A DNA stretch of 63,683 nt, counting the filler, from Licmophora abbreviata (lineage: Eukaryota), in assembly GCA_900291995.1 (NCBI GenBank). It is 11 parts of 11 records of this genome, joined end to end, with 100 filler letters (N's around TTAATTAATTAA, not from the genome) between each part and the next. Parts side by side here need not be neighbours in the genome. Positions count along the whole stretch, not along the records: positions 19,923 to 26,964 come from OLMU01003225.1; 10 more parts are not named here. The stretch is one strand, 5' to 3'. How positions within the stretch are numbered: position 1 is the first letter of the stretch; every line of letters starts with the position of its first letter. Shown one piece after another: positions 1 to 63,683 of this stretch. A model generated the notes under the pieces. It did not search any database, had not been told where the DNA came from, and saw only the letters and a program-made list of their open reading frames with translations. Position numbers and translations under genes: made by a program.

Positions 1-1845
1 CAGAGGCCGGTCTTGATAACTTACTAACTCGCATTGAGCGCATGTCTCATCGACTGGATCCACTGTTTGTCGACGTTACCTGGGGCTCAGCCGGATCAAC
101 CTCGGCACGAACCCTGGCAGTCGCATCGCACGCGCAACGCTACTGCGGTGACGATGTACTGATGCACTTGACCTGTACCGGAATGACACGACAGAAGCTG
201 ACACTTGCATTAGATCAAGCCAAGTCGTGTGGCGTACATAACATTCTGGCTCTTCGTGGAGATCCACCTCGTGGCAAACAGAGTTGGGTGCCGAACGATG
301 TTAGTGGCGGCGAGTGTGAAAGAGCGATTGATTTGGTGAAACTGATTCGCGAGTTGCACGGATCGTACTTTGGGATTGCGGTTGCGGGGCATCCGGAAGG
401 ACATCCCTCGTCGACATCTTTGGAAGAGGAAATGGTTCACTTGAAGGAAAAGATGGACGCAGGAGCCGACTTTATCATTACCCAGTTCTTTTATGATTCT
501 GACGTCTTTCTGAACTATGTCAAAAAGTGTCGACTGTATGGTATTGCATGTCCAATTCTTCCGGGCATCATGCCAATACAGAGCTACTACAGTTTTGTTC
601 GTATGACGTCTTATTGTGGGATATCCGTTCCGTCAAACATTATGGAGCGGTTGGAGCCGGTCAAGGACGACGACGAGGCTGTCAAAGATATCGGATGCGA
701 TATTGCCGTCGATATGTGTCGGCGCATTCTCAATGCAAGTCCCGAGCAGGGTGGTGTTGATGGAGTGCACTTTTACACATTGAATCTCGAAAGAAGCGCA
801 ACTCGGATCTTGATGAGCATGGGCGCGGTAGGAGTGATTACACCATCTTCTGCGGAGAACGGCACATCGTATCCCAACGACCAACAGGGGCAGATGGTAG
901 CGGAAGCAACGCCATCTACTACTACAACTGTACGCACCAGTGCAGGTCGCCAACTTCCATGGCGGCCGTCGGCCATGGAGAAGCGCTCTCACGAAGAAGT
1001 GCGGCCTATCAACTGGGCAAATCGGCCCAAGTCATACGTCATGCGCACCGAAGACTGGGACGAGTTTCCCAATGGACGTTGGGGCGACTCAACCTCACCA
1101 GCCTTTGGGGAACTTTCGGAGATGTCACATTTTTACTCCTTTTCGCTGGGCAGTGAGGAAGATCAAAGGGCAGTACTGGGCGAACGTCCAACTACGGAGC
1201 AAGATGTGTACGAGGTGTTTGCACGCTACGTGGAAGGCGACATCCCTCACATTCCATGGTGCGACACTCCTCTCCAGCCGGAGTCATACTTGATCAAGAG
1301 CCAACTTGCGACCCTGAATCGAGCTGGATTTCTGACGGTGAACAGCCAGCCGTCTGTCAATGGTGTAGCAAGTACACACGCTTCGTTTGGCTGGGGAGGC
1401 CCTGGGGGGTATGTGTACCAAAAGGCGTACTGCGAGTGCTTTGCAAGTCCTGAGGACACGAACCGATTAGTTGCGATGGTTTCCGAGCGTCCATCGATGA
1501 ACCTATACGCGGTGAACATTGCAGGTCAAGAACTACGAGTCGGCGTGGAGGAAGGTGGCGTGACGGCACTAACCTGGGGGGCGGTTTCCTAGTCGCGAGA
1601 TTCAGCAGCCGACAATATTTGATCCAGAAACGTTCCTGGTATGGGCTGAGGAGGCGTTTTCCTTATGGTCCACCATGTGGCTCAATTTATACGCAGTAGG
1701 GAGCGAAAGCTACGATCTCATCGACAACATCAAAGATACGTATTACTTGGTCGCACTTATTGATAATGACTTTACGAGTGCGCGAGAGGGAGATCATTCA
1801 AGACTCTGGGATGCAATGCTCGAAACGTCGAAGGTGCAGAAGTAA
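1..1845 (+). CDS. MTHFR: Methylenetetrahydrofolate reductase (eukaryotic, catalytic + regulatory domain); 5'-truncated by the window edge; apparent +1 frameshift at ~1576-1587
   Basis: Open from position 3 (EAGLDNLLTRIERM). Motifs FVDVTWG, MHLTC, NILALRGDPP, GADFIITQFFYD, HFYTLN, WDEFPNGRWGDS. The C-terminal FPSREIQQPTIFDPETFLVWAEEAFSLW continues in the +1 frame to TAA at 1843-1845. Confidence 0.96.
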
Positions 1846-2370
1846 AATAGAGCTATAACAGATGACAGTGTAAACGGCAATTGCAGCTTTTATTTGCAGC
1901 ATGCTCTCTACCTACAGTTAACAGTTACTTATGCTGTCGATAGCTTAAAGGTTGTTCAGTGTTACTAAGTGGCTCCTTCAGAGATCGATCTCTTCCCTCT
2001 CGCTTCCCCTTACGCTGCTCCGGAGATCACTGGGTGGATATCTGTTTTTCTCGTTTATATCGAAGCATCAAATGGTCGGAATAGCCATGGCTAGGGGGCT
2101 ACGGCGAGACCGCGAGGTTCCAAAAGTCATAGAGAGCACGAGCTCTCAGATGAGAAGAGTCCTACGTAGATAGGCACGTAGGAATTAGTACAATCTGAGG
2201 CAGTACAGTTCTACGCGAGAGTGACCGTAGACTCCTACCCATTCGAAGAAAATGTTACGATCGCACTTCTCGCTGCGAGCCACGATACCGATCGAAAGCC
2301 GTCGTTGCTTGATCGATAGCGCTCCAGTTGGAAGGGTTGCTTTGTCTTGTTTCTAATCTTTTTGATAAGT

Positions 2371-3258
2371 ATGGAGGTTGCATCACCATTGACTTTCAGT
2401 CAGAGCAAGGCGGGGGCGAAACGAGCGTTTGGCTGTTCTCCGCTTCTTGACTCGTCGAATTCCTCGGTCGTAGGAATGGAAGTGAGCGAAGATCACGCTC
2501 TCCCTTCCTCCAAGAGACGGCGTTTCAATGATACGCATGTAGATACTCCAGAGACTCATTCCACGCCCTCGTTCAATCCATTTGCGACGATGAATTGGCA
2601 ATCGAAGAGCCCCCATCATGGTCACACACACTCCAACGGTGAGTTCGCTTGAAAGCCTGCGAGGTCGGATCCGTGTCCATTAATGATCATGACGTCGATT
2701 ACTTATGGGCGCCCGGGGCTGCAGACACTTGAGGGTCGACATCACGTTTCGGAGATCTCTTTTCCCGTGTCTGATGTCCAACTGGAAATGTAGTGACTCC
2801 CTTTGCTTGTTGTCTTGTTTACTGACAACGCTATGTCTCTTGTGCACATTTCAGAGACATCGTTTAAGCGAAGCAGAACGGACGGCGAGTCTGCCCATTC
2901 CGAATTTGACGGGCGGGATCTGCGGGTGGTGGTTCAAGAGCAAGGTACCGAGATTGCCAGACTCAAGCAAGACAAGGCATCACTCGAAGCGTCGTCGAAC
3001 GAACTTAGAGGCGAGAATGAAAAGGTGGTGAACGAGAATCGAATCTTGAAGCGTGCCGTGGCGATTCAACAAGAGCGGCAGACTCATTCAGCGTCTCAAC
3101 TTGATGCGGCGGAGCGATACAAGGTTGACGCCGACGAGCGCATGCGCAAGCTGGAACAGATGATTCTTACTCTTCGCTATCATTTGCAAACACAGGGTAC
3201 CCATCCAGGAAACGATTTCATGGGGTTCACGCCGCGACCTCCTCCGGACGTCTACTAA
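2371..3258 (+). CDS. Conserved coiled-coil protein resembling the plant 'ubiquitin system component CUE' family C-terminus; 2 exons (intron 2639-2854)
   Basis: GTGAGT...TTTCAG intron joins the frames (..SN-E-TSFKR..). C-terminal ENRILKRAVAIQQERQ...LRYHL...PDVY matches the remembered plant family motif ENxILKRAVAIQHERQ...HL...PDVF. Confidence 0.7.
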
Positions 3259-3586
3259 TGAAGACGCATTCGGTACCTTGTATCTGGGGCTTTTGATTCA
3301 TTTAGAGAGATAGACCTGTGTTCATTCTATTATATAGCTCGTCTGCTTGACAGTTCGACTGAAATATCACGGCGCCCAGTATTCGCATCAGGTCTGTTTG
3401 TCCTAAACTGTAGACTAAACTTCTCCTGGTTCAACGAGAGTCGGCTCTCGAGCTAGAGTAGAAACTCTGATAGCGAAAACGTGACGACGACCAAGCAGGA
3501 ACGTTCGGACATAACGGTCATTTGATTTAGACATAGTAGACATGCATGTTAGGATGATAAAGGAATAGTAGGGATAGAAAAGACAA

Positions 3587-4935
3587 TCACTCTTCGTCCG
3601 AGTCACTTTCATCGTCACTGTCAGCTTCCTGCAACCAAACGACGACAGGCTCCGCCTCGCCACGAATAATCGCACGCGTCTCCTCGTCGACCGCCTCGAG
3701 GGTGTACTCGTTTCGACCTTCCGTCGCCCACTCGAGGACCACGTCCTCTTCAAGGGCGTCCTGATCATAGAGCTGTTTCAATAGGACGGGAAAGTTCTTT
3801 GGTTTGTCGATACAGATCAACTCGAGCGCGGCAATCAAGTGACGTTCCATAATGAGCTTGCCATTTGTGACCTTGGAGATTGCAGGAGCATACTTTTCGA
3901 CTTCATTGTCCTTGAAGAAATGAGGCGTGATGGCGGCGCGGATGAGAATGTGAATCTTGTCGTGCGACTTGAGGGCCGACGCCATTTGCTGGTTCGTGAC
4001 AACTTCGACAATGTCGTCATCCGATGCGTCGGGGTTCTCGTCGAGGTACTTGCGGGTGGCTTCGATAGCGAGCACTGACGGTTCACGATCACGAAGGCGA
4101 GAAGGCAAATAATCGGGTAAGTCTCACATGTTCAACACAAGAAAATAGATATGGCGAGGAGCGCGCTCGCGATTGAGGACTTACAAAGCGCTCCAGCGTC
4201 GTCGACGACATCTTCCGATTCAACTGATAGGTCATCCTCGCCGTCGCCAAACTCGTCCGCTTCCTTCTTTCCAAACATGGCGTCAGCCAGGTAGTTATCG
4301 TCGCCGTTAGCCGACTTGTCCTTTTCCTTTTTCTCTTTCTTCTTGTCTTTCTTCTTCTTGTCTTTCTTTTTCTTCTTGTCGTCGTCGCTTCCGCTGTCCT
4401 TATCCTTCTTTGCCTTTTTGGACTTCTTATTGTCGCCATCCTTGCCCTTTCCTTTTTTCGACTTGGCTTCCTTCTTTGCCTTTTTGTCCTGTGAAAGAAT
4501 GAAGGTACAGAGTTTGTGGCTCATATCAACCATCTCTTTCGCTCCACAGGCCGCACACTTGTGGTAGATGATTTCGCTCTTGATCTTGTAGTCCGATTCG
4601 GGCAATCCACAGTTGGGACAGAGCACAAAGATATCAATGTAACGTTTGATCAGATTCTGCAAAGTCATATCGGTATGAGCACCATTGACAACGGCGCGAT
4701 CCGTTTCGACCGAGTAAGTCGTCTGTGCACCCAACTCGCATCCAAAGAACTTGTTGACTTCAGCAGGTCCTCGATGCAAGGATGTGGCGACATCAGAAAT
4801 GTTTGGAATGACAGTCTTGATGCCATTGCCGCGGCCTTCGATTTTTCCAAAGACAACCGGCATCTTATAACGATATTCGGGATCATCGATCGGCGTTGCG
4901 CCGGCAATGTTGACGACAGATCCTGGGCGAGACAT
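3587..4935 (-). CDS. EIF5: Eukaryotic translation initiation factor 5; 2 exons (intron 4075-4184)
   Basis: DDPEYRYKMP, KIEGRGNGIKTVIPN, KFFGCELGAQT, CPNCGLPE...CAACG zinc ribbon, Lys-rich linker, W2 domain ending in WLQEADSDDESDSDEE. GTAAG...CAG intron restores frame. Confidence 0.96.
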
Positions 4936-5705
4936 GGCTACTATTAGTAGTGGCGATTGTAAGCGTTAGCTGTTCGTATCCTGATGGACACCCCAGAAGA
5001 GAGGAGAGACGCGTGGGTAGGCTGAAGATGCAATCTTGGCGGAATCCGACACTGAGAACGCGTCGGCAAGGATGAGAGACGGAGCGATGGTGGAAATCGT
5101 GTAGTCGTTGTCGTAAAAGTATCGCAGACACTCGTGCTATGTGTGACTGCGAACTGATGTTCTCGTGGATTCCGAGTAAGGTCGAAAATGATGCTGTCTA
5201 GGCTGAATGGGAGACGCAGGGAGCTCTGGGACATGAACTAGGTCTGTCGGAGAAGGCAATCGTTGAATATTGTACGAAGGGGGGCAGAAAGTGCGATGTG
5301 GCTGAATCTGGAGACAGTTTGTGTCTTGTTTGGCGTGTGTCATCGCTATGCGTGCGAGAGCTTTTGAGGACCACTCATCCCATCGTGTGGTGGTGACGAA
5401 ACCTCGCGTTTCAAACACGAACGCGCGCCAAACCGAAGGCACCATAGGCGAAAAACGTCATTGATGACCTTTTACTTAATCTGAAATGCCACTGACATTT
5501 CGGAACTAGTTTCCTTGGAACGACCAAGAGAGTTTGCAAAAGTTCAAAAGTTCGGCGCCGGAGCAAAGAGTGAAGTTGCTTGCGTTGCACAACAAACAGA
5601 AACCTGAGGCTGTGACGGCAACACGATAACGAAGATCAAATAGAGCATTGTGTTTCAGCTACTGAGCACGGCAAATTGAGGGCGTCAACAGCGAGTACTG
5701 AAAGA

Positions 5706-6454
5706 ATGGCAGAGTATGGAACAGAGCTTTTGAGGCGCCAGCTGAATGGTAAGACTTCGCTGGCCAATGATGGCATTTCGTTCGTGTAGTCGGCGGTATA
5801 GTCGTTGTGCCGTGTTTTCGGCGTTGGCGAGCTTGAATTATGTGCCCTCTCGCTGGCCTCGTTTTATCGTGTCACAATATATGATCCTGGCTCCGTCGAA
5901 TGAACTCGCTTGGCCTGCACAGATACTTATTGCTGGACAGCCAACTCATAACTCGCTCCTGTTGCTCGACCGTATTCTACTGCGCCTCCCCAGATCTGGC
6001 CAAGAATCCCATTGACTTGGTTTCCGTGGGTCTTGCAGACGATTCCAACCTGTTTGAGTGGGAGATTCTTGTCATGGGACCTGACGGGACGCTCTACGAA
6101 GGAGGTTTCTTCAAAGCGCGTCTCTCTTTTCCTGCCGACTTTCCCAATATGCCTCCTACCATGACCTTCACCTCCGAGATGTGGCATCCCAACGTCTACG
6201 AAGATGGAAGAGTTTGCATCTCTATTCTTCATCCTCCGGGAGAGGATGCGATGAATTCCCAGGAGAGTGCCGATGAGCGGTGGCGACCAATTCTTGGCGT
6301 CGAACAAATCCTTGTCTCGGTGATTTCCATTCTTTCCGATCCCAACGACGAGAGTCCAGCGAACATCGATGCAGCAGTCATGTGGCGCAATGACCGCACC
6401 GCTTTCAAAAAGAAAGTACGACAAACAGTTCGAAAGAGCCAGGAAGAGTGTTAA
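5706..6454 (+). CDS. Ubiquitin-conjugating enzyme E2, UBE2G1/Ubc7/Cdc34 class with acidic loop; 2 exons (intron 5749-5993)
   Basis: Exon 1 MAEYGTELLRRQLN, then GTAAG...CCCCAG. HPNVYEDGRVCISILHPPGED...ERWRP carries the catalytic Cys and the acidic-loop insertion. Confidence 0.95.
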
Positions 6455-7217
6455 GACCGGTATTATTAGCTACTACTTTTTGGTATGTGGAGTCGTCCAT
6501 CGTTGAGTATGAACGCAGTGACCGGAGCGTATCATCTGGTAGTCGGCGGATGTGTAAGGAGATCATCCTGCTCACACTTGCCGATCGGGAAATGCTAGTA
6601 ACATTAAAGGTCATGTAGACAGGCGGAAACACTGTGCGAGTAGCGAAATGCTCTGTGTGCTGTTTGACAGATGGCAGGTGACTATTACAGCCACGACTCT
6701 GCACCGAAGGCGAGTTTGAAATAGATCCTTGATGCTACCATACCGCCAACTACAATGGTCGACGTGATCGTAACCGATAGCGTGTATCGCATGTTGTCTT
6801 CGCAATTTAGGAGAAGCTCGTGCTGAATGTCTAGTTTGCGCAACGCAAGGTGCCGTCTGGAGGCTACAAATATAAATGGCATATGAGCAGTCTACCTATA
6901 TAGGTACATGCCGAGTCTGATGCCAACCAAACTTGCCTGACCTACCGTACCTGGTATGGAGCTAAGGTTAGAAGCTTATACACCTCCGACCTCTGATGGG
7001 CGCCAGACTACCATAGGTTTACTAATAGACCATTGTCTAATAGCGCGCTTTGTCCATGAATCGAATGAATCCATTGGCGCGGCGTGGCGGCGTAGAGACC
7101 GCCCCTCTGGTCCGACACGACGAGCGACCACTGTTATCATCATTCATCATCGGTGGCAGCGAAGCAAGCGAAGGCCTCAAACACACACCGCGCTTGATAT
7201 CACTCGTATCCTAAACG

Positions 7218-7826
7218 ATGAGCTTATCTGAAGACGAAGCGATGCAAGAGATTGCTTTTGTGGACGAGGAAACGGAGGGGCAGATTGAGGACGGTGACCA
7301 TGGCGACGCAGACTCTCACGCTGCCGTGGTTGCCGTGGCGACTGAAGATACGGCGGACACGCCTGGACATGCCGATGAAGATAGTGGAACGCAAAACACG
7401 GGAAAGGACGACGATGAAGAAATGAAAAGCGTCGCGACCGTCAAATCGGAACTGACGCATGACGACGACGATGACGAGGCTTCCCATAGCAAGAAGGCGA
7501 CACCATCATCCGCGGCGAAGAAGAAGTCTCCGAAGCGAAAATCACACGGCAGTGCCAAAAAAGCGAGATCGCCTGCCGTCAAGGGACTTCACATCCCGTT
7601 CCGGTCAGTGAAGAGGACAATGAAGTTAGATCCTGGCGTTGCCACTGTACAGAATGAAGCTGCAATCTTGACGACACTTGCAGCCGAACTCTTCGTGAAG
7701 AATCTCGCGAAAGAGAGTTTGCAGACGGCCAAGTCTCACGGCAGACACACAATCCGATACGAAGATGTCGCCGAGGCCAGAACAAAAGATCCTGCAATGT
7801 CCTTTCTAGATATTCTGATGCCCTAA
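7218..7826 (+). CDS. Histone-fold protein (NF-YC/POLE4/CHRAC-like) with acidic N-terminal extension
   Basis: IPFRSVKRTMKLDP...AAELFVKNLA...RHTIRYEDVAEA...FLDILMP is an H2A-type histone fold. Confidence 0.85.
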   Translation: MSLSEDEAMQEIAFVDEETEGQIEDGDHGDADSHAAVVAVATEDTADTPGHADEDSGTQNTGKDDDEEMKSVATVKSELTHDDDDDEASHSKKATPSSAAKKKSPKRKSHGSAKKARSPAVKGLHIPFRSVKRTMKLDPGVATVQNEAAILTTLAAELFVKNLAKESLQTAKSHGRHTIRYEDVAEARTKDPAMSFLDILMP

Positions 7827-8044
7827 GTAAAATAGTGAGTGCGCTTTCTATGCGTCCCTATTTGTGTCACTCCACTACTAGTCCCGGAGAGCAGGTATTG
7901 CTCCTCCAACTTCACGATCTATTTGTCAATGGTGCCCCGTCAACGACCAGTGCGTTGAATACGGTTACCAAGTACTCGTCCGTTGTCAGTGACCAACTCT
8001 TCTTTCCCGGTGTGATCTCTTCAACTATAGAGCAAAGCTCGTGT

Positions 8045-9012
8045 CTAGTCATACACCCGAAGAGCAGATCCCCTCCGAGCGACAGAATCTTCCGACTCCC
8101 GCAAGGCATTTGGTACACAGACAGGCACAATGACGGGCGCAACGATGTTTCCGCGCCTCGCTCCTATATGAAGGTCCAAGAATTCAATCAATTTGTCGAC
8201 AAAGGCCCCTGTCGGGCGGAGGAGCGCTTCGATATTATTATGCCCGGCACCCTCTACCCAGAAAGGTTTCGCGCGCCAATTTTGCGGTAATGCCATGAAC
8301 AGGTCTTCACCATGCCAGAACGGGACAACTTCGTCTTGCGTACCGTGAACAATGAACACGGGACAGGAAATGTGTGGCGCGTAGTCGAGATTCGGAAAGC
8401 TGCGGTGGTGGGATCAGAGATTACACGGTAAGAACATGGACGAGCGAGTGCCGATGAATCGAGGGGTCTATGTACATTCGATTTGTCATTCAAGACGTAC
8501 CGATCTCCCGCCATGGTGAATCGAAAGTTAAAGGCAACACGATACGCGCTGAGCAAAGGACTTTGTAGAATGACACCCCCCACGCTGCGACCTTCTTCTG
8601 CCGTCTTCTTTGCGAGAAAACAGGATGGTCCTGACCCCAGCGATCTTCCATATAGCACAATCTGCTCGGGCTGCAACCGTCGCGTCTCCAGCAAGTACTT
8701 GTAGGCTGCGAGAATGTCGGCATAGCAGTACTCCTCGCAAGGCGTCCCGTTGGACTTGCCGTAGCCTGTGTAATCGTATGCCATAATGTTGACTCGAAGC
8801 ACACGTGCGAGATCGCTGAACCAGTCGTAAATCATGCCGAGATCTTCGGCGTTGCCGTGGGAAAATAAAATGGTGACTTGCGCATTCGGTCTCTCGATGA
8901 AGAAGGCCGGAATGCGGCTTCCGAACGAGTTCTCCAGCCAGAAATGCCGCGAGGGATGTAGATACGTCGGCGGCGGTGGCTGAAACAGCAGTGAGCTTAT
9001 CGCTTCTCCCAT
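8045..9012 (-). CDS. ABHD17-like alpha/beta hydrolase (putative depalmitoylase); 2 exons (intron 8400-8500)
   Basis: ILFSHGNAEDLG, YDYTGYG, GRSLGSGP nucleophile elbow, HGTQDEVV, GAGHNNIE. GTACGT...CGCAG intron restores frame. Confidence 0.93.
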
Positions 9013-9411
9013 GGTACTACTGTATAGCAACGTGCAAGGTTGGTCAAAAACCTGTCTCGAACAAACCAACGAAGCGACAAGGACTGCGGCTCCAACACGG
9101 GACTGTGTCTTGGTGGACCTTCGCCAAAACGGATATGCTGCGGCTCATCTCGCCGTCTGTGTGTGATCATCCAAAAGTCTGACAGAGTTTTGAGGAGACG
9201 GACAGACGCCTCAGTCATTGGTAATATATGTAATAACGCATGTATATTATGATTGATTCAAACTATATCATGACACTTCTGGGCGTTTTGAACTGGATAC
9301 CGTCGAGCGTCGACAGTGCAGCAAAGCTCTCGTCGTCATCAATCCATGGCGGTGCGAAGAGACAAAGCCTGAGTGTACTTCCAGCGTAGATCGAATGCCG
9401 TTCAGTGCAGC

Positions 9412-11705
9412 ATGACTGGACCGTCGACCCATCGTTCGTCGCAAGGGTCGATTCCGCTCTTCTCGCCCACGCAAGCAGCGCCATTTGGAGAGCATGTCTT
9501 GCACTCGATCTTTTCCCCGACCTTTCGCGGCGGCATAACATCGGCGACCATGAAGCAAAAGTACGACAACGTGACTCGTCAAAGAGTGAAGAAAGATCGA
9601 GTCAAGCAAGCGGCAAAGCGATTGACGGTCAAAACACCCTCTCCCATGCAGTCGCTTCGTCGCCCTCCCAAGGACCTCTTGGACTTCGGATCGCCCATTG
9701 ACCACTTGAATCCACCAGAACCGTCCGCGACGAAGCCGCTCTTTGGCTCTTCGGAAAGAACTTGGGAACCACCTTACGTTTCTCACTCCAAGTCTTCTCC
9801 TGGCGCGCCTTCGCCGCCTCTCGCCGTGCTGAGTCCACTCTCTTTCATGTCGCCCTTATCCAAGACCAACTCGTCTGATTCGACGCAGCCGTCACTGACC
9901 ATGGACAAGCTCAGCTTTGATTACGTATCGAGCAGTGTTTCTATTGAAGATCTAGAACAAGTCGTTGCAGCCTTGAGTGCCAGTACTCCACGCCAGTATC
10001 CCTCGCTGCTCCGTTCCGCCAAGAAGAGACTGAGCGTACTTCGTGAGTCTTCGCCGAGCAGTAATAGTAGCAACGACGAACGCGAACAAAACGCTGCGCC
10101 ACGGGTGCGCTTTGCGGAAATACTCACACTTTCACCTGCAAAGTCAGCGATTGAATCTCCGGGAATAGTTTCTGTGCCATCAAACGACACTGCATCCTTG
10201 GCCATGTCTTTCTCTGAATCATCTGTGGAAGGGCATGAGGATCTCTTGCCGGACCAGTCTCCTGTCGTCATCGAAGAGGATGAACTGTCTGCAGGCAATT
10301 CACATGAGCCAGAGGCTCCTGGGAAGCAGCTTTGGGTTAAACTGCAAGCGTTAGAGATGACAAAAATTGCAGCGGAGCATGACCTTGAGGTTCTCACGAA
10401 GGAACTCGCCACGTCGACTGCCGAGATCGAAACGGTTGCGATGTCGCTAGCTTGTGCTGAACGAGAGAACGATGGCCTTCGAGATCGATTGCTCGAAAAG
10501 GAGTCGAACCTTAAGGAAACACGCATACGCGAGGGGGGCCTACTACAAACTGTCTCTCGGCTTTCGGACGAACTCGAAAAATCACGAGCCATTGCGGAAG
10601 AGATGAGCGAGAACATCGAATCGCGTGTTCGAAGACGTTATGAGGATGACGTGTTGCGATTGCGTCACAGAGTGTCCAAGCTGACCGCAAATCTAGATGA
10701 GGCGCGCCGCACCCTTGGTAGCGTGAAGGACGAGCGAAACGAAATGCTCAAGGCAATCCAATCGGCGATGGGAAAACCGACAGACAAGGTACGTGCCACT
10801 ACGAGTAATCCTCTTCGCCCATTTGTTATTGTGGCTCATTCGGTGTTTTGTTGATATGCTACTTTGGACGACCAGATCGAGACCTACTCCAAGGAAGACA
10901 GAATGGGCGTCTTAAAAAATATGGCAGAGACAATCCTAGCGTCGCAAGCTGCGTCAGAATCTCTTTCCAAGACCCTAGCATCGATAAGGCGCGATCAAAA
11001 GCACACACTCTCGGTACGTCACGGGCAGACACACGACGTTGGGTGCGCCATCTTCTTTGTTTGCGTTCTCTCATCTTTGTGTTGTCATTTGTAACAAAGG
11101 CTAAACTGTCGTCCGATCGGGACCTAAAAGCATCGAAGACCATTGTCAGGCAACTGGAGCTCCAGAATATTGAGCTCGTGAATCGCCTGGAGAAGGTTCC
11201 CGTTGTACCAGAGAAATTCAAGAAGTGGGAACTGAAGGAGGCTGAATACAAGTCGACTATTCGATCGCTCAGGTCTCAGATAAGAAACGGCGAGGCTATG
11301 GTGTCGATGGCGCTGTACCGAAGGGCCATTAGTGAGTCCCGTGCCAGGACCCTGGAATGCAGCGAGAAAAAGAACGAAGTTCAAGCTCTGTCCGCAAAGC
11401 TCGCTTCGCTTCAGCGACAAGCCAAGAATCAAGCGACCAGCACGGCAGACGCACGGGGCAAGTACAACTTCACTCACGGACGGGTGGCGAGGATTTCGCC
11501 CATTGACACAGACGATAAGTCTGTCACCAATCAACAGAAGGCTCCACCGCCCCCACCCCCGCGAGGCAACAAAAGTCCAGTCACACCGAAGCTTTCGTAT
11601 CGGCTGACAGCGGTTCGAGACGCAGGAGGAAAGGCAGGTCTACGAGCCAAGCTGCAACGGATTCGTAGATCACCCCTGACTCGAAAGATGAACGCAGTGA
11701 CCTGA
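9412..11705 (+). CDS. Uncharacterised coiled-coil protein, 3 exons (introns ~10789-10875 and ~11014-11099); start codon uncertain
   Basis: Long ORFs joined by GTACGT...AG introns; heptad-rich helical middle; C-terminal polyproline KAPPPPPPR. Confidence 0.7.
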
Positions 11706-11774
11706 GAGGAGCAGCTGGAATGTCTATCATACCCAACGCAAATTCTTAGTATCACAATTTACCCCTTAGATCGC

Positions 11775-14700
11775 CTATTGGTCGAGTGGGCCAACCCTCG
11801 CGTCCGCTTTCTCGTAGTTGACAACACAATTCATTCCTCTGCACCACTTTTCAAAAGCAGCCCAGTGCCTGTCGCCTTCTGCCAGCGTCGCCAAGTCGCC
11901 AACCACAATCAAGGCGCGTCTTGCACGAGTAAGCGCCACATTCATTCGTCGCCAGTCTGACAGAAAGCCGACCTTTCCATGGCGGTTTGACCGTACGGTG
12001 GAGAATATGATGACCTCCCGCTCTCTCCCCTGGTATCCGTCGACAGACTTTACTTCAACGGGCTCGGTGAGCTTTGAGACAAGTTCTTGGAACTCCTCAT
12101 CCAAAGACATGATGGACTTGATGAGCTCGACTTGGCCGGTGTACGGAGTAACGACGCCTATGGTCAGCGTCTCAGGATCTCCGTTGATGCCACGCTTTCC
12201 TAGCATATTTTTGATCAGGTCCAGAACTTTAGTTGCTTCCCCTTGGTTCGAGTAGGATGTCTCTTCTCCGCCTGAGGTTGCAGCAGAGAAGACGGTCCGT
12301 GGAAACTTGCCCCCTCCTCGGCGACGCTCATTGCTGCGACCGCCGACATCAATGAAGCGCACGCCGACACCGTTGTCCTCGCTGGGCGTGTCGACAAGTG
12401 CTTGAGGGAAGCGGCGATGACTCCCCAGGAAAGAAGGTGTTGCAAGCAAACCGTCGTAGAAAATTGCTGAAGAGAAGGCTGATATAGATGGATGCATCCT
12501 ATACTGTACCGATAGAAGAAGTGCGCCAGAAAAGCGCTTACGATAGGAGCTTCTTTGTCTATCGTCGTCATCCATGCGGCGCAGAAGCGATCGTGCTTGT
12601 TTTGTTGACTTCGACTGAAGAAAACGTTCGTCCCTCTCGGTGTGATCGGCTTGACCAGTCACAATGACAGGTTGCGGTAGCGTAGCAGCAAGTCGTTCCA
12701 TCAGGGAGACCGAAAGTGGCGATGAAGAACTTGTCTTTACCGTGGGAGGTAGTTGACATGGATCACCGAGTAGAACTAATGATCTGCAGCTGTTAGTAGC
12801 CGTCATGGGAATAAGCGTCGCTGGCTCTACACTTTGGCATGCTTCATCGACGATGACAAAAGGCAGCGATAGCGGCGGAAGATCGTCAGGTGCGGCTTGG
12901 CGAGTGTTGTCGCTTTCCTTCACCTTGGTACGAGCACCAGGCTTAGATGACTTCAACCTTCCATCTTGCTCAAGGATGTCGTCGCCGGTTGCGATACCGC
13001 ATGCCGCCAACAAACGTGTGTCGAACGCTCCAGTTGAAGTCGAGACAATAACATCAGCTTCTCTCAGCGTTCTAGTAGCTGCAACATTACACGCCTACAG
13101 AGCAAACCTCAGGTATGTAAGAGTTTGCGGGCGAACAAACGAAATATTGTTCCAGAGGCAAGGTTCACCTCTTACCTCGATTGAAGCCTTCACGGCAGCA
13201 GTCGCAACGTCGCGCTTGCTACGCTCGCTCAGGACGGCGCTGTGATCCCTGCTTGATCCTTTTCTGTTCGACGGAGGTTTTGCCAACTGCGATGTCGCCC
13301 ACGCAGCGTTGCGAAGCGCCTTCTGTGCGTCAGGATCCTGATCGATAGCGGCGTCCAGTGTGAACTCCCAAAGAGACTCACTGACTGCGGATGGCTTTCC
13401 AATCCGGACCACTTTGAGACCGACACGAACCAGCTGCTCGGCAAGATTGTCAGCACCTACGTTGCTAAACGCACATGCAAGCACTTTGGCGTGCGGAGAT
13501 ATATTTCGGCATTGGTGAACGAACCCGAACCCGATGGCGGAAGCAACCGTCGTCTTGCCCGTTCCTAAATACGCACAAGACAAGAAAGACGGTATTTAGG
13601 AATGTAAGTCTCAGTTGACTCCTTGAGTTCACTATTTGATCAACCAAATCAACTCACCTGGTGGACCCTGGATCAAAGTAAGCCGCCGTGTCAGCGCAGC
13701 CTCAATTGCTGTCAGCTGTGGACCATTGAATGGACTGAAGGTACCGTATGGGTTGGATTGAATGTAGCTCAACGCCTGTTTCGCAAGCTTTGGTGAATTC
13801 GGAAGCGGCGGCCGAGCGAGGCTGTTCGCTAGATCTCTTAAATTGCAGGCATCCATATCCCGGAAGTAGGTACTGGACGGGTCATTCAGTGCAAATGTGG
13901 AGAGAATCGTATCTCGTAGCAACTCGTCCATGCAGATTCTGTCGTGAGGTCTGGCATCCTTCTCTTTCTCAGGATTCCCGACACTTGACTGCTTTGTTTT
14001 TTCCGGAATGGACGTAAGTTGGCTCACCGCCGCAACCATACGGGTGTACGGCACATTGGAAAAGAAGCGATCGGCACGCAGTCGCATTCGCGGATCACCC
14101 TTGCCCGAAGGACTGCCGTTGTTTGGCGCCGGCCCAAACGCCGCTTCGAACGACCCACCCAGTAGTGCGACGTCGATGTAGCTAGGACCAGTGCCGAGTA
14201 CCCGTGCCTCGACGGAGACAGCCATACTATTGGTAGGCAGTGAGGTCTGTTCAAAGAAATCACCACTTCCTCCTGGTTGAAGAGTAAGCAATATCACATC
14301 GTTTGACGAGAACTTGTGGTTCGGAGGAAGCTCACGAGCTGAATCTAGGCTTGTGTGTTGCACTTCGCCAGCGAAGGTAGTGGCATCCTTTGCCTTTGTG
14401 AGTCGATATACTTCATCGGAGTACAAATCTCCGCGTCGCTCCGGATAAAGATCGAACAATGCATGACCTGCAGCTTCAAGTCCTAGTGGGTCCTCGGCTG
14501 AAGCCTTGATTCGTCCCAGAATCTCGTCCTCCTACAGAGAGAGACAAATGGAATGAGAGGACGATAAAGACGACGATGCGTGAGACAAACAGTCTGTGAT
14601 CCAAAGCAGACGATCCACGTTTTCGTCATTGGTGTATCCAATTTTTTTTTATCCACTTCAAGATTCGCGGAAAGAATCTGGCTTGTACTACCGGTAATAG

Positions 14701-15232
14701 ACATGCGAGTAGACGAAGCGTGTTACCATGGCGACGATCTTACCTCGGCTTGATATTCTGTCGTAAGTAAGCTGAGAAAGTGTGAATGATAAGAAGACAA
14801 CGAGTTGTAAAGATTCGTTCTTTTCCGAGATCGTCCTCGTCCCGTGTTTCTTTCCTTTCTCATTGAAGAAGCAGCGGTGGTGACTTTCTTGTGTGTCCAC
14901 TGTGCACGGGCCATGGGAGAGCTTGTGAGCGTACTGCCGAGCGACCGCGCTACTTCCGATAAATCAGCATTCGAGTCATGTCCCCGTTGCATTCGTCTAG
15001 TGCGACGATCGGACGCTTTCTGTTTCCGCATGGTCAAATTGGCAATCCTGTAAGACGACGATGAACGGTGCGAACTAGTGATTCTTTCGTCTGAGACAGA
15101 ATTGCCGTGAAATGACGACACTGAAAAGGCGGTGACCAATATAGAGATATTTAGTAGCTCAAGGCATAAGAGCAGCAACGCTGTGGTCCAGAAGAAGCCA
15201 CAAGGCCGTAAATTCTGCCCCATGATTGCCAT
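11775..15232 (-). CDS. SF1 Upf1/DNA2-NAM7/IGHMBP2-like helicase with predicted bipartite plastid presequence; at least 4 exons
   Basis: LIQGPPG|TGKTT Walker A split by an intron; CAFSNVGADN, VIVDEACQ, LLGDPCQLPP, QYRMHP, VTPYTGQ, SVDGYQGRERE, RRMNVALTRAR. N-terminal hydrophobic stretch ends in ..LVTA-FSV.. Confidence 0.9.
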
Positions 15233-15664
15233 TCTCACTGTCTTCGTCGACCAAGGAGTTTGCTGTTCCGAAAAACTGGCGCGCAAAATGAAGTGGAAAG
15301 CTGTGTTCGGAACGGAGTTCGGAGCAACGTCAGTCCAGAAACTGGGTCGAAGTAGTCACCAAATCTGTGTGTACATACGAGTGAGTATGCAGGTCATCAT
15401 TTAGTCGAATGAGTCGATTGAACAACGTTCGGAATTCGAAAGTTCCAAATCTTCTCCGGATCTTGCGTGAGTATCATGGTACGCAGCCCGCGTAGGATTG
15501 TACATGCATTCAACACGTGTTGATTCTTTCAGGGATTTGACATCGCGCCAGCCGAAAAAGAACAAATCGCATTGTGAAGGGATCAATCGAGTGTGTTGAA
15601 GCTGTTGTGGTTGTTCCTGTGGGTAAACAACGTGTTACTTTGTTAATTTACCTCGTGTGCAGCA

Positions 15665-16819
15665 ATGCTGACTCGCCCTGCGAACGATAGCATGTCGATC
15701 GAAACCGATTCCTCGGTTCGAGGGCACCGCAGTCCTCACTCGGAAGGTCAAGTTTCCAACCAGGCTGAGAAATTCCATTTCATCGAAGACGATGCCAGCG
15801 AGTATGCCGACGACGAGGATTGGGGCATTGTTTCCGACGATGGTACCCATGTTGGAAGCGTTGCCGACTACCGTAATGGAGTCCTCATTGTCAGCGGCAT
15901 TGAGGCATCGTCAGATGGATACCCTCGTCACGGCCACCACAACAGCCCCACGGATCTATCACTTCCCGGGACGGACTCGATTCCGACGGACTTGGACAGT
16001 CTCGGCATTATGAGTGCTGCAAGGCATGTTTTGTTTGACGCAGGGTCATTTAACCGTGGCGACGACCTCAGCTTGGACAATGTGGTGGATACCAACGTAT
16101 TGACCCGTGAATTCTGGACCAAGCCCAAGAACTTGCGTCTTGTGGCAAAGGGATTCGCGTTTCTGGTCGCCATTCTCCTTGTTTGGGACCGTTACTCGCT
16201 GCAGAGCTCCAAATCTCGCCTTCAGGAAGAGCTCCGTCAGCTGCAGCAAGAGCAAGAGGAGTATCGCACGGAGAACCACACGAATCATCTCATGAACAAG
16301 ATTCCAAAAGTGCCTCCCCCCACTTACCATTTCGACGATTTGACATGGAGCATCATTGACGATGAAAACGACGAAAACGACGAAAACTATGCTTCGGGTG
16401 GTAAATGGTACGACAAGGACTTTGAAGAGGTAATGCTCGCCGACAATTGCTGGGTCCGCGCCAAAGCATCGGTCTCGTTTGGCAATTGCGCCAACGACGC
16501 CAAGGAGAGCTTCAAGGATTGGTCGACCAAGGCATACAATTCCTTCGAGTTTTTCAGTCACAGCGTCAAGGATACGTTTACTACAGTGAAAGATCAAGCC
16601 CTCGATCACAACCCATTTGAAGGCATTCCCTTTCAAAAGGCGGGAATTTCGATCGAAACTGTGAGTGAAGCTACAGCCGTCGTGGCGCATGCAGCCGTCA
16701 AGGCATCCGATGCCATCTCCAAGGCTGTAGCCGTCGTCGACGACTCTATCCTTCAGTTTCTCGATGTGGCTCGAGATGCCATCGACGAAGCGACTGCTTC
16801 TGTGCGGCTGGATGAGTAG
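15665..16819 (+). CDS. Uncharacterised single-pass membrane protein (acidic disordered N-terminus, TM, coiled coil)
   Basis: Intronless 384-aa ORF; TM GFAFLVAILLVW followed by a Q/E-rich coiled coil. Confidence 0.75.
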   Translation: MLTRPANDSMSIETDSSVRGHRSPHSEGQVSNQAEKFHFIEDDASEYADDEDWGIVSDDGTHVGSVADYRNGVLIVSGIEASSDGYPRHGHHNSPTDLSLPGTDSIPTDLDSLGIMSAARHVLFDAGSFNRGDDLSLDNVVDTNVLTREFWTKPKNLRLVAKGFAFLVAILLVWDRYSLQSSKSRLQEELRQLQQEQEEYRTENHTNHLMNKIPKVPPPTYHFDDLTWSIIDDENDENDENYASGGKWYDKDFEEVMLADNCWVRAKASVSFGNCANDAKESFKDWSTKAYNSFEFFSHSVKDTFTTVKDQALDHNPFEGIPFQKAGISIETVSEATAVVAHAAVKASDAISKAVAVVDDSILQFLDVARDAIDEATASVRLDE

Positions 16820-17514
16820 AGAAGTTGGCGCAAGGCACGGGCGCGACGTGACATGACGAGTATGTGTATTAGACACTGCGACTCTGCATATTACATACAA
16901 TTAGGCTTGAGACACTTATTGCACAGAGCATGTTTCTAGTGGAAAGAATGTGGTGCTCTAGACGACTCATTCGGTAGACCTACCAGGTACAGACATGTTT
17001 TAGCGCTTTGTAAAGCCATCACCGGACGGCCACTCCGAGTGAAAAAAGAGAGGTCGAGGTTCTCGATTCGGTTCTCCGAAGCAATGGGAAGCCCCGCAAA
17101 CCTTACTACTGTATATGGCGTGTGGTTTGATCAAGCATAACTGCCTTATACGAAGACAACGCTTGAGACTAAAGTCGCTTGCACCAGCTCTAGTAGATCA
17201 CCTGACGCGACGCATGGTGATGCTCCAGACGAGTACGGGTATTTGATCTACGTATTGCCTTTGCGGTTTTAACAAGGTAGACCCATCTCTGAGTCACTTG
17301 AAGAACGGTCCAAGAAGATCCATAGCAAGTCGGTTGCGTTTCGGAGAAGCGGCCGCTGCGTAGCATACGCATGTCATTCCGGCAAAGAAGATCTCACTAA
17401 TGCTCTTGTAATGGACAAAAGACTTGCAGCTCTGTTCTTTCTAGATTGATTATTGTAAAAGGGGACGACACCACTGAATTGAACTCATTTTGTGAGGCGC
17501 ACCGCACGAAACTT

Positions 17515-17614
17515 NNNNNNNNNNNNNNNNNNNNNNNNNNNNNNNNNNNNNNNNNNNNTTAATTAATTAANNNNNNNNNNNNNNNNNNNNNNNNNNNNNN
17601 NNNNNNNNNNNNNN
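17515..17614. other. Assembly join (44 N + TTAATTAATTAA + 44 N). Identical joins at 19823-19922, 26965-27064, 28250-28349, 30146-30245, 38929-39028, 51097-51196, 53777-53876, 55908-56007 and 61111-61210
   Basis: The same 100-nt cassette occurs ten times; the palindromic 12-mer places TAA stops in all six frames. Confidence 0.99.
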
Positions 17615-17949
17615 GGTTTGAAGAAAAAAACAGGTACGCTCAAATTAGTTTCCGAATACGTTTGGATGCTAAAAGAAATATGTATATATAAAAATCAGTG
17701 GTCTATTTAACCTATGATCCGTTGGGTCCCATGCCATACTCATGCATGTAGGTCCACTGTGTTCGTAACTGCAGGCAATTCGATACGTTCGACTTCAAAA
17801 GTGACGGGGCCACAATGAGATCTTCTGCGCTTGATGCATGCTGCTCCCCGCAACACGCAACACCGCCTCCTCCCCACTGCTCTGTCACAGGCGTTGACAT
17901 TGAACCTGAATACACAGTTAAACTCCGGTTTTCTCTGTAAAGATTCAGG

Positions 17950-20494
17950 ATGGAAGGAAGAACGAATGAGTTCACGGAAGAGAAGGTCGAGTTCGTGGCG
18001 GATCCATCTCACGCCGACCGATTTCTGCCTCGAGTCTCAGTGTCGAAGAAGATCAACAATGATGGTGACGTGAAGGTGGAGATTTCCGTTCGTCAGTTTC
18101 AAGCTGAGGATATGGCCCGCGTGCTTGATTTTGAGCAGGTGCCTGAGCATCCTCCGGACGGCTCCGTGCGATACTGCGAAGATGCCGGGACCGACGGACT
18201 TCGTTTTCCTGTTCGACACGTTTGTTTGCGAGGAGGATTTCTGTTTTTCTTTGACGTTCAAGATGTCGATGACGAGGCTGGTCTTTTCGAAACGGTCTAC
18301 CATGCTCCCCCGTTGGGTGTAGTTCCCCTGGAAGGCGTGTCCATTGAATTCCCACCAGGAGGACGACGCTTCTTTCGTGATCATTCTCACCACAACGACG
18401 CCCGAAATGGATACGAGCTCGTTATTCTTCACGATACAGATGATCCTAATCTGGAAACGACAAGACCTCCGATCTTTCTTGTCTTGAACGCGATGGGTCA
18501 GCGAGAAGCCTTTTCGAAAGCTCTCAAAGTTCGATCTAAGGCGAAGCAGGAAACGCGGATGAGGGCAGCAAACGTCGCCTCTTCCCGGGAACAAGCTCCA
18601 TCTTTGACCGACGAAACGCTCCCTAAACGCAGTGTACGAGGAAGAAATTCTCAGGCTTCGGCTCGCAGTCGTCTCGCTGCAGAGCGGGCCAATCGCCGTA
18701 CGAATAGCTTTGATAGCGAAGACGACGACACGGAACAAGCCATGACTGAGTTTGGCATTGAGGAGTTTTCGGAAGCGAAGTGGCTCGATGCTTTTTTTGC
18801 TCGGAATAACGACTTCGATGCCCCTGCCAAGTGTCGCGAGTTGGAAGAATGGCAGTCGAACATCAAGAGTGGGCTCAAGGGGGCCGTCAAGGAACAATAC
18901 GTTTACTTTGTCGATGCATCGCGTGAAATGACTATAATGGGGCGCGACATCAATTTTCTTAAGGAGAAGGTGGAGAAGCAGAATGAGCTCATCAAGGACA
19001 TGAAAGAGATTGATTTTGGCGTTTCCTTTGGACTCAGCGGGTACGACTCTGACGACGACGACCTCGATCCCGGCCAGATCCGTCCCGGTGGTGCTCGCAA
19101 GAGTCGACGCCAACGCGACGGTGAGGGAATGGAAGACGACCAGAGCGACGCAAGCAGCATTTCGTCCGACGAAGAGTCCAACAAATTTTCTAAGCGAAAG
19201 AAAAGAGGCAAGGTTTCTCTCCGCTCCACATCTCGGGACGAGGTACCCGTCGAAATCCCAGCATGGTTGGAAGACGTTGGAGAAGAGGTCTCCGCTTTCA
19301 TCAAGGAGTGCCGCTACACGTCCGCCACGGACCTGCTGTTCAAAGCCAAAACGGAAGTTTCAGACATTTTCAACCAGGTAGGGTCTTCCGATGCGCTATC
19401 GATTTGCGTATCCTTGTGTTCACGCGACGCATCCTCACAATAATATTGTCGCTCTTCCTGTGATCTTAGCACGACAAACTGACCGAAGATCGCCTTTCGA
19501 AGAAGCAACGAGCCGCTTTAACGGAAATAGGGCGAGGCTTAGATAAGCTTACAGAGTGGATGAGCAACCGTCTTGTAGAGGGTCTCCGGAGGAAGAATGA
19601 AGCCATGAAACAAGCGGGTAAACGCGAGCGGTCCGATCCACTTTCGCTCATGGCACCGATGGTGTCGCCCATTTGTTTGAACGACGACGCAATCCCTTTG
19701 CAGCTCTTGGTGAAGCTGGGCAAGACGCAGGAAGCTGCCACGGCATACGCTGCGAGACGCTCTCTACTCCTCATGGAGAGGTAAGTCTGAAACCGGTTCC
19801 GTTTGTCAGTGCTGCCGACGCGNNNNNNNNNNNNNNNNNNNNNNNNNNNNNNNNNNNNNNNNNNNNTTAATTAATTAANNNNNNNNNNNNNNNNNNNNNN
19901 NNNNNNNNNNNNNNNNNNNNNNCTTCAGATCTCCCAAAGGACGAAGACAGCTCCATGTTATCCGGGGCATCAAGGAACGTGCCCCCAGGAGCGCTTGCGT
20001 CGATAGTACTTTGGTGTGATTCCGAACTATCCAAGTTCTCGTCAGCATTTGGGGGCACCCGCATTCTTGGCAATTTGGCTCTGTCACCTCCGCCTCGGGG
20101 GGAATCCGGTTCTAACAGAATGGTCGGCTTCGAAGATACTGGTGACACTGGGAGCAAGGAACGATTGGTAAGTGAGACTCCTCTACGAAAGCGTGGGCTT
20201 GGTCGGATAATGGACCTCATTAGCTGACTCTTTTACTTCCTACTTCCCTTATAGAATGCGATCGATGTGGCAGCCCAGTGCGTCGATCAAGCCTTCCAGT
20301 ATGCATCTGTGAACCTTGACTCAATTGGCCTACCATTGACCCCCCGTCTCGCCGAGTACATTCGATCGCGCTTGAAAGGCTGCGAAGCGGAAGTCGCCCG
20401 AAAGTTGGATATCAGGTGGAAAGGCTACACTGTCGATTGGGAAATGGATATTATGGACAATGATATTCCCATGGATGATCATCGAGGACTATAG
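17950..20494 (+). CDS. EXO84: Exocyst subunit Exo84 with an N-terminal PH-like domain; multi-exon, interrupted by the gap at 19823-19922
   Basis: Vps51/Exo84 N-domain LKGAVKEQYVYFVDASREM; LQLLVKLG..AATAY; C-terminal AAQCVDQAFQY..LDSIGLPLTP resembles plant Exo84 AAECVQIA..LEARGL. Introns at ~19378-19469, from 19781, and ~20168-20254. Confidence 0.8.
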
Positions 20495-20585
20495 TAAGAG
20501 AATAAAACGAACAGGAAGTGACAACGACTTACGACTTTTATAGCAGGCCCCGACTCCATCGAATTGGAAGCATCGGCGCCTTTGC

Positions 20586-20957
20586 CTACAGTAGTTCACC
20601 GTCGTCATCATCGTCATAATCCCCTTGTGGAATCATTGCCATGTCTCCCAGTACAGTCTCCGCCCTGGCGCTTTCCAGCGCCAAGGCTCTTCGCTGCCTT
20701 TTGCGCCGACAACATACGAAGCATCGGTAACATACACAGAGAGCGATGACAATTACAACCGCGAGAATAACGTATCCAAATGTTTGCCATGCTTCAGTGC
20801 CGTCGTCGCCTGTGTCTAAGCCTTCAGAAGTATTGGTGGTATCGGTATTATCATCAGGGTCATCGTCAAGCCTTCGGAAGAAAGAGACGTCAGCACCTTG
20901 GACTTCAGTCCCCAAGGAGGCCATGAAAGCGAGTAACGCTATTGATATCAACGTCAT
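20586..20957 (-). CDS. 123-aa type I membrane microprotein: signal peptide, RRL motif, acidic D/T-rich luminal peptide, TM, Cys/basic tail, C-terminal DxxLL
   Basis: Translation shows MTLISIALLAFMASLG.., FFRRLDDDPDD.., FGYVILAVVIVIALCVC, CCRRKRQRR and ..DDDDDGELL*. Confidence 0.8.
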   Translation of the reverse strand: MTLISIALLAFMASLGTEVQGADVSFFRRLDDDPDDNTDTTNTSEGLDTGDDGTEAWQTFGYVILAVVIVIALCVCYRCFVCCRRKRQRRALALESARAETVLGDMAMIPQGDYDDDDDGELL

Positions 20958-21601
20958 TATCTTTTGACAGCACTATCGTCGTCAGATTCTTTCTTGAAGA
21001 GGCTCGTCGTAGAGAGGGTGCTAAACAAGCACTGCGACAGGAGTAATGACAACGGTATGAGCTCTCGCCAAGTCGCGGTCTTTTGCATCACCCACCATGG
21101 AGCATTGTGAGAGACATGCAAGAAAGGCATCAACTGAAGATGACAGAGACCTCGAGTGAATGAAAGGAGCTCGCGTCCGATATATCGGGTTGTATCTCGC
21201 TCTCTCTTAGCCTACTTTTTACCGGCGTATCATAGCACCTATCGTAGTGTGTCCGTTCGGACTTCCTACTCGCCGCAGCTTACGTAACTGTCGCCTTCAT
21301 AAGCTCGCCGCGATAATCTGAAAGCGTAGACCGGTCTCACCATTAATACTTCCGGTATTGTACCGCCTATGCAGTCATGCACTGCAGACAAAGTCGTCGT
21401 TCGTCATACCATACAATTGTGATATTCTGTAGTGCGACCTCTACTGGGCATGGTCAAACTACTGTACAGGCAAAGATTGACATTTGATCGATACTTTATC
21501 ATAATACATTCATGCACAAAGATTTCCCGAAGTATCACGGCCGACTGAACTCTGCACCGCTTGACTTTCTCGCAATAGCCCCGCACTCGCACAAGAAAAA
21601 G

Positions 21602-24600
21602 CTAGAAATTGAAATCGTCCGCGCCAGGAGCCACCGGTGCAGACGAGAAAGAAGACTCCTTAGTTTGAAGTGCGTCAGGGGCCGCTGGTGACGGAAAAGA
21701 TTCCTTGATTTGCTCGACGATCCGGTCTATACTTGCCGTCGTCTCGTCGCCGATCGCGTCCGCCGCCCGAAGTGCATCAGGAGTCGCTGGTGTCGGAAGA
21801 GATGCCTTGGTCTGCTCGACGATCCGGTTCGCACTTTCCGCTGTTCTGTCAACGATTGCGTCCGTGGCACGAGGATTGTCAGGAGCGACGGGTAACGGAA
21901 GAGATTTCTTGGTTTGCTCGACGATACGGTTTACGCTTTCCGCTGTTCTGTCAATGGCTGCGTCCATCGTACGAACAGCGTCAGGGGTCGCTGGTGATGG
22001 AAGAGATTCCTTGGTTTGCTCGAGGATCCGGTTCACACTGTCCGTTGTTCTGTCAACGATTGCGTCGATTGCCCGAAGAGCGTCAGAGGCCGAAGGTGGC
22101 GGAATAGATTCCTTGGTTTGCCCGACGATCCGGTTGACACTTTCTGTTGTTCTGTCAACGATTGCGTCTATCGCACGAAGAGCGTCAGAGGCTGACGGTG
22201 GCGGAATAGATTCCTTGGTTTGCGCGACGATCCGATTCACACTTTCTGATGTTCTGTCAACGATTGCGTCCATCGCACGAAGAGCCACCGGTGGAGGACC
22301 AGAGATCTTGGTTTGCTGGATGATCCGATCTACACTTCCCGTGGTTTTGTCAACGATGGCATCCGTCGCTCGTAGAAATTCTTGCAGACGCGGCGCGAAA
22401 GGCTGCCTGACTTGCTCGACGGCTTGATCAACTGTTTCTGTCGTTTGGACGCTGATGGTATTCGTCACCCGCAACACTTCTTCCAGTTGCTGCGGGAAAG
22501 TCTCGGTCGTCAAGAGTTCGATCAGAAGACCCGTCGTTAGCAAAACCATGAAGACTCGTCCGACCATAATTTCCGCTTGACTCAAGATTCCCTGTCCAAA
22601 ATCATGTTGGGGATCCACTTCCAAAATATCCCTATTGGCGGTCGTGTCCTCCACACTCTTTCCAGATTTTTGGTTCCAGCCTCCTGCGATGGCCGTCGAT
22701 GTTGATGTCTCAATGCTCTTCTGCTCAGTGATCGGAACCTGTGCAGGAGTACTCTCTTGCGCCGGATCTTGAATCGTCGTCTCGGGGATTGCGGCCTCCT
22801 CAATGTCCGCAAAGAAAAAGCTTTCGACTGTGGGTATGCGCTTCTTCTCTTCCATGTCCTCGATGCGAATAATCCGGTTTCTCTTGACGTCTTCTTCAGC
22901 TTGAATAGGCTTGGAAGAATTGACCTTCTGAAGGCCCCGTGTTACAGAAGGCGGAGTACTACCGACAACTGGTGACTGGACGGGATTCTTCGGAAGGTTA
23001 GCTGGAATGCTCGCTGCTGGTGGTCTTGGAGCCTTGGAAGAACTGTTCAATATGCGTTCCGAATCCTTCATCGACACGCCGCTTGATACTTTCGATGAAT
23101 TGTCATCGTTACCCCTTTGAACAATAGGAGTAGAACTGATCTTCTTAAAGCCAGGTGATAACCGCTTGGAAGAACGTGTGGTAGTACCTGCCTTCGGCGT
23201 CTGAACTGATTTCCTGTCACGATTGGCCAACTTTGTGGCTGGTGGCGATGCCGGGGGGCTGTTGGTTGGTCGGCTCACTTCAAAGGCAGGTGTCAAAGCT
23301 TTCGTTGCGGTGCCATCTGGGGACTTTGTGGGGGCGCCTGTCTTCTCCGCAACTGTGTCCCCGGCGATATCCCCCCTTTTACTATCCGAGCGACTTCCGG
23401 CCTGGATGCGCGGCGAAGCAGCATCTTCTCCCCGTCTTGACGTAGTAGCAGGCATGACCGTGCTAGCCGCTGGATTTGGAAGTGATAGGTCAACCGAGGC
23501 TACCGACCTACGGGGCGGCTTCGTCTTGTTCTCTTCAACGTTTCGCTGCGGTAGAACTGGGCGCTCGGATATGCGCTTCCAGGGACCTGTAGGCAAAACG
23601 GGCGTCTCTCTTCTAGCAGCAGCCACTCTTGGCGGAGCCGGGAGATTGCGAGAGGTGCGCTGCGTAGAAGCAGAACGTGATGGCAACGGTGGCGGTGATA
23701 CTTGGGAGACAACCGAGCCGATTGGAGGGGATTTTGATGCGTCTACCGAGGCAGTGTCGCGACGTCCTATGGTCGTTGACCAATTCTTCGCCACCCGCGG
23801 CTTCTTCATGCTCGTTAGATACGTGCTGCCGCTTCCTATCGTCTTCCGCGATGCCTTGGGCTTTCCACGAGTCCTTGGAGCTTTTCTCGCTGATGCACTT
23901 GATCCGACTTTGCGAAAGCTGCTTGCGCTTCTGGACGACCCGATTCTTCCCGTAGTGGCAGAGCCTCCTCCAAGCATGTTGCCGAACACTTCGCTTATGG
24001 CGAGGAAAGGCTCCTTCTTCACTGATCGTACATTTGACATGTTCGTTAGAGGCAGATTTTCTCTGCGTGTGCTTTCAGAGGGAGAGGCATAGTTGACAGC
24101 CTCTTCAGACTCCGTCCTAGACGTTGCTTGGGCAGATACACCATTAGACGCTGAGAGAATCGTCGCTTGCGGAGTGTTGGACGTGACCGCCGTCCCGCTA
24201 GACCAACCCCGTGACGTCGCATAAGCGCTCATACTGGAAGTAGATGTGGTTCGTCCAGTAGCGTGCTTCAACTCTCCTCTTATGGGTCGGTGTCTGACGA
24301 GGTCGCCGCCGGCATTTCGGGCATCTAGCCCTGCGGTGTCTCGGAAGCCACCATCGCCCCTAGTTGGCCTCCGCGGAGGATTCTTTTCCGCATTAGAAGG
24401 TAAGACGCGTTGCTTGGTCACAGCGCCACCCCTGAGATCATCTAGAAAGCTGCTTCTGCGAATGGTAGATGGCGGCGTATCCATCGATCGTTCGCGAGAT
24501 GATGGCGACATGCCAGACCCAGAATCTCGTGTCGAGTCCCTCAGGTTGCGCCCCTTGAACTGAGACCAATCCGTCGGATCACGAGACCGCTTCATGCTAT

Positions 24601-26851
24601 CGAGATACGAGCGTCCGCCTTCCGTCGTCGTTCTCGAGCCTCTGTATCTCCCAGTAGTCCTAGATGCAGTAGGTGAGTCGAAATCTGACCTGCCCGAATA
24701 CGTGGACCAATCAATGGCCGCACGTGGCTTCTTCATGTTATCAAGATACGTACTTCCGCTGCCGATCGTTTTTCTCGACGCCCAAGGCATCCCGCTACTC
24801 CTAGGGGGCGACCGAGCTGGTTTTCTCGAAACGCTATTGCCCATGTAACTTTCGCCGACACGGGAGTTTGTTCTTCCGCGAGTAGGATTTGAGTCTGTCA
24901 TCGGGTATCTCGAGTTGGACGATACTGAGCCCGAGCCTCTATTGGAATTTGCTGTATACTCGGACCAATCCACAGCCGCTCGCGGCTTTTTCATGTTCTT
25001 TAGGTACGTGCTGCCGGTTCCTATCGTCTTCCGAGACGCCTTGGGCCTTCTTCGGGGCTTGGGCGCTTTTCTTGCGGGATTCCAAGATCCGACACTACCC
25101 AACCCTGCATTTCCCCTTGCAGAAGAGCCTCCCCCGAATAGGTTACCGAACAGTGTACCCATTTTGTCAAAGTAGCCCTTTCTTGGTGTCGCTGTGTTGG
25201 AAGTGCTTCTTAGAACGTCATCCATCACAGATCTGCCACCAGAAGACGATCGATAATCTGAGCTTTCCCAAGACTCCGCCCTCGTCGATCGGGATGACGG
25301 TCCCATAGGAGGCACACGTGTCGGTGGTGGTGAAGCGTAGGTCGTGGGTGACGATCCGGTTGGCCAGCCCTTGGACGCTGCATAAGCGCTCATGCTAACA
25401 GCAGACGTGGTCCGTCTTGTGACGCTGTTCGGTTCTCCTTTCACGGGCTGCCTCCTGGCGGGGTCAGCCATGGTAGCCCCAGCGGTCTGCGTGGATACAG
25501 TAGCAGATCTCGACAAAGGAGGCGCATATGGCGCCGATGCTGTCATCCGAGACCTCTCTGTCGTCGCCCTAGTTCTAACCCTGCTATCATCATATCCAGT
25601 TCCCATCGACCCAGACCCAGGCGCTCCTCTACCAGGGCGGCCCTGAGCCGCTGTATTAGACGGAGGGTTGTAGGTGACCGGCGCCTTGAACTGGGACCAG
25701 TCGGGTGTTTCTACTGGCCTCTGCATGTTCATGTTGTCGAGATAGCCTGTTCCCCCTGCGGCAGCAGAGTACCCTTGGCCTCGCCTCGGCAACTGCCTCC
25801 CCTGCATGTTCATGCCACCAACGTAGTCCACACGAGCCGCTGGTCTCGACCACGCACTAGAAGGAGCAGGTGCTGCTGGAGATGCGGTGAGAGTGCTAAA
25901 AGGCCGTGGAGCCGCCAATCTCGACCAGTCCGGCGACACAACCGTGTTCGCGATATTATCAAGGTAGTTCCCGCCTGTCCCACCGGTTTGCACTCTGCCT
26001 CTTCTCGGGAACTGCCTTTGCACTGGACCGCTGCTGAGTGCGCCTAGATAATCTGCACTCGCGGGGGCAGGGGCCGTTGAAAGCGGGGTGAACGGGGCAG
26101 GCGGGGAGTAACTCGACCAATCCTTTGTCTCGGACTTCGTACCAAGACTGTAGATGTAGCCGACTCCCTTTGAACCTGGCTTCCCTCGAGGAGGTTGTTG
26201 ATTGACAATGCCATTGTTCTGACCTGCACTATAAGTGAAACCTGTGTTCAATGGCGATTGTGGGGGTAAAGATGGAAAAGTGAGAGCCCTCGTTGCCGGG
26301 CTGTCGCCTCTCGATATCAGCCAATCCGAACCGGACTGGGATCGTCCCCTGCTACCGTGGGCAGGGTGATAGCCATCCACGCCAGCAGACAGTCGTGCTG
26401 AGGTTGCATATGTAGGTGATGATTGGACACGTGAAAGTGGGGCTGCGGGAGGTCGGTCGGGGGCTGATCTCGGCGCATTCAAGAAATCGTCCGGTTGGAG
26501 AGCGTGTCCATCTTTCCAACGCGCGTTATCATTGTATCGCATATCGTAATTCGCCGCATTTCGCGTTCCTCCCGGCGGCTGCTGAAAGACGTACCCTCCG
26601 CCAGGGGTAGTAAGATAGTGGGACCGACCTTCCTCGGATTGTCTTGTTGCCAAAACATCAGTTCGAGGTCTTTCTATGGCGGCGGTCGCAGCTCGTCGGG
26701 GTAAGAAATGTGAGGGACGCCTCAAATACGGCTGAATAAACCCAGAAGAAACGCTGCTGAGCAAGTAGAAGAGGCAAGAAAGCTGCAAAATTGGAACATT
26801 GCGCCTCCTTTGTCCGTCTTGTATGCTCCCGGTAATCCTCATCATCGCCAT
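21602..26851 (-). CDS. Giant (~1750 aa) intronless low-complexity repeat protein with predicted plastid presequence, one HLIP/LHC-like TM helix and C-terminal 34-aa repeats
   Basis: 5.3-kb uninterrupted ORF. Signal-like ILQLSCLFYLLSSVSSG followed by FIQP; internal repeats; AEIMVGRVFMV...IELLT helix. Start probably at one of the ATGs at 26842-26851. Confidence 0.88.
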   Translation of the reverse strand: MAMMRITGSIQDGQRRRNVPILQLSCLFYLLSSVSSGFIQPYLRRPSHFLPRRAATAAIERPRTDVLATRQSEEGRSHYLTTPGGGYVFQQPPGGTRNAANYDMRYNDNARWKDGHALQPDDFLNAPRSAPDRPPAAPLSRVQSSPTYATSARLSAGVDGYHPAHGSRGRSQSGSDWLISRGDSPATRALTFPSLPPQSPLNTGFTYSAGQNNGIVNQQPPRGKPGSKGVGYIYSLGTKSETKDWSSYSPPAPFTPLSTAPAPASADYLGALSSGPVQRQFPRRGRVQTGGTGGNYLDNIANTVVSPDWSRLAAPRPFSTLTASPAAPAPSSAWSRPAARVDYVGGMNMQGRQLPRRGQGYSAAAGGTGYLDNMNMQRPVETPDWSQFKAPVTYNPPSNTAAQGRPGRGAPGSGSMGTGYDDSRVRTRATTERSRMTASAPYAPPLSRSATVSTQTAGATMADPARRQPVKGEPNSVTRRTTSAVSMSAYAASKGWPTGSSPTTYASPPPTRVPPMGPSSRSTRAESWESSDYRSSSGGRSVMDDVLRSTSNTATPRKGYFDKMGTLFGNLFGGGSSARGNAGLGSVGSWNPARKAPKPRRRPKASRKTIGTGSTYLKNMKKPRAAVDWSEYTANSNRGSGSVSSNSRYPMTDSNPTRGRTNSRVGESYMGNSVSRKPARSPPRSSGMPWASRKTIGSGSTYLDNMKKPRAAIDWSTYSGRSDFDSPTASRTTGRYRGSRTTTEGGRSYLDSMKRSRDPTDWSQFKGRNLRDSTRDSGSGMSPSSRERSMDTPPSTIRRSSFLDDLRGGAVTKQRVLPSNAEKNPPRRPTRGDGGFRDTAGLDARNAGGDLVRHRPIRGELKHATGRTTSTSSMSAYATSRGWSSGTAVTSNTPQATILSASNGVSAQATSRTESEEAVNYASPSESTRRENLPLTNMSNVRSVKKEPFLAISEVFGNMLGGGSATTGRIGSSRSASSFRKVGSSASARKAPRTRGKPKASRKTIGSGSTYLTSMKKPRVAKNWSTTIGRRDTASVDASKSPPIGSVVSQVSPPPLPSRSASTQRTSRNLPAPPRVAAARRETPVLPTGPWKRISERPVLPQRNVEENKTKPPRRSVASVDLSLPNPAASTVMPATTSRRGEDAASPRIQAGSRSDSKRGDIAGDTVAEKTGAPTKSPDGTATKALTPAFEVSRPTNSPPASPPATKLANRDRKSVQTPKAGTTTRSSKRLSPGFKKISSTPIVQRGNDDNSSKVSSGVSMKDSERILNSSSKAPRPPAASIPANLPKNPVQSPVVGSTPPSVTRGLQKVNSSKPIQAEEDVKRNRIIRIEDMEEKKRIPTVESFFFADIEEAAIPETTIQDPAQESTPAQVPITEQKSIETSTSTAIAGGWNQKSGKSVEDTTANRDILEVDPQHDFGQGILSQAEIMVGRVFMVLLTTGLLIELLTTETFPQQLEEVLRVTNTISVQTTETVDQAVEQVRQPFAPRLQEFLRATDAIVDKTTGSVDRIIQQTKISGPPPVALRAMDAIVDRTSESVNRIVAQTKESIPPPSASDALRAIDAIVDRTTESVNRIVGQTKESIPPPSASDALRAIDAIVDRTTDSVNRILEQTKESLPSPATPDAVRTMDAAIDRTAESVNRIVEQTKKSLPLPVAPDNPRATDAIVDRTAESANRIVEQTKASLPTPATPDALRAADAIGDETTASIDRIVEQIKESFPSPAAPDALQTKESSFSSAPVAPGADDFNF
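21675..22480 (-). repeat. Coding tandem repeat, ~102-bp (34-aa) unit, 7 clear copies + 1 degenerate
   Basis: Unit ALRAIDAIVDRTTESVNRIVxQTKESxPxPxxxD; the DNA core GTTCTGTCAACGATTGCGTC recurs at about 102-nt spacing. Confidence 0.95.
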
Positions 26852-27617
26852 CGTCGCTCTACAGAACACGAACGTCATCATCATCTTCTTTCGCCTCTTT
26901 ATGTCGTGACAGCAAATTCTTCTCTTGATGAACTTCAATGATGATCAGCTGCGACGTCAGCTGCNNNNNNNNNNNNNNNNNNNNNNNNNNNNNNNNNNNN
27001 NNNNNNNNTTAATTAATTAANNNNNNNNNNNNNNNNNNNNNNNNNNNNNNNNNNNNNNNNNNNNTAACCCAAGCGTTTGCGCTATAGTTTTATACAAGGA
27101 CTAATAGAGTTGACATATTGGATGGACCATGAGTAGTGAATGCGCGCACGCACTTCGTGCGTATCAAGATATTCGAGAAGATGACATCATTCGAACGCCC
27201 GAATGGTCATCGATCGACTGACTCACTCGACTAGATTGCAACATCAACTCTTGCCCGATCAGACTATCGGATTGCAGTCCAAGCAAGTCCTATGAGCGAT
27301 GGCTGGAGGCTTGTGATGCTAGACAATTTAAATTACTGCTCTTTACTCTAGACGTGAAGCGCCAAGGGTTGCGAAACGTAAAAATTATGACTTATTCTGG
27401 AACCAGACTCTCGCTCGCACCTCCTCCTAGCATCTCCTCATAGCTAGAGCAGCAAATAGATTTGGACTCGTTGAGCCATGGTACCGGTAGGTTGGTTATG
27501 AACAGGGCCACGAAAGACTCAGTCGGGCTCCACTTCATTACAATTCGAAAATTGGAATGACTTACCCCTCTCCCTCTCCCTCATACTAGCCACAGCCCCA
27601 ACGCATGACACGAAATA

Positions 27618-28229
27618 CTAGTCGCAGGTTTCCTTTGCGGCTATTCTCGCTTCCTTTCTTCTTTGATATCTCTCACTAATGTCACCTGGGCCTTCTTTAT
27701 TGTTGTCGGCGGCTGCCTTGAGCGTGTCCATGTAGTCCTTGCCAAATATCGGAAACTGCGCTGGAATAGGTTCTTTGTCTGGATCCCGCACCTTCGACTC
27801 TTCTCCTTCGTTCCCTGGGGCTATTGTAGCAGGAGGTGGCAGCACTGCCTCAAAAGCAGCGGGCGCAACAACAGGCACCGGTACAATCGTGCTCTCACTA
27901 CTCGAAGGATACCACCATTCTCGTACCGGAGTCTTCTTTCTCGTCGCAACGACACTTGGATTCTCATCTTGAGCTTCAAACCGATCATCCACCGTGAGTG
28001 CCCGTGTGCGAATACTGACGAAACCACCTGGGACGCTTGACACAGGGGGTATGCTCGAACTAGAAGAATCCTCGGGGTCTTCTGCTCCATCAACGGTGGC
28101 AGCACCGAGAGACCGAACAGGGCGTCCTGGACACGGGGGGACAAACCCGACAGATACCCGAAGAACACAGACCAGATACCAGAGACGCAGGAAAGACGTG
28201 GTTCGCCGTCCCTGAACTCTGGTGGACAT
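27618..28229 (-). CDS. Uncharacterised Pro-rich protein with predicted plastid presequence
   Basis: FLRLWYLVCVLRVSVG-FVPP (signal + Phe); 203-aa intronless ORF. Confidence 0.65.
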   Translation of the reverse strand: MSTRVQGRRTTSFLRLWYLVCVLRVSVGFVPPCPGRPVRSLGAATVDGAEDPEDSSSSSIPPVSSVPGGFVSIRTRALTVDDRFEAQDENPSVVATRKKTPVREWWYPSSSESTIVPVPVVAPAAFEAVLPPPATIAPGNEGEESKVRDPDKEPIPAQFPIFGKDYMDTLKAAADNNKEGPGDISERYQRRKEARIAAKETCD

Positions 28230-28349
28230 CGCCAATCTGGTTTCGGTGTNNNNNNNNNNNNNNNNNNNNNNNNNNNNNNNNNNNNNNNNNNNNTTAATTA
28301 ATTAANNNNNNNNNNNNNNNNNNNNNNNNNNNNNNNNNNNNNNNNNNNN

Positions 28350-28735
28350 CCCTCGTCCTCGGTCGATACCACTACCGCACGTCGAGTGTGTATATTCTCA
28401 TGCCGTATCTCGGTCTCACCGGCGTCGTGCGTGTCGTCCCACTGGAATCCCAATCGCGTCAAGAGAGCAAAGCCACGCTGGTAGAGAAAGGACTTTTCGC
28501 CTCGCTGAAACTTTCGGAAGTCGACTCGCTGTAGATAGGCCCACTCTTGGAGATAGATTCGGTCGCGCTCCTCCAACATTGGGAGCGTGTGGCATTGGTC
28601 GTCATGCTGTTGCTGGCGATCGTTTTGCCATCGCCACAGCGCAAAGCCACGGTGCCACTGCTTTGCATTCTGTTTTGAATCCGGAAGATTGTACGTAGAC
28701 GAGTGAGAGCGGAGGCGGCGTTGAAACAGCGGCAT
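28350..28735 (-). CDS. Helicase-associated (HA, PF03457-like) domain protein; 3' end lost in the gap
   Basis: QW..GF...LQEWAYLQRVDFRKFQRGEKS..LLTRLGFQWD fits the HA consensus W..QR..Y.....L..LGF.W, a family expanded in diatoms. Confidence 0.6.
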
Positions 28736-29244
28736 CTTGTAAGGACGAGTCGTCAGGTGAGACCATTGCAACGTGGTGAAGGGATCGAACTGCCGAGATT
28801 CGACGTTGTCATGGTTATTCCGACCACGAGTCGAAAGAATGCGCGCCAAACTTCATGCGCCGCACAGATGCGAGCTGCGAGGCATGATGGTTGAATTTTC
28901 TAGCTCGTATTCTAATGCTAGAAAAGAGCCGCTTTAGGCGGATGCTGGGGGTCGCTGCTTACATCGCTTGCGTTGTTGCGCTCGTGTAGACTAGGCATCA
29001 TGCAACAATGCATCACGTGCCTGTTGGTCCGAAAGTAATTGTCGGTGGCACTTTTTGGCGACAAACTTGCTCCTTCGTCGACGGCCCCGGTAGGAAGCAC
29101 AGCACGTTCGCTCGTGCTGGCCACGAGAAGAAACTAGGAGACTATATGCAGCTCTAATAATAACACCAATGCATTCGAATCTGATGAGGTAAACTTTCAT
29201 GCGCTATTCATTCGATTGTGGCTATCAGGGACAACTGAAGCATC

Positions 29245-29985
29245 TTACAAGTCGTCCTGTAAATTGAGTACAAGGTGCTCTTCGCCGGGCTTGAACGCAG
29301 GGCGCCCCAAGTAAGGACAACTCGCGCAACGGAAGGCGTCACCTAGGGCGCAATTTCCGCAAGAGCTAGTGGGCACCTGCTTGGGCTTTGACTCTGTTCC
29401 GCCCCCCGCTTCGAGCTCAGCGCGTCCGCAGGAGCAGTTGTCACATGCCTTGCGACCTCCACAGTCGTCCGTGGCAGCGCGAGTCTCCGACACGGCCGGA
29501 GGTGGAGCCAGAAGGCCGCTTCCTTCTTCCGACAACAATCCATCCTCGTCGATTAGATCAGTGTCAGTGTCCTCCAAGTTAACCAATACTTTCTTGAGAG
29601 TGACGGGGGCGGCACTGGGAGCTATTTCTTCCTTAGTCGCCGTAAGAACACGTGTGCCGTCGGCCTCGCGCCGCTCGGAGCCTCCGACAAGGCCCGCGAG
29701 GAGAAAGGATGTATGAATCGGCTGCAAGTTGGGAGACTCGCCATTTGACGTCTCCACGCGCACGCAAACTGTCGCATTTGGACGCATCAGCGATGCCCAA
29801 GCCGCCAAATCAGTGGGGTCGTACAGTGAATCCAGCTCGGCCGCAGCCACGATGATCTCAAGAGACTCAACCGACGAGGGAGTCAGTCCCTCTCTCGCCG
29901 CCACCAAACTTTTCGATGACTTGGCCTCATCCTCACCTTCACTAGCAGCGCGAAGGCGCAAGGAAACGCGGTTGCTCGTCGTCAT
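29245..29985 (-). CDS. DRE2: Anamorsin/Dre2 (CIAPIN1), cytosolic Fe-S assembly electron carrier
   Basis: LIDEDGLL linker; [11 protein letters not shown] and [29 protein letters not shown]e-S motifs. Confidence 0.96.
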
Positions 29986-30521
29986 GGTTGTTCCTTGTGT
30001 GTGTTGCAGTTGTCGCGAATGCGAACCTCGGCCTCATCGGGCAACACCACCATCGACCATCGACGCAGAGAACTTCTGCTGGAGCGAGTGACAGACTGTC
30101 TGAAGAACAGAAAAGAACGTGTGGCTTCACCCGGATTTTAAGCACNNNNNNNNNNNNNNNNNNNNNNNNNNNNNNNNNNNNNNNNNNNNTTAATTAATTA
30201 ANNNNNNNNNNNNNNNNNNNNNNNNNNNNNNNNNNNNNNNNNNNNAATTGGAATTGGAACATGCTATTATGTATCATAGCATGAGGCCGGCGTCTAGCAA
30301 GGTTCATGATGCAACAAGCCCGGCATCCAGCACTTGCATCTGTACCTTCCAGTTACAGTACAGTTTAAGCATTGAAGAGGCCGTTGGATGAAGAGAGTTA
30401 TGTGATGCGTCGACGATACGCTCAAACCATCAGAAGCGTAAGCTAGCGTTTGGTCGGCTAGCATAGAGTTTCAAGAGGGAAAACTAGAGCTGTAATCTAA
30501 CAGATTCTTAACTGGCATTTA

Positions 30522-32825
30522 CTAGCTGGGAGTATTCCAGGCTTCGACCTTTTCATACAGCGCGGGGCGAATGGAAAGCGTTCGCCATCCCGTTCTGGTC
30601 GTTTCCTTCTCCTTCAAAAGGAAACGCTTCTCGTCGTCGTCGGAATCATCGCTTCTGCAATTTCCATCTTCTCCAGCACTGTCGCTGGCACGAACCTCCT
30701 GAAGGCCAATAACTTCGGTTGTCGTCGTGTGCAACTGGATGAGAGGTTCGCAATCTCCAACCAACGCCTTCGGGTAAACGTCGAACGACCCATGGCACTT
30801 GATGGTGACACTAGCAAGACGCACCAATATCTCAATGGTGCCCGCGCGTGCCATTCGACCATAAGTAGGCATTGTATTGGAAGGAACTACTTCAACGTCA
30901 TCGTCACCAAACAGATCCTTGACGACAAAGTAGGCGTCGCCACCCATACCGGTGCGACTAGATGCAATGAGCAATCGTCGCGTCATGGTATCGACGGTAG
31001 CGAGCTGAAAGCTGCTGTTTCGTCGTGCGCGTCGTTTGGGTGGATACACGACTCCGTGACTTTCCATACTTCGATCAGTATCACCCTCGTTTCCGGAGGA
31101 AGTGAGGTGATCGCTGTCTGACATAATGCTAGCATGAGACGCGTGCGACCCACGCTTGGATTTGCGCCTCGACACCTGCGGTACACATAAACTCTTGGAG
31201 TTTAACGTTTGAGATAGCAGCTGAAGCAACTCCATGTAATTCTTGGCGGGAGGAATGACATGCCCGTTTACAGTAATGACTTCTCGCTTGAGATCACGGA
31301 GCGCCTGCTTGACAACCTTGGAATCTTGCATCAGAGTCGCAATCTCCTTCGTGCTAATCCCACCCATATGCGGTGGCAGCGCAATATTCTGCAATTCGTG
31401 TCGGAAGTCCTGGCAGACTTCCAACAAATGGCCAATGGAGCGAAACTCGATCGTAGTGAACAAGCGACGCATTCGATCGTCGAGTACGGTGCTGAGCATA
31501 CGCTCGAGCTCACATTCCGATACGACATTCTCCCAGTTGCGCTGTAGGTAGTTCAAGTACGTCATGACCATGGGGGTCAATCGTGTCTCTGCTGAGTTCT
31601 CGGGGGACGACAAGAAGGCAAGCGATGCAAAGGATGTTTGGTGCTCGTACTCTAAAACGACGCCTGCAATTCGCGACCGAAATGCAAAAGGCAGAATGAG
31701 TTCTGGCCGGCGAACACATACAAGCGGTCATACCATCAGCCGTGACATTCTGTAGACTTACGCTTGATGAGATTGACAACTTCTCCTCCCAGAATGTCAA
31801 CTGCAAGGAGTTCCTTGGTGAGACTTTGCAAGAGACGGGACAAGGAAGGAGCTAGGCTTCGAACACATCCAACGGTAGCGACAAATGACAGAACGACAAA
31901 ATGAGCGCGCGCCTTCATGGCTCGCGGTGGTTCGACAGCTACGACGCATTCACGTCCAAGAGTTCGGACTCTATTCAAGCTTCGAATGTACAGCTCCAAG
32001 CGTGTCGCCAGATCCTTAGGGCTGAGTTGCTCCTGACGCTGGGCGGACTGATTCGAGCTGGCGGAGATCTGTCGCAGCAAGTCGGCAGACGCGGAGATCG
32101 ATACAAGAGGTGGAGACGCACCGCCTTTCTTGCTAACACTGAAACCTGCAAGACCTTCATTCAAGGAAATGTCCGGCTTGTTTTGCACGGATGCGTCGGA
32201 AGGCGATGCCTTGGACTGGTCATTCGTCTTACGTTCGGGAGAGCGCCGATTGGTGACACCTGTACTTTCGGGGATCGCCATCGAGCAGCTTGCCAAGAAG
32301 GCTTCCATGCGCGCCTTCGTGCGTCGCCCCAGAGCATCGTAGGCGTCCTGGTCTTGCTCGTTCCACACAGCGACGAGGTTGTCGTTTGGGTTCGCAGTAC
32401 GATGCAAGTAGTTCCTCCAGTGCAAGCCTCCTGGAGAGTCTGGCGTCGCACCCGCTTTCTCTTGCTTCTGAGCAGAAGAAAAATGAGCCGATTCCGAGGT
32501 TTCCAGTTCGAGTCCAACGGACGGTTCTTCCTTGGGCGCGCTGAGAATCTTAAGCGTGAGTGCCAGCACGGGGCCGCGAAGGTAGTTTTTGACATTGTGG
32601 TCGTGCGATGCGAAGGGATCCAAATGCGTCAAGTACCAGCTTGCCGCCTCTTGCGATAAGGCGCGTGCGTTCATGGTGCGATGAATACGTGGTGTCTTTG
32701 TGGATTGTGAGAGGAGCACTGACAATCAAAACGTAGACTAGTGACAAACATCGACAGCAAACTCGTCCAATATCATCATCGTCGTCAGTCCTGCAAAGCA
32801 GCAGGCGTTGAAAAATTGAGGTCAT
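30522..32825 (-). CDS. Uncharacterised protein, probably 3 exons (introns ~32698-32762 and ~31600-31760); exon boundaries approximate
   Basis: Two long protein-like ORFs (329 and 363 aa) separated by a GTAAGT intron; a plausible short first exon reads MTSIFQRLLLCR. Confidence 0.65.
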
Positions 32826-33120
32826 TTCGTCATTGTGTACAAAACTGTCGAAATTAGAGAATCCCTTAAACCAATGTTTATTGACTTCTTGTGAAGAGCA
32901 TATTAAAGAGTACTTCTCCCGGACAGTATCATGTTTTATGTACTGTTAGCTCAGACCATCCAATCGGTCCATCGATGGGCGCCTCATTGACCAGCATCGC
33001 GCTCCCATCATGACAGCGCCGTCGTGTGTCGTCGCTCATCTCGTCATCACATCACGGATCACGTTGCGGCAGCTGTCTTGTCAAAGAGGAAAAGAATAGA
33101 GCTTCGACAGTCCCGAGAGG

Positions 33121-35836
33121 ATGATTCCCTCGGCGCCTCACGCTCCTCTCGCTACGAACGTTATAACATTGTTCTTGGTAGAAGTCGTGCCTTTGAGAAT
33201 TCTGCAACAAAGTGGCGAAACCACATCGTCGTCTCCTGATGCCAAGCATACAGACGAGCCTCCGTCAACAAGCTTGACCGCTGCACTGGTCAAGCTTCAT
33301 TTGCAGCAACGAACCTGTCCGCTGTCACGTAACAGTCGAGATATGCAGATGCGATGGGACGATACTTCTGATGATGAAAAACTTTCGAAAGCTTCCGCAG
33401 CTTCGTCGCTGTCGAGACGGCGTGGTAGCTTTGTGTTGTTGCGACATCACATCCCTTCTCGGCCCTACTGGGCCTCAGTGGAGATGCATCAACGCGTCGT
33501 TCCTCTTGTCTACATTCCGTCAGAAAGACCCACAGATATAGAACCCTGTCCATGCTGGATTGTCGGATACGGGTTTTTACCCCACCACGCACCGACGGAT
33601 GCGAGGGCGGCGGTATCGGATGCTACGCTTGTTCGAGTACTGCCCATAGAAAACGCTATTGCGAGAGGGGATGGATTTGAAACGGTCGATTCAGCAAAAC
33701 TTCATACTACATACTTGCCTTGGAAAGATCGCTTCTTAGGCGAGACGAGCGACGTTCCTCTCAACGAAGCTCTGCAAGACGAAATCCTATCGAACCACGA
33801 CGACGAAACTACCCGCGCTCTCACTCTCCGAATGAAGATGCTACTTGCAAACCCAATGTACATTGGTACATCTATTAACGCACTGTATGAGCATAAGCGG
33901 CGGCGACAGCGAAAACATCGAATACGGCTTGCCGCAACTGAGTACTGCCGCAACCTGAATGGGGTTGGAGTTTTCGGCTCCAACGGTCACACGTCCGAGC
34001 CTGGCGTTCCAAAGACTACTGGCACTAATGAGTCAACTCATTCATATGTCTCTTCACTAGTTTCGGGGGGAGCTTTGATAGTTCATTCGCCTCATCACGG
34101 TGCTGGGAAAACGCTACTGGTCAGAACGATTGCCCAGCGACATCTTAAGTGCGATGCGACCCACGTGATTCGTCCAGGAGCACTGCTCGCCAAGTATGGG
34201 ATACATGCCGACGCAGCGCTCGAGTCACTGCTTCATGGTATATGTACGAGTGCTGCTAGCCAAGGCAACTCGGTATGCATACTTCTGGATCACCTCGATG
34301 CCATGGTAACTCCCCAATGCTCGGGGCGCCATGGTGCCGGCGATGCTGCTGTACCTGTACTGAACGGAATCGGTAAGTCACTTGGCATGCATGCTTGCTT
34401 TGTAGATATGTCATCCTCTCTCACACTGATAGTTCAATTTTGTATCCCGGAAAGCATCGTATTTGAAGACTCTGACATCGTCACTGCAACGAAAGCATGA
34501 GTTTCCATTTCCTACCAACAACTCTCTCTACAACTGGGATGCGAGCAATGGGGCTGTCCTGCCGTTTAGACTCTGCTTGATTGGGATTGTCACTTGTAGT
34601 GATAATGGTGGGATCAGACAAGGATCGTCTGAAAGCGTGCTTGACGCTCTAGGAGGAGAACGTTTTCGACTTCCCGATCTTTCTGCGCACCGCCGCGTTG
34701 CTGCCTTTGAGTCCGCATTTCGTCGAGAGAACCTTGTGTTGAGCAAGGAGGCAATGACAAAGCTCCCTGCGCTGGCAGCTTCGAAATTATCTGCACGTGG
34801 CGGTGCATTCTCACGAGTGGCCAGAAAACTTGCGGAATGCTCGAGTTGTATTGACTCTGTTAAGACTCACGAGATCGACAATGCCATGGCCGCTCTCCAC
34901 GACGAGTGGTCCCAATCATCCAACGTTGAATTTTACCCTCGCGCCGACCCCCGACAGAACGATAAAGACCATCGATTTACAGCTGTAGGTGGCAACTCAG
35001 AGGCGAAAGCCGCGCTTGAAGAAGCGCTCGCTCTCGATCCTTCAAAGCACGCCTTGCTTGCAAGATTCGGAATGTCGCCGCCGACGGGGGTGCTGCTCTA
35101 TGGGCCTCCAGGGACGGGAAAGACTCTTCTTGCCAGAGCTGTTGCGAACATCTTAAATTCTAAAGTGGGCAATGCCGGCTCTAGTGGGGGTGCTTTCATT
35201 TCGCTGAGGGCCGGCGACTTGATTCGCTCCGAAGTTGGAGGCAGTGAGAAGCTGCTTGTGTCCTCATTCGAGACGGCGAGATCCAATGCGCCATCTACTG
35301 TTTTCATTGACGAGTTCGAGGCTCTCTTTGCTGAGCGAGGATCAGGGGGTGGAGGGAAACTAGCAAGCTCCCTGCTTCAATGTATGGACGATGTATACAA
35401 ATGGAAAGATGCTGACGCCATTGCGAACTCAGAAGCCTCGCGCGTCGTTGTAATGGGTGCGACGAATGCCCCCTGGACGATTGACAATGCATTTTTACGT
35501 CCGGGACGATTCGATCGTGTCGTATTTGTTGGACTTCCTACTCTGGCGGAACGGAAGGCGATCTTGGAAGTTCATGTATCACGCATGCGGTTGAGACTCG
35601 GAGAAAGTCGTCTTAAACAAGTGGTCAGAATTTGCGAGACGCTTGCAGCCGATTGTGACGGATGGAGCGGCGCCGATCTTGCTGCACTGTGTAGAGCAGC
35701 GGCCGTTCGTTGCTTAGTAGAGAACGGAGAAAATGGTGGCGTAAGCCTCGAACAGTTTCTGGATGCACGAAAATTCGATGTTTCAGGTAGTAGCGATGAA
35801 GCACTAATGCGCAAACTAGTAGATTGGAGACCGTAA
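33121..35836 (+). CDS. Type II (double-ring) AAA+ ATPase, CDC48/PEX6/SPATA5-like; 2 exons (intron ~34372-34454)
   Basis: D1 degenerate (SPHHGAGKT, ILLDHLD). D2 intact: GVLLYGPPGTGKT, VFIDE, VMGATN, LRPGRFDR, SGADL. Confidence 0.88.
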
Positions 35837-35875
35837 ATGATAAGCCCGTTTCTTCGTTCCTATACCGTCTTTAAA

Positions 35876-38800
35876 CTAGGCAAGGACCGACCACGCATTG
35901 ACTATATCCACCGCAACACGGCGGACGACAGGCGACGGGTGGTCGTTTGCGGATGAAACTACGGAGATGACGTTCGGTTTCAAAGAGAGGAGTGTCTTTC
36001 GGAATTCTTCGGGGGAGTTGGATGCAACAAGAAGGCCTTGGAGAGCTAAGAGCTCGAGGGGCAGATTTCTCGTGTCGTCTGAGCTGTTTCCAACACAGAC
36101 CTGAAGAAAGCACAAGATTATTGACGGGATGAACTTAGAGATCTAGGAAACGACGACAAAGTGAGAGCGCGTCCATGCCAACTTCACGACCAAGGGAAGA
36201 CACGGCTCTGCGTGGGTTCGTCTTACAGTTTCTGGGGTCACGGCCATGAGCTTCACAACCGTTGCTACGAGAAGTTCCTTGCTATCACTCAAACAAAAAG
36301 TGTTGACTGACGACTCGCTGTAAGACATAACAAATCCTCTCACGACTATTTCAGAAACTGCCCGCAAGGTCGACTCTGACATCATTCGGATCTGACTGGA
36401 AGCGACGACGTGGCAGGCAATAAGCAGTCGACCAGCCATGTGCTCCACACCGCTCTCCAATTCGTCCGAACAAGAGACAAGCTCCGAACTAGCCAAATGA
36501 AGCAGCCGCTGTCTCCAGAATGGGGTACCTTCTTCGGTTTCGATCATGGAGCCAAACGCTGTCGCCGCAACCACTTCCAGTTTAGTCTGAATCTCGATGG
36601 AGGGTGTTGGGACAGCCAAATCAACAGCATTCTGTTCCTTTGTTAGAGACATGGACGATCTCCCTTTGCACGCCAGCTGCACGAGAAATCGAGCTATTCG
36701 ATCCGCTGTCTTTGATGCACTCCCGCCACGACATGCCGCAGCAGTCCCCTATACACAAACAACCGCGAACGATGGCACACCAGATAAGAAGACCACACAA
36801 ACTTGCATTTTGTGTGAGCACAAAGCATACCCGACAAGGCACATACCACGACAGCGGCGAGGTTGAGAGAATCGCGAAATGCCGCCAGTCCCTCTGCTTG
36901 GAGACTTTGAATGCCCTTCAACGCGGCCATCGCGAATGGTGAAATTGTGTCCCTGAGCGCGGACTCTTCAATCGCAGAAACGCCATCACGATTTTCCTGG
37001 AATCGAAGAATGATTGAAAATAGACACGATGCGGCTTCTGAACGAGCTCTAGCGTCGTCGCCAGTCAGTGAGTATTCGGCAAGCGAAGGGGCCATAGCGA
37101 CTAGACCGTTTCCCAATAGATCGAATCCAGGTTCCAGTCTTTCGGACACAGCAGTTCCCTGACGAAGGGCCGACGAGAACAATGGAAGAGCAACCCGTAG
37201 TTGACCGTTCTGCCAATCTGACAGAGGAGGGAGAACATGGTCCACGTAGTTGAGAAGCTCCTGTATCTGAGGAGTTGTTAGTGGGTATTGGTAGGCAGGC
37301 AACAACAAGGAAATGATCTCGCTAGCCCAGTTCGCCTAAGAATTTTCCGGATACAAGAAAACAACAGTCGTTAGTCGCAAATGAGACGATATGCGATCTC
37401 CGCTGCTGGTCATCATCTGAAACGTACCCTCAGCCGTATTTCAGTAAGCTCGTCGCTTGTTGCTGGCAAGTTCAGGTTGCTCATACTTATACGGACCGAG
37501 CCCCCGTTCGATTCCGTTGAGGTGTACATCTGGTTCCCAAGAGGAAGGAGAGCTGACATGATACCCATCGGTGAAATGTTGGGCATTGATAAGGACTGAA
37601 ATGTCTCAGACGCGCACCTCCCACCACGATCTAAAATAAAACCAAGCACCTTGGCACACTCACGAGCATGGCTGACACCGGGTGAGGATGTGCCCCCTGT
37701 TTCGTTCTCTATCGCGCTAAACAAGGAATTTGCCAGAGATCCTATAATCGCTGCAGAGGCCCCTTGGCTCACTTCACATGCACTGGCAAGTGCCAGCCAA
37801 TCGAATCGACGCGAGCTCGATGTCGCGGCAGAATCCCCGGATCTCGACGAAGCGAGTAGATTCACTAAAACCGTGTCGTGGAGAAATTGTCTGATCGATT
37901 CATTCTCGACAATGACACAGGACGTTATAGTCTGTTCATTTGTGCCTCGAAGTGATTGTCCAAGGATGGACCCTAGGGTTCGCGAGCTCGCCATTTGCAA
38001 GTCGTCGTCCGCGCTGTTGACTGTGCCGTCCATAGCATCAGAACTAGTGGACACGATAGAAGCCAGCATTTGCAAAAGATTGGTGATCGCTGCGATATTC
38101 GTTGTATTCAGTAGGGCTGATGGCGTGGTACTTAGAAGTGGTTCGATTGCACGGATCGCAGCAGCTCTTAGCTGGATGTGCTTTGCGTCAGCAGATTCCG
38201 CTGCCGGGGCCGCCAACTCGCAGAGGACAACTACGACACTTGGACTGAACGGCTTGAGAGGGTGGGGATCCAATACAACCGTGTCCTTTCGGTCTCCGTC
38301 CAGAGCGGCTAGAAACGAAGAGAACAAGGCACCGATAGCATAGATGGCAGCGATCATTCTTTCTCTGTCATCCGACTCCGCCGAGATCAACTCGATAAGA
38401 GCTGGTAGGCAGGTCTCGAGGCAGACACGCAGCGTGCGTGTTCCACCACTTGCCGCCAAGCATGCCAAATATGCAGTTGCGGTCCGTCCTTGTATGCTCT
38501 CTGGTGACGTTGACAGAAGTGGGGATAGAGAGTGCACGGTCCTTTTGACAAAGACCTCCCACAGCGACTGTCGACCACAACTCTCAAATGCAACAGCCAG
38601 ATTTGAAACTAGTGTGCGGCACGCGTCTGCTAGTGCTTTATGACGTGCTCCCTCGTCGCCTCCGGTGGAAACCCCTGCCGCTCCTTCTGCATGAGCAGCA
38701 ATCAGCGCATTTGAGAGTTCACCCGTGACGTTGTCACTGAGCATGCAACATGAGAGCTTCTCCGTTGTCGGAAAGAGCATCGATTTCAAGTCTCGAATAG

Positions 38801-39245
38801 CCTCGATCTTGTCCTCAAGTGTACTCGGCGGCGATCCATCCTCGTTGTCTAGCGGCAACAAGCGCTCAATAAAGATCCCCGAACTTAAGTTGAGCATTGT
38901 GTCAGGTCCAATCGCGAGAGAGTCGTAGNNNNNNNNNNNNNNNNNNNNNNNNNNNNNNNNNNNNNNNNNNNNTTAATTAATTAANNNNNNNNNNNNNNNN
39001 NNNNNNNNNNNNNNNNNNNNNNNNNNNNCGTCACTATGCGACGCCTTTGTCTTTAGTACAAGATTCTCTGAGGCAGCGACCTCCGTCGTCTGAAACAAGG
39101 AGGAAAACAGCGTCTTGGATTCGGTGCGCAGTGCCTGTCGATCGGACGAATCTTGTGAGTTTAGACAGAGATCTCTCCATCCCTGAAATACTTTCAGCAA
39201 AGTCGACGACAGTCGCTCCGCTCGGACTGTAGTAGAGGAAGGCAT
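35876..39245 (-). CDS. MMS19: MMS19/MET18-like HEAT-repeat protein (CIA targeting complex); multi-exon, spans the gap at 38929-39028; 5' end uncertain
   Basis: All-helical HEAT-like ORFs joined by GT-AG introns. C-terminal KPNVISVVSSANDHPSPVVRRVAVDIVNAW matches the MMS19 ending V...L..ALDD.KR.VR..AV..RN.W. Confidence 0.75.
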
Positions 39246-39637
39246 TGGCTTTCAAAAGAGACGATAGCAGTTTCGACACACCCAGAGCCGACGATCGACA
39301 GTCACAACGTGTGGACTTCTGACTTCTTGCCATCTTGCCTACATCATCAACCACAGCACAAAAAGCACCGCGCCGTACAGACGGTCGCGCCATTTTGGAG
39401 AAATGGACGGTTGGTCAACGACGAAGTCGAAAGGATATACATCGCGGAATTCATAATGCTCCCCGAGATTCTTTCCACATCTACAAACCTTCTATACTAG
39501 TCGATTGATGCAGTTCTACAATGCTACGAGTTATGTAGAGTACTTTACAGCAAACCCCGAGTATGCCGGACGAGAGCAGAAGGTTGCTTCAACTCCCAGT
39601 GGGACGGCGTGATTCATGTGGACCCCGTCTCCTACGC

Positions 39638-40849
39638 TTAGCGCTTATCAATCTTGCGGATGCACTTCTCGGACTGGTAGGCGAGCGCAGAATGGCGCTC
39701 ACGGCCGACGGAGAGTGCGGATTTGAATGCGCTGCGGAGTTCAGCTAGATCTTGGTCCTGGTCATGGAGATATTCGATACATCGACCCGCTAGGTAGGCG
39801 ATCTGCGGGTTGGACGACGCATCGTACAAGTCCTGAACAAGAACTGCTCGAAGCGTCTCGTAAAACCCTTGGAGGATGTCTCCTGTCACTTCATGAATGG
39901 CGTTGGCGAGAACAGTCATTGCCATTAGACGCAAGCCGAAATCGTCGGGTTGATTCTTGAGGGTCAAAACGCTTTCGATTATCTTGTCACCAATAAAGTT
40001 GTGGGGCACCAAAATTGCCTTGGAGACCCTTTGAGCTGTCGATCGCCCCATTTTCTTGGCGTTCGTCAAAGACGAAAGGGTCTGTAGCGCAAGATTGTGC
40101 GCGTCGGCTCCTGGGTGGCGAAGCATCTTCTCGACAAAAGCAAGCGACGTTCCAGAGCTGTCGTTGTCGTCTTCCGAGTCAGAAACGACCGATGGAATAG
40201 GAAGGGCTTCGCCTCGAACCGGCATGATGAGAGATCGACCTTGCGCAGCCTCGAGGATCGCCTTGATGATGTTGTGAAAGTTGGTAGAGAAGCCGAAACG
40301 ACGCTGGACTTCCACGATTATCCCATCACTGTATTGTCCTCTGCCCCGGTAGAGACGGATTCGAAAGTCCACATTCTCGGCAGTGATGCCCTTGACCTTC
40401 GCCTTCATATCGTCGTACGTTGCTTCGATGGAGAGTTCACGGAGGACGTTGCTGATTCGCGCAGAGATATCCGAAGCCGCGCAACACGGCACAAAGGTGG
40501 CTGTGCGCTCGAGAGGGTGGAATGCGGGCAAAGTCGGGACATCTTGCAGTGTCCAACCACCGCTCGTCACTGGGACCACCAAAGATGCAGGCTTGGTGTC
40601 GTCGGCGCGTTTCTTCGAGGATGGAGCAACCATGGAAGGACCCATCCAAAGCGCATTCACATCAGGAGCAGACTTGTACGTAGCGAAGCCTACTGAGTCT
40701 ACGGCGGGATGGAACCCAGGAGCCAGACGAACTCGTCTCGTCGTTTCTTCGCCAATATCGTCATCGAGGTCCACAGTAATGCTATCTGGTAGTTTATTTC
40801 CACTAAATGAAGGGGGAGGAGCCTTCTTCTTGTCGTGTCCGCTACTCAT
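39638..40849 (-). CDS. Uncharacterised protein with a KA1-like alpha/beta segment and a helical (ARM-like) C-terminus
   Basis: Intronless ~403-aa ORF. LERT..ISARISNVL..VDFRIRLYR..IIVEVQRRFG resembles the KA1 fold ending in VEVQRRxG. Confidence 0.7.
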   Translation of the reverse strand: MSSGHDKKKAPPPSFSGNKLPDSITVDLDDDIGEETTRRVRLAPGFHPAVDSVGFATYKSAPDVNALWMGPSMVAPSSKKRADDTKPASLVVPVTSGGWTLQDVPTLPAFHPLERTATFVPCCAASDISARISNVLRELSIEATYDDMKAKVKGITAENVDFRIRLYRGRGQYSDGIIVEVQRRFGFSTNFHNIIKAILEAAQGRSLIMPVRGEALPIPSVVSDSEDDNDSSGTSLAFVEKMLRHPGADAHNLALQTLSSLTNAKKMGRSTAQRVSKAILVPHNFIGDKIIESVLTLKNQPDDFGLRLMAMTVLANAIHEVTGDILQGFYETLRAVLVQDLYDASSNPQIAYLAGRCIEYLHDQDQDLAELRSAFKSALSVGRERHSALAYQSEKCIRKIDKR

Positions 40850-41574
40850 GGCGATGAATTTCAATCTCAAACTGTTGCTTCAATGTTGCTTTGTTGTGAG
40901 TTCTCCCACGCGTGTTGTGTACGGAAGTCTACGGACCTGGCTCTTCCACAAGACACAGACATCTTTCCGGCAGGGTCGAGTCACAGTTCGGGAACAAAAC
41001 ATACAGTACGCGATTAGTCATTTGCGATCAATTTACTATGCAGGAGAAATATTTATTTATATCAAACGAGGAGGCCCGCTCTTTCGAGGTCGCTATCGTT
41101 TTTGTGGGAGTCGGGGCTCGCGCCTCCTGAGCTGTATCGGGACAGCCGACTTCACGGCTTTGAGCACGATCCGGCATCCGCCACACACACTCGAGCAGAA
41201 CGGACATTGGGTTCGTGAGACCGAGAAGAGGCTAACCAGTAGTAACTGAGTATCCAACCTACTAGCGCAGGACTGATCTGATCGTGGCAAGATACGAATC
41301 TCTGCGGCTTGGCAGACTTTGCTTCGTTGTCCGAGTATTGGCGCATCCAACCTGTGTCCCGTCTTCTCTACTCCAACATTTCGATGCAATGCGGCATTAT
41401 TGTAGGAATCAAGTAACTACTAACTTGGTTTGCTACACAGTAAAGAATACTCTCTAGCGGCGACACGGATACATACAGGATGAGCTGAGTGTAGCTATCG
41501 TCGTCTCCCCCGACAGCCGCGTAGCTACCACAAATTAGCTAGGCCCTCACGCAACATCAGACGAGAACTCAAGT

Positions 41575-42861
41575 TCAGGCGGCAAGCTCCGAAGGATGCT
41601 CCCTCTGTCCCATATTTTCGGCAGTGACTCTCTGGTCGGCGGTAGCTTCGTCGTCGGCTTCGGGTCCAGGTTCGTCTACCTCCATCATAAGGCCCCGCGG
41701 GTTGAGCTGGGATTCAATCTGTCCCGTCTGAATCTGCGCTCCAGGAACCGGCTCAACCTCTCGCAAGACATCAAGCAGCTGGTTTTTAGTAGTCTCCAAG
41801 TATTGTGGTGAGTTCTGGTTCGCCATGTTGGTGGGAGGGAGATGGAGGCGGTAGTCGGGTCCAAAGTACTCAAAGTAGTCATTGAATGGCAACTCGTCCT
41901 TGACCGTGTCACCTGTCAAGACGGAAGTCTCGTACGTCCAACACCGAGGCACATTGCGAAGAGTATATCCCCCGCCACCCAATACAAGCATAGGAATGTT
42001 GAAGCTTCGGACGAATTCAACGCAGTCCGCATGTCCCTTGACGCTCAGGTTGAAGCATCCGAGGCGATCGCCAGACAGACTATCGGCACCGCACTGCAGA
42101 ACGACGGCTCCTGGTGCAAACATCTCCATGATCTTGCTAATAACTGGGCGAAAGACACTGCGATACGAGTCGTCGTCCATGCCGTCATTGAGCGGGAAGT
42201 TGATAGCGTAGTTCTTGCCGTCGGCGTACCCAATGTCCTTCACGTCGCCCGTGCCGGGAAAGTACTCACCAAACTTGTGAAACGAACAAGTCATGACGCG
42301 ATTGGTTGAGTAGAAGGCTTCTTCGACTCCATCACCGTGGTGGATATCAATGTCGATATAGAGGACACGCTCGTGTTTCTTGAGAAGCTCTAGGATCGCT
42401 AAGACGCAGTCATTGACGTAGCAGAAGCCAGAGGCCTCGGCCTTTTTGGCGTGGTGAAGTCCTCCGGCCCAGTTGATGACAATGTCAACCCGGTTCTCGT
42501 TGAGACGAGCCGCGCCACCGATGGATCCCGACGTGTAGAGCTGACAGAACTCAAAGAGTCCGTCAAAGACTGGGCAGTCTTCTCCCACGTTGAAGCGCTG
42601 CAGCTGTCGTACGTAGTCATGCATGTTATCTGGAGTAATGACCTTGAGGAAGTTGATGTAGTCGTCGCTATGGAAGCGTGTCATGGCGGTAGGAGAGATG
42701 AGACGGGGGCGAAAGACTTCCATGCGACGGTACAGGCCGTAATTGACGACGAGGTTGTGCGTCATACGGACGCGGTGCGGCTTCATCGGGTGGCCTTGGC
42801 CGTAGTGGTAATTGCCGATCTCGGCGTCGTAGAAATACGAAACGCGCCTCAGATCAGTCAT
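41575..42861 (-). CDS. RPD3: Class I histone deacetylase (RPD3/HDAC1-2 type)
   Basis: [70 protein letters not shown]. Confidence 0.98.
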
Positions 42862-43222
42862 GCTCGCGAATCTATCTTGAGGAACGAGGCAAAAGTGCAG
42901 CCGCAGCGGAATAGGAACGATGTCTTTGCTCACACTCAGACCGCCATTGGCTGCATGCTCTGTTATGCCGTCGGCGACTGCTCCGATGGAGGATCTCGGT
43001 CCACGGCGGAATTAGTACACATCTACGTGGCATCTCGAGTGACGAGGCGCGCGCTTCTCCCTGTGTCCCTTCGCGCGAGGACGGCGTTCTCGCTATGTCA
43101 TAACTTCACGTTTCTTTCTTTAGCATCCCATGCGCTCTAATCATGCAATCAAGCTAAAGCCTGTGCGATACCGGCAAAGCGCAAAGCATAGATTGTTTCG
43201 GTACTCATTCTTAGCTTACTAG

Positions 43223-44599
43223 TTAGGCGGATATTCCTGTTTGCTCTTGCTGCGATCGTCGTGCCGCTCGTCTTGCTAGTTTTCGAGCGCGCTTGAGCTC
43301 CGCCGGAGACATGCTGGCTTCATCTAGAGGCTTCGCAATAGGAAGCTCAGCCTTTCTCTCTGTGGATCCATCAGACAGTCGGTTATCCGCCCTCTTCCGT
43401 ACATGCTCTTGATCGTCCACCATATTGTTGTAGGGTTGGGTCTTGCCCCGCTTCCCTTTTCGCTCCTCCCATGCCTCTGCGGAAGCGCGTTCATCGTCCA
43501 TCCTTGCATCAGACTGCAAGCTGACAGTTATCCGTTTATCTTTCCGGCTGATTTCCACCACTCGCGGGTTAACTATGTCGCCCTCGTTGACAGCATCGCC
43601 GATATTCTTCACAAAGTCGTCCCGGACGCGAGATACATGACAGAACGCGTCCGAATGACAACCGATATCAATGAAAGCCCCAAAAGCTTTGATATACACG
43701 ACCTTTCCTGGGTATCGCTCCCCAACGGCGAAATCCGTCACCGGCTTTCGCCCTATACAGCGACGTGTGTTACTCGAACTGATGCGTTGTGCATCCTGTA
43801 TGGCAGGCTCGACGCCCGGCTTACTAGTAGTGCCATTCTGAGGCGCGTGACTGGATTCTTTCACTTCCGTTCTCAGTGCCTCCTCGTCTTCTTTCTTGGA
43901 CGTCTCTTGTCGACCTCGACGACGCCGTCCTCGCTGTCGTGTAGTGACAAGCTCGTCAAGACTGACGTCGCTTTCCGAATCTGAGTCGTCCTTCACAGCA
44001 GCAGCATGAGTCGAGGATGTCACCATGGTGGCCACGGGGATGGTTTGAATCGTCGTCTCTATCTTCTCTGATCTTGGGAGCGTTTCTGGCGTTTTTTCGG
44101 CTGAGCGGTCAGGTTGACGACTCACCACCGAGCGATCCACAGGAACACGCATTCGCTTAGTGTTCGGCACTCTGGGGTCACGCGTTGACAGCTTTGACTT
44201 CCGCTGTTTGAAATCTGCCAGTTCTTTCGTCAATCTATCTCGTTCCTCATTATTTTCTTCTTCGAGCTGATCCAACTTTCGTTTCAAATGCTTCGGCTTT
44301 TTGACCTTGGGCTTTGTGTTCGCCGGTTTGGCGTGCGGATGTCGACTCGACGGTGTGCTGCGCTTGGGGTTTTGAAAGTTATTCCCAGGCTTGGATTTTT
44401 GATTTGTAGGCTTACCACGAGAACTCTTACTACTGCTGTGGCGTTCAGGCGACTTATTTGAACCACGAGAGGGTTGTGCCAGCGACTTGCCCTTCTTCTT
44501 CCCGTCTTTCGACTCTTTCTTCGACATCAGCGAACCTTCGGCCCCCGTGACACCGAGACGCTGCAATCGCCGTCTCTCTTTCGCCCCTTTACCGCCCAT
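43223..44599 (-). CDS. S1 RNA-binding domain protein with basic low-complexity N-terminus
   Basis: YPGKVVYIKAFGAFIDIGCHSDAFCHVS...VVEISRKDKRITVSL is an S1 domain. Confidence 0.88.
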   Translation of the reverse strand: MGGKGAKERRRLQRLGVTGAEGSLMSKKESKDGKKKGKSLAQPSRGSNKSPERHSSSKSSRGKPTNQKSKPGNNFQNPKRSTPSSRHPHAKPANTKPKVKKPKHLKRKLDQLEEENNEERDRLTKELADFKQRKSKLSTRDPRVPNTKRMRVPVDRSVVSRQPDRSAEKTPETLPRSEKIETTIQTIPVATMVTSSTHAAAVKDDSDSESDVSLDELVTTRQRGRRRRGRQETSKKEDEEALRTEVKESSHAPQNGTTSKPGVEPAIQDAQRISSSNTRRCIGRKPVTDFAVGERYPGKVVYIKAFGAFIDIGCHSDAFCHVSRVRDDFVKNIGDAVNEGDIVNPRVVEISRKDKRITVSLQSDARMDDERASAEAWEERKGKRGKTQPYNNMVDDQEHVRKRADNRLSDGSTERKAELPIAKPLDEASMSPAELKRARKLARRAARRSQQEQTGISA

Positions 44600-44873
44600 T
44601 TCACACGTTTTCTTCCGGTAGCAGTGTTACTTAACAACGATGGACTGTGAGCTTCACTTCAGCTCAAAGAACAAACTAAGATTGATGACGAGAGACGCGA
44701 GAGGGGGATTGAACGATGAGTGGTCGGTGTTGATCGGCGAAAAACTTGAGACTCTGTCATGATAAAATGAAAACGTCATAGAGGCTTAAAGACCTTCTGG
44801 ACTCAGGATGCCAATTTTGTGGACATATTCAACATGATGGCGGAAAACCGCTGCAGTCGCCGCTATCGGTACG

Positions 44874-46646
44874 ATGTTGCCGCGGCGTCGCCGATGGAAG
44901 CCTCAGTCACAGCCATGCAGCGCCAGCTTTTCGCTAAAGCCAGACTTGGAGACAGGAAGTGAAAACAAACCCACGAAGAAGCGTCGGAGGCGAAGGAAAC
45001 GACCAAGAACTACACCTTCCCAATGCCTATTGCCATGCTGCTCGCTCCTCATTACCATTGGCATGAGTTGGGCGCTAGTCCGTTTGTTCCCCGCTTCAGG
45101 GAGTGACCGGGGGAGTGCAAGTTTATCTATGTTCCTGTTGAGATTTTTGGACCTTTCATTCAAAATCCAGCAACACCAAAGTGATCTTCGGCATCTTGAG
45201 CTCTACGATCAAGTTTGGAAACTGGCGAAGAGTGATGGGCTTCCGAGTATCGGTCTACCGCAACATGGGCGTCGCCCATACAATCTCACTAGCGTATACG
45301 GCCAAAACATCATGCAGCGAGGTTGTAATCTCACAGTGGTATTCATGGATCCTCGTCTTGCTGTATTGGACCCTAGTCACGCGGCTTGGTACTCGCTCGA
45401 ATCGGTCGGTGCGTTTGCGCCCGATGCCTGCGTGCTTCTGCAAACAGGTAGGCATGACTCAATCTAATGGTATGCAAAGCATGTTCGCAGTACTGTTATC
45501 TCATGCCGATTTTTCTTCTCAGCTGCGTGTGTAGTAAAAGATCGTCTTGAAAACCAACTCGGTCCTGCCGCGTCCGAAGAAGCCATCGCGGCGGCGGTAG
45601 CGACGAACGTGTATGACTACTCTCTTCCTCTCTTTCGAACAATGATTGAGAAAGGAAGGGTACGACTCACATTTCCAAGTCATACCAAGGTAAGCGTACA
45701 CAGTGGCTGGAGGGTTCGAATCGCTTTCTTGACTGCGCTTCTCATATCCGCAAAGTACAATCTGAACTCGTGCTCCGACTTCGGAAATCCATCGGCCGCC
45801 TTGATGAATGTGAACTATTGGAAAGATGAGTTCATAGAGAATGTCGACAATGATCATGTTCTTATCATACAGGATGATGCTGTGCTCTGTCACCACTTGA
45901 ACGCTTCGGCGTGGCGTGACTTTGCATACGTTGGCGCCGTGTGGCCAAAGGAAGCCAACCCACTTTCACCTGTTCCTCCAGAAGGGATGTGCCGAGGCAT
46001 GCCCGGACGCTGGAATACCTTTACACTAGCACAGAGGCGATGGGAGCGACAACAGATGCGAAATACTGAAACGACCGCTTTGAAGAGGCAGTATCATCGA
46101 CCCGACGTACTGGTCAACACGAGCTTTCCTCGGATGTGCGAGAACGGTGTCTCTCCTATCGGCAACGGGGGTCTTTCGTTACGGCAGCGCTCGTGGCTTA
46201 TACGAGCTATTGAAACTTGTCCACACGATCACTTTTCTGGTCTGAACACGTCCGGTACTCATCAGGCTTGCTCGGTAATCGAAGCGATCAATGAAGACTT
46301 CTATTTTGGGACAGTGCTCCGTGCTATTGGAGCGAAACTACCTTCAGCGTACGTTGCTTCACTCTTTGCGACCGAAATGATCTGGCCAGAACAGGCAACA
46401 CAACTATACGGCAAAATGGTCGAACCAGATCAATCGAGCGAAGCACTTCACCGTATTCATCACGATGGAAGCATAATAACGATACCTGTTGGACTACATA
46501 AGCCATGGTGGTATCAGCCGAACCAGCTTTTACAGTCGGATGCCATGGCGCACGAGTGCCCGTTCCTCAAGTACATTTTTGACCCGACCCAGTCCAAATG
46601 GACAGAATTTCAAGAGAGTGCTCCTTGGATTGGGACTGGTCACTAG
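44874..46646 (+). CDS. DUF5672-like (glycosyltransferase-like) type II membrane protein; introns ~45447-45522 and 45690-45755
   Basis: N-terminal TM; LIIQDDAVLC, FAYVGAVW, GNGGLSLR and EDFYF motifs. Confidence 0.8.
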
Positions 46647-46886
46647 AGAGTAGGAGCTGTAGTACACGAGAGCAAGTAATACAGTGGCATTCACACTAAA
46701 TCATCTAACTTAAAGGGCATGGAAGCCAACAATCAAAAGGTGGACACAGGTAACACATACAATATGTAGCTAGCCCCAGAACTCCACAGTCGGGGTAGCG
46801 AGGTCGTCGCAAGAGTTTCTTATGCGATACGGCAGCCTTTGCGGCTTCTATAAACTCTTCCCAAGTGCACCAAGCATGCCTGTCAC

Positions 46887-48505
46887 TTAGGCAATCTGTC
46901 TCGTCTCGACTTCCTCGTCGTCCTCGGCACTGCTGCTTGAAACACCAGGTGGAATGGTAGTTGCCCCAGTCATCTGCGCCTCTTTGCCGATCCAAGCGCT
47001 TGGACCCTGTGGGCCGTCTCCCGAGCCAGATGACGCGATGACGCTTCCTTTTCCCTGCTTCGTTGAGGAGAGAGGGACGACAACAGGCCTCGGTTAGACG
47101 TCAGATTTATCGTTCATCACTAACGAACAGTACACACTATGCAACATACCGCCTTGTGCGGATCATCGTGCCCAGGAGGATGCACATGATGATCGAGAAC
47201 AACCTGGTCCTCCGCGTCCGTGCAGCCATGCGTGACATGCATAAACTTGACGCTCTTTGCCCACCTTACCAGACGCACACCCAATCGAGACAGCGAGCTT
47301 CGTCGCTTCTGCCATCGAGCCGCTACAGCACGTTGAATGCGCTTCGAAGCTTCCGAAGAAGCGTCTGGTCCATGCGACAGCGATTGTTTTTCTTCGTTTG
47401 AGGCTCTCAGCAAATCTTCGATGGAGTTGACATTGTCGCTGTCGACGGCGCGAGTGCGCTGTCGATTCGCAACAAGGACGACACGAGGGGTGAACTCATT
47501 CGACTGACCTGGTGAAAGATGCGCCTCCTTGGTGGGAACGAGCTTGACGTGGCCCACCTGCATCCTAGCTTCCTTGATACGGTTTAGCGTAATAACCCAG
47601 TCCATTGCGCTCGCCTTGGTTTCGGCTCGAAGACTGTAGGGTCGGTCGGCGACTTGAATGGAGAACATGCAGGCGGTAGAATCGGATGGGTCAATACCAA
47701 TTGTACCAACCTTGCAGAGATCTAGAGAGGCAAGCATCTTGCTACGCGCTTCAGACTTGTAGTACGAAAGACTTTCCCCGTCCGACTCGAAGAAGCGTCT
47801 CTGCCATTTCCCATTCCGACTAAACTTATGGAGGTAGCCGCAAATGAGGGGACGGCCAGCTGCTTCCCACATTTCCGCCTCAGAGATATCCCGATCCACA
47901 TGATGAATCATGTGCACGCCACGCGTTGGGTCGACACCATTGTCTCTTGACGAAAGGCGTTTCTGTAGAAAAAGAATGAAAGGCGATGCGTGGTACGTTA
48001 GCCATTCGACATGCACGTGGGTCATTAACAGCAGTGGATCGCACCAAGGAAACACAAGATCCTATATAAAACGTACTCTCGTTTTCTGGATGAATCTCTC
48101 GAACGAAGACGGATACGGCTGGTCCTCTGGCGTGTTCTGGGAAGAATCGCCAGTCAGAGAAGACGCTGGGTCGGTGTCATCGTCCCGATACGAGCGATTC
48201 TGTACTTCTGGACGCGGCTGCGCTGTCAGCGTAGTCTGCAATGTCGTCGTCTGATGTTGCCCGACTCGTGTTCGTTCCTGCTCTTGCATCTGACGTTCGA
48301 GTGCATCCAATCCGAGAGCAACACCTGCTGCGCCGTCAATTTCCGGGCGAGTCGGACTCGCCGAAGCAGACTTCGTAGGCTGTGGTGTGGTTGCGACGCT
48401 CGGAGGAGGGGTCGTCGCGGGACGGACGGGAGACGCCGGCGCCGTCCCAGACTGACTGGATGGACCGTCGCCAGCGAGATTGGTCGTGGTGCTGTTTGAT
48501 GGCAT
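46887..48505 (-). CDS. PH-domain protein, about 3 exons; splice phase and stop of the last exon uncertain
   Basis: ICGYLHKFSRNGKWQRRFFE..LSYYK..YSLRAETKASAMDWVITLN is a PH domain. GTACGT and GTATGT donors at ~48075 and 47149. Confidence 0.8.
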
Positions 48506-49456
48506 GTTCAGTGTGAGCGCGTGTCACTGAAACAAAGGTGCGAAAAAAGCTGTGCGAAGGCTTTCGCAGTCCGTGTTGTCTCAGTGGTCGAGACTGGGTG
48601 TGGAATTTCGGTATGCTTTCCCCAGTCGCCTTGGGGGAAAAGATCTCAATGTTTTTTGCAGTCGTGACACAGGACTGGTCGTGAGGATATGCCGTGAGAT
48701 GTGGGACTTATTGTTGTTCCCGCGTTATTCACAACCGCGCCCACAACAAGCTTCTTCTAGAGACTCCTGAGGCTCTCCAATCACTAGAGCAGTGTTGAAA
48801 TCGTGGGAAATCGAAGCAAAAGCAAAGATGAAGGCAATAAATTCAACAGGCATTGACGATTACTATGTCTGTTCGCCTTAAACACCGCCGGCTTGTCGCG
48901 TCGTTCGTCGCTCGTCATGAGCTTCATGCGCTTGGCGACTCCAAAACCTCGAGTCGTGTCGTGCCATCCATTGACTGACTCCTAGAAATTGACAGAGGTC
49001 GACTCCGTTGTCATGTGCTCAGTCCTAATTAGAGATGTCGATAACGTTCTCTGCTCAATAAATAGTTTTGAAAATATGCATAAACAGACACGACTTTTGA
49101 TATGACGCCAAAATTGCGCGCGCTCACAACTTTGGCTTTTCAAATGACATCTTCGACCAGACCCGAGTTCCGTGTAAACCAGCGATATGCTCTTTTCTGT
49201 GTCCGTTAACTGATGGAGATAGGTGGGAAAATAGGACGGGATGGAATGGGTTGAATGACGGCGAAGTCTGCTTACTGAATTGAGAAGCCACTGAGCAATC
49301 GGTGGATTCCACCGCCAACGACGACGAAGTACTCTACAGGGGCTGTTCGGAATAATCAGTGTGAAGCAACTTCGGTTGTATTACATACCCTAGTTATTTG
49401 CGTGTTCAACAACATATCAGCAAGTGCATTTTTTAGTTTAGTCGTAGGTCTGTTCT

Positions 49457-50762
49457 TCATGCCTCATCAAGATCGTCAACGTGGCACACGCAACCTTTCG
49501 TTTCCGCCTTCCATTGTTCGACATCTTTAGCGAATGTCTGGCTTACGATCAACGGGAACGCAAACGATGCGTCAGCGCTTACCTTGACAGGCTTTGCAGT
49601 AACGCGGATCTTGCCCCAGCTCACGGCCTCGTCGGGCGACGCGCCACTATCACTTCCGTCAAACTCTTGGCCTGTATTGACGTACACCGAGTAGTCGGCA
49701 CCATTTCGCATGAGATTGGCATTACACGTGTGGTGCTTGACCAGACCACCACCCAAGATGATCTGTCCGGTTGCATGACTCCGAACCGCTAGGTCGTTGA
49801 TACGTCGAATGTCCTCCGCGATATCCAATACAAGGCCAGGGCGTTTGTACGAATGAAAATACAGCATGTCGCCGACGCTGCCATCCGTAAGCGCTGGACA
49901 AAACACTGGGATATCATTCTTGGCTGCCCAGTATAAGACGCTATCTTCGTTGTCAATTTCTCTTCCAAGGCGATGAATCATTCTTGACGGTGTCCAATGG
50001 AACTTTTCTGGTGGGCTGCAGTCCTCCCCGGACCTCTTGTGCGCAAGGAACTGTTCCGCCCACACTTCACATTGCTCATCTTGTTCGTCGTGCATCTTGT
50101 GAAGGATCGGTGCAACCCAGTCTTCAAACTGACAATAGTTTTTGTTTGGTACAAGTAAATTACCGATTCGATTGATACCCTTCTTTCTCAATTCCGTCCC
50201 GCGTAGCTTGAAGTCTCCCATATATGTCGGTTGAAAGCACTTGATGAGATCTTCCTCGATTCCGCCTGCTGTAGTGACAATGACGTCCACCATGTTGTGC
50301 TTAGCCAGAAACTTGATGACTTCACGCTGCCCGCAAGAAATTTGGTTTGAGGTGTACCCAAAAAAGATCCGGGCACGAATTCGTCTTCGCACTTGCAGCG
50401 ACTTCAACGAAGGGTCGTCGCTCTCGTTCCATTCGACCGAGCTCAAGCGCCACTTTCGCAATTCGCGAATCCGATCTACGGCAAGAGCCAAGTTCGTAGC
50501 CTGAAAGCCCGTTGTTCCTCATGGAGTTCATGATGTCGTCGAGCAGTCTCGACTCGTCAAAGTCATGTCCACGGCACTGAGGAGTGCCTTCGGGCATGTC
50601 GGCAGACTCTCCCAATACGGCTGACGCTGACACTGAGGGGATGTGAGGGTTGGCGCTAACAGCCGAGTCCACTGCCAGTGGCTTGGACTCGAGTATGATC
50701 TGCTTCCCATCACTTGCGTCTTCCAAGGACGTTCCAACGTTTGCAATGCTGTTGTTCGTCAT
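49457..50762 (-). CDS. DHPS: Deoxyhypusine synthase; apparent +1 frameshift at ~50515-50518
   Basis: [71 protein letters not shown]. The N-terminal [14 protein letters not shown] lies in the adjacent frame. Confidence 0.96.
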
Positions 50763-51196
50763 TGTCGTAGTGTCATGTACCACGGTAATAAGATCAGAAT
50801 GTCTCGAGTCAATCGCATTTTGTTCTGTCTTGCAGAAAGGTTTGTGCGGTCTGGCAGCATCGTGGCCTTCCGTCTGTCCGACATGAATTTGCGCCCGCCA
50901 TCGCTTGCGGTGTGTTGAAGTTGAAGATCGCGAGCCAGCCGGTCGACCACAAACATCATTTTTGGAATGCACCCACAATCTCTTTCTTCCATGGTGACGA
51001 TCGAGATTGTTAGACCCGCCTTCTTCGAACGCCGCCTTCACTCTGCACCACAAACGTAGGATGAAGACTGTACATTCACCAATATCACTGATACTCNNNN
51101 NNNNNNNNNNNNNNNNNNNNNNNNNNNNNNNNNNNNNNNNTTAATTAATTAANNNNNNNNNNNNNNNNNNNNNNNNNNNNNNNNNNNNNNNNNNNN

Positions 51197-51598
51197 GGTA
51201 CTCCTGCAGCGTCTTTGTCGACGTCGTCTGAGCGATCGGCATCGGTCAATAAACAATCTGACAGTGCGTCATCGCGTCGTCGATTCGTTCATCGGGCAGC
51301 CGCAGCAGCAGCAGCACCATTCATTCTATCGCCACTTGCTGCTCAAGCTCTCCAAGATAAGAATGAGGCATTGTGCAACACAGGTTTTTTTACGAATATA
51401 TGGCAGTACAAATGCACTGACATTGGAGATATCGAGGACGAGGGACTGGCCAAAGGGCTCACGACTTCAGAGGAGAGTGCAACAGACTCCTTGATGGGGA
51501 AACTCGTGGAAACAAAGGAGACGAGTCACAGTGATACTATTCGAGAAAGTGATCAGACAGCGGGAACAGATGGCGTGTCTGGAACTGTTCCCAGGTAG
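51197..51598 (+). CDS. Putative Tat-targeted thylakoid lumen small protein; 5' end lost in the gap
   Basis: SSRRRF + hydrophobic stretch + AQA cleavage site, then LQDKNEALCNTGFFTNIWQYKCTDIGDI with two Cys. Confidence 0.65.
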   Translation, partial: GTPAASLSTSSERSASVNKQSDSASSRRRFVHRAAAAAAAPFILSPLAAQALQDKNEALCNTGFFTNIWQYKCTDIGDIEDEGLAKGLTTSEESATDSLMGKLVETKETSHSDTIRESDQTAGTDGVSGTVPR

Positions 51599-52226
51599 AA
51601 TTACAATTCGTGACACATTCGTCGACCGTCGACACATCAAGGCCAAGTCGCTTCCCACTGCAGCTGCTGGTTGGGTATAATTCGCCGGTGGCAGAGTCAT
51701 GTGAATTTTGCGACTCCTGTTGTTGCGGCTTATAGTCATGGGAAGCGCTTCTGGTGCAGTGTCCTTCTCCATACACGAGGTCGCAAGGGATGCAAAAAAT
51801 ATTGAGAGGCGAACCAAATACAGGAAGCCACCGACGACGACATGCAGCACCATACGAAATACACCACAGAACCACAACTTCACCCGGAAATAGGAAATGG
51901 AGACCGACATGCTGAAATACGAGTGCGAGCAGCCTTAGTCGGCACAAACGACCTGATTGCGTCACTCAGACCGAACAAGTGCACGAAGAAAAATCAACAA
52001 CTGAATGCGTCTGAGTGGGTTAGCTAGAATTTGTGTGCCACCTCTCCTACCAAAGAGATCCCATATCTAACAACATCATACCCGCAGATCGCACAATAGT
52101 AGGAAGTCGCCGGTAAGGCCCTCGTATGCGTTCTTGTTGCAACTCTAAAGCTATTTCCTTATCCCGGCTGAAATATTCGTGTTGTATCTGGGCTTGTTTC
52201 GTCGCGATACCACCGCTTTTAAACAG

Positions 52227-53183
52227 TCATGAAATGGAATGGGTAGCAAGTCCGAACATGGCCAGTGAAACCATCCATAAACAGGCCACGCTGCCGGTAA
52301 TGGAGGGGATATGCGCAGGTGCAGAACTCGTCGCATTCGAAGTCACATTCTCGACGACCTGTACATTCTCGACCTGTATATTCTCGAAAAGTGCATCACG
52401 CCAATGAACTTCTGTAGTTCTGGATCCATCTGTCCTGAGGAATGACACTTTGCGTGGCCCCAACACCGTCCCGCCGTCACGTTGAGGACACGAAGCGGGG
52501 ACTTCACTCTGCGGTAACCATCGGCCGGGGCGATCTTCGAACGCAAAATCGAGAGTCCAACGACCATCATTCTTGCGATCCAGCCACAGCTCCAGCCTGA
52601 CGGCATCGTCATGATCCAAAGTTACCACTCGAAACCGCAATCCAATCCATTGGCTGAGCGGAATACCCCCTGGGATACACGGGACTCGAACCGTTAGAGC
52701 ATAGATAGTACCACTTCCATCCGACGCATGATAGTACTCCTTGAGAAAAGTGCATTCTCCAGTGATACGATACAGCCGAGCATAGTACCCGAAGGCGTCA
52801 CAGCCGTCACGTTTGAACATGTCGTGATTAGATCGTGCGGCCAGCGTAAAGCCACTGTAGCTTTTCAGTTCGCTCCCATCACTGACGAAGTTTGCATACG
52901 CTTGCAGCTGGACGTTCTCCCAGCCCAATCCGGGGTGGCTTACATATAGACGTGGCGCTTCACCAGTAAAGTTTGCAATTCCATTTCCCAAGGCTATTAG
53001 TCCAACGCCCCGCATTGTCGTACGATTGTCGAGTGGATCCATCTGAAGTGCCGAATCGAGAGTGCGGACGGAACCCAGCCAATTGCTCCTCCAGTCGCTT
53101 GCGTTGCTTTGCGCTGTACATGTTGCGACGTAGAACGAAAGCAGTGCGAAGAGCAAACGGGCTGTAGGGTGTAAACGCGGCAT
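52227..53183 (-). CDS. Secreted, probably GPI-anchored beta-sandwich (concanavalin/polysaccharide-lyase-like) protein
   Basis: Signal peptide LLFALLSFYVATCTA; beta-rich core with PRLYV, ARSNH, GYYAR, FLKEYYH, WIGLRF, LELWLD; S/A-rich omega region and hydrophobic C-terminus. Confidence 0.75.
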   Translation of the reverse strand: MPRLHPTARLLFALLSFYVATCTAQSNASDWRSNWLGSVRTLDSALQMDPLDNRTTMRGVGLIALGNGIANFTGEAPRLYVSHPGLGWENVQLQAYANFVSDGSELKSYSGFTLAARSNHDMFKRDGCDAFGYYARLYRITGECTFLKEYYHASDGSGTIYALTVRVPCIPGGIPLSQWIGLRFRVVTLDHDDAVRLELWLDRKNDGRWTLDFAFEDRPGRWLPQSEVPASCPQRDGGTVLGPRKVSFLRTDGSRTTEVHWRDALFENIQVENVQVVENVTSNATSSAPAHIPSITGSVACLWMVSLAMFGLATHSIS

Positions 53184-53728
53184 TAGTGTTGCTGGGGTGC
53201 GGCGCCATCACTGTCATGGATTAGCGTGTGCCAGCTTTGTTGAATGTCGTCCGAATGATGAATGACCGCGGCAAATTGAAAATATGGAGGTACGAGTAAT
53301 ACGATGACCCAGCCGCCGAAACAAGAATGAGATTAAGTTGGCGATGCTTCATGCCTCCAACTTTGAATCCTTGACCCGCCCAAGGCCAAGCAAAGTAAAC
53401 CAGGACCGACAAATAGAGCGCGATTGTGATTAATCGCTGTACTCGTATGTCAGTCAGCACCATCGACGGCTGCACCGCGATGCCATCATTGTGACTCGCG
53501 CGGTGCACGCGTTCACTGTTTTGGCGCGTTGTACCGGTATTGCCAATGAGCCCGCATAGACTGTACCTTGCGAGGCTATTGTATAGCTAGGCAATACAGA
53601 GTACAAATTGGTTCTCAGTAGTATGCCAGGTAGACCGTTGGTTTTATGTACGGGTGGCGTGTCGGGGCTCCGACCAAGGACCCTAGAGTATATAGGGCGC
53701 TTTCTTTTGATAGCTACAACTGCCTCCT

Positions 53729-55673
53729 CTAGAACGCCTCACTAGCATCGTTGTCCGTCTCGGCTCGCTCTGCGGTNNNNNNNNNNNNNNNNNNNNNNNN
53801 NNNNNNNNNNNNNNNNNNNNTTAATTAATTAANNNNNNNNNNNNNNNNNNNNNNNNNNNNNNNNNNNNNNNNNNNNGTCCGTCTCGGCTCGCTCTGCGGT
53901 CGACTGCTTCATCCCTGCGCTGGAACTGTCGCTGGATCCACTTTGATCCGTTCTCTGCAAGTCATCGGGAGGCGCAACTCGAGCAGTTCTACCTGCGACG
54001 GCGACAGCGTCGTCGTAACTTCCCATCATGAGATAGCCAATTCCCGCGAGAAGATAAAACATGTTCAGACAGATTATTCCATTGCGCTGTTCCACTCCGA
54101 CTTCGTTGAGGCCCGTATAGATCAATGGGGGTAGCCATGTAAGAATCTGACCCGCAAAGAGGAACATTCCCATCAGCTCTGCATCTTGGCCTTCTGGGAT
54201 GATGGTACTCGATAGGAGTCGATCCGTCGTCCATTTCCACCCCGTCCCGATACCCCAGATCCCGGCGATGATGTATGTCTCGAGCTGCTGTCCTGGTTCC
54301 TTTAGTATGAGCCCCGCTGCCAGTGTGTTGGTAAAGAGAATTGCAACTGAGATTAACGAGCTCCATATGGGACTCTTCAACCGCGTCGTTGCCCACGCCG
54401 CGGCAACACCTCCTGGAACAGCACCAATCAACATTATCAAGATAACAATACCATTCTCCGACGACGTGAACGCTAGCTGATCTGAGAGGTATGTGATGGC
54501 AATCGTTGCGAGAGATTGAATGGCTGCTTCGGAAAAAGCGACTGCGATGTAAAACCACTTGAGCGCGTTATAGTGTCGATAGATCTTCTTGGACGTTCGT
54601 ACCACTTGTCGAAAGCCTGCTGTCCATACGGACTGCCCCTCTGGGAGCTCATGTGCAGCAGGCCGATATCGAAAAAGGAACATCCAGGCATATACCAAGG
54701 TGATCGACGAGAAGACAAAGCTGAATAGCTGCGACATTCGGGCTGTGGCAATGTCGTCGTCGGAGATACCAATCGCTGTCGCAAGTCCCAAAACGAAGAT
54801 CAAAAATAGTACCATCGAGCTGTACTGAATGACTGAAAAGTTGGATGTATACTTGTTGAGAAGCTGTCGGTCGTCGGTCAGCTCCGGCAGGTACGCATAT
54901 GTAATCATGGTCTGAGCCCATCCGACTAGAGAGATGATGACCACGGAGATGGCGATGGCAAGCCAGGTCTCTGATGCGAGAAAGATCGACGGAAACAATG
55001 CGACGCACCAAACAATTGTAGTTATCCTTCCAATCTTCAATCTGTAGTCCGTATAGTCCACAACAGCCCCCACTGAAGGCACCAAGCAAGGACAATTCTG
55101 GTGAGAATACCACATATGCTTGAACACTGCAAGCAAACAAAATTTCCAATCAACAAAGAAACATTCAAGTGAATACGTACTGAGCGGCATTAGAATTGAT
55201 GAGAGCAGCCCAATCACAATCGTGTAGGTGGTCAAGAGTGACGACGGTCGGATTCCGTAAATGCGTTCGTTGCATTCTGGCACTTCGTTCTCCCCCGGCG
55301 GTGGTTCAGTTTCGCATCCTGCAGCCTCCTTGGCTAACTTCAAGAGAGCAGTCGCCAGAAAGGCGCCAGCGCTGACGAACGCAATGCTTCGTCCAGCAGT
55401 ATCCAAGGCCCAGCCGAATGCTTCCTGATTTCCATCATAGATTGGTTTTCCTCTCCAGTACGGATATCCTCTTGGCAAGGAAGTACCGCAGTCGCCGTCG
55501 CGATTGTGCTCTGAAAAATCAACTTGATGTTCCTCGCTGTCTAATAATACATGGTCGGTCTGTTGTTGGGGCGCCGAAGGCAAGGACCGAGAAGCTGTTT
55601 CCGATTCTTCTGTCGCGGGAACGTTCGATCTGTCCAAACTACGAGTATCCAGTTCTATTTCAGATACCTCCAT
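53729..55673 (-). CDS. MFS transporter, UMF1/Atg22-like; intron 55073-55180; last codons lie beyond the false gap at 53777-53876
   Basis: About 12 TMs; GWALD..GR, GAVVDYT, YAYLPEL, IIPEGQDAELMG. A 24-nt overlap across the gap gives ...TAERAETDNDASEAF* with TAG at 53729-53731. Confidence 0.9.
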
Positions 55674-56070
55674 GGCTGTCGCTGTCAGTGAATCAAGCGT
55701 ATTCTCGCCGTCGTGTCGGTCGATGTGTCATGGTCGTCGCGTGACATTTATCGATGAGAGAAGTTGATTTCGCGCGAGAGGCCAAAGCTCCGAACGTTTT
55801 GGGAGCTTGAGAGCTCGCGACTTTTTTGTACTGAGATTAAGCGTAGCAGGCACATACAGAGATTCGAGTACTCTCTCCTCGTAGAATACACCGCCACGCA
55901 CAGCTTANNNNNNNNNNNNNNNNNNNNNNNNNNNNNNNNNNNNNNNNNNNNTTAATTAATTAANNNNNNNNNNNNNNNNNNNNNNNNNNNNNNNNNNNNN
56001 NNNNNNNTGCGATGTCCTTCTCTCACTACTTGCCCCCGCATCCTCCGTTCGCACCTTCACTTCTAACATA

Positions 56071-59000
56071 GGACTCGGGAGGAATTGGCTTCGATGAGTA
56101 TGGGGGCGAGCTCGACCTTTACGATCTCAACCTCTCCTCCCCAGAGGGTTCTGCCCCTACGCCTAGTCTCTTGGGAAGCGTCAAAACGAACAGTCGTTTC
56201 TCGAGCATTGGTTGGACGACGGGATCAGGGTCCGTATCCGATCGCTTTCGCATGGGCCTCGTGGCTGGAGGCATGATGGACGGCGTCGTCCACATTTGGA
56301 ATCCGCAATCGCTCTTGAAGAATGAAGAGTCCGCGCTTATTGCGTCGATAACAAAGCATGATGGGGGCGCCGTGAAAGCGCTCAAATTCAATGCTCTCGT
56401 GCCGAACGAGTTGGCGACAGGTGGCAGCGACGGTCAGGTCCTCATCACCTCTCTTGATAATCCGAACCAGCCCAACACGCTCATGCCTGGGACTGAACCC
56501 TCGAAAGGGGCTCAAGTAACTCAGCTTGCTTGGAACTCGCAGGTCGCGCATATTGTTGCTTCCGCCGCTAGTGACGGTGCTGTCAGCGTGTGGGATCTTA
56601 AGTCGAAGCGTCCGTGGTGTCGTCTGCAAGCTGAGTCGTCTGGTATTCCTGTCTCCGACCTTGCATGGAATCCTTCACAGGGACTTCACATGATCACTGC
56701 CTCAGCGGACGATCGGAATCCAATCTTGAAGGTTTGGGATCTGCGTGCGTCGACGACCATACCCCTGGCGACCTTGTCGGGACACTCTCAGGGAATCCTG
56801 AGTATGGCGTGGTGCCCCCATGACGACACGCTCCTCCTCACATGCGGGAAAGACAACCGTACCATTCTTTGGGATCTCCACGCATTAAAACCGATTGCGG
56901 ATATTCCGCTAGACCAGCCGGCTGCTGCGGACTTGAACGAACAGAACCAGAGCTCGTCGTCAGACGTGTTTGGCAGTTCGGCCGGTCTGAGTTCGTCGCA
57001 GCAGCGACGATTCGATGTTCAGTGGTCACCTCTGAAGCGCGGTGTTGTTTCTACATGCTCGTTGGATCGCAAAGTGCAAGCTCATTCCGTAATCGGCTTG
57101 GCGACGGTGAGTGCAACAAGGGCTATCTTCAACACGGTTGTAGAATTTCGTGGGGCAAGCAATTCGCGCACTTCAGCCCTTCTCTGACAGTCGTTTTCAC
57201 TTTCTTCATTTTAGCAATGTGGTCGCCCACCAATGTGGTTGAAACCCAGCAGTGGCGTCTCGTGCGCATTCGGTGCAAGCGTAGTGTCGTTCTCGTCAAC
57301 TGATAAGGTATGAACCGTTGCATGCCTGTGCCATACGCGTATTCTGTCGGGTCGCGTTTCTCATCAATCCTTGCTCGATCCTGTCACCCGAAGGTTGTAA
57401 AAATAACTAGCGCGGTCGAATTGCAAGACTTGGTCGCTGCATCGACGGAGTTCGAAGCTGCAATGGCGGAAGGCAATACAATCGGGTTCTGCGAGTCCAT
57501 GGCGGCGAAAGCCACGAGCACCGGCGATATCGACGAATCGCACATATGGGGATTCATGAAGGTTATTTTCGGTATGTAGCCCGCGCTTGATGCTCTCGCT
57601 TGTACACCAGTTCAATTGCTAATTTACGTTTGTGTTCTCGTCTCGCAGAGGCGAACGCCCGTGAGCAGCTTTTGGGTCATCTCGGGTTCGACGCGGAATC
57701 CATCGCTGAGGCAGCAGCGCAATACAGCGACGACTTGACGAAGGATATGCGATCGATGTCGCTTGACGATAAGGAGACTGTGCCAATGGTAAGCTTTTGA
57801 TTGTTGTTGCCACTTGGGTGTGAGCGTAAGTCTTTGCTAATTCGAACGTCCTTGTTTCTTTTCTCAGACGCAACCCGCTGGGGAGGCTGTGAAGAAAGCT
57901 CTTCTCGTGGGCAACTTCGAGGCAGCCGTCGAATGTTGCTTCCGTACTAACAATCTTGCAGACGCTCTTATCCTTGCCTCTTGTGGCGGAGCTGAGCTTT
58001 GGGCGCGAACGCAGGAGCGCTACTTTGAGACAGAGGTGAAAAAGCGACCGTTCCTTTCGATCGTTAGTGCGATCATCCAGAACAAGGTATGACTTTCAAG
58101 CCCAAGTATCGTCGTTTGTCTCGTACGGATCCCCCTGACACCTTCGTCGTCGAATTTCAGCTAGGAGACCTTGTCGCGGCCTCACATCCCTCTCAATGGC
58201 GAGAAACGTTGGCCATACTTTCGACGTACGGCCAGTCGGACGAATTCCCGTCATTGTGCATTGCTCTCGGAGCTCGTCTGGAGCTGGAGGGAGACGAGAA
58301 GAACGCGTCGCTTTGTCACATGTGCTCCCTCAGCCTCGATCGAGCTGCGAAGCACTGGCTCTCTCAGTTGGATTCGGCAAACAAGGTGAGTTGCTTATGG
58401 TTAACTATTTGATTACGTTGTTTCCTTGCGTTGTGTTCCCTCCTCTCACCCTTTCGTGTTGGCCTTTCTAGACAAAGGGAGGTACGGATCTGCTGGCCCT
58501 TCATGAATTCGTCGTAAAGGTGACAGTGTTTCTCAGAGCGGTGAACCCGTCGACGGAGCTGGACCCTAAGATCGCTGATCTTTTCACCAAGTACGCTTCA
58601 GCTCTCTCCGACCAGGGCCTGCTGGTCGCGGCGGCGCAGTACTGCAGAGGGACCTCGGAAGAGAGCAAGATTCTTCGTGACAGGCTCTACCGTAGTCGAG
58701 AGAGCCCAATGTGCCTTCAGGCGCTGGGTTCCGCGCCGGATTTTCCATTCTCTGTGGCCACCGTCAACAAAGCTCCATCAAGAGCACCAACCGGAAACTC
58801 ACGAGGGCGGCAGCAGCAGATGAACCAGCAGCAGCAATCGTATGCTCAACAGCGCCAAGCGACGACACCTGCGGCGGCACCGGCCTCGCAGCCATATTCA
58901 GGGAGTGCACTGCCGGAGGGATGGGTTGCGCTCCGTGATCCAGGCAGCGGTAGAACGTACTACGCGAACCAGAGCACTGGAGAAACAACTTGGGATCTCC

Positions 59001-59699
59001 CTCAATCTTCCACCAGCAATATGCAACAGGCACCGGCGACCCACAGTGCTCAACAGCAACCGGCACAACGGTCCCAGCAGACAAACGGCACTTCGACTCC
59101 CTCCACACTGGTCTCGAAGTATGGCGATGGCTTTGTAACCTCAGCTTCGCACCCCGAATTGGCGCAACAATATGGCAATATTGGAACAAGGTGAGAAGGA
59201 TGAGTTGCAAATACTTACAACCGCATGTTCTGATCTAACGGCTCTATTATCTTTCTTGTTCCGATACAGCAATCCATATACGGGAGTAGCGAGACCCGGC
59301 ATTGCAGCCGTCTCCCCTGCCGACAAAGCTCCAGACTCTGGGAACTTCGACCCGAATACGATGCCAGAACTGCCGGAAGAGCTTGCGCCGATCAAGGAGG
59401 GTTTCCTTGAACTCGTTGCGGCCCTCGCTGCGTCCACCTTGACTGGGGCAGAGAAACGAATGTTGATCGAGGGCGAAAAGGGCGTCTCTGTTCTTCTGAA
59501 GAAGCTGTCGCGCGGCGGTGTGAGTTCCGAGATCGCTGACCAAGTAAACAATATGGTAAACGCCCTCCGAGCGAGAGATTTTGCATCCGCAACCGCAATC
59601 CAGTCTGCATTGGTAAACCACTACTGGCAAGACCACAAGGATTGGCTCAAAGGAATCAAGTTTATGATTCAACTGGCCTCTAAGAAGCTGTCGTACTAA
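56071..59699 (+). CDS. SEC31: COPII outer coat Sec31 (WD40 + ACE1 + linker with WW domain + C-terminal helical domain); multi-exon, first exon lost in the gap
   Basis: WD40 repeats (VWDLK, KVWDLR, WCPHD); RPPMWLKPSSGVSCAFG; ALLVGNFEAAVECC..ADALILA; WRETLAILSTY; C-terminal ..HKDWLKGIKFMI. Confidence 0.95.
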
Positions 59700-59793
59700 A
59701 GATTTGCAATCATCGCTTACATTATGCCACCGTCGTACCGGTAGAGCTAGTGGTAGACTACTCTAGTGGTACCCAGAGCAACGCCGAGGACTG

Positions 59794-61065
59794 CTAGGTC
59801 TTGTTTGGTCGTTTCTTCTTTGGAACATGAAACTCTCCACCTCCGTCATCGCTGATTCTGCGCTTTTGGACTGGCGCAGACACGAGAGTGTCGTCATGAT
59901 TGACATGCGATATCACAGAATCCGAGGCGATCTCTGCACTTCCCTGTTTGCTTCTCTCGAATGCAGCCAAGTCACGAGCGTATCGTTTTCCATCCCATTT
60001 TTCCCACGCCTTCCATATCCTCTTCTCTTCTTCAGACAATGAGAACCACCTTTCTTTAAGAATGCTGTTTACTTTGTGCTAAAAAGAAACATAGAAAAGG
60101 GACAAATGTTGAGACACAGCCTACCCGTTGTCGAAGACACGCTTCCGGCACTGTCGTACCTTTTCCTTGCGGAGCTCAGGATCAAGCGATTTCTTCACGG
60201 CTTTCCGCGTACCGTTGCAGAAATGCGTGAAAGCCCGCTTGCTTTCTCGTGGCGGTTCGTTGCCATCGTAGTCGGGGAACGCAACAAAATCACCGTCGGG
60301 TCCAACTGCGCCGTCCTTCGCTACAGGTTCGTGGCCATCAGGAGGGCCGCCCGCTTCGACAGCCTTCTGCTTTTCGTCTTTTAGCTCTCGCAGATAATGC
60401 AAGGTGTCGACGTCGAGGAAATGCTCGAACGAGGGCCGCACGTACCATGTTGGTTTACTGTCTCCGTCGACTTCCCGTTTCTCTTTCACGGCGATCTCTG
60501 AGAGCTTCGCACATACTTTGTTCTTGCTAACACGACCTGGATTTTCGTTTGTGAAGGCGTTCGCAATGGAAACGATGCTTGCTGCCCCACTTCTCGCAGC
60601 GCGATTCGTCAACACAGGAATCAGATCATCGGGAAACTCAGCTGATTGGGTAGACACAAAATGAGCTGTTTCGCGACTGTATTCGTTCAGAGTCTTCAGT
60701 CGATCTTGAAGCTTACGCATCTCATCCTCGACTTCTTCCACTTTGTGCTGGAGATTTGCCCGCTCAGCCTCTTCTTGTTGTTTAGCAGCGGCTCGCCTCC
60801 TTGCTCGAAGAATCTTGAAGACTGGGATGTTAACGGACGCAAGATCGGTAATTTCTGGCGAGCTCTGTTTTCCGTCGCTCTGCTTCCCGCCATTCTCCGA
60901 CATTGATGTGGCAAGGCAGACAACCTCTTTCTCGGCCGCTTTCATCAGCGCCTCGCATCGCCGCCCGATAACGTCTATCGGAGCGCTCCGCAGGAAATAA
61001 TCAAAACGAAAATTTGGGTGCCGACGAACTGCCATTTTAACAGCATCCCACTCGCCGTAGCCGAA
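59794..61065 (-). CDS. C-terminal part of an ISWI/SNF2L-like chromatin remodeller (SLIDE + coiled coil + winged-helix-like + HMG box); upstream exons lost in the gap; intron 60079-60159
   Basis: FGYGEWDAVKMAVRRHPNFRFDYFLRS....IGRRCEALMKAAEKE is a SLIDE domain; PPRESKRAFTHFC...ERWFSLSEEEKRIW..DGKRYARD is an HMG box. Confidence 0.85.
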
Positions 61066-61210
61066 CTGTGATGAGCATGAACACGCAAGCTTGACATTAG
61101 CGCTTTGACANNNNNNNNNNNNNNNNNNNNNNNNNNNNNNNNNNNNNNNNNNNNTTAATTAATTAANNNNNNNNNNNNNNNNNNNNNNNNNNNNNNNNNN
61201 NNNNNNNNNN

Positions 61211-62674
61211 CTTGATAAGGCTTTGCACAGTGGAAACGACGTTGTATCTCGACTTCTTTGGCGAAAAACAAGAAATAGCTGGTGACAAGGCAGCCCTCAC
61301 GTCGACGGCGACACTTCGTCCCAGGTAATGTTGGAGGACGGGACCTTTCGCGATTCCGAGTTCCAGACGTACTTGACCAATCTGTGTTCGGCGTTGCACC
61401 GCACGGTACGACGAGGACTTGTAACGGTATTGGATCTCGATACGCTTTGTCAGATCGTCAGTGTTCTCCGTGAAGAACGCAACATGGCGAGCGCGTCTCC
61501 GACCACCATGGCCGCTGCACGTTCCATTTCCAGCGTCATTGAAGATGCGCAAGAGCGACTGATCTTCTGTGCCAACACCGCCTTGACTAAGGAAGTTGTT
61601 CGATTCAAGGCGACCCCACGCGATCTCGACTACCCCGATAATCTGGTTTCGAAAACAACTAGCGGTGCGGAAGAGTCCAAGGACGAAGACAACGCGGCAG
61701 ATGCCGTTCAGCTGCAGCTGCAGGTATACGAATCATGGTTTCCGCCGATGCGCAGCGTGTTGCGTATTCTTTCCAAGATCTTTCGTGTGGTGGAACCGCG
61801 CGTCTTTGAAGATATTGCTCTGGAATGTGTTCAGGCGTGCACACGATGCCTCAAAGATGGTGCTTCCTACATCTTGAAGAAGCGAGGTGTCGTACATGCC
61901 GATCTATTCTTGGTGAAGCACTTGCTCGTAAGTGTCGTGCATGGAGTAACGAGTGTATGTTAATTTTTATTCGGGTTCCAACAACCTATGATCTCCTCTC
62001 TCTGTCTCGTTCCTTCCTTTACAGATCCTCCGAGAACAACTCTCACCTTTTGACATTGAGCTTCGTGCCGTGGAACGACAACTTGACTTCAGTGATGCGG
62101 GCAAGGCGGTATCACGATTCCTGGCTAATCGCAATCGCCGATTGTTCTCCATGAGCACTGAAAATGCATTGGTTACACTTCTGCGCGAGGGCTGTCTGTG
62201 CAAGAGTCATCGGTCGACTCCAAACGTGATTTGGAGGACGCGTTGCGCTCGGCGTGCAACGACTTTATCGAACACACGTCCTCGTCGCTCGCCACTCGGG
62301 TCTTACATTTCGTTGAGCAGTGCAAAGCATTCAAGTCGGATCTTCCGGAGCAAGCGTTCATGAACTTTGAAAGCGTCAAGAGTATCGTCGATCAAACGAC
62401 TGAAGGTCTCGACGACAAGTGGTCTGACGTACGCAAACAAATGAGCCTTTACCTCGACAATCCTGCCACTCAAAGTATTCTACTCAAGCCCGTTATTCGG
62501 AAGATAACTCGCGCACTCGAGGAGACTCGCAAGTTCACAAGCCAGGTCCCTGATGACATGAGCAACTGGGATCCCATTGTTCGATCCGACCTGCTGAAGC
62601 AAATGGACGAAATTGAGAAGACGATCAAGACGGGTGGGTCTACAGGTAGCAACAAGCCAGGTAGTACAAACTAA
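61211..62674 (+). CDS. COG3: Conserved oligomeric Golgi complex subunit 3 (Sec34), C-terminal part; intron 61928-62024; apparent 1-nt deletion at ~62190-62197
   Basis: IEDAQERLIF, YESWFPP, LFLVKHLL|ILREQLSPFDIE, RQLDFS, VDSKRDLE..LRSACNDFI, MSLYLDNPATQSILLKP. Confidence 0.94.
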
Positions 62675-63050
62675 TTTGTTGGAAGTGCTACTAGGCAAAT
62701 GTAGGTTTTTCAAAAGCAGAAGTGACTAGGCATACGTTTTCATACAGGCGAGATCAGAAGGACAAAGGATGAGATGAACTTCTACTGGTTCATGTTCTCT
62801 AGTAGGCACGAGCATGCGTCCGATGTTCACGAGGTCTAATCGTCAGACGCCGCCGCGCGGTGTGACAGCCGGACTGTGTGTTCGCTATGAGCTGACGACC
62901 GCCACACGGACCACAGTCCATGACACACATAACAGGCGACGACGAGCGCCGCCGCTGAGACTATTATACTTGAAACAATCCATGCTTCACAACAGTTTAC
63001 CGATCACTCTTTCTTTTTCTTCGGTCAGTGTCTCGCCTCGCCTTTAAAAG

Positions 63051-63683
63051 ATGTGGGGAGGTGGAGCTGTTCCTCCGCCCCCGATGCCAGTGTACGGCGG
63101 CGCACAAGCAGCCACAACCACACAATCTCAACAGAAGCACGATATCTTTGTCGGAAATCTGGCATTCAATACCACCGAAGACCAGCTACATCAGGCCTTT
63201 TCGGAAATCGGACGTGTCTTGAAAGTGCGATTGGTCACGGACAACGACACAGGAAAGCCCCGTGGTTTCGCTTTTATCGAGTATGAAGATCCTCAGGCGG
63301 CACTGTCGGCGATTCGGAACATGAACGACTACGAGCTGAACGGGAGGCGCGTTCGCGTCAACTTCAGTAACAGTTCCCATTTGGAAGCTCTGGCAGGCAA
63401 GCTTGGGATGGATCTGTCGAGCCGAGATCATCAACCAGCGTCGTCGACATCGGGAGGTCCGCCACGCGGCGCTGGCTCTGGAACTCAGACAGTGTCGGAC
63501 GCCCTCAAGGGATTCTCCAAAAGCGAAGCCTACGATGTGGTGGAAAAGTTGAAAGAAATCGCAGACCGAGATGCCGACGAAGCGCGACGATTGCTATCGG
63601 GTCATCCCCAGCTGCCTGAGGCGATCCTCTTTCTCATGGCATCGCGGCTTGACATGATCCAGACACCGTTGCCCAGCGAAGCG
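63051..63683 (+). CDS. CSTF2: Cleavage stimulation factor 64-kDa subunit (RRM + hinge); runs off the window end
   Basis: Translated by hand from ATG 63051: IFVGNLAF..LVTDNDTGKPRGFAFIEYED..ALSAIRNMNDYELNGRRVRVNF; hinge ARRLLSGHPQLPEA. Confidence 0.92.
   Translation, partial: MWGGGAVPPPPMPVYGGAQAATTTQSQQKHDIFVGNLAFNTTEDQLHQAFSEIGRVLKVRLVTDNDTGKPRGFAFIEYEDPQAALSAIRNMNDYELNGRRVRVNFSNSSHLEALAGKLGMDLSSRDHQPASSTSGGPPRGAGSGTQTVSDALKGFSKSEAYDVVEKLKEIADRDADEARRLLSGHPQLPEAILFLMASRLDMIQTPLPSEA

Follow-up and report, generated by a model that had tools for sequence, protein, structure and literature searches.

A 1,760-residue protein predicted from Licmophora abbreviata combining a basic disordered region, aromatic modules, and an HLIP-like helix: a possible thylakoid-anchored stromal scaffold

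In Phaeodactylum tricornutum, the Rubisco linker PYCO1 depends for its function on the Trp/Tyr motifs KWSPR and GTGYNP (PMC10288592). T. pseudonana lacks a PYCO1 homologue, and a repeat linker was not found in that species either, which shows fast turnover of linkers; the same source mentions that membrane proteins with Rubisco-binding motifs have been proposed as matrix-membrane connectors in Chlamydomonas (10.1101/2023.10.26.564148). The excerpts of a 2026 review on diatom pyrenoids name linkers, shell proteins, bestrophins, and a lumenal carbonic anhydrase, and no tether is named in them, the words 'tether' and 'anchor' having zero occurrences. The Chlamydomonas pyrenoid membrane organizers and tethers RBMP1/2, SAGA1, and MITH1 share with the protein reported here only the idea of a mechanism, in which Rubisco-binding motifs on a protein serve to link the matrix to membranes that traverse it (10.1101/2023.10.26.564148; PMC11649565; 10.64898/2026.06.29.735335), and are likened to it by description, not by sequence. 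They belong to the green lineage, whose Rubisco is of form IB, and their motifs differ.

The window analyzed was a stretch of 63,683 nucleotides of Licmophora abbreviata (GCA_900291995.1), composed of joined assembly pieces. A sequence-only reading had described one large open reading frame in it, encoding a presequence, a low-complexity region, a helix, and repeats. This architecture was found as described, and the frame, previously started at 26851 (Met12), could be extended to Met1:

21602..26884, minus strand: entire open reading frame of 1760 codons and a stop, read as one exon (standard-code translation)

The uninterrupted frame of 1760 aa sits wholly within one 7-kb assembly piece, and two in-frame stops lie within 80 nt upstream of Met1. 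Scored against codon usage in eight further genes of the window, it had the highest codon log-likelihood of the six frames. The encoded protein is rich in S (229), A (174), R (167), P (165), T (161), and G (131), and hydrophobic segments (19-aa Kyte-Doolittle mean >1.4) were present only at residues ~32-50 and 1432-1463. A gene on the opposite strand was discarded, as no Pfam family reached its cut-off in the opposite-strand ORFs, and a structured RNA was discarded because Rfam gave no match in the piece. An MTHFR neighbour was placed by the Atlas search in Eukaryota only, with no finer lineage.

A young or decaying orphan frame with no conserved function, or an artefact of a fragmentary genome, would agree with the lack of relatives in the searches made, with an assembly in which pieces of 1.2-17.5 kb are strung together, and with a codon score of the disordered part that is only marginally above that of one antisense frame (0.023 vs 0.008). 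However, 1,760 stop-free codons would occur by chance at about e^-84 (3 stops among 64 codons), the transmembrane and repeat part has a codon score of 0.158, within the 0.078-0.228 obtained for the reference genes, the module cores described below are conserved across copies with diverged flanks, and an independent public run (X1) contains a 304-nt contig identical to 25330-25633. We consider this explanation very improbable. X1, the single run listed, contains 8% of the sampled words, and no RNA run was listed. The X1 contigs over 21300-26960 cover 21300-21523, 25046-25080 (a partial match with four other letters), and 25330-25633, and are uninformative on transcription or on the unity of the frame.

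Homology searches covered protein databases and two metagenome scans, and the orthologue search suggested by the sequence-only reading yielded no homologue in either. Word-indexed searches with the whole protein and with the C-terminal 381 aa gave no matches. Residues 1-560 were covered by the word-indexed search only, among proteins of 968-3080 aa, so that shorter relatives of this part are possible. The metagenome scans produced 263 and 242 pattern matches, none of which was confirmed; the ESM Atlas gave no usable match for the C-terminal part, and residues 1-1379 had no phmmer match among PDB chains at E<=10. When residues 561-1760 were searched exhaustively by phmmer among 1.84 billion representatives, the only match (P0002, E 1.1e-4) was a bacterial-type protein of 492 residues with an SH3_3 domain and 34-residue repeats of its own. 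Both proteins have a 34-residue period, form an ungapped alignment of 202 residues with 26% identity, and share the pattern A-L-R-A ... I ... K-E/D-x-P; however, the remainder of P0002 is unrelated, and no HLIP-like helix stands beside its repeats. The similarity amounts to one weak repeat match multiplied six-fold and is probably due to convergence. Among the databases searched, the predicted 1,760-residue protein is new in architecture and has no known relatives, and it comes from a poorly sampled organism.

Inspection of the N-terminus, together with hydropathy, indicated a putative bipartite presequence:

26741..26884, minus strand: signal-peptide-like N-terminus, residues 1-48, with the h-region at 30-45 and the c-region SSG (inspection and hydropathy)
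26660..26740, minus strand: transit-peptide-like stretch from Phe49, FIQPYLRRPSHFLPRRAATAAI... (sequence inspection)

The h-region, VPILQLSCLFYLLSSV, is followed by SSG|F, and the first 22 residues of the transit-like stretch contain no Asp or Glu, both by inspection; Met12, Met14, and Met15 are possible alternative translation starts. The junction resembles TTG|F of PYCO1, a protein rated 'Plastid, high confidence' by ASAFind in the published dataset, and a bipartite-like presequence ending in G|F is common to both. Of the signal and Phe presequence proposed earlier, a signal-like N-terminus with Phe after the likely cleavage site was recognized, judged by eye only.

Downstream of the presequence, a basic region with repeated aromatic modules was delimited, followed by an aromatic-poor stretch and an acidic segment:

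23585..26659, minus strand: basic low-complexity region with aromatic modules and large internal duplications, residues ~76-1100 (composition, internal BLAST, motif counts)
25919..25981, minus strand: module 1, GTGGNYLDNIANTVVSPDWSR, residues 302-322 (motif search)
25691..25753, minus strand: module 2, GTGYLDNMNMQRPVETPDWSQ, residues 378-398 (motif search)
24959..25021, minus strand: module 3, GTGSTYLKNMKKPRAAVDWSE, residues 622-642, with the basic cluster ARKAPKPRRRPKASRK ahead of it (motif search)
24701..24763, minus strand: module 4, GSGSTYLDNMKKPRAAIDWST, residues 708-728 (motif search)
24560..24622, minus strand: module 5, EGGRSYLDSMKRSRDPTDWSQ, residues 755-775 (motif search)
23774..23836, minus strand: module 6, GSGSTYLTSMKKPRVAKNWST, residues 1017-1037 (motif search)
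22895..23584, minus strand: P/S/K/A-rich basic stretch, aromatic-poor, residues 1101-1330 (composition)
22592..22894, minus strand: acidic juxtamembrane segment, residues 1331-1431 (composition)

Residues 60-1379 (~1,320 aa, close to the ~1350 aa of S/R/P/G/T-rich low complexity originally claimed) have a pI of 11.0 and a net charge of about +97, consist of 69% S/P/T/G/R/A/Q/N and 15% I/L/V/M/F/C, and matched no Pfam family at E<=10. Internal BLAST aligned residues 558-641 with 946-1036 (49% identity, E 2e-21), 591-655 with 677-741 (54%, E 1e-16), and 474-515 with 861-902 (50%, E 2e-9). The six modules conform to the consensus G-x-x-Y-L-x-x-M-x6-[DN]-W-S, with the G, Y-L, and W-S columns common to all six. 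When the motifs were counted over residues 60-1379 (WS, 9; [DN]WS, 7; G[ST]G.{0,2}Y, 6; Y[LF][DKT][NSK]M, 6), none of 5000 shuffles matched any of the four counts, and the repeated aromatic motifs of the earlier description were thereby borne out. The module cores are kept across copies, with divergence in the flanks and spacers; the spacing is irregular, at 47-262 residues. The stretch at residues 1101-1330, with three aromatic residues in 230 and a pI of 11.0, is possibly a stalk, and residues 1331-1430 have a pI of 4.4.

In the basic region, KxxK (2 observed vs 2.6 expected), SPKK-like (1 vs 0.7), RGG (1 vs 1.1), and AT-hook RGRP (0) motifs were not enriched, and silaffin-like, SPKK, AT-hook, and RGG readings of it were dropped on this ground. 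A full-text literature search with YLDSL-type strings gave nothing relevant among the matches listed.

The charge of this region bears on a thylakoid anchor for plastid nucleoids or RNA, in which the polycationic part would bind nucleic acid. The layout of the present protein, whose N-terminal part is basic and which also has repeats and a membrane anchor toward its C-terminus, resembles that of plant PEND, and the high pI, the net charge, and the basic cluster ahead of module 3 would suit a PEND/MFP1-like role. However, the conserved module positions are aromatic and aliphatic, not basic, the nucleic-acid-binding motifs are unenriched, and Pfam detected no nucleic-acid-binding domain in the protein, which makes such an anchor distinctly unlikely.

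The modules also allow a comparison with PYCO1. Both proteins are basic, disordered, and S/G/P/A-rich, with repeated Trp- or Tyr-centred motifs that include GTGY and W-S; GTGY occurs twice in the present protein, which shares the 7-mer GSMGTGY with PYCO1. However, PYCO1 is a soluble protein of 592 residues with regular repeats of ~80 residues, whereas the present protein is three times longer and predicted to be membrane-anchored. KWSP and GTGYNP are absent from it, and its Trp context is [DN]-W-S with no Pro after, as opposed to K-W-S-P. Uncorrected BLAST between the two gave E 1e-10, a likeness of composition; with composition correction, the best E was 0.31 over 14 residues, and phmmer --max scores were negative. 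The exhaustive search with residues 561-1760 recovered no PYCO1-like protein.

These observations bear directly on the proposal of a tether between pyrenoid matrix and thylakoid, a special case of a thylakoid anchor in which the Tyr/Trp modules would bind Rubisco or a PYCO1-like linker. The likeness to PYCO1 in pI, composition, and motifs, the two GTGY copies and nine W-S dipeptides, the fast linker turnover and the connector role proposed in the T. pseudonana source, and the lack of a named diatom tether in the review excerpts speak for it. They are offset by the loss of PYCO1 similarity after composition correction, by Asp/Asn and not Lys ahead of Trp with no Pro following, and by a module spacing unlike a regular 60-80 residues; moreover, aromatic stickers are common among disordered proteins whatever their function, and nothing links the helix to pyrenoid-penetrating rather than bulk thylakoids. 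A tether is, on balance, a reasonable but speculative and unlikely reading.

The second hydrophobic segment was examined against the HLIP/LHC family:

22487..22591, minus strand: HLIP/LHC-like transmembrane helix GILSQAEIMVGRVFMVLLTTGLLIELLTTETFPQQ, residues 1432-1466 (HLIP HMM, hhalign)

A profile HMM of 21 cyanobacterial HLIP helices matched residues 1432-1466 (E 7.5e-6 at Z=1), scoring 19.4 bits on the isolated segment and 10.5 bits in the whole protein. The 19.4 bits were reached by 1 of 200000 shuffles; the reversed helix scored 5.2 bits, and 443 real transmembrane-like segments from 1257 open frames reached 6.1 bits at most. In hhalign, the helix matched 24 HLIP helices with a probability of 94.7% over 38 columns. 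Genuine HLIPs scored 57-87 bits and the most diverged tandem copies 32-40 bits. Of the nine HLIP columns that are invariant or nearly so, six (A, E, G, R, M, E) are kept at the same spacing, and the arrangement A-E-x3-G-R-x2-M, a second Glu 18 residues on, and then L-x-T is common to the present helix and the 24 cyanobacterial helices. At the ExxNxR position the protein reads E-I-M-V-G-R, with Glu and Arg present and Val in place of the chlorophyll-ligand Asn, which is invariant in 24/24 aligned HLIP helices; in addition, the Ala before Met is replaced by Phe, and Gly-Phe by Leu-Leu. Unlike HLIP/OHP proteins, the protein has 1,430 residues before the helix and a 300-residue repeat domain after it.

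PF00504 (Chloroa_b-bind) did not match the whole protein at E<=1 and, at E<=10, matched neither the C-terminal 381 aa nor the helix segment of 56 aa. This silence is weak evidence, since true ferrochelatase CAB helices obtain only 18 bits (E 0.003) with the same model; genomic HLIPs obtain 18-30 bits. Phmmer against PDB chains matched no LHC or HLIP chain, and the helix segment alone gave only two irrelevant PTS IIA matches. Complex prediction for two copies of residues 1415-1500 scored 0.00, which speaks neither for nor against pairing. The helix resembles the LHC/HLIP type weakly but above chance, and the LHC-type helix proposed before has weak support to this extent; it lacks the Asn ligand and a PF00504 match.

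A functional HLIP/OHP-type factor for pigment handling or photosystem assembly, the long region serving as an appendage for regulation or recruitment, would account for the profile likeness and the retained Glu and Arg, and the HLIP family does fuse to enzymes, as in ferrochelatase. The replaced Asn, Ala, and Gly-Phe, a helix score at most one third of that of true members, and the absence of any hint of a pigment or assembly role in the other 1,700 residues render it highly improbable.

The same helix is relevant to a secretory type I membrane protein, whose signal peptide would lead into the ER only and whose S/T/P-rich 1,350 residues would be extracellular or vesicle-lumenal, mucin-like or frustule-associated, with an ordinary anchor and cytosolic repeats. 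With its signal-like N-terminus, a very long region rich in S/T/P, and one helix near the C-terminus, the protein has a layout common in cell-surface proteins, and diatom cingulins combine Trp/Tyr-rich regions with basic Ser-rich regions. However, the helix fits HLIP profiles far better than the 443 other segments, and plastid import agrees with the Phe that directly succeeds the likely cleavage site and with the Arg-rich stretch behind it, which contains no acidic residue. The protein is also Arg-rich (167 R vs 72 K) with KxxK unenriched, in contrast with the lysine-based silaffin-like domains. A secretory protein therefore appears rather unlikely.

Beyond the helix, the protein consists of acidic repeats and a short tail:

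21653..22486, minus strand: amphipathic helical repeats of 34 residues, eight copies and a partial ninth, residues 1467-1744 (TRF, protein register, hydrophobic moments)
21605..21652, minus strand: C-terminal tail SFSSAPVAPGADDFNF (sequence)

The 34-aa amphipathic repeats noted earlier were recovered by TRF with a period of 102 nt (6.1 copies, 81% matches, 21667-22285). In the protein register, seven full copies (1498-1735) are preceded by a degenerate copy (1464-1497) and followed by the partial ninth; hydrophobic moments were 0.43-0.62, above shuffles at p<=0.02 in all seven copies. Residues 1464-1760 have a pI of 4.6. AlphaFold2 without an alignment modeled the repeats of the C-terminal 381 aa as helical at low confidence (mean pLDDT 40.2, pTM 0.23). 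At E<=10, Pfam returned only sub-threshold Phasin, ApoLp-III, and Apolipoprotein for these 381 aa (E 0.009-0.07), and PDB matches to the C-terminal part were designed helical repeat proteins (E ~1e-3). TPR/HAT/PPR-type repeats of 34-35 residues were rejected, with no curated Pfam helical-repeat model matching.

Considering all regions together, we favor a thylakoid-anchored plastid protein that would carry a multivalent disordered scaffold on the stromal side, the product of a lineage-specific gene in the nucleus of a diatom-like (ochrophyte) alga, and judge it about evenly balanced between right and wrong. The signal peptide and the Phe-initiated transit-like stretch would direct import across four plastid membranes into the stroma. 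There, the single anchor helix, derived from or closely mimicking an HLIP/LHC helix, would insert with its N-terminus stromal and the acidic C-terminal repeats facing the lumen. In HLIPs and ferrochelatase, the N-terminus of the helix is stromal; this orientation, and the fact that a 1,300-residue polycationic region could hardly cross the membrane, underlie the proposed topology. Because the likeness of the helix survives the shuffled, reversed, and real-transmembrane controls, a thylakoid location with a stromal N-terminus is the most economical reading. The retained Glu/Arg pair and the second Glu could pair with a second LHC-type helix, from another copy or another protein, and since the chlorophyll-ligand Asn is lost, a dimerizing anchor is likelier than a pigment site. 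The ~100 acidic and ~230 aromatic-poor residues would form a stalk on the stromal side, from which ~1,000 basic residues would present six or seven Tyr/Trp modules as candidate multivalent sites for a stromal partner. Rubisco, which would make the protein a link between pyrenoid matrix and thylakoid, is the most attractive candidate partner, one of several.

In favor of the thylakoid-anchored scaffold we counted the 5.3-kb open frame with the best codon usage of six, a presequence like the plastid junction of PYCO1, the HLIP profile tests, the conservation of modules against diverged spacers, and the opposite pI of the disordered region (11.0) and the C-terminal part (4.6). Cyanobacterial ferrochelatase, in which the Pfam-confirmed CAB helix is C-terminal to a large soluble region as in the present protein, was counted as a precedent for fusing the helix to a large stromal domain. 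Against it we counted a helix score far under that of members, the replaced Asn, Ala, and Gly-Phe with PF00504 and the PDB silent, a C-terminal domain of 300 residues that must reach the lumen with no known signal, the lack of a homologue to reveal purifying selection, a presequence judged by eye, and a lineage assignment that comes from another assembly piece.

To our knowledge, how the Rubisco matrix of the diatom pyrenoid is held to the traversing thylakoid is not known, and a protein uniting a thylakoid-type anchor with a multivalent region that resembles PYCO1 is a candidate of the sort required here. In its fullest form, the protein would be what connects the Rubisco matrix of a diatom to the thylakoid that penetrates the pyrenoid. 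A dimerizing anchor derived from HLIPs and lacking the pigment ligand would hold a stromal brush of 1,300 residues; the six or seven Y-L...D-W-S modules of this brush would bind form ID Rubisco or its linker, and the lumenal stack of 34-residue helices would organize the narrow lumen where theta-carbonic anhydrase acts. We regard this whole picture as improbable; if true, the protein would be a counterpart of the Chlamydomonas tethers that evolved independently, and its anchor would be the first LHC-superfamily helix known to be recruited for attaching a condensate to a membrane. An HLIP-like helix with no chlorophyll ligand in a protein of 1,760 residues would in itself widen the uses of LHC helices past pigment handling. 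As the gene has no relatives, generality is not shown, and the value of the finding is limited by a source organism represented only by a fragmentary assembly. That the gene comes from a diatom or ochrophyte is supported only indirectly: a histone deacetylase (HDAC) encoded on a different piece of the assembly has diatoms as its best named relatives, a result counted in favor of the thylakoid-anchored scaffold.

The big gene is a single open frame of 1,760 codons that runs without interruption on the minus strand, and the start proposed by the sequence-only reading (26851) is Met12 of this same frame. The 80 nt preceding Met1 contain two in-frame stops. The features of its DNA setting are as follows.

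21602-26884, minus strand: the 1,760-codon frame, wholly within the piece 19923-26964
20586-20957, minus strand: 123-aa ORF downstream of the 1,760-codon frame in that piece, with sub-threshold Pfam matches
17515-17614, 19823-19922, 26965-27064, 28250-28349, 30146-30245: linkers (44 N, TTAATTAATTAA, 44 N)
38929-39028, 51097-51196, 53777-53876, 55908-56007, 61111-61210: the other linkers (44 N, TTAATTAATTAA, 44 N)

The eleven pieces (1.2-17.5 kb) are joined by identical 100-nt linkers, in which TTAATTAATTAA carries stops in all six frames. The window is thus a pseudomolecule built from a fragmentary assembly, and two genes on separate pieces need be neither neighbors nor from one organism. One listed ORF (53829-55673) extends into a linker. 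The sub-threshold matches of the 123-aa ORF were to CR_prot_dom_plant (E 4e-4), CYYR1, and Hemotin, which are small cysteine-rich single-pass membrane families.

When the codon frequencies of eight other genes in the window were used as a reference, frame 1 of the target scored best of the six (0.053 bits per codon overall). The part containing the helix and repeats reached 0.158, compared with 0.078-0.228 for the reference genes, and the disordered part no more than 0.023, where one antisense frame scores 0.008. ORFs opposite the target matched no Pfam family at cut-off, and the piece carrying it had no Rfam match. Codon score, Pfam-silent opposite strand, and absence of Rfam matches argue that this is a real coding frame; a functionless orphan or an artefact appears highly improbable.

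Diatom plastid presequences show the pattern of a signal peptide followed by Phe and an acid-free stretch. By sequence inspection, residues 1-48 of the target resemble a signal peptide, with the h-region VPILQLSCLFYLLSSV followed by SSG; Phe49 comes next, and the stretch of 22 residues after it includes four Arg and zero acidic residues, consistent with the signal-plus-Phe presequence proposed earlier. The junction (SSG|F) is comparable to TTG|F in PYCO1, the Rubisco linker of Phaeodactylum tricornutum, which is listed as "ASAFind = Plastid, high confidence" in its authors' dataset (PMC10288592). The target begins with three Met in a row, and Met recurs at positions 12, 14, and 15 (26884-26741, minus strand, residues 1-15); the choice among them shifts the signal-peptide n-region from 29 to 15 residues.

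Beyond the signal peptide there is just one hydrophobic segment, at about residues 1432-1463, which agrees with the single membrane-type helix described previously. PF00504 did not match the target at E<=10, and phmmer against all PDB chains, including many LHC and HLIP chains (HLIPs being one-helix proteins of the LHC superfamily), found none of them. Since these curated resources were silent, we built our own HLIP profile. An HLIP motif, back-translated, retrieved at least 121 loci, and nearly all of the 80 listed were cyanobacterial; five of these genomes gave 34 PF00504 matches at just 18-30 bits. The resulting HMM (45 positions, from 21 of the small open frames) aligned to target residues 1432-1466, where the LHC-type helix had been placed (GILSQAEIMVGRVFMVLLTTGLLIELLTTETFPQQ against the consensus gftpyAEllNGRlAMiGFvallltEllTgqgilhl), with E 7.5e-6 for a single protein. 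The isolated segment scored 19.4-19.5 bits, a value reached by one of 200,000 composition-preserving shuffles; the reversed segment scored 5.2 bits and the best of 443 real TM-like segments 6.1 bits, these segments having been taken from 1,257 open frames in 400 kb of a Synechococcus genome and the rest of the window. Using hhalign, the target matched an alignment of 24 HLIP helices with a probability of 94.7% over 38 columns. Nine HLIP columns are invariant or nearly so; six of them (Ala, Glu, Gly, Arg, Met, and the distal Glu) are kept in the target at unchanged spacing, and in the others Asn is substituted by Val, Ala by Phe, and Gly by Leu.

True HLIP members, among them three ferrochelatase CAB helices outside the training set, scored 57-87 bits, and the most diverged tandem copies 32-40 bits. 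Pfam gives these ferrochelatase helices only 18 bits, so its silence on the target weighs little. Judged by these profiles, the resemblance to HLIPs appears real, beyond composition or mere membrane-helix character, and the LHC-like helix, the boldest structural element of the sequence-only reading, is strengthened; the similarity is too weak, and the Asn ligand is absent, for the protein to be filed as a chlorophyll-binding member. A pigment or assembly role seems very doubtful. Three tandem HLIP-like frames in a Nostoc-type genome (L123, L128, and L132; genome G004, contig C137, about 182.4-183.3 kb), the copies scoring 32-40 bits, have the Met of NGRxAM replaced (NGRLAAIGF) and by sequence are natural cases of diverged HLIP helices. 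Ahead of the target helix, D-F-G-Q-G (residues about 1422-1431; 22592-22620, minus strand) recalls the (W/F)-G-F/W before A-E in aligned HLIP helices, with two extra residues and outside the confidently aligned profile region.

Residues 60-1379 contain no Pfam domain and are strongly basic (pI 11.0), with 69% S/P/T/G/R/A/Q/N and 15% aliphatic or Phe/Cys. Internal duplications relate residues 558-641 to 946-1036 (49% identity, E 2e-21), 591-655 to 677-741 (54%, E 1e-16), and 474-515 to 861-902 (50%). When six modules were aligned, G, Y-L, and W-S alone were conserved (G-x-x-Y-L-x-x-M-x6-[DN]-W-S). W-S occurs nine times (9 of 16 Trp), [DN]WS seven times, and G[ST]G.{0,2}Y and Y[LF][DKT][NSK]M six times each, counts matched by none of 5,000 shuffles; the repeated aromatic motifs noticed earlier are thus well founded. 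Residues 1101-1330 are basic with 3 aromatic residues in 230, and residues 1331-1430 are acidic (pI 4.4).

According to PMC10288592, PYCO1 is basic (pI 10.03) and disordered, with six repeats of about 80 residues; it binds the Rubisco small subunit through the Trp of KWSPR and self-associates through the Tyr of GTGYNP. Its 592-residue sequence (Table S1 of PMC10288592) shares with the target its composition and G-T-G-Y and W-S elements. BLAST gave E 1e-10 over hundreds of residues before composition correction and at best E 0.31 over 14 residues (shared GSMGTGY) after it, and phmmer scores were negative; the two proteins thus have no detectable common ancestry. Rubisco or the pyrenoid as partner is an unlikely assignment, although the PYCO1-like chemistry speaks for it, as does the fact that no diatom pyrenoid tether is described in the literature searched ("tether" and "anchor" have 0 occurrences in the searched passages of a 2026 review). 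A nucleic-acid partner, which the polycation might also accommodate, is quite unlikely, SPKK, AT-hook, and RGG motifs not being enriched.

Directly after the helix come one degenerate, seven full, and one partial copy of a 34-residue repeat (DNA period 102 nt, 6.1 copies, 81% matches), forming an acidic domain (pI 4.6). Each repeat comprises a helix and then a Pro-rich linker; the hydrophobic moments of the helices (0.43-0.62) exceed those of shuffles in 7 of 7 (p<=0.02), supporting the amphipathic repeats reported before. Fold prediction of the C-terminal 381 residues gave pLDDT 40. The single match of residues 561-1760 among 1.84 billion representatives (E 1.1e-4) was P0002, a bacterial-type 492-residue protein with an SH3_3 domain and repeats of its own. 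These have a period of 34 residues, identical to that of the target (21653-22486, minus strand), and align ungapped at 26% identity over 202 residues, with A-L-R-A ... I ... K-E/D-x-P in common. This is probably one weak repeat likeness multiplied, by convergence; the equal period is curious. P0002 also carries a GSYLDS string after its repeats.

Overall, the earlier observation on this gene is confirmed; its functional interpretation is offered as a hypothesis. The most economical reading, to which we give about an even chance, is that the protein resides in the plastid, where an HLIP-derived helix anchors it in the thylakoid. HLIP and ferrochelatase helices have their N-terminal side in the stroma. 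By this orientation, and because membrane passage of a +97 polycation is improbable, the N-terminal 1,380 residues would be stromal and the acidic helical repeats lumenal. Because the Glu/Arg pair is retained, the helix may pair with another of LHC type, and the Tyr/Trp modules would be candidate multivalent binding sites on a stalk of ~330 residues. A secretory type I membrane protein is improbable in view of the Phe junction, the HLIP-like helix, and a region that is Arg- rather than Lys-rich, with KxxK not enriched. The thylakoid-anchored protein would be akin to LHC-helix fusions and membrane-anchored multivalent disordered scaffolds; its architecture, in which an HLIP-like helix without the Asn ligand has a giant polycationic sticker-bearing region on one side and eight 34-residue helices on the other, is not described in the sources searched.

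Orthologues, which the sequence-only reading had proposed to seek, did not appear: word-indexed searches with the whole protein and with its C-terminal 381 residues and two metagenome scans found no relatives. For expression, no RNA run was listed; a single run containing 8% of the sampled words yielded three short contigs. A histone deacetylase encoded on a different piece had best matches at 82-86% identity; those named were diatoms (a "Pseudo..." MMETSP entry, Chaetoceros neogracile, and Pseudo-nitzschia multistriata), and after them came Parmales, Leptocylindrus, pelagophytes, and other ochrophytes. The source is thus likely a diatom or a near relation of diatoms, if the pieces all belong to one organism. 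Other pieces (42-1592, 41575-42861, 53829-55673, and others) bear eukaryotic genes of ordinary kinds, read as long frames lacking introns, including MTHFR, a class I histone deacetylase, an ATG22-like transporter, AAA ATPases, an SF1 helicase domain, a CIAPIN1-like protein, an S1-domain protein, and DUF5672.

Follow-up and report, generated by a model that had tools for sequence, protein, structure and literature searches.

We found that Licmophora abbreviata encodes a long repeat protein, here called the sticker protein, which we tentatively read, with a little less than even confidence, as a diatom plastid protein that serves as a membrane-anchored, multivalent tether from the pyrenoid matrix to the thylakoid. 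The gene was found in a 63,683-nucleotide window of joined contig parts from assembly GCA_900291995.1, as an uninterrupted open reading frame (ORF) on the minus strand (21602..26944, 1780 codons from stop to stop) in contig OLMU01003225.1 (window positions 19923-26964). The ORF, its motifs and the selection acting on them, the gene family and the homology of its anchor with OHP proteins, an N-to-V change included, were computed here. Counted from the Met codon at positions 26840-26842, the likely product has ~1,746 aa; this start is uncertain, with alternative Met codons at 26882-26884, 26849-26851 and 26843-26845 and the contig end at 26964, and the assembly is fragmented (7,734 contigs). Near this start, a signal-peptide-like hydrophobic stretch ending SSG/F (26735..26791, minus strand, hydropathy 1.64) may form part of an ASAFAP-type bipartite plastid presequence, judging its cleavage pattern by eye. 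At its other end the protein closes with DDFNF (21605..21619, minus strand), which by eye resembles the DDWAF, DRWAF and DDWEF ends of three relatives. Four sequencing runs gave 19 short contigs at at least 99% identity with no spanning piece, and were uninformative on transcription.

A preliminary description of this DNA had reported seven copies of a Tyr- and Trp-containing motif, three of them carrying a longer ASRKTIGxGSTYL prefix, and both statements held: all seven listed peptides are present in a single minus-strand reading frame, and the prefix occurs in copies 4, 5 and 7. Scored against a family profile, the copies are YIYSL-x7-DWS (copy 1, 26114..26158, 16.7 bits), with the PPRGKP linker of the family just before it; YLDNI-x7-DWS (copy 2, 25922-25966); YLDNM-x9-DWS (copy 3, 25694..25744, 18.7 bits); YLKNM-x7-DWS with the ASRKTIG prefix (copy 4, 24962..25006, 15.9 bits); YLDNM-x7-DWS, also prefixed (copy 5, 24704..24748, 13.5 bits); YLDSM-x7-DWS (copy 6, 24563..24607, 12.7 bits); and the prefixed YLTSM-x7-NWS (copy 7, 23777..23821, 11.8 bits), all on the minus strand. 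The gap from the Tyr element to DWS is 7 residues in six copies and 9 in one, and the spacing between successive copies is uneven (64, 74, 246, 86, 47 and 262 aa). Copies 4 and 7 each belong to one half of a ~195-aa internal duplication on the minus strand (local alignment score 326), the first half (24923..25507) comprising a MSAYAxxxGW element, an FG element and copy 4, and the second (23744..24337) having copy 7 at its end. A looser pattern with a gap of 6-10 matched seven times in the region and in none of 20,000 residue shuffles; because the pattern was defined after the sequence had been inspected, this speaks for non-randomness and not for function. Synonymous:replacement codon differences among copies 4, 5 and 7 were 13:3, 7:6 and 12:5 over 26 codons each, a synonymous excess that points to purifying selection and bears out the earlier suggestion that the copies are selectively maintained. 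In an AF2 model of one motif copy, two short helical elements formed, at YLDNM and at W (pLDDT 70.7).

The motif proved to be the rear half of a longer unit of ~45 aa, of which additional degenerate copies were found, and to that extent the preliminary description was incomplete. A full three-part unit surrounds copy 2 (25919..26053, minus strand), with a DYLxAL helix, a basic linker and YLDNI-x7-DWS, and scores 31.3 bits against a shuffle best of 4.2. The degenerate copies, on the same strand, are a front half (26525..26617, 9.0 bits), a unit containing GSMGTGY (25547..25645, 5.8 bits) and a unit that ends in GYFDKM without the DWS half (25154..25258, 6.0 bits). This unit, DYLxALGGG / PPRGKPK / GYLDNM, is common to the sticker gene and four other loci in the genome. 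With a paralogue repeat as query, the sticker gene was recovered genome-wide at E 3.4e-14, and a family profile built without the sticker protein detected all seven copies at 11.8-31.3 bits versus 4.2 bits for shuffles (total 105.6 bits). Of the 16 matches to GY[LF]DxM in the whole genome, 14 lay in five contigs of the family, compared with 2 control matches. YLDxM-x7-DWS was also present, in multiple copies and between spacers of different sequence and mostly acidic character, in seven of nine profile matches among metagenomic proteins; P0008 and P0009, which are unrelated simple repeats, were removed before motifs were counted. Given these different spacers and domain contexts, lipoyl-like domains included, the motif behaves like a portable tag. 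Where relatives had not been selected for W, a W lay within 14 residues at 7 of 24 YL sites and at the 7-residue gap in 2 of 24, suggesting that the DWS half is optional. The lipoyl-like locus L059 of this genome had no motif within the 2 kb examined, and the matches L004 and L009 were rejected as unrelated genes. Pattern scans of metagenomes returned 599 and 119 matches, none of them confirmed, and a PDB sequence search with the motif region returned chance matches only. ESM Atlas gave no result for the sticker protein and no usable match for the relative P0007, and searches of open-licence papers yielded no description of the motif, of a diatom tether or of an LHC-like fusion.

The protein also carries a single transmembrane helix followed by a short helix (22445..22591, minus strand), which share homology with the C-terminal helix of OHP2-type one-helix LHC-like proteins from diatoms. 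This anchor was absent from the preliminary description. The anchor and the OHP protein of this genome match reciprocally, and their ungapped alignment has 21 identities in 53 positions, a level reached in 0 of 3000 shuffles. Against an OHP profile the anchor scored 30.5 bits (shuffle best 4.0), with E 0.1 when scaled to the full database. Searches of Pfam, NCBIfam and PDB with only the helix returned no LHC family, the PDB matches being due to chance. Over the helix and short helix, 117 OHP2-type proteins (UniRef label 'High light inducible protein') are 40-52% identical to it. GLLxE and PxQxEExLR are conserved, as are the E and R of ExxNxR; this last motif reads ExxVxR in the sticker protein, with N in all 117 relatives. 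For LIL3, N177A and N177D in ExxNxR are reported to be colourless, with N177D still folding (PMC8617258). As the chlorophyll ligand N is replaced by V, the anchor is probably pigment-free. All of the OHP2-type relatives are 111-255 aa, whereas here the same helix is joined to an arm of 1,400 aa and a tail of 300 aa. A helix in P0022 was excluded as a homologue of the family anchor, since 279 of 3000 shuffled sequences scored as high.

This homology raises the alternative that the protein is a thylakoid scaffold serving the biogenesis or repair of photosystem II, in which the helix would pair with OHP/HLIP proteins and the stickers would recruit stromal enzymes or translation factors. OHP2-type proteins act with HCF244/Ycf39 in D1 synthesis, and the retained E and R belong to a putative dimerisation motif (PMC8617258). 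We nevertheless regard this role as unlikely: the homology covers only 49 C-terminal positions (135-183) in a profile of ~183, the conserved N-terminal part of OHP is missing, and an intact OHP gene is present elsewhere in the genome, adjacent to the 628-aa paralogue. Moreover, the helix positions N, A, W and G, invariant in OHP, are all changed in the anchor, and the helices of the paralogues have drifted so far that no direct OHP match is left.

The motif region is rich in S, R, G and T (16, 11, 10 and 10 percent), with 19 RG pairs and a net charge of +69, and from this composition the arm is expected to be disordered, low-complexity and positively charged. Such an arm, together with paralogues that have YL-rich helical domains with up to 21 YL sites and with the homotypic condensation of PYCO1 driven by Tyr stickers, would also suit stickers that self-associate or bind the YL-rich helical domain of the family, producing a plastid condensate not based on Rubisco, or a membrane coat, in which the arm, being rich in Arg, may associate with RNA or nucleoids. 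We consider this improbable too. Of the seven database proteins that carry the motif, six have a net negative charge (-14 to -75), which indicates that the motif needs no basic context, and the conserved fixed gap suggests the surface of a folded partner. The N-terminal YL-rich helical domain of several family members gave no aligned block among the pairwise alignments listed, and the sticker protein's N-terminal portion has no YL sites like those of that domain.

Seven 34-aa repeats (21668..22372, minus strand; TRF period 102, 6.1 copies, 81% matches) each consist of an amphipathic helix and a proline-rich turn, with hydrophobic moments of 0.52-0.69. Searched against this genome, they matched no other gene at E below 0.1, and a single-sequence AF2 model of the C-terminal 366 aa was uninformative (pLDDT 41). 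As a lipid-body or membrane-shaping factor, the protein could attach through its seven amphipathic helices to plastoglobules, lipid droplets or curved membrane, with its stickers recruiting metabolic enzymes. Matches to phasin, apolipophorin-III, apolipoprotein and perilipin, all faint (E 0.008-0.28), point the same way. These matches, however, are far below the cut-off and typical of any amphipathic helix, and a paralogue has the same anchor without the 34-aa repeats. The N-terminus of OHP2 is stromal according to bioRxiv 10.1101/2022.08.29.505686, and the repeats are predicted to be lumenal, provided that this topology is kept; such a placement likewise counts against the lipid reading, which we judge to have only a small chance of being correct. 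The phasin and apolipoprotein matches, along with those to XopH and VapB15, were dismissed as below cut-off.

The preliminary description had likened the WS core to the KWSP of PYCO1, and this likeness did not survive: the protein contains no KWSP and no xWSP, D precedes W in six of the seven copies, and P follows S in none. PYCO1 (Phatr3_J49957, Phaeodactylum tricornutum, PMC10288592) is also a basic disordered repeat protein with Tyr and Trp stickers (pI 10.03, the sticker motif region being likewise basic), and has a plastid-type presequence, as the sticker protein appears to have. The sticker protein differs in being three times longer and in having the bipartite YLxxM-x7-DWS, a transmembrane anchor and C-terminal amphipathic repeats. 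Its DWSx[FYL] resembles the PYCO1 large-subunit helix EW[GA]SM: six of seven copies fit a looser [DE]W[GAS]x-hydrophobic pattern, drawn up after the fact from PMC10288592, with no exact EW[GA]SM, and on sequence the DWS half is closer to this helix than to KWSP. All seven pocket residues are present in the RbcL of this genome, which is weak support because RbcL is very conserved. A complex prediction of this genome's RbcL and RbcS with motif copy 5 scored 0.13 against a mark of 0.34 and is evidence neither way.

A PYCO1-type linker, with the WS core oligomerising in the RbcS central channel as KWSP does, would account for a basic disordered repeat protein with seven WS cores, and one GSMGTGY and one YNP do resemble the Tyr sticker. 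The homotypic PYCO1 sticker GTGYNP is nonetheless absent from the sticker protein, in which GTGY occurs twice and YNP once, separately; the GSMGTGY of the degenerate unit is a 7-residue identity to the run before the PYCO1 YNP sticker that could be due to chance in a G/S-rich region. The KWSPRGGS tetrad of PYCO1 relies on P478 and the GGS groove (PMC10288592), both absent here, and RbcS position 105 in this genome is Ser and not Asn, if numbering is shared. PYCO1 was, in addition, characterised as a soluble matrix linker, whereas the sticker protein has a membrane helix, and we hold such a linker to be very unlikely. Least probable of all is that the ORF has no function, being the outcome of neutral expansion of repeats, mis-assembled or not expressed. 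In favour of this one can cite the fragmented assembly, the uncertain start codon and an orthologue search (residues 220-1030, near lengths) that found no orthologue in 7,999 candidates with lengths of 959-3,054 aa; against it stand 1,780 open codons, the synonymous excess in the motif, its conservation in other organisms and the concentration of GY[LF]DxM in family contigs.

A link with the pyrenoid comes from DPC2, a Rubisco-interacting protein of the pyrenoid matrix according to bioRxiv 10.1101/2023.10.26.564148. Three relatives weakly matched the Pfam DPC2 profile (PF25195; P0010 at E 2.8e-11, P0002 at 7.8e-10 and P0007 at 2.9e-5), as did two paralogues in this genome (E 2.6e-13 and 1.3e-6). 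The YL-repeat regions of the relatives align to about positions 20-101 of the 105 in this profile for the Thalassiosira pseudonana protein. No DPC2 match of a relative reaches the 70-bit cut-off (the best scores 50.7 bits), and the sticker protein, searched whole and as six sub-regions, did not match the profile; nor did two neighbouring ORFs that are disordered but lack YL motifs. With the sticker protein unmatched and its relatives below cut-off, the link to the pyrenoid is transitive, and the relatives' matches may stem from nothing more than short YL helices within sequence of low complexity. DPC2 has been localised to the matrix, whereas the sticker protein has a membrane helix. In a peptide table from a P. 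tricornutum Rubisco pull-down, a weak test as the species is another, neither 'DWS' nor 'YLSAL' occurred, and the one 'YLD' match lay in an unrelated peptide.

Under the tether model, a nucleus-encoded product would be imported into the plastid, where a helix exapted from the OHP2-type one-helix LHC-like protein, now lacking a chlorophyll ligand, would act as a thylakoid anchor. The N-terminal ~1,400 disordered basic residues would be exposed to the stroma with seven YLxxM-x7-DWS stickers and their decayed copies, with the amphipathic repeats placed on the lumenal side. Each sticker, as two short helical elements at a fixed distance, would bind the pyrenoid matrix, its partner being either Rubisco itself, most likely at the large-subunit pocket used by the PYCO1 EW[GA]SM helix, or a DPC2-type network. 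Here plastid import, topology, pigment loss, pyrenoid location and binding partner are the elements that we infer. The matrix would thereby be held on the thylakoid, as proposed for RBMP1/2 of Chlamydomonas. RBMP1/RBMP2 (PMC7673724) offer an architectural likeness only, as membrane proteins with repeated short Trp motifs and a possible part in recruiting matrix to the thylakoid; the sticker protein comes from a host with red-type Rubisco, and has an LHC-like helix as its anchor instead of a channel, and no sequence homology with them was seen. The Chlamydomonas motif [DN]W[RK]xx[LIVA] had no match in the sticker protein. As here, the Chlamydomonas Rubisco-binding motif is a single motif reused across proteins with different domains (PMC7673724).

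The analysis yields a defined motif of 15 residues, a gene family that profile matches connect with a pyrenoid protein of known location, and a candidate for the membrane anchor. If true, it would be unusual in this superfamily for an LHC-like pigment helix to be reused as the pigment-free anchor of a disordered arm 1,400 residues long, and our search of open-licence papers found no such case. A further proposal, which we think possible but rather doubtful, is that YLDxM(-x7-DWS) is an address motif shared with DPC2, the diatom counterpart of the Chlamydomonas Rubisco-binding motif, and that the tether arose by fusion of a multivalent arm to a duplicated, ligand-less OHP2-type helix, the anchor of this gene being the most ancestral. 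Were this address-motif reading true, the gene would show how an entire family of pyrenoid scaffolds with membrane anchors originated.

All seven copies of the YLxxM-x7-DWS type motif in the preliminary description were located within a single ORF on the minus strand (21602-26944; 1,780 stop-free codons). The window chains contigs of this genome (29.2 Mb in 7,734 contigs) with N-spacers, and the gene lies on the contig at 19923-26964. Its start codon could not be fixed with certainty, since several other Met codons lie ahead of it and the contig runs out 125 bases further upstream. A hydrophobic stretch ending SSG/F (26735-26791, −), judged by eye, reads like a bipartite plastid presequence and is followed by ~1,400 low-complexity residues; the motif region is 16% S, 11% R, 10% G and 10% T, with a net charge of +69. 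The arm gives way to a single transmembrane helix (22445-22591, −), after which seven 34-aa amphipathic repeats (21668-22372, −) lead to a C-terminal DDFNF. A Pfam scan of the whole protein gave a best match of just E 0.16. A small protein encoded downstream (20586-20972, −) has one membrane pass and, next to it, a stretch rich in Cys and Arg; all of its Pfam matches were sub-threshold. The window also contains an ordinary anamorsin/DRE2 (CIAPIN1) gene (29245-30033, −; Pfam E 1e-16) and ORFs (17941-19870, +) that we take to resemble the exocyst subunit Exo84 with a PH-like N-terminus; a Pfam scan of these ORFs found no Exo84- or PH-type match.

The gap from M/I/L to D/N-W-S is 7 residues in six copies and 9 in one, and 20,000 shuffles of the region produced no instance of the pattern. 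Codon differences among copies 4, 5 and 7 (26 codons) are mostly at third positions, with synonymous:replacement counts of 13:3, 7:6 and 12:5, which argues that the peptide is kept by selection, as had been proposed. A stretch of ~195 aa is duplicated within the protein, with copy 4 at the end of one arm and copy 7 at the end of the other. For copy 5, an AF2 model from a seven-row alignment placed a helix at YLDNM and a helical turn at W (mean pLDDT 70.7). Two MSAYAxxxGW elements (25361-25462 and 24197-24310, −) share the M-x7-x-W register of the main motif; they may be copies that have diverged, with profile scores of about 0 bits.

A profile of the seven copies retrieved 9 proteins from 1.84 billion representatives; two were dropped as unrelated simple repeats, and the other seven, none with an informative name, each carry several YLD[SNQ]M-x7-DWS copies. 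The 7-residue gap is present at 20 of their 24 W-followed YL sites, though the profile that retrieved these proteins itself has that gap. Their spacers are unlike those of the window's protein, and six of the seven carry a net negative charge. At the N-terminus, P0002 and P0010 have a plastid-type signal and a YL-rich helical domain; lipoyl-like segments are seen by eye in P0003-P0007 (for P0004, Pfam E 0.06). Among P0003-P0007, P0017 and P0018, several metagenomic proteins have the motif array between such segments, a second architecture with the same tag. A lipoyl-like exon of the genome (L059) matches these segments, and the 2 kb covered there contain no motif.

Three of these proteins matched diatom pyrenoid component 2 (DPC2, PF25195): P0010 (E 2.8e-11), P0002 (7.8e-10) and P0007 (2.9e-5). 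DPC2 is reported to be a matrix-localised, Rubisco-interacting network hub (bioRxiv 10.1101/2023.10.26.564148). In the genome, PF25195 has 6 matches spread over two genes, ORFs of 1,055 aa (50.7 bits) and 628 aa (29.2 bits), both below the cut-off of 70. Counting against the DPC2 link, the window's protein and six of its sub-regions gave no match. The two ORFs repeat a unit of DYLxALGGG, a basic PPRGKPK linker and GYLDNM, to which AWS is sometimes added; a search with this unit picked up the window's gene (E 3.4e-14) and two more loci. A family profile was made of 21 units from 8 relatives, 3 of the units being from P0007, itself retrieved with the window's profile. It scored all seven copies at 11.8-31.3 bits, where the highest of 300 shuffles reached 4.2, and gave 5.8-9.0 bits to three decayed units in the same protein. 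Genome-wide, 14 of 16 GY[LF]DxM matches fell in the five family contigs, compared with 2 control matches. Also against this reading, among relatives not selected for W a W lay near only 7 of 24 YL sites, and at gap 7 in 2 of 24; YLDxM is therefore what the family shares at its core, and the DWS half is optional, though fixed in all seven copies here.

The 1,055-aa ORF (7 family units) is one of three plastid-type disordered ORFs at L016 (C5630, 3-9443, −). MxAF/MSGF elements recur in the second, of 538 aa, and the third, of 955+ aa, has numerous YGMNGD repeats and one KWSP. MSSF/MSAF elements in this locus are related to the MSAYAxxxGW elements. At L017 (C5891, 1806-6678, −) three genes stand side by side on one strand: an ORF of 405 codons with YL repeats, the 628-codon YL-repeat paralogue, whose anchor helix has drifted, and an intact one-helix LHC-like gene. 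Further family loci are L027 (C1170, 145-1954, −) and L035 (C1685, 19-1512, −). The L035 ORF has a plastid-type signal and many PAWx elements, and its C-terminal block, which looks conserved, ends in YLDSLGW.

The transmembrane block matched a 179-codon ORF in the genome (E 0.0016) and the helix of the 628-aa paralogue (E 0.1). The former encodes a one-helix LHC-like protein (OHP). In the PDB its helix matches LHC chains, RedCAP among them (best E 1.2e-4), and the named relatives of the protein are diatom sequences. Used in reverse, the OHP retrieved itself and, as the sole other match, the window's helix (E 0.0024, 46% over 46 aa); the two are identical at 21 of 53 ungapped positions, a score reached by 0 of 3000 shuffles. 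Among 1,084 database candidates, 117 proteins of 111-255 aa are 40-52% identical to the window's helix, two of them labelled 'High light inducible protein' and none a long fusion. From their layout, a single C-terminal helix with a short hydrophobic stretch, we infer that they are OHP2-type; OHP2 is reported to be nuclear-encoded in diatoms (PMC3750529). Against a profile of these relatives, which were gathered by a query that included the window's helix, positions 135-183 gave 30.5 bits for the window versus 4.0 for 1,000 shuffles (E 0.1 at full-database scale). The helix retains E, R, M, GLL, E, T, P, Q, EE and LR; the N of ExxNxR, present in 117/117 relatives, is V. In LIL3, changing this N to A or D reportedly leaves the protein colourless, the D variant retaining its fold (PMC8617258). 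The helices of the 628-aa paralogue (1/3000 shuffles) and P0021 (0/3000) match the window's helix and gave no direct match to OHP; the window's gene therefore links them. At L017 the OHP gene comes immediately downstream of the 628-aa paralogue and in the same orientation, which fits an origin by local duplication, and the three-gene cluster looks like the birthplace of the fusion.

With the DPC2-like family signal taken into account, the best-supported candidate role, at somewhat less than even odds, would be to tether the pyrenoid matrix to the thylakoid. If the topology is as in OHP2, the N-terminus would be stromal, the basic 1,400-residue arm with its seven two-part stickers would hang into the stroma, and the amphipathic repeats would lie in the lumen. 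By architecture, the protein would work like a motif-bearing membrane tether, tying matrix to thylakoid as RBMP1/2 are proposed to do in Chlamydomonas (PMC7673724).

Other roles appear less probable. A scaffold for PSII biogenesis is unlikely, as is, slightly more so, a non-Rubisco condensate or a nucleic-acid anchor; a lipid-body protein is improbable. The WS core had been likened to KWSP, but PYCO1's KWSP sticker is absent from the protein; the likeness falls, and a linker of that type is very doubtful. Least credible is a functionless ORF.

The genome has a plastid rbcL-rbcS pair adjoining a gene that we presume to be rps2, which, together with the diatom relatives of its OHP, points to a diatom; its RbcL has 7/7 pocket residues, which carry little weight because RbcL is highly conserved. 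A loose version of the PYCO1 large-subunit helix, drawn up post hoc, is fitted by six of the seven copies; variants of this helix occur in other proteins, according to the PYCO1 authors (PMC10288592). The protein is not a member of the PYCO1, DPC2, OHP2 or Chlamydomonas motif families, as it lacks a defining feature of each, and we found no description of the motif or the OHP-derived anchor in the open-licence literature. What is surprising in this candidate matrix-thylakoid tether is its OHP-derived anchor and its DPC2-linked motif family.
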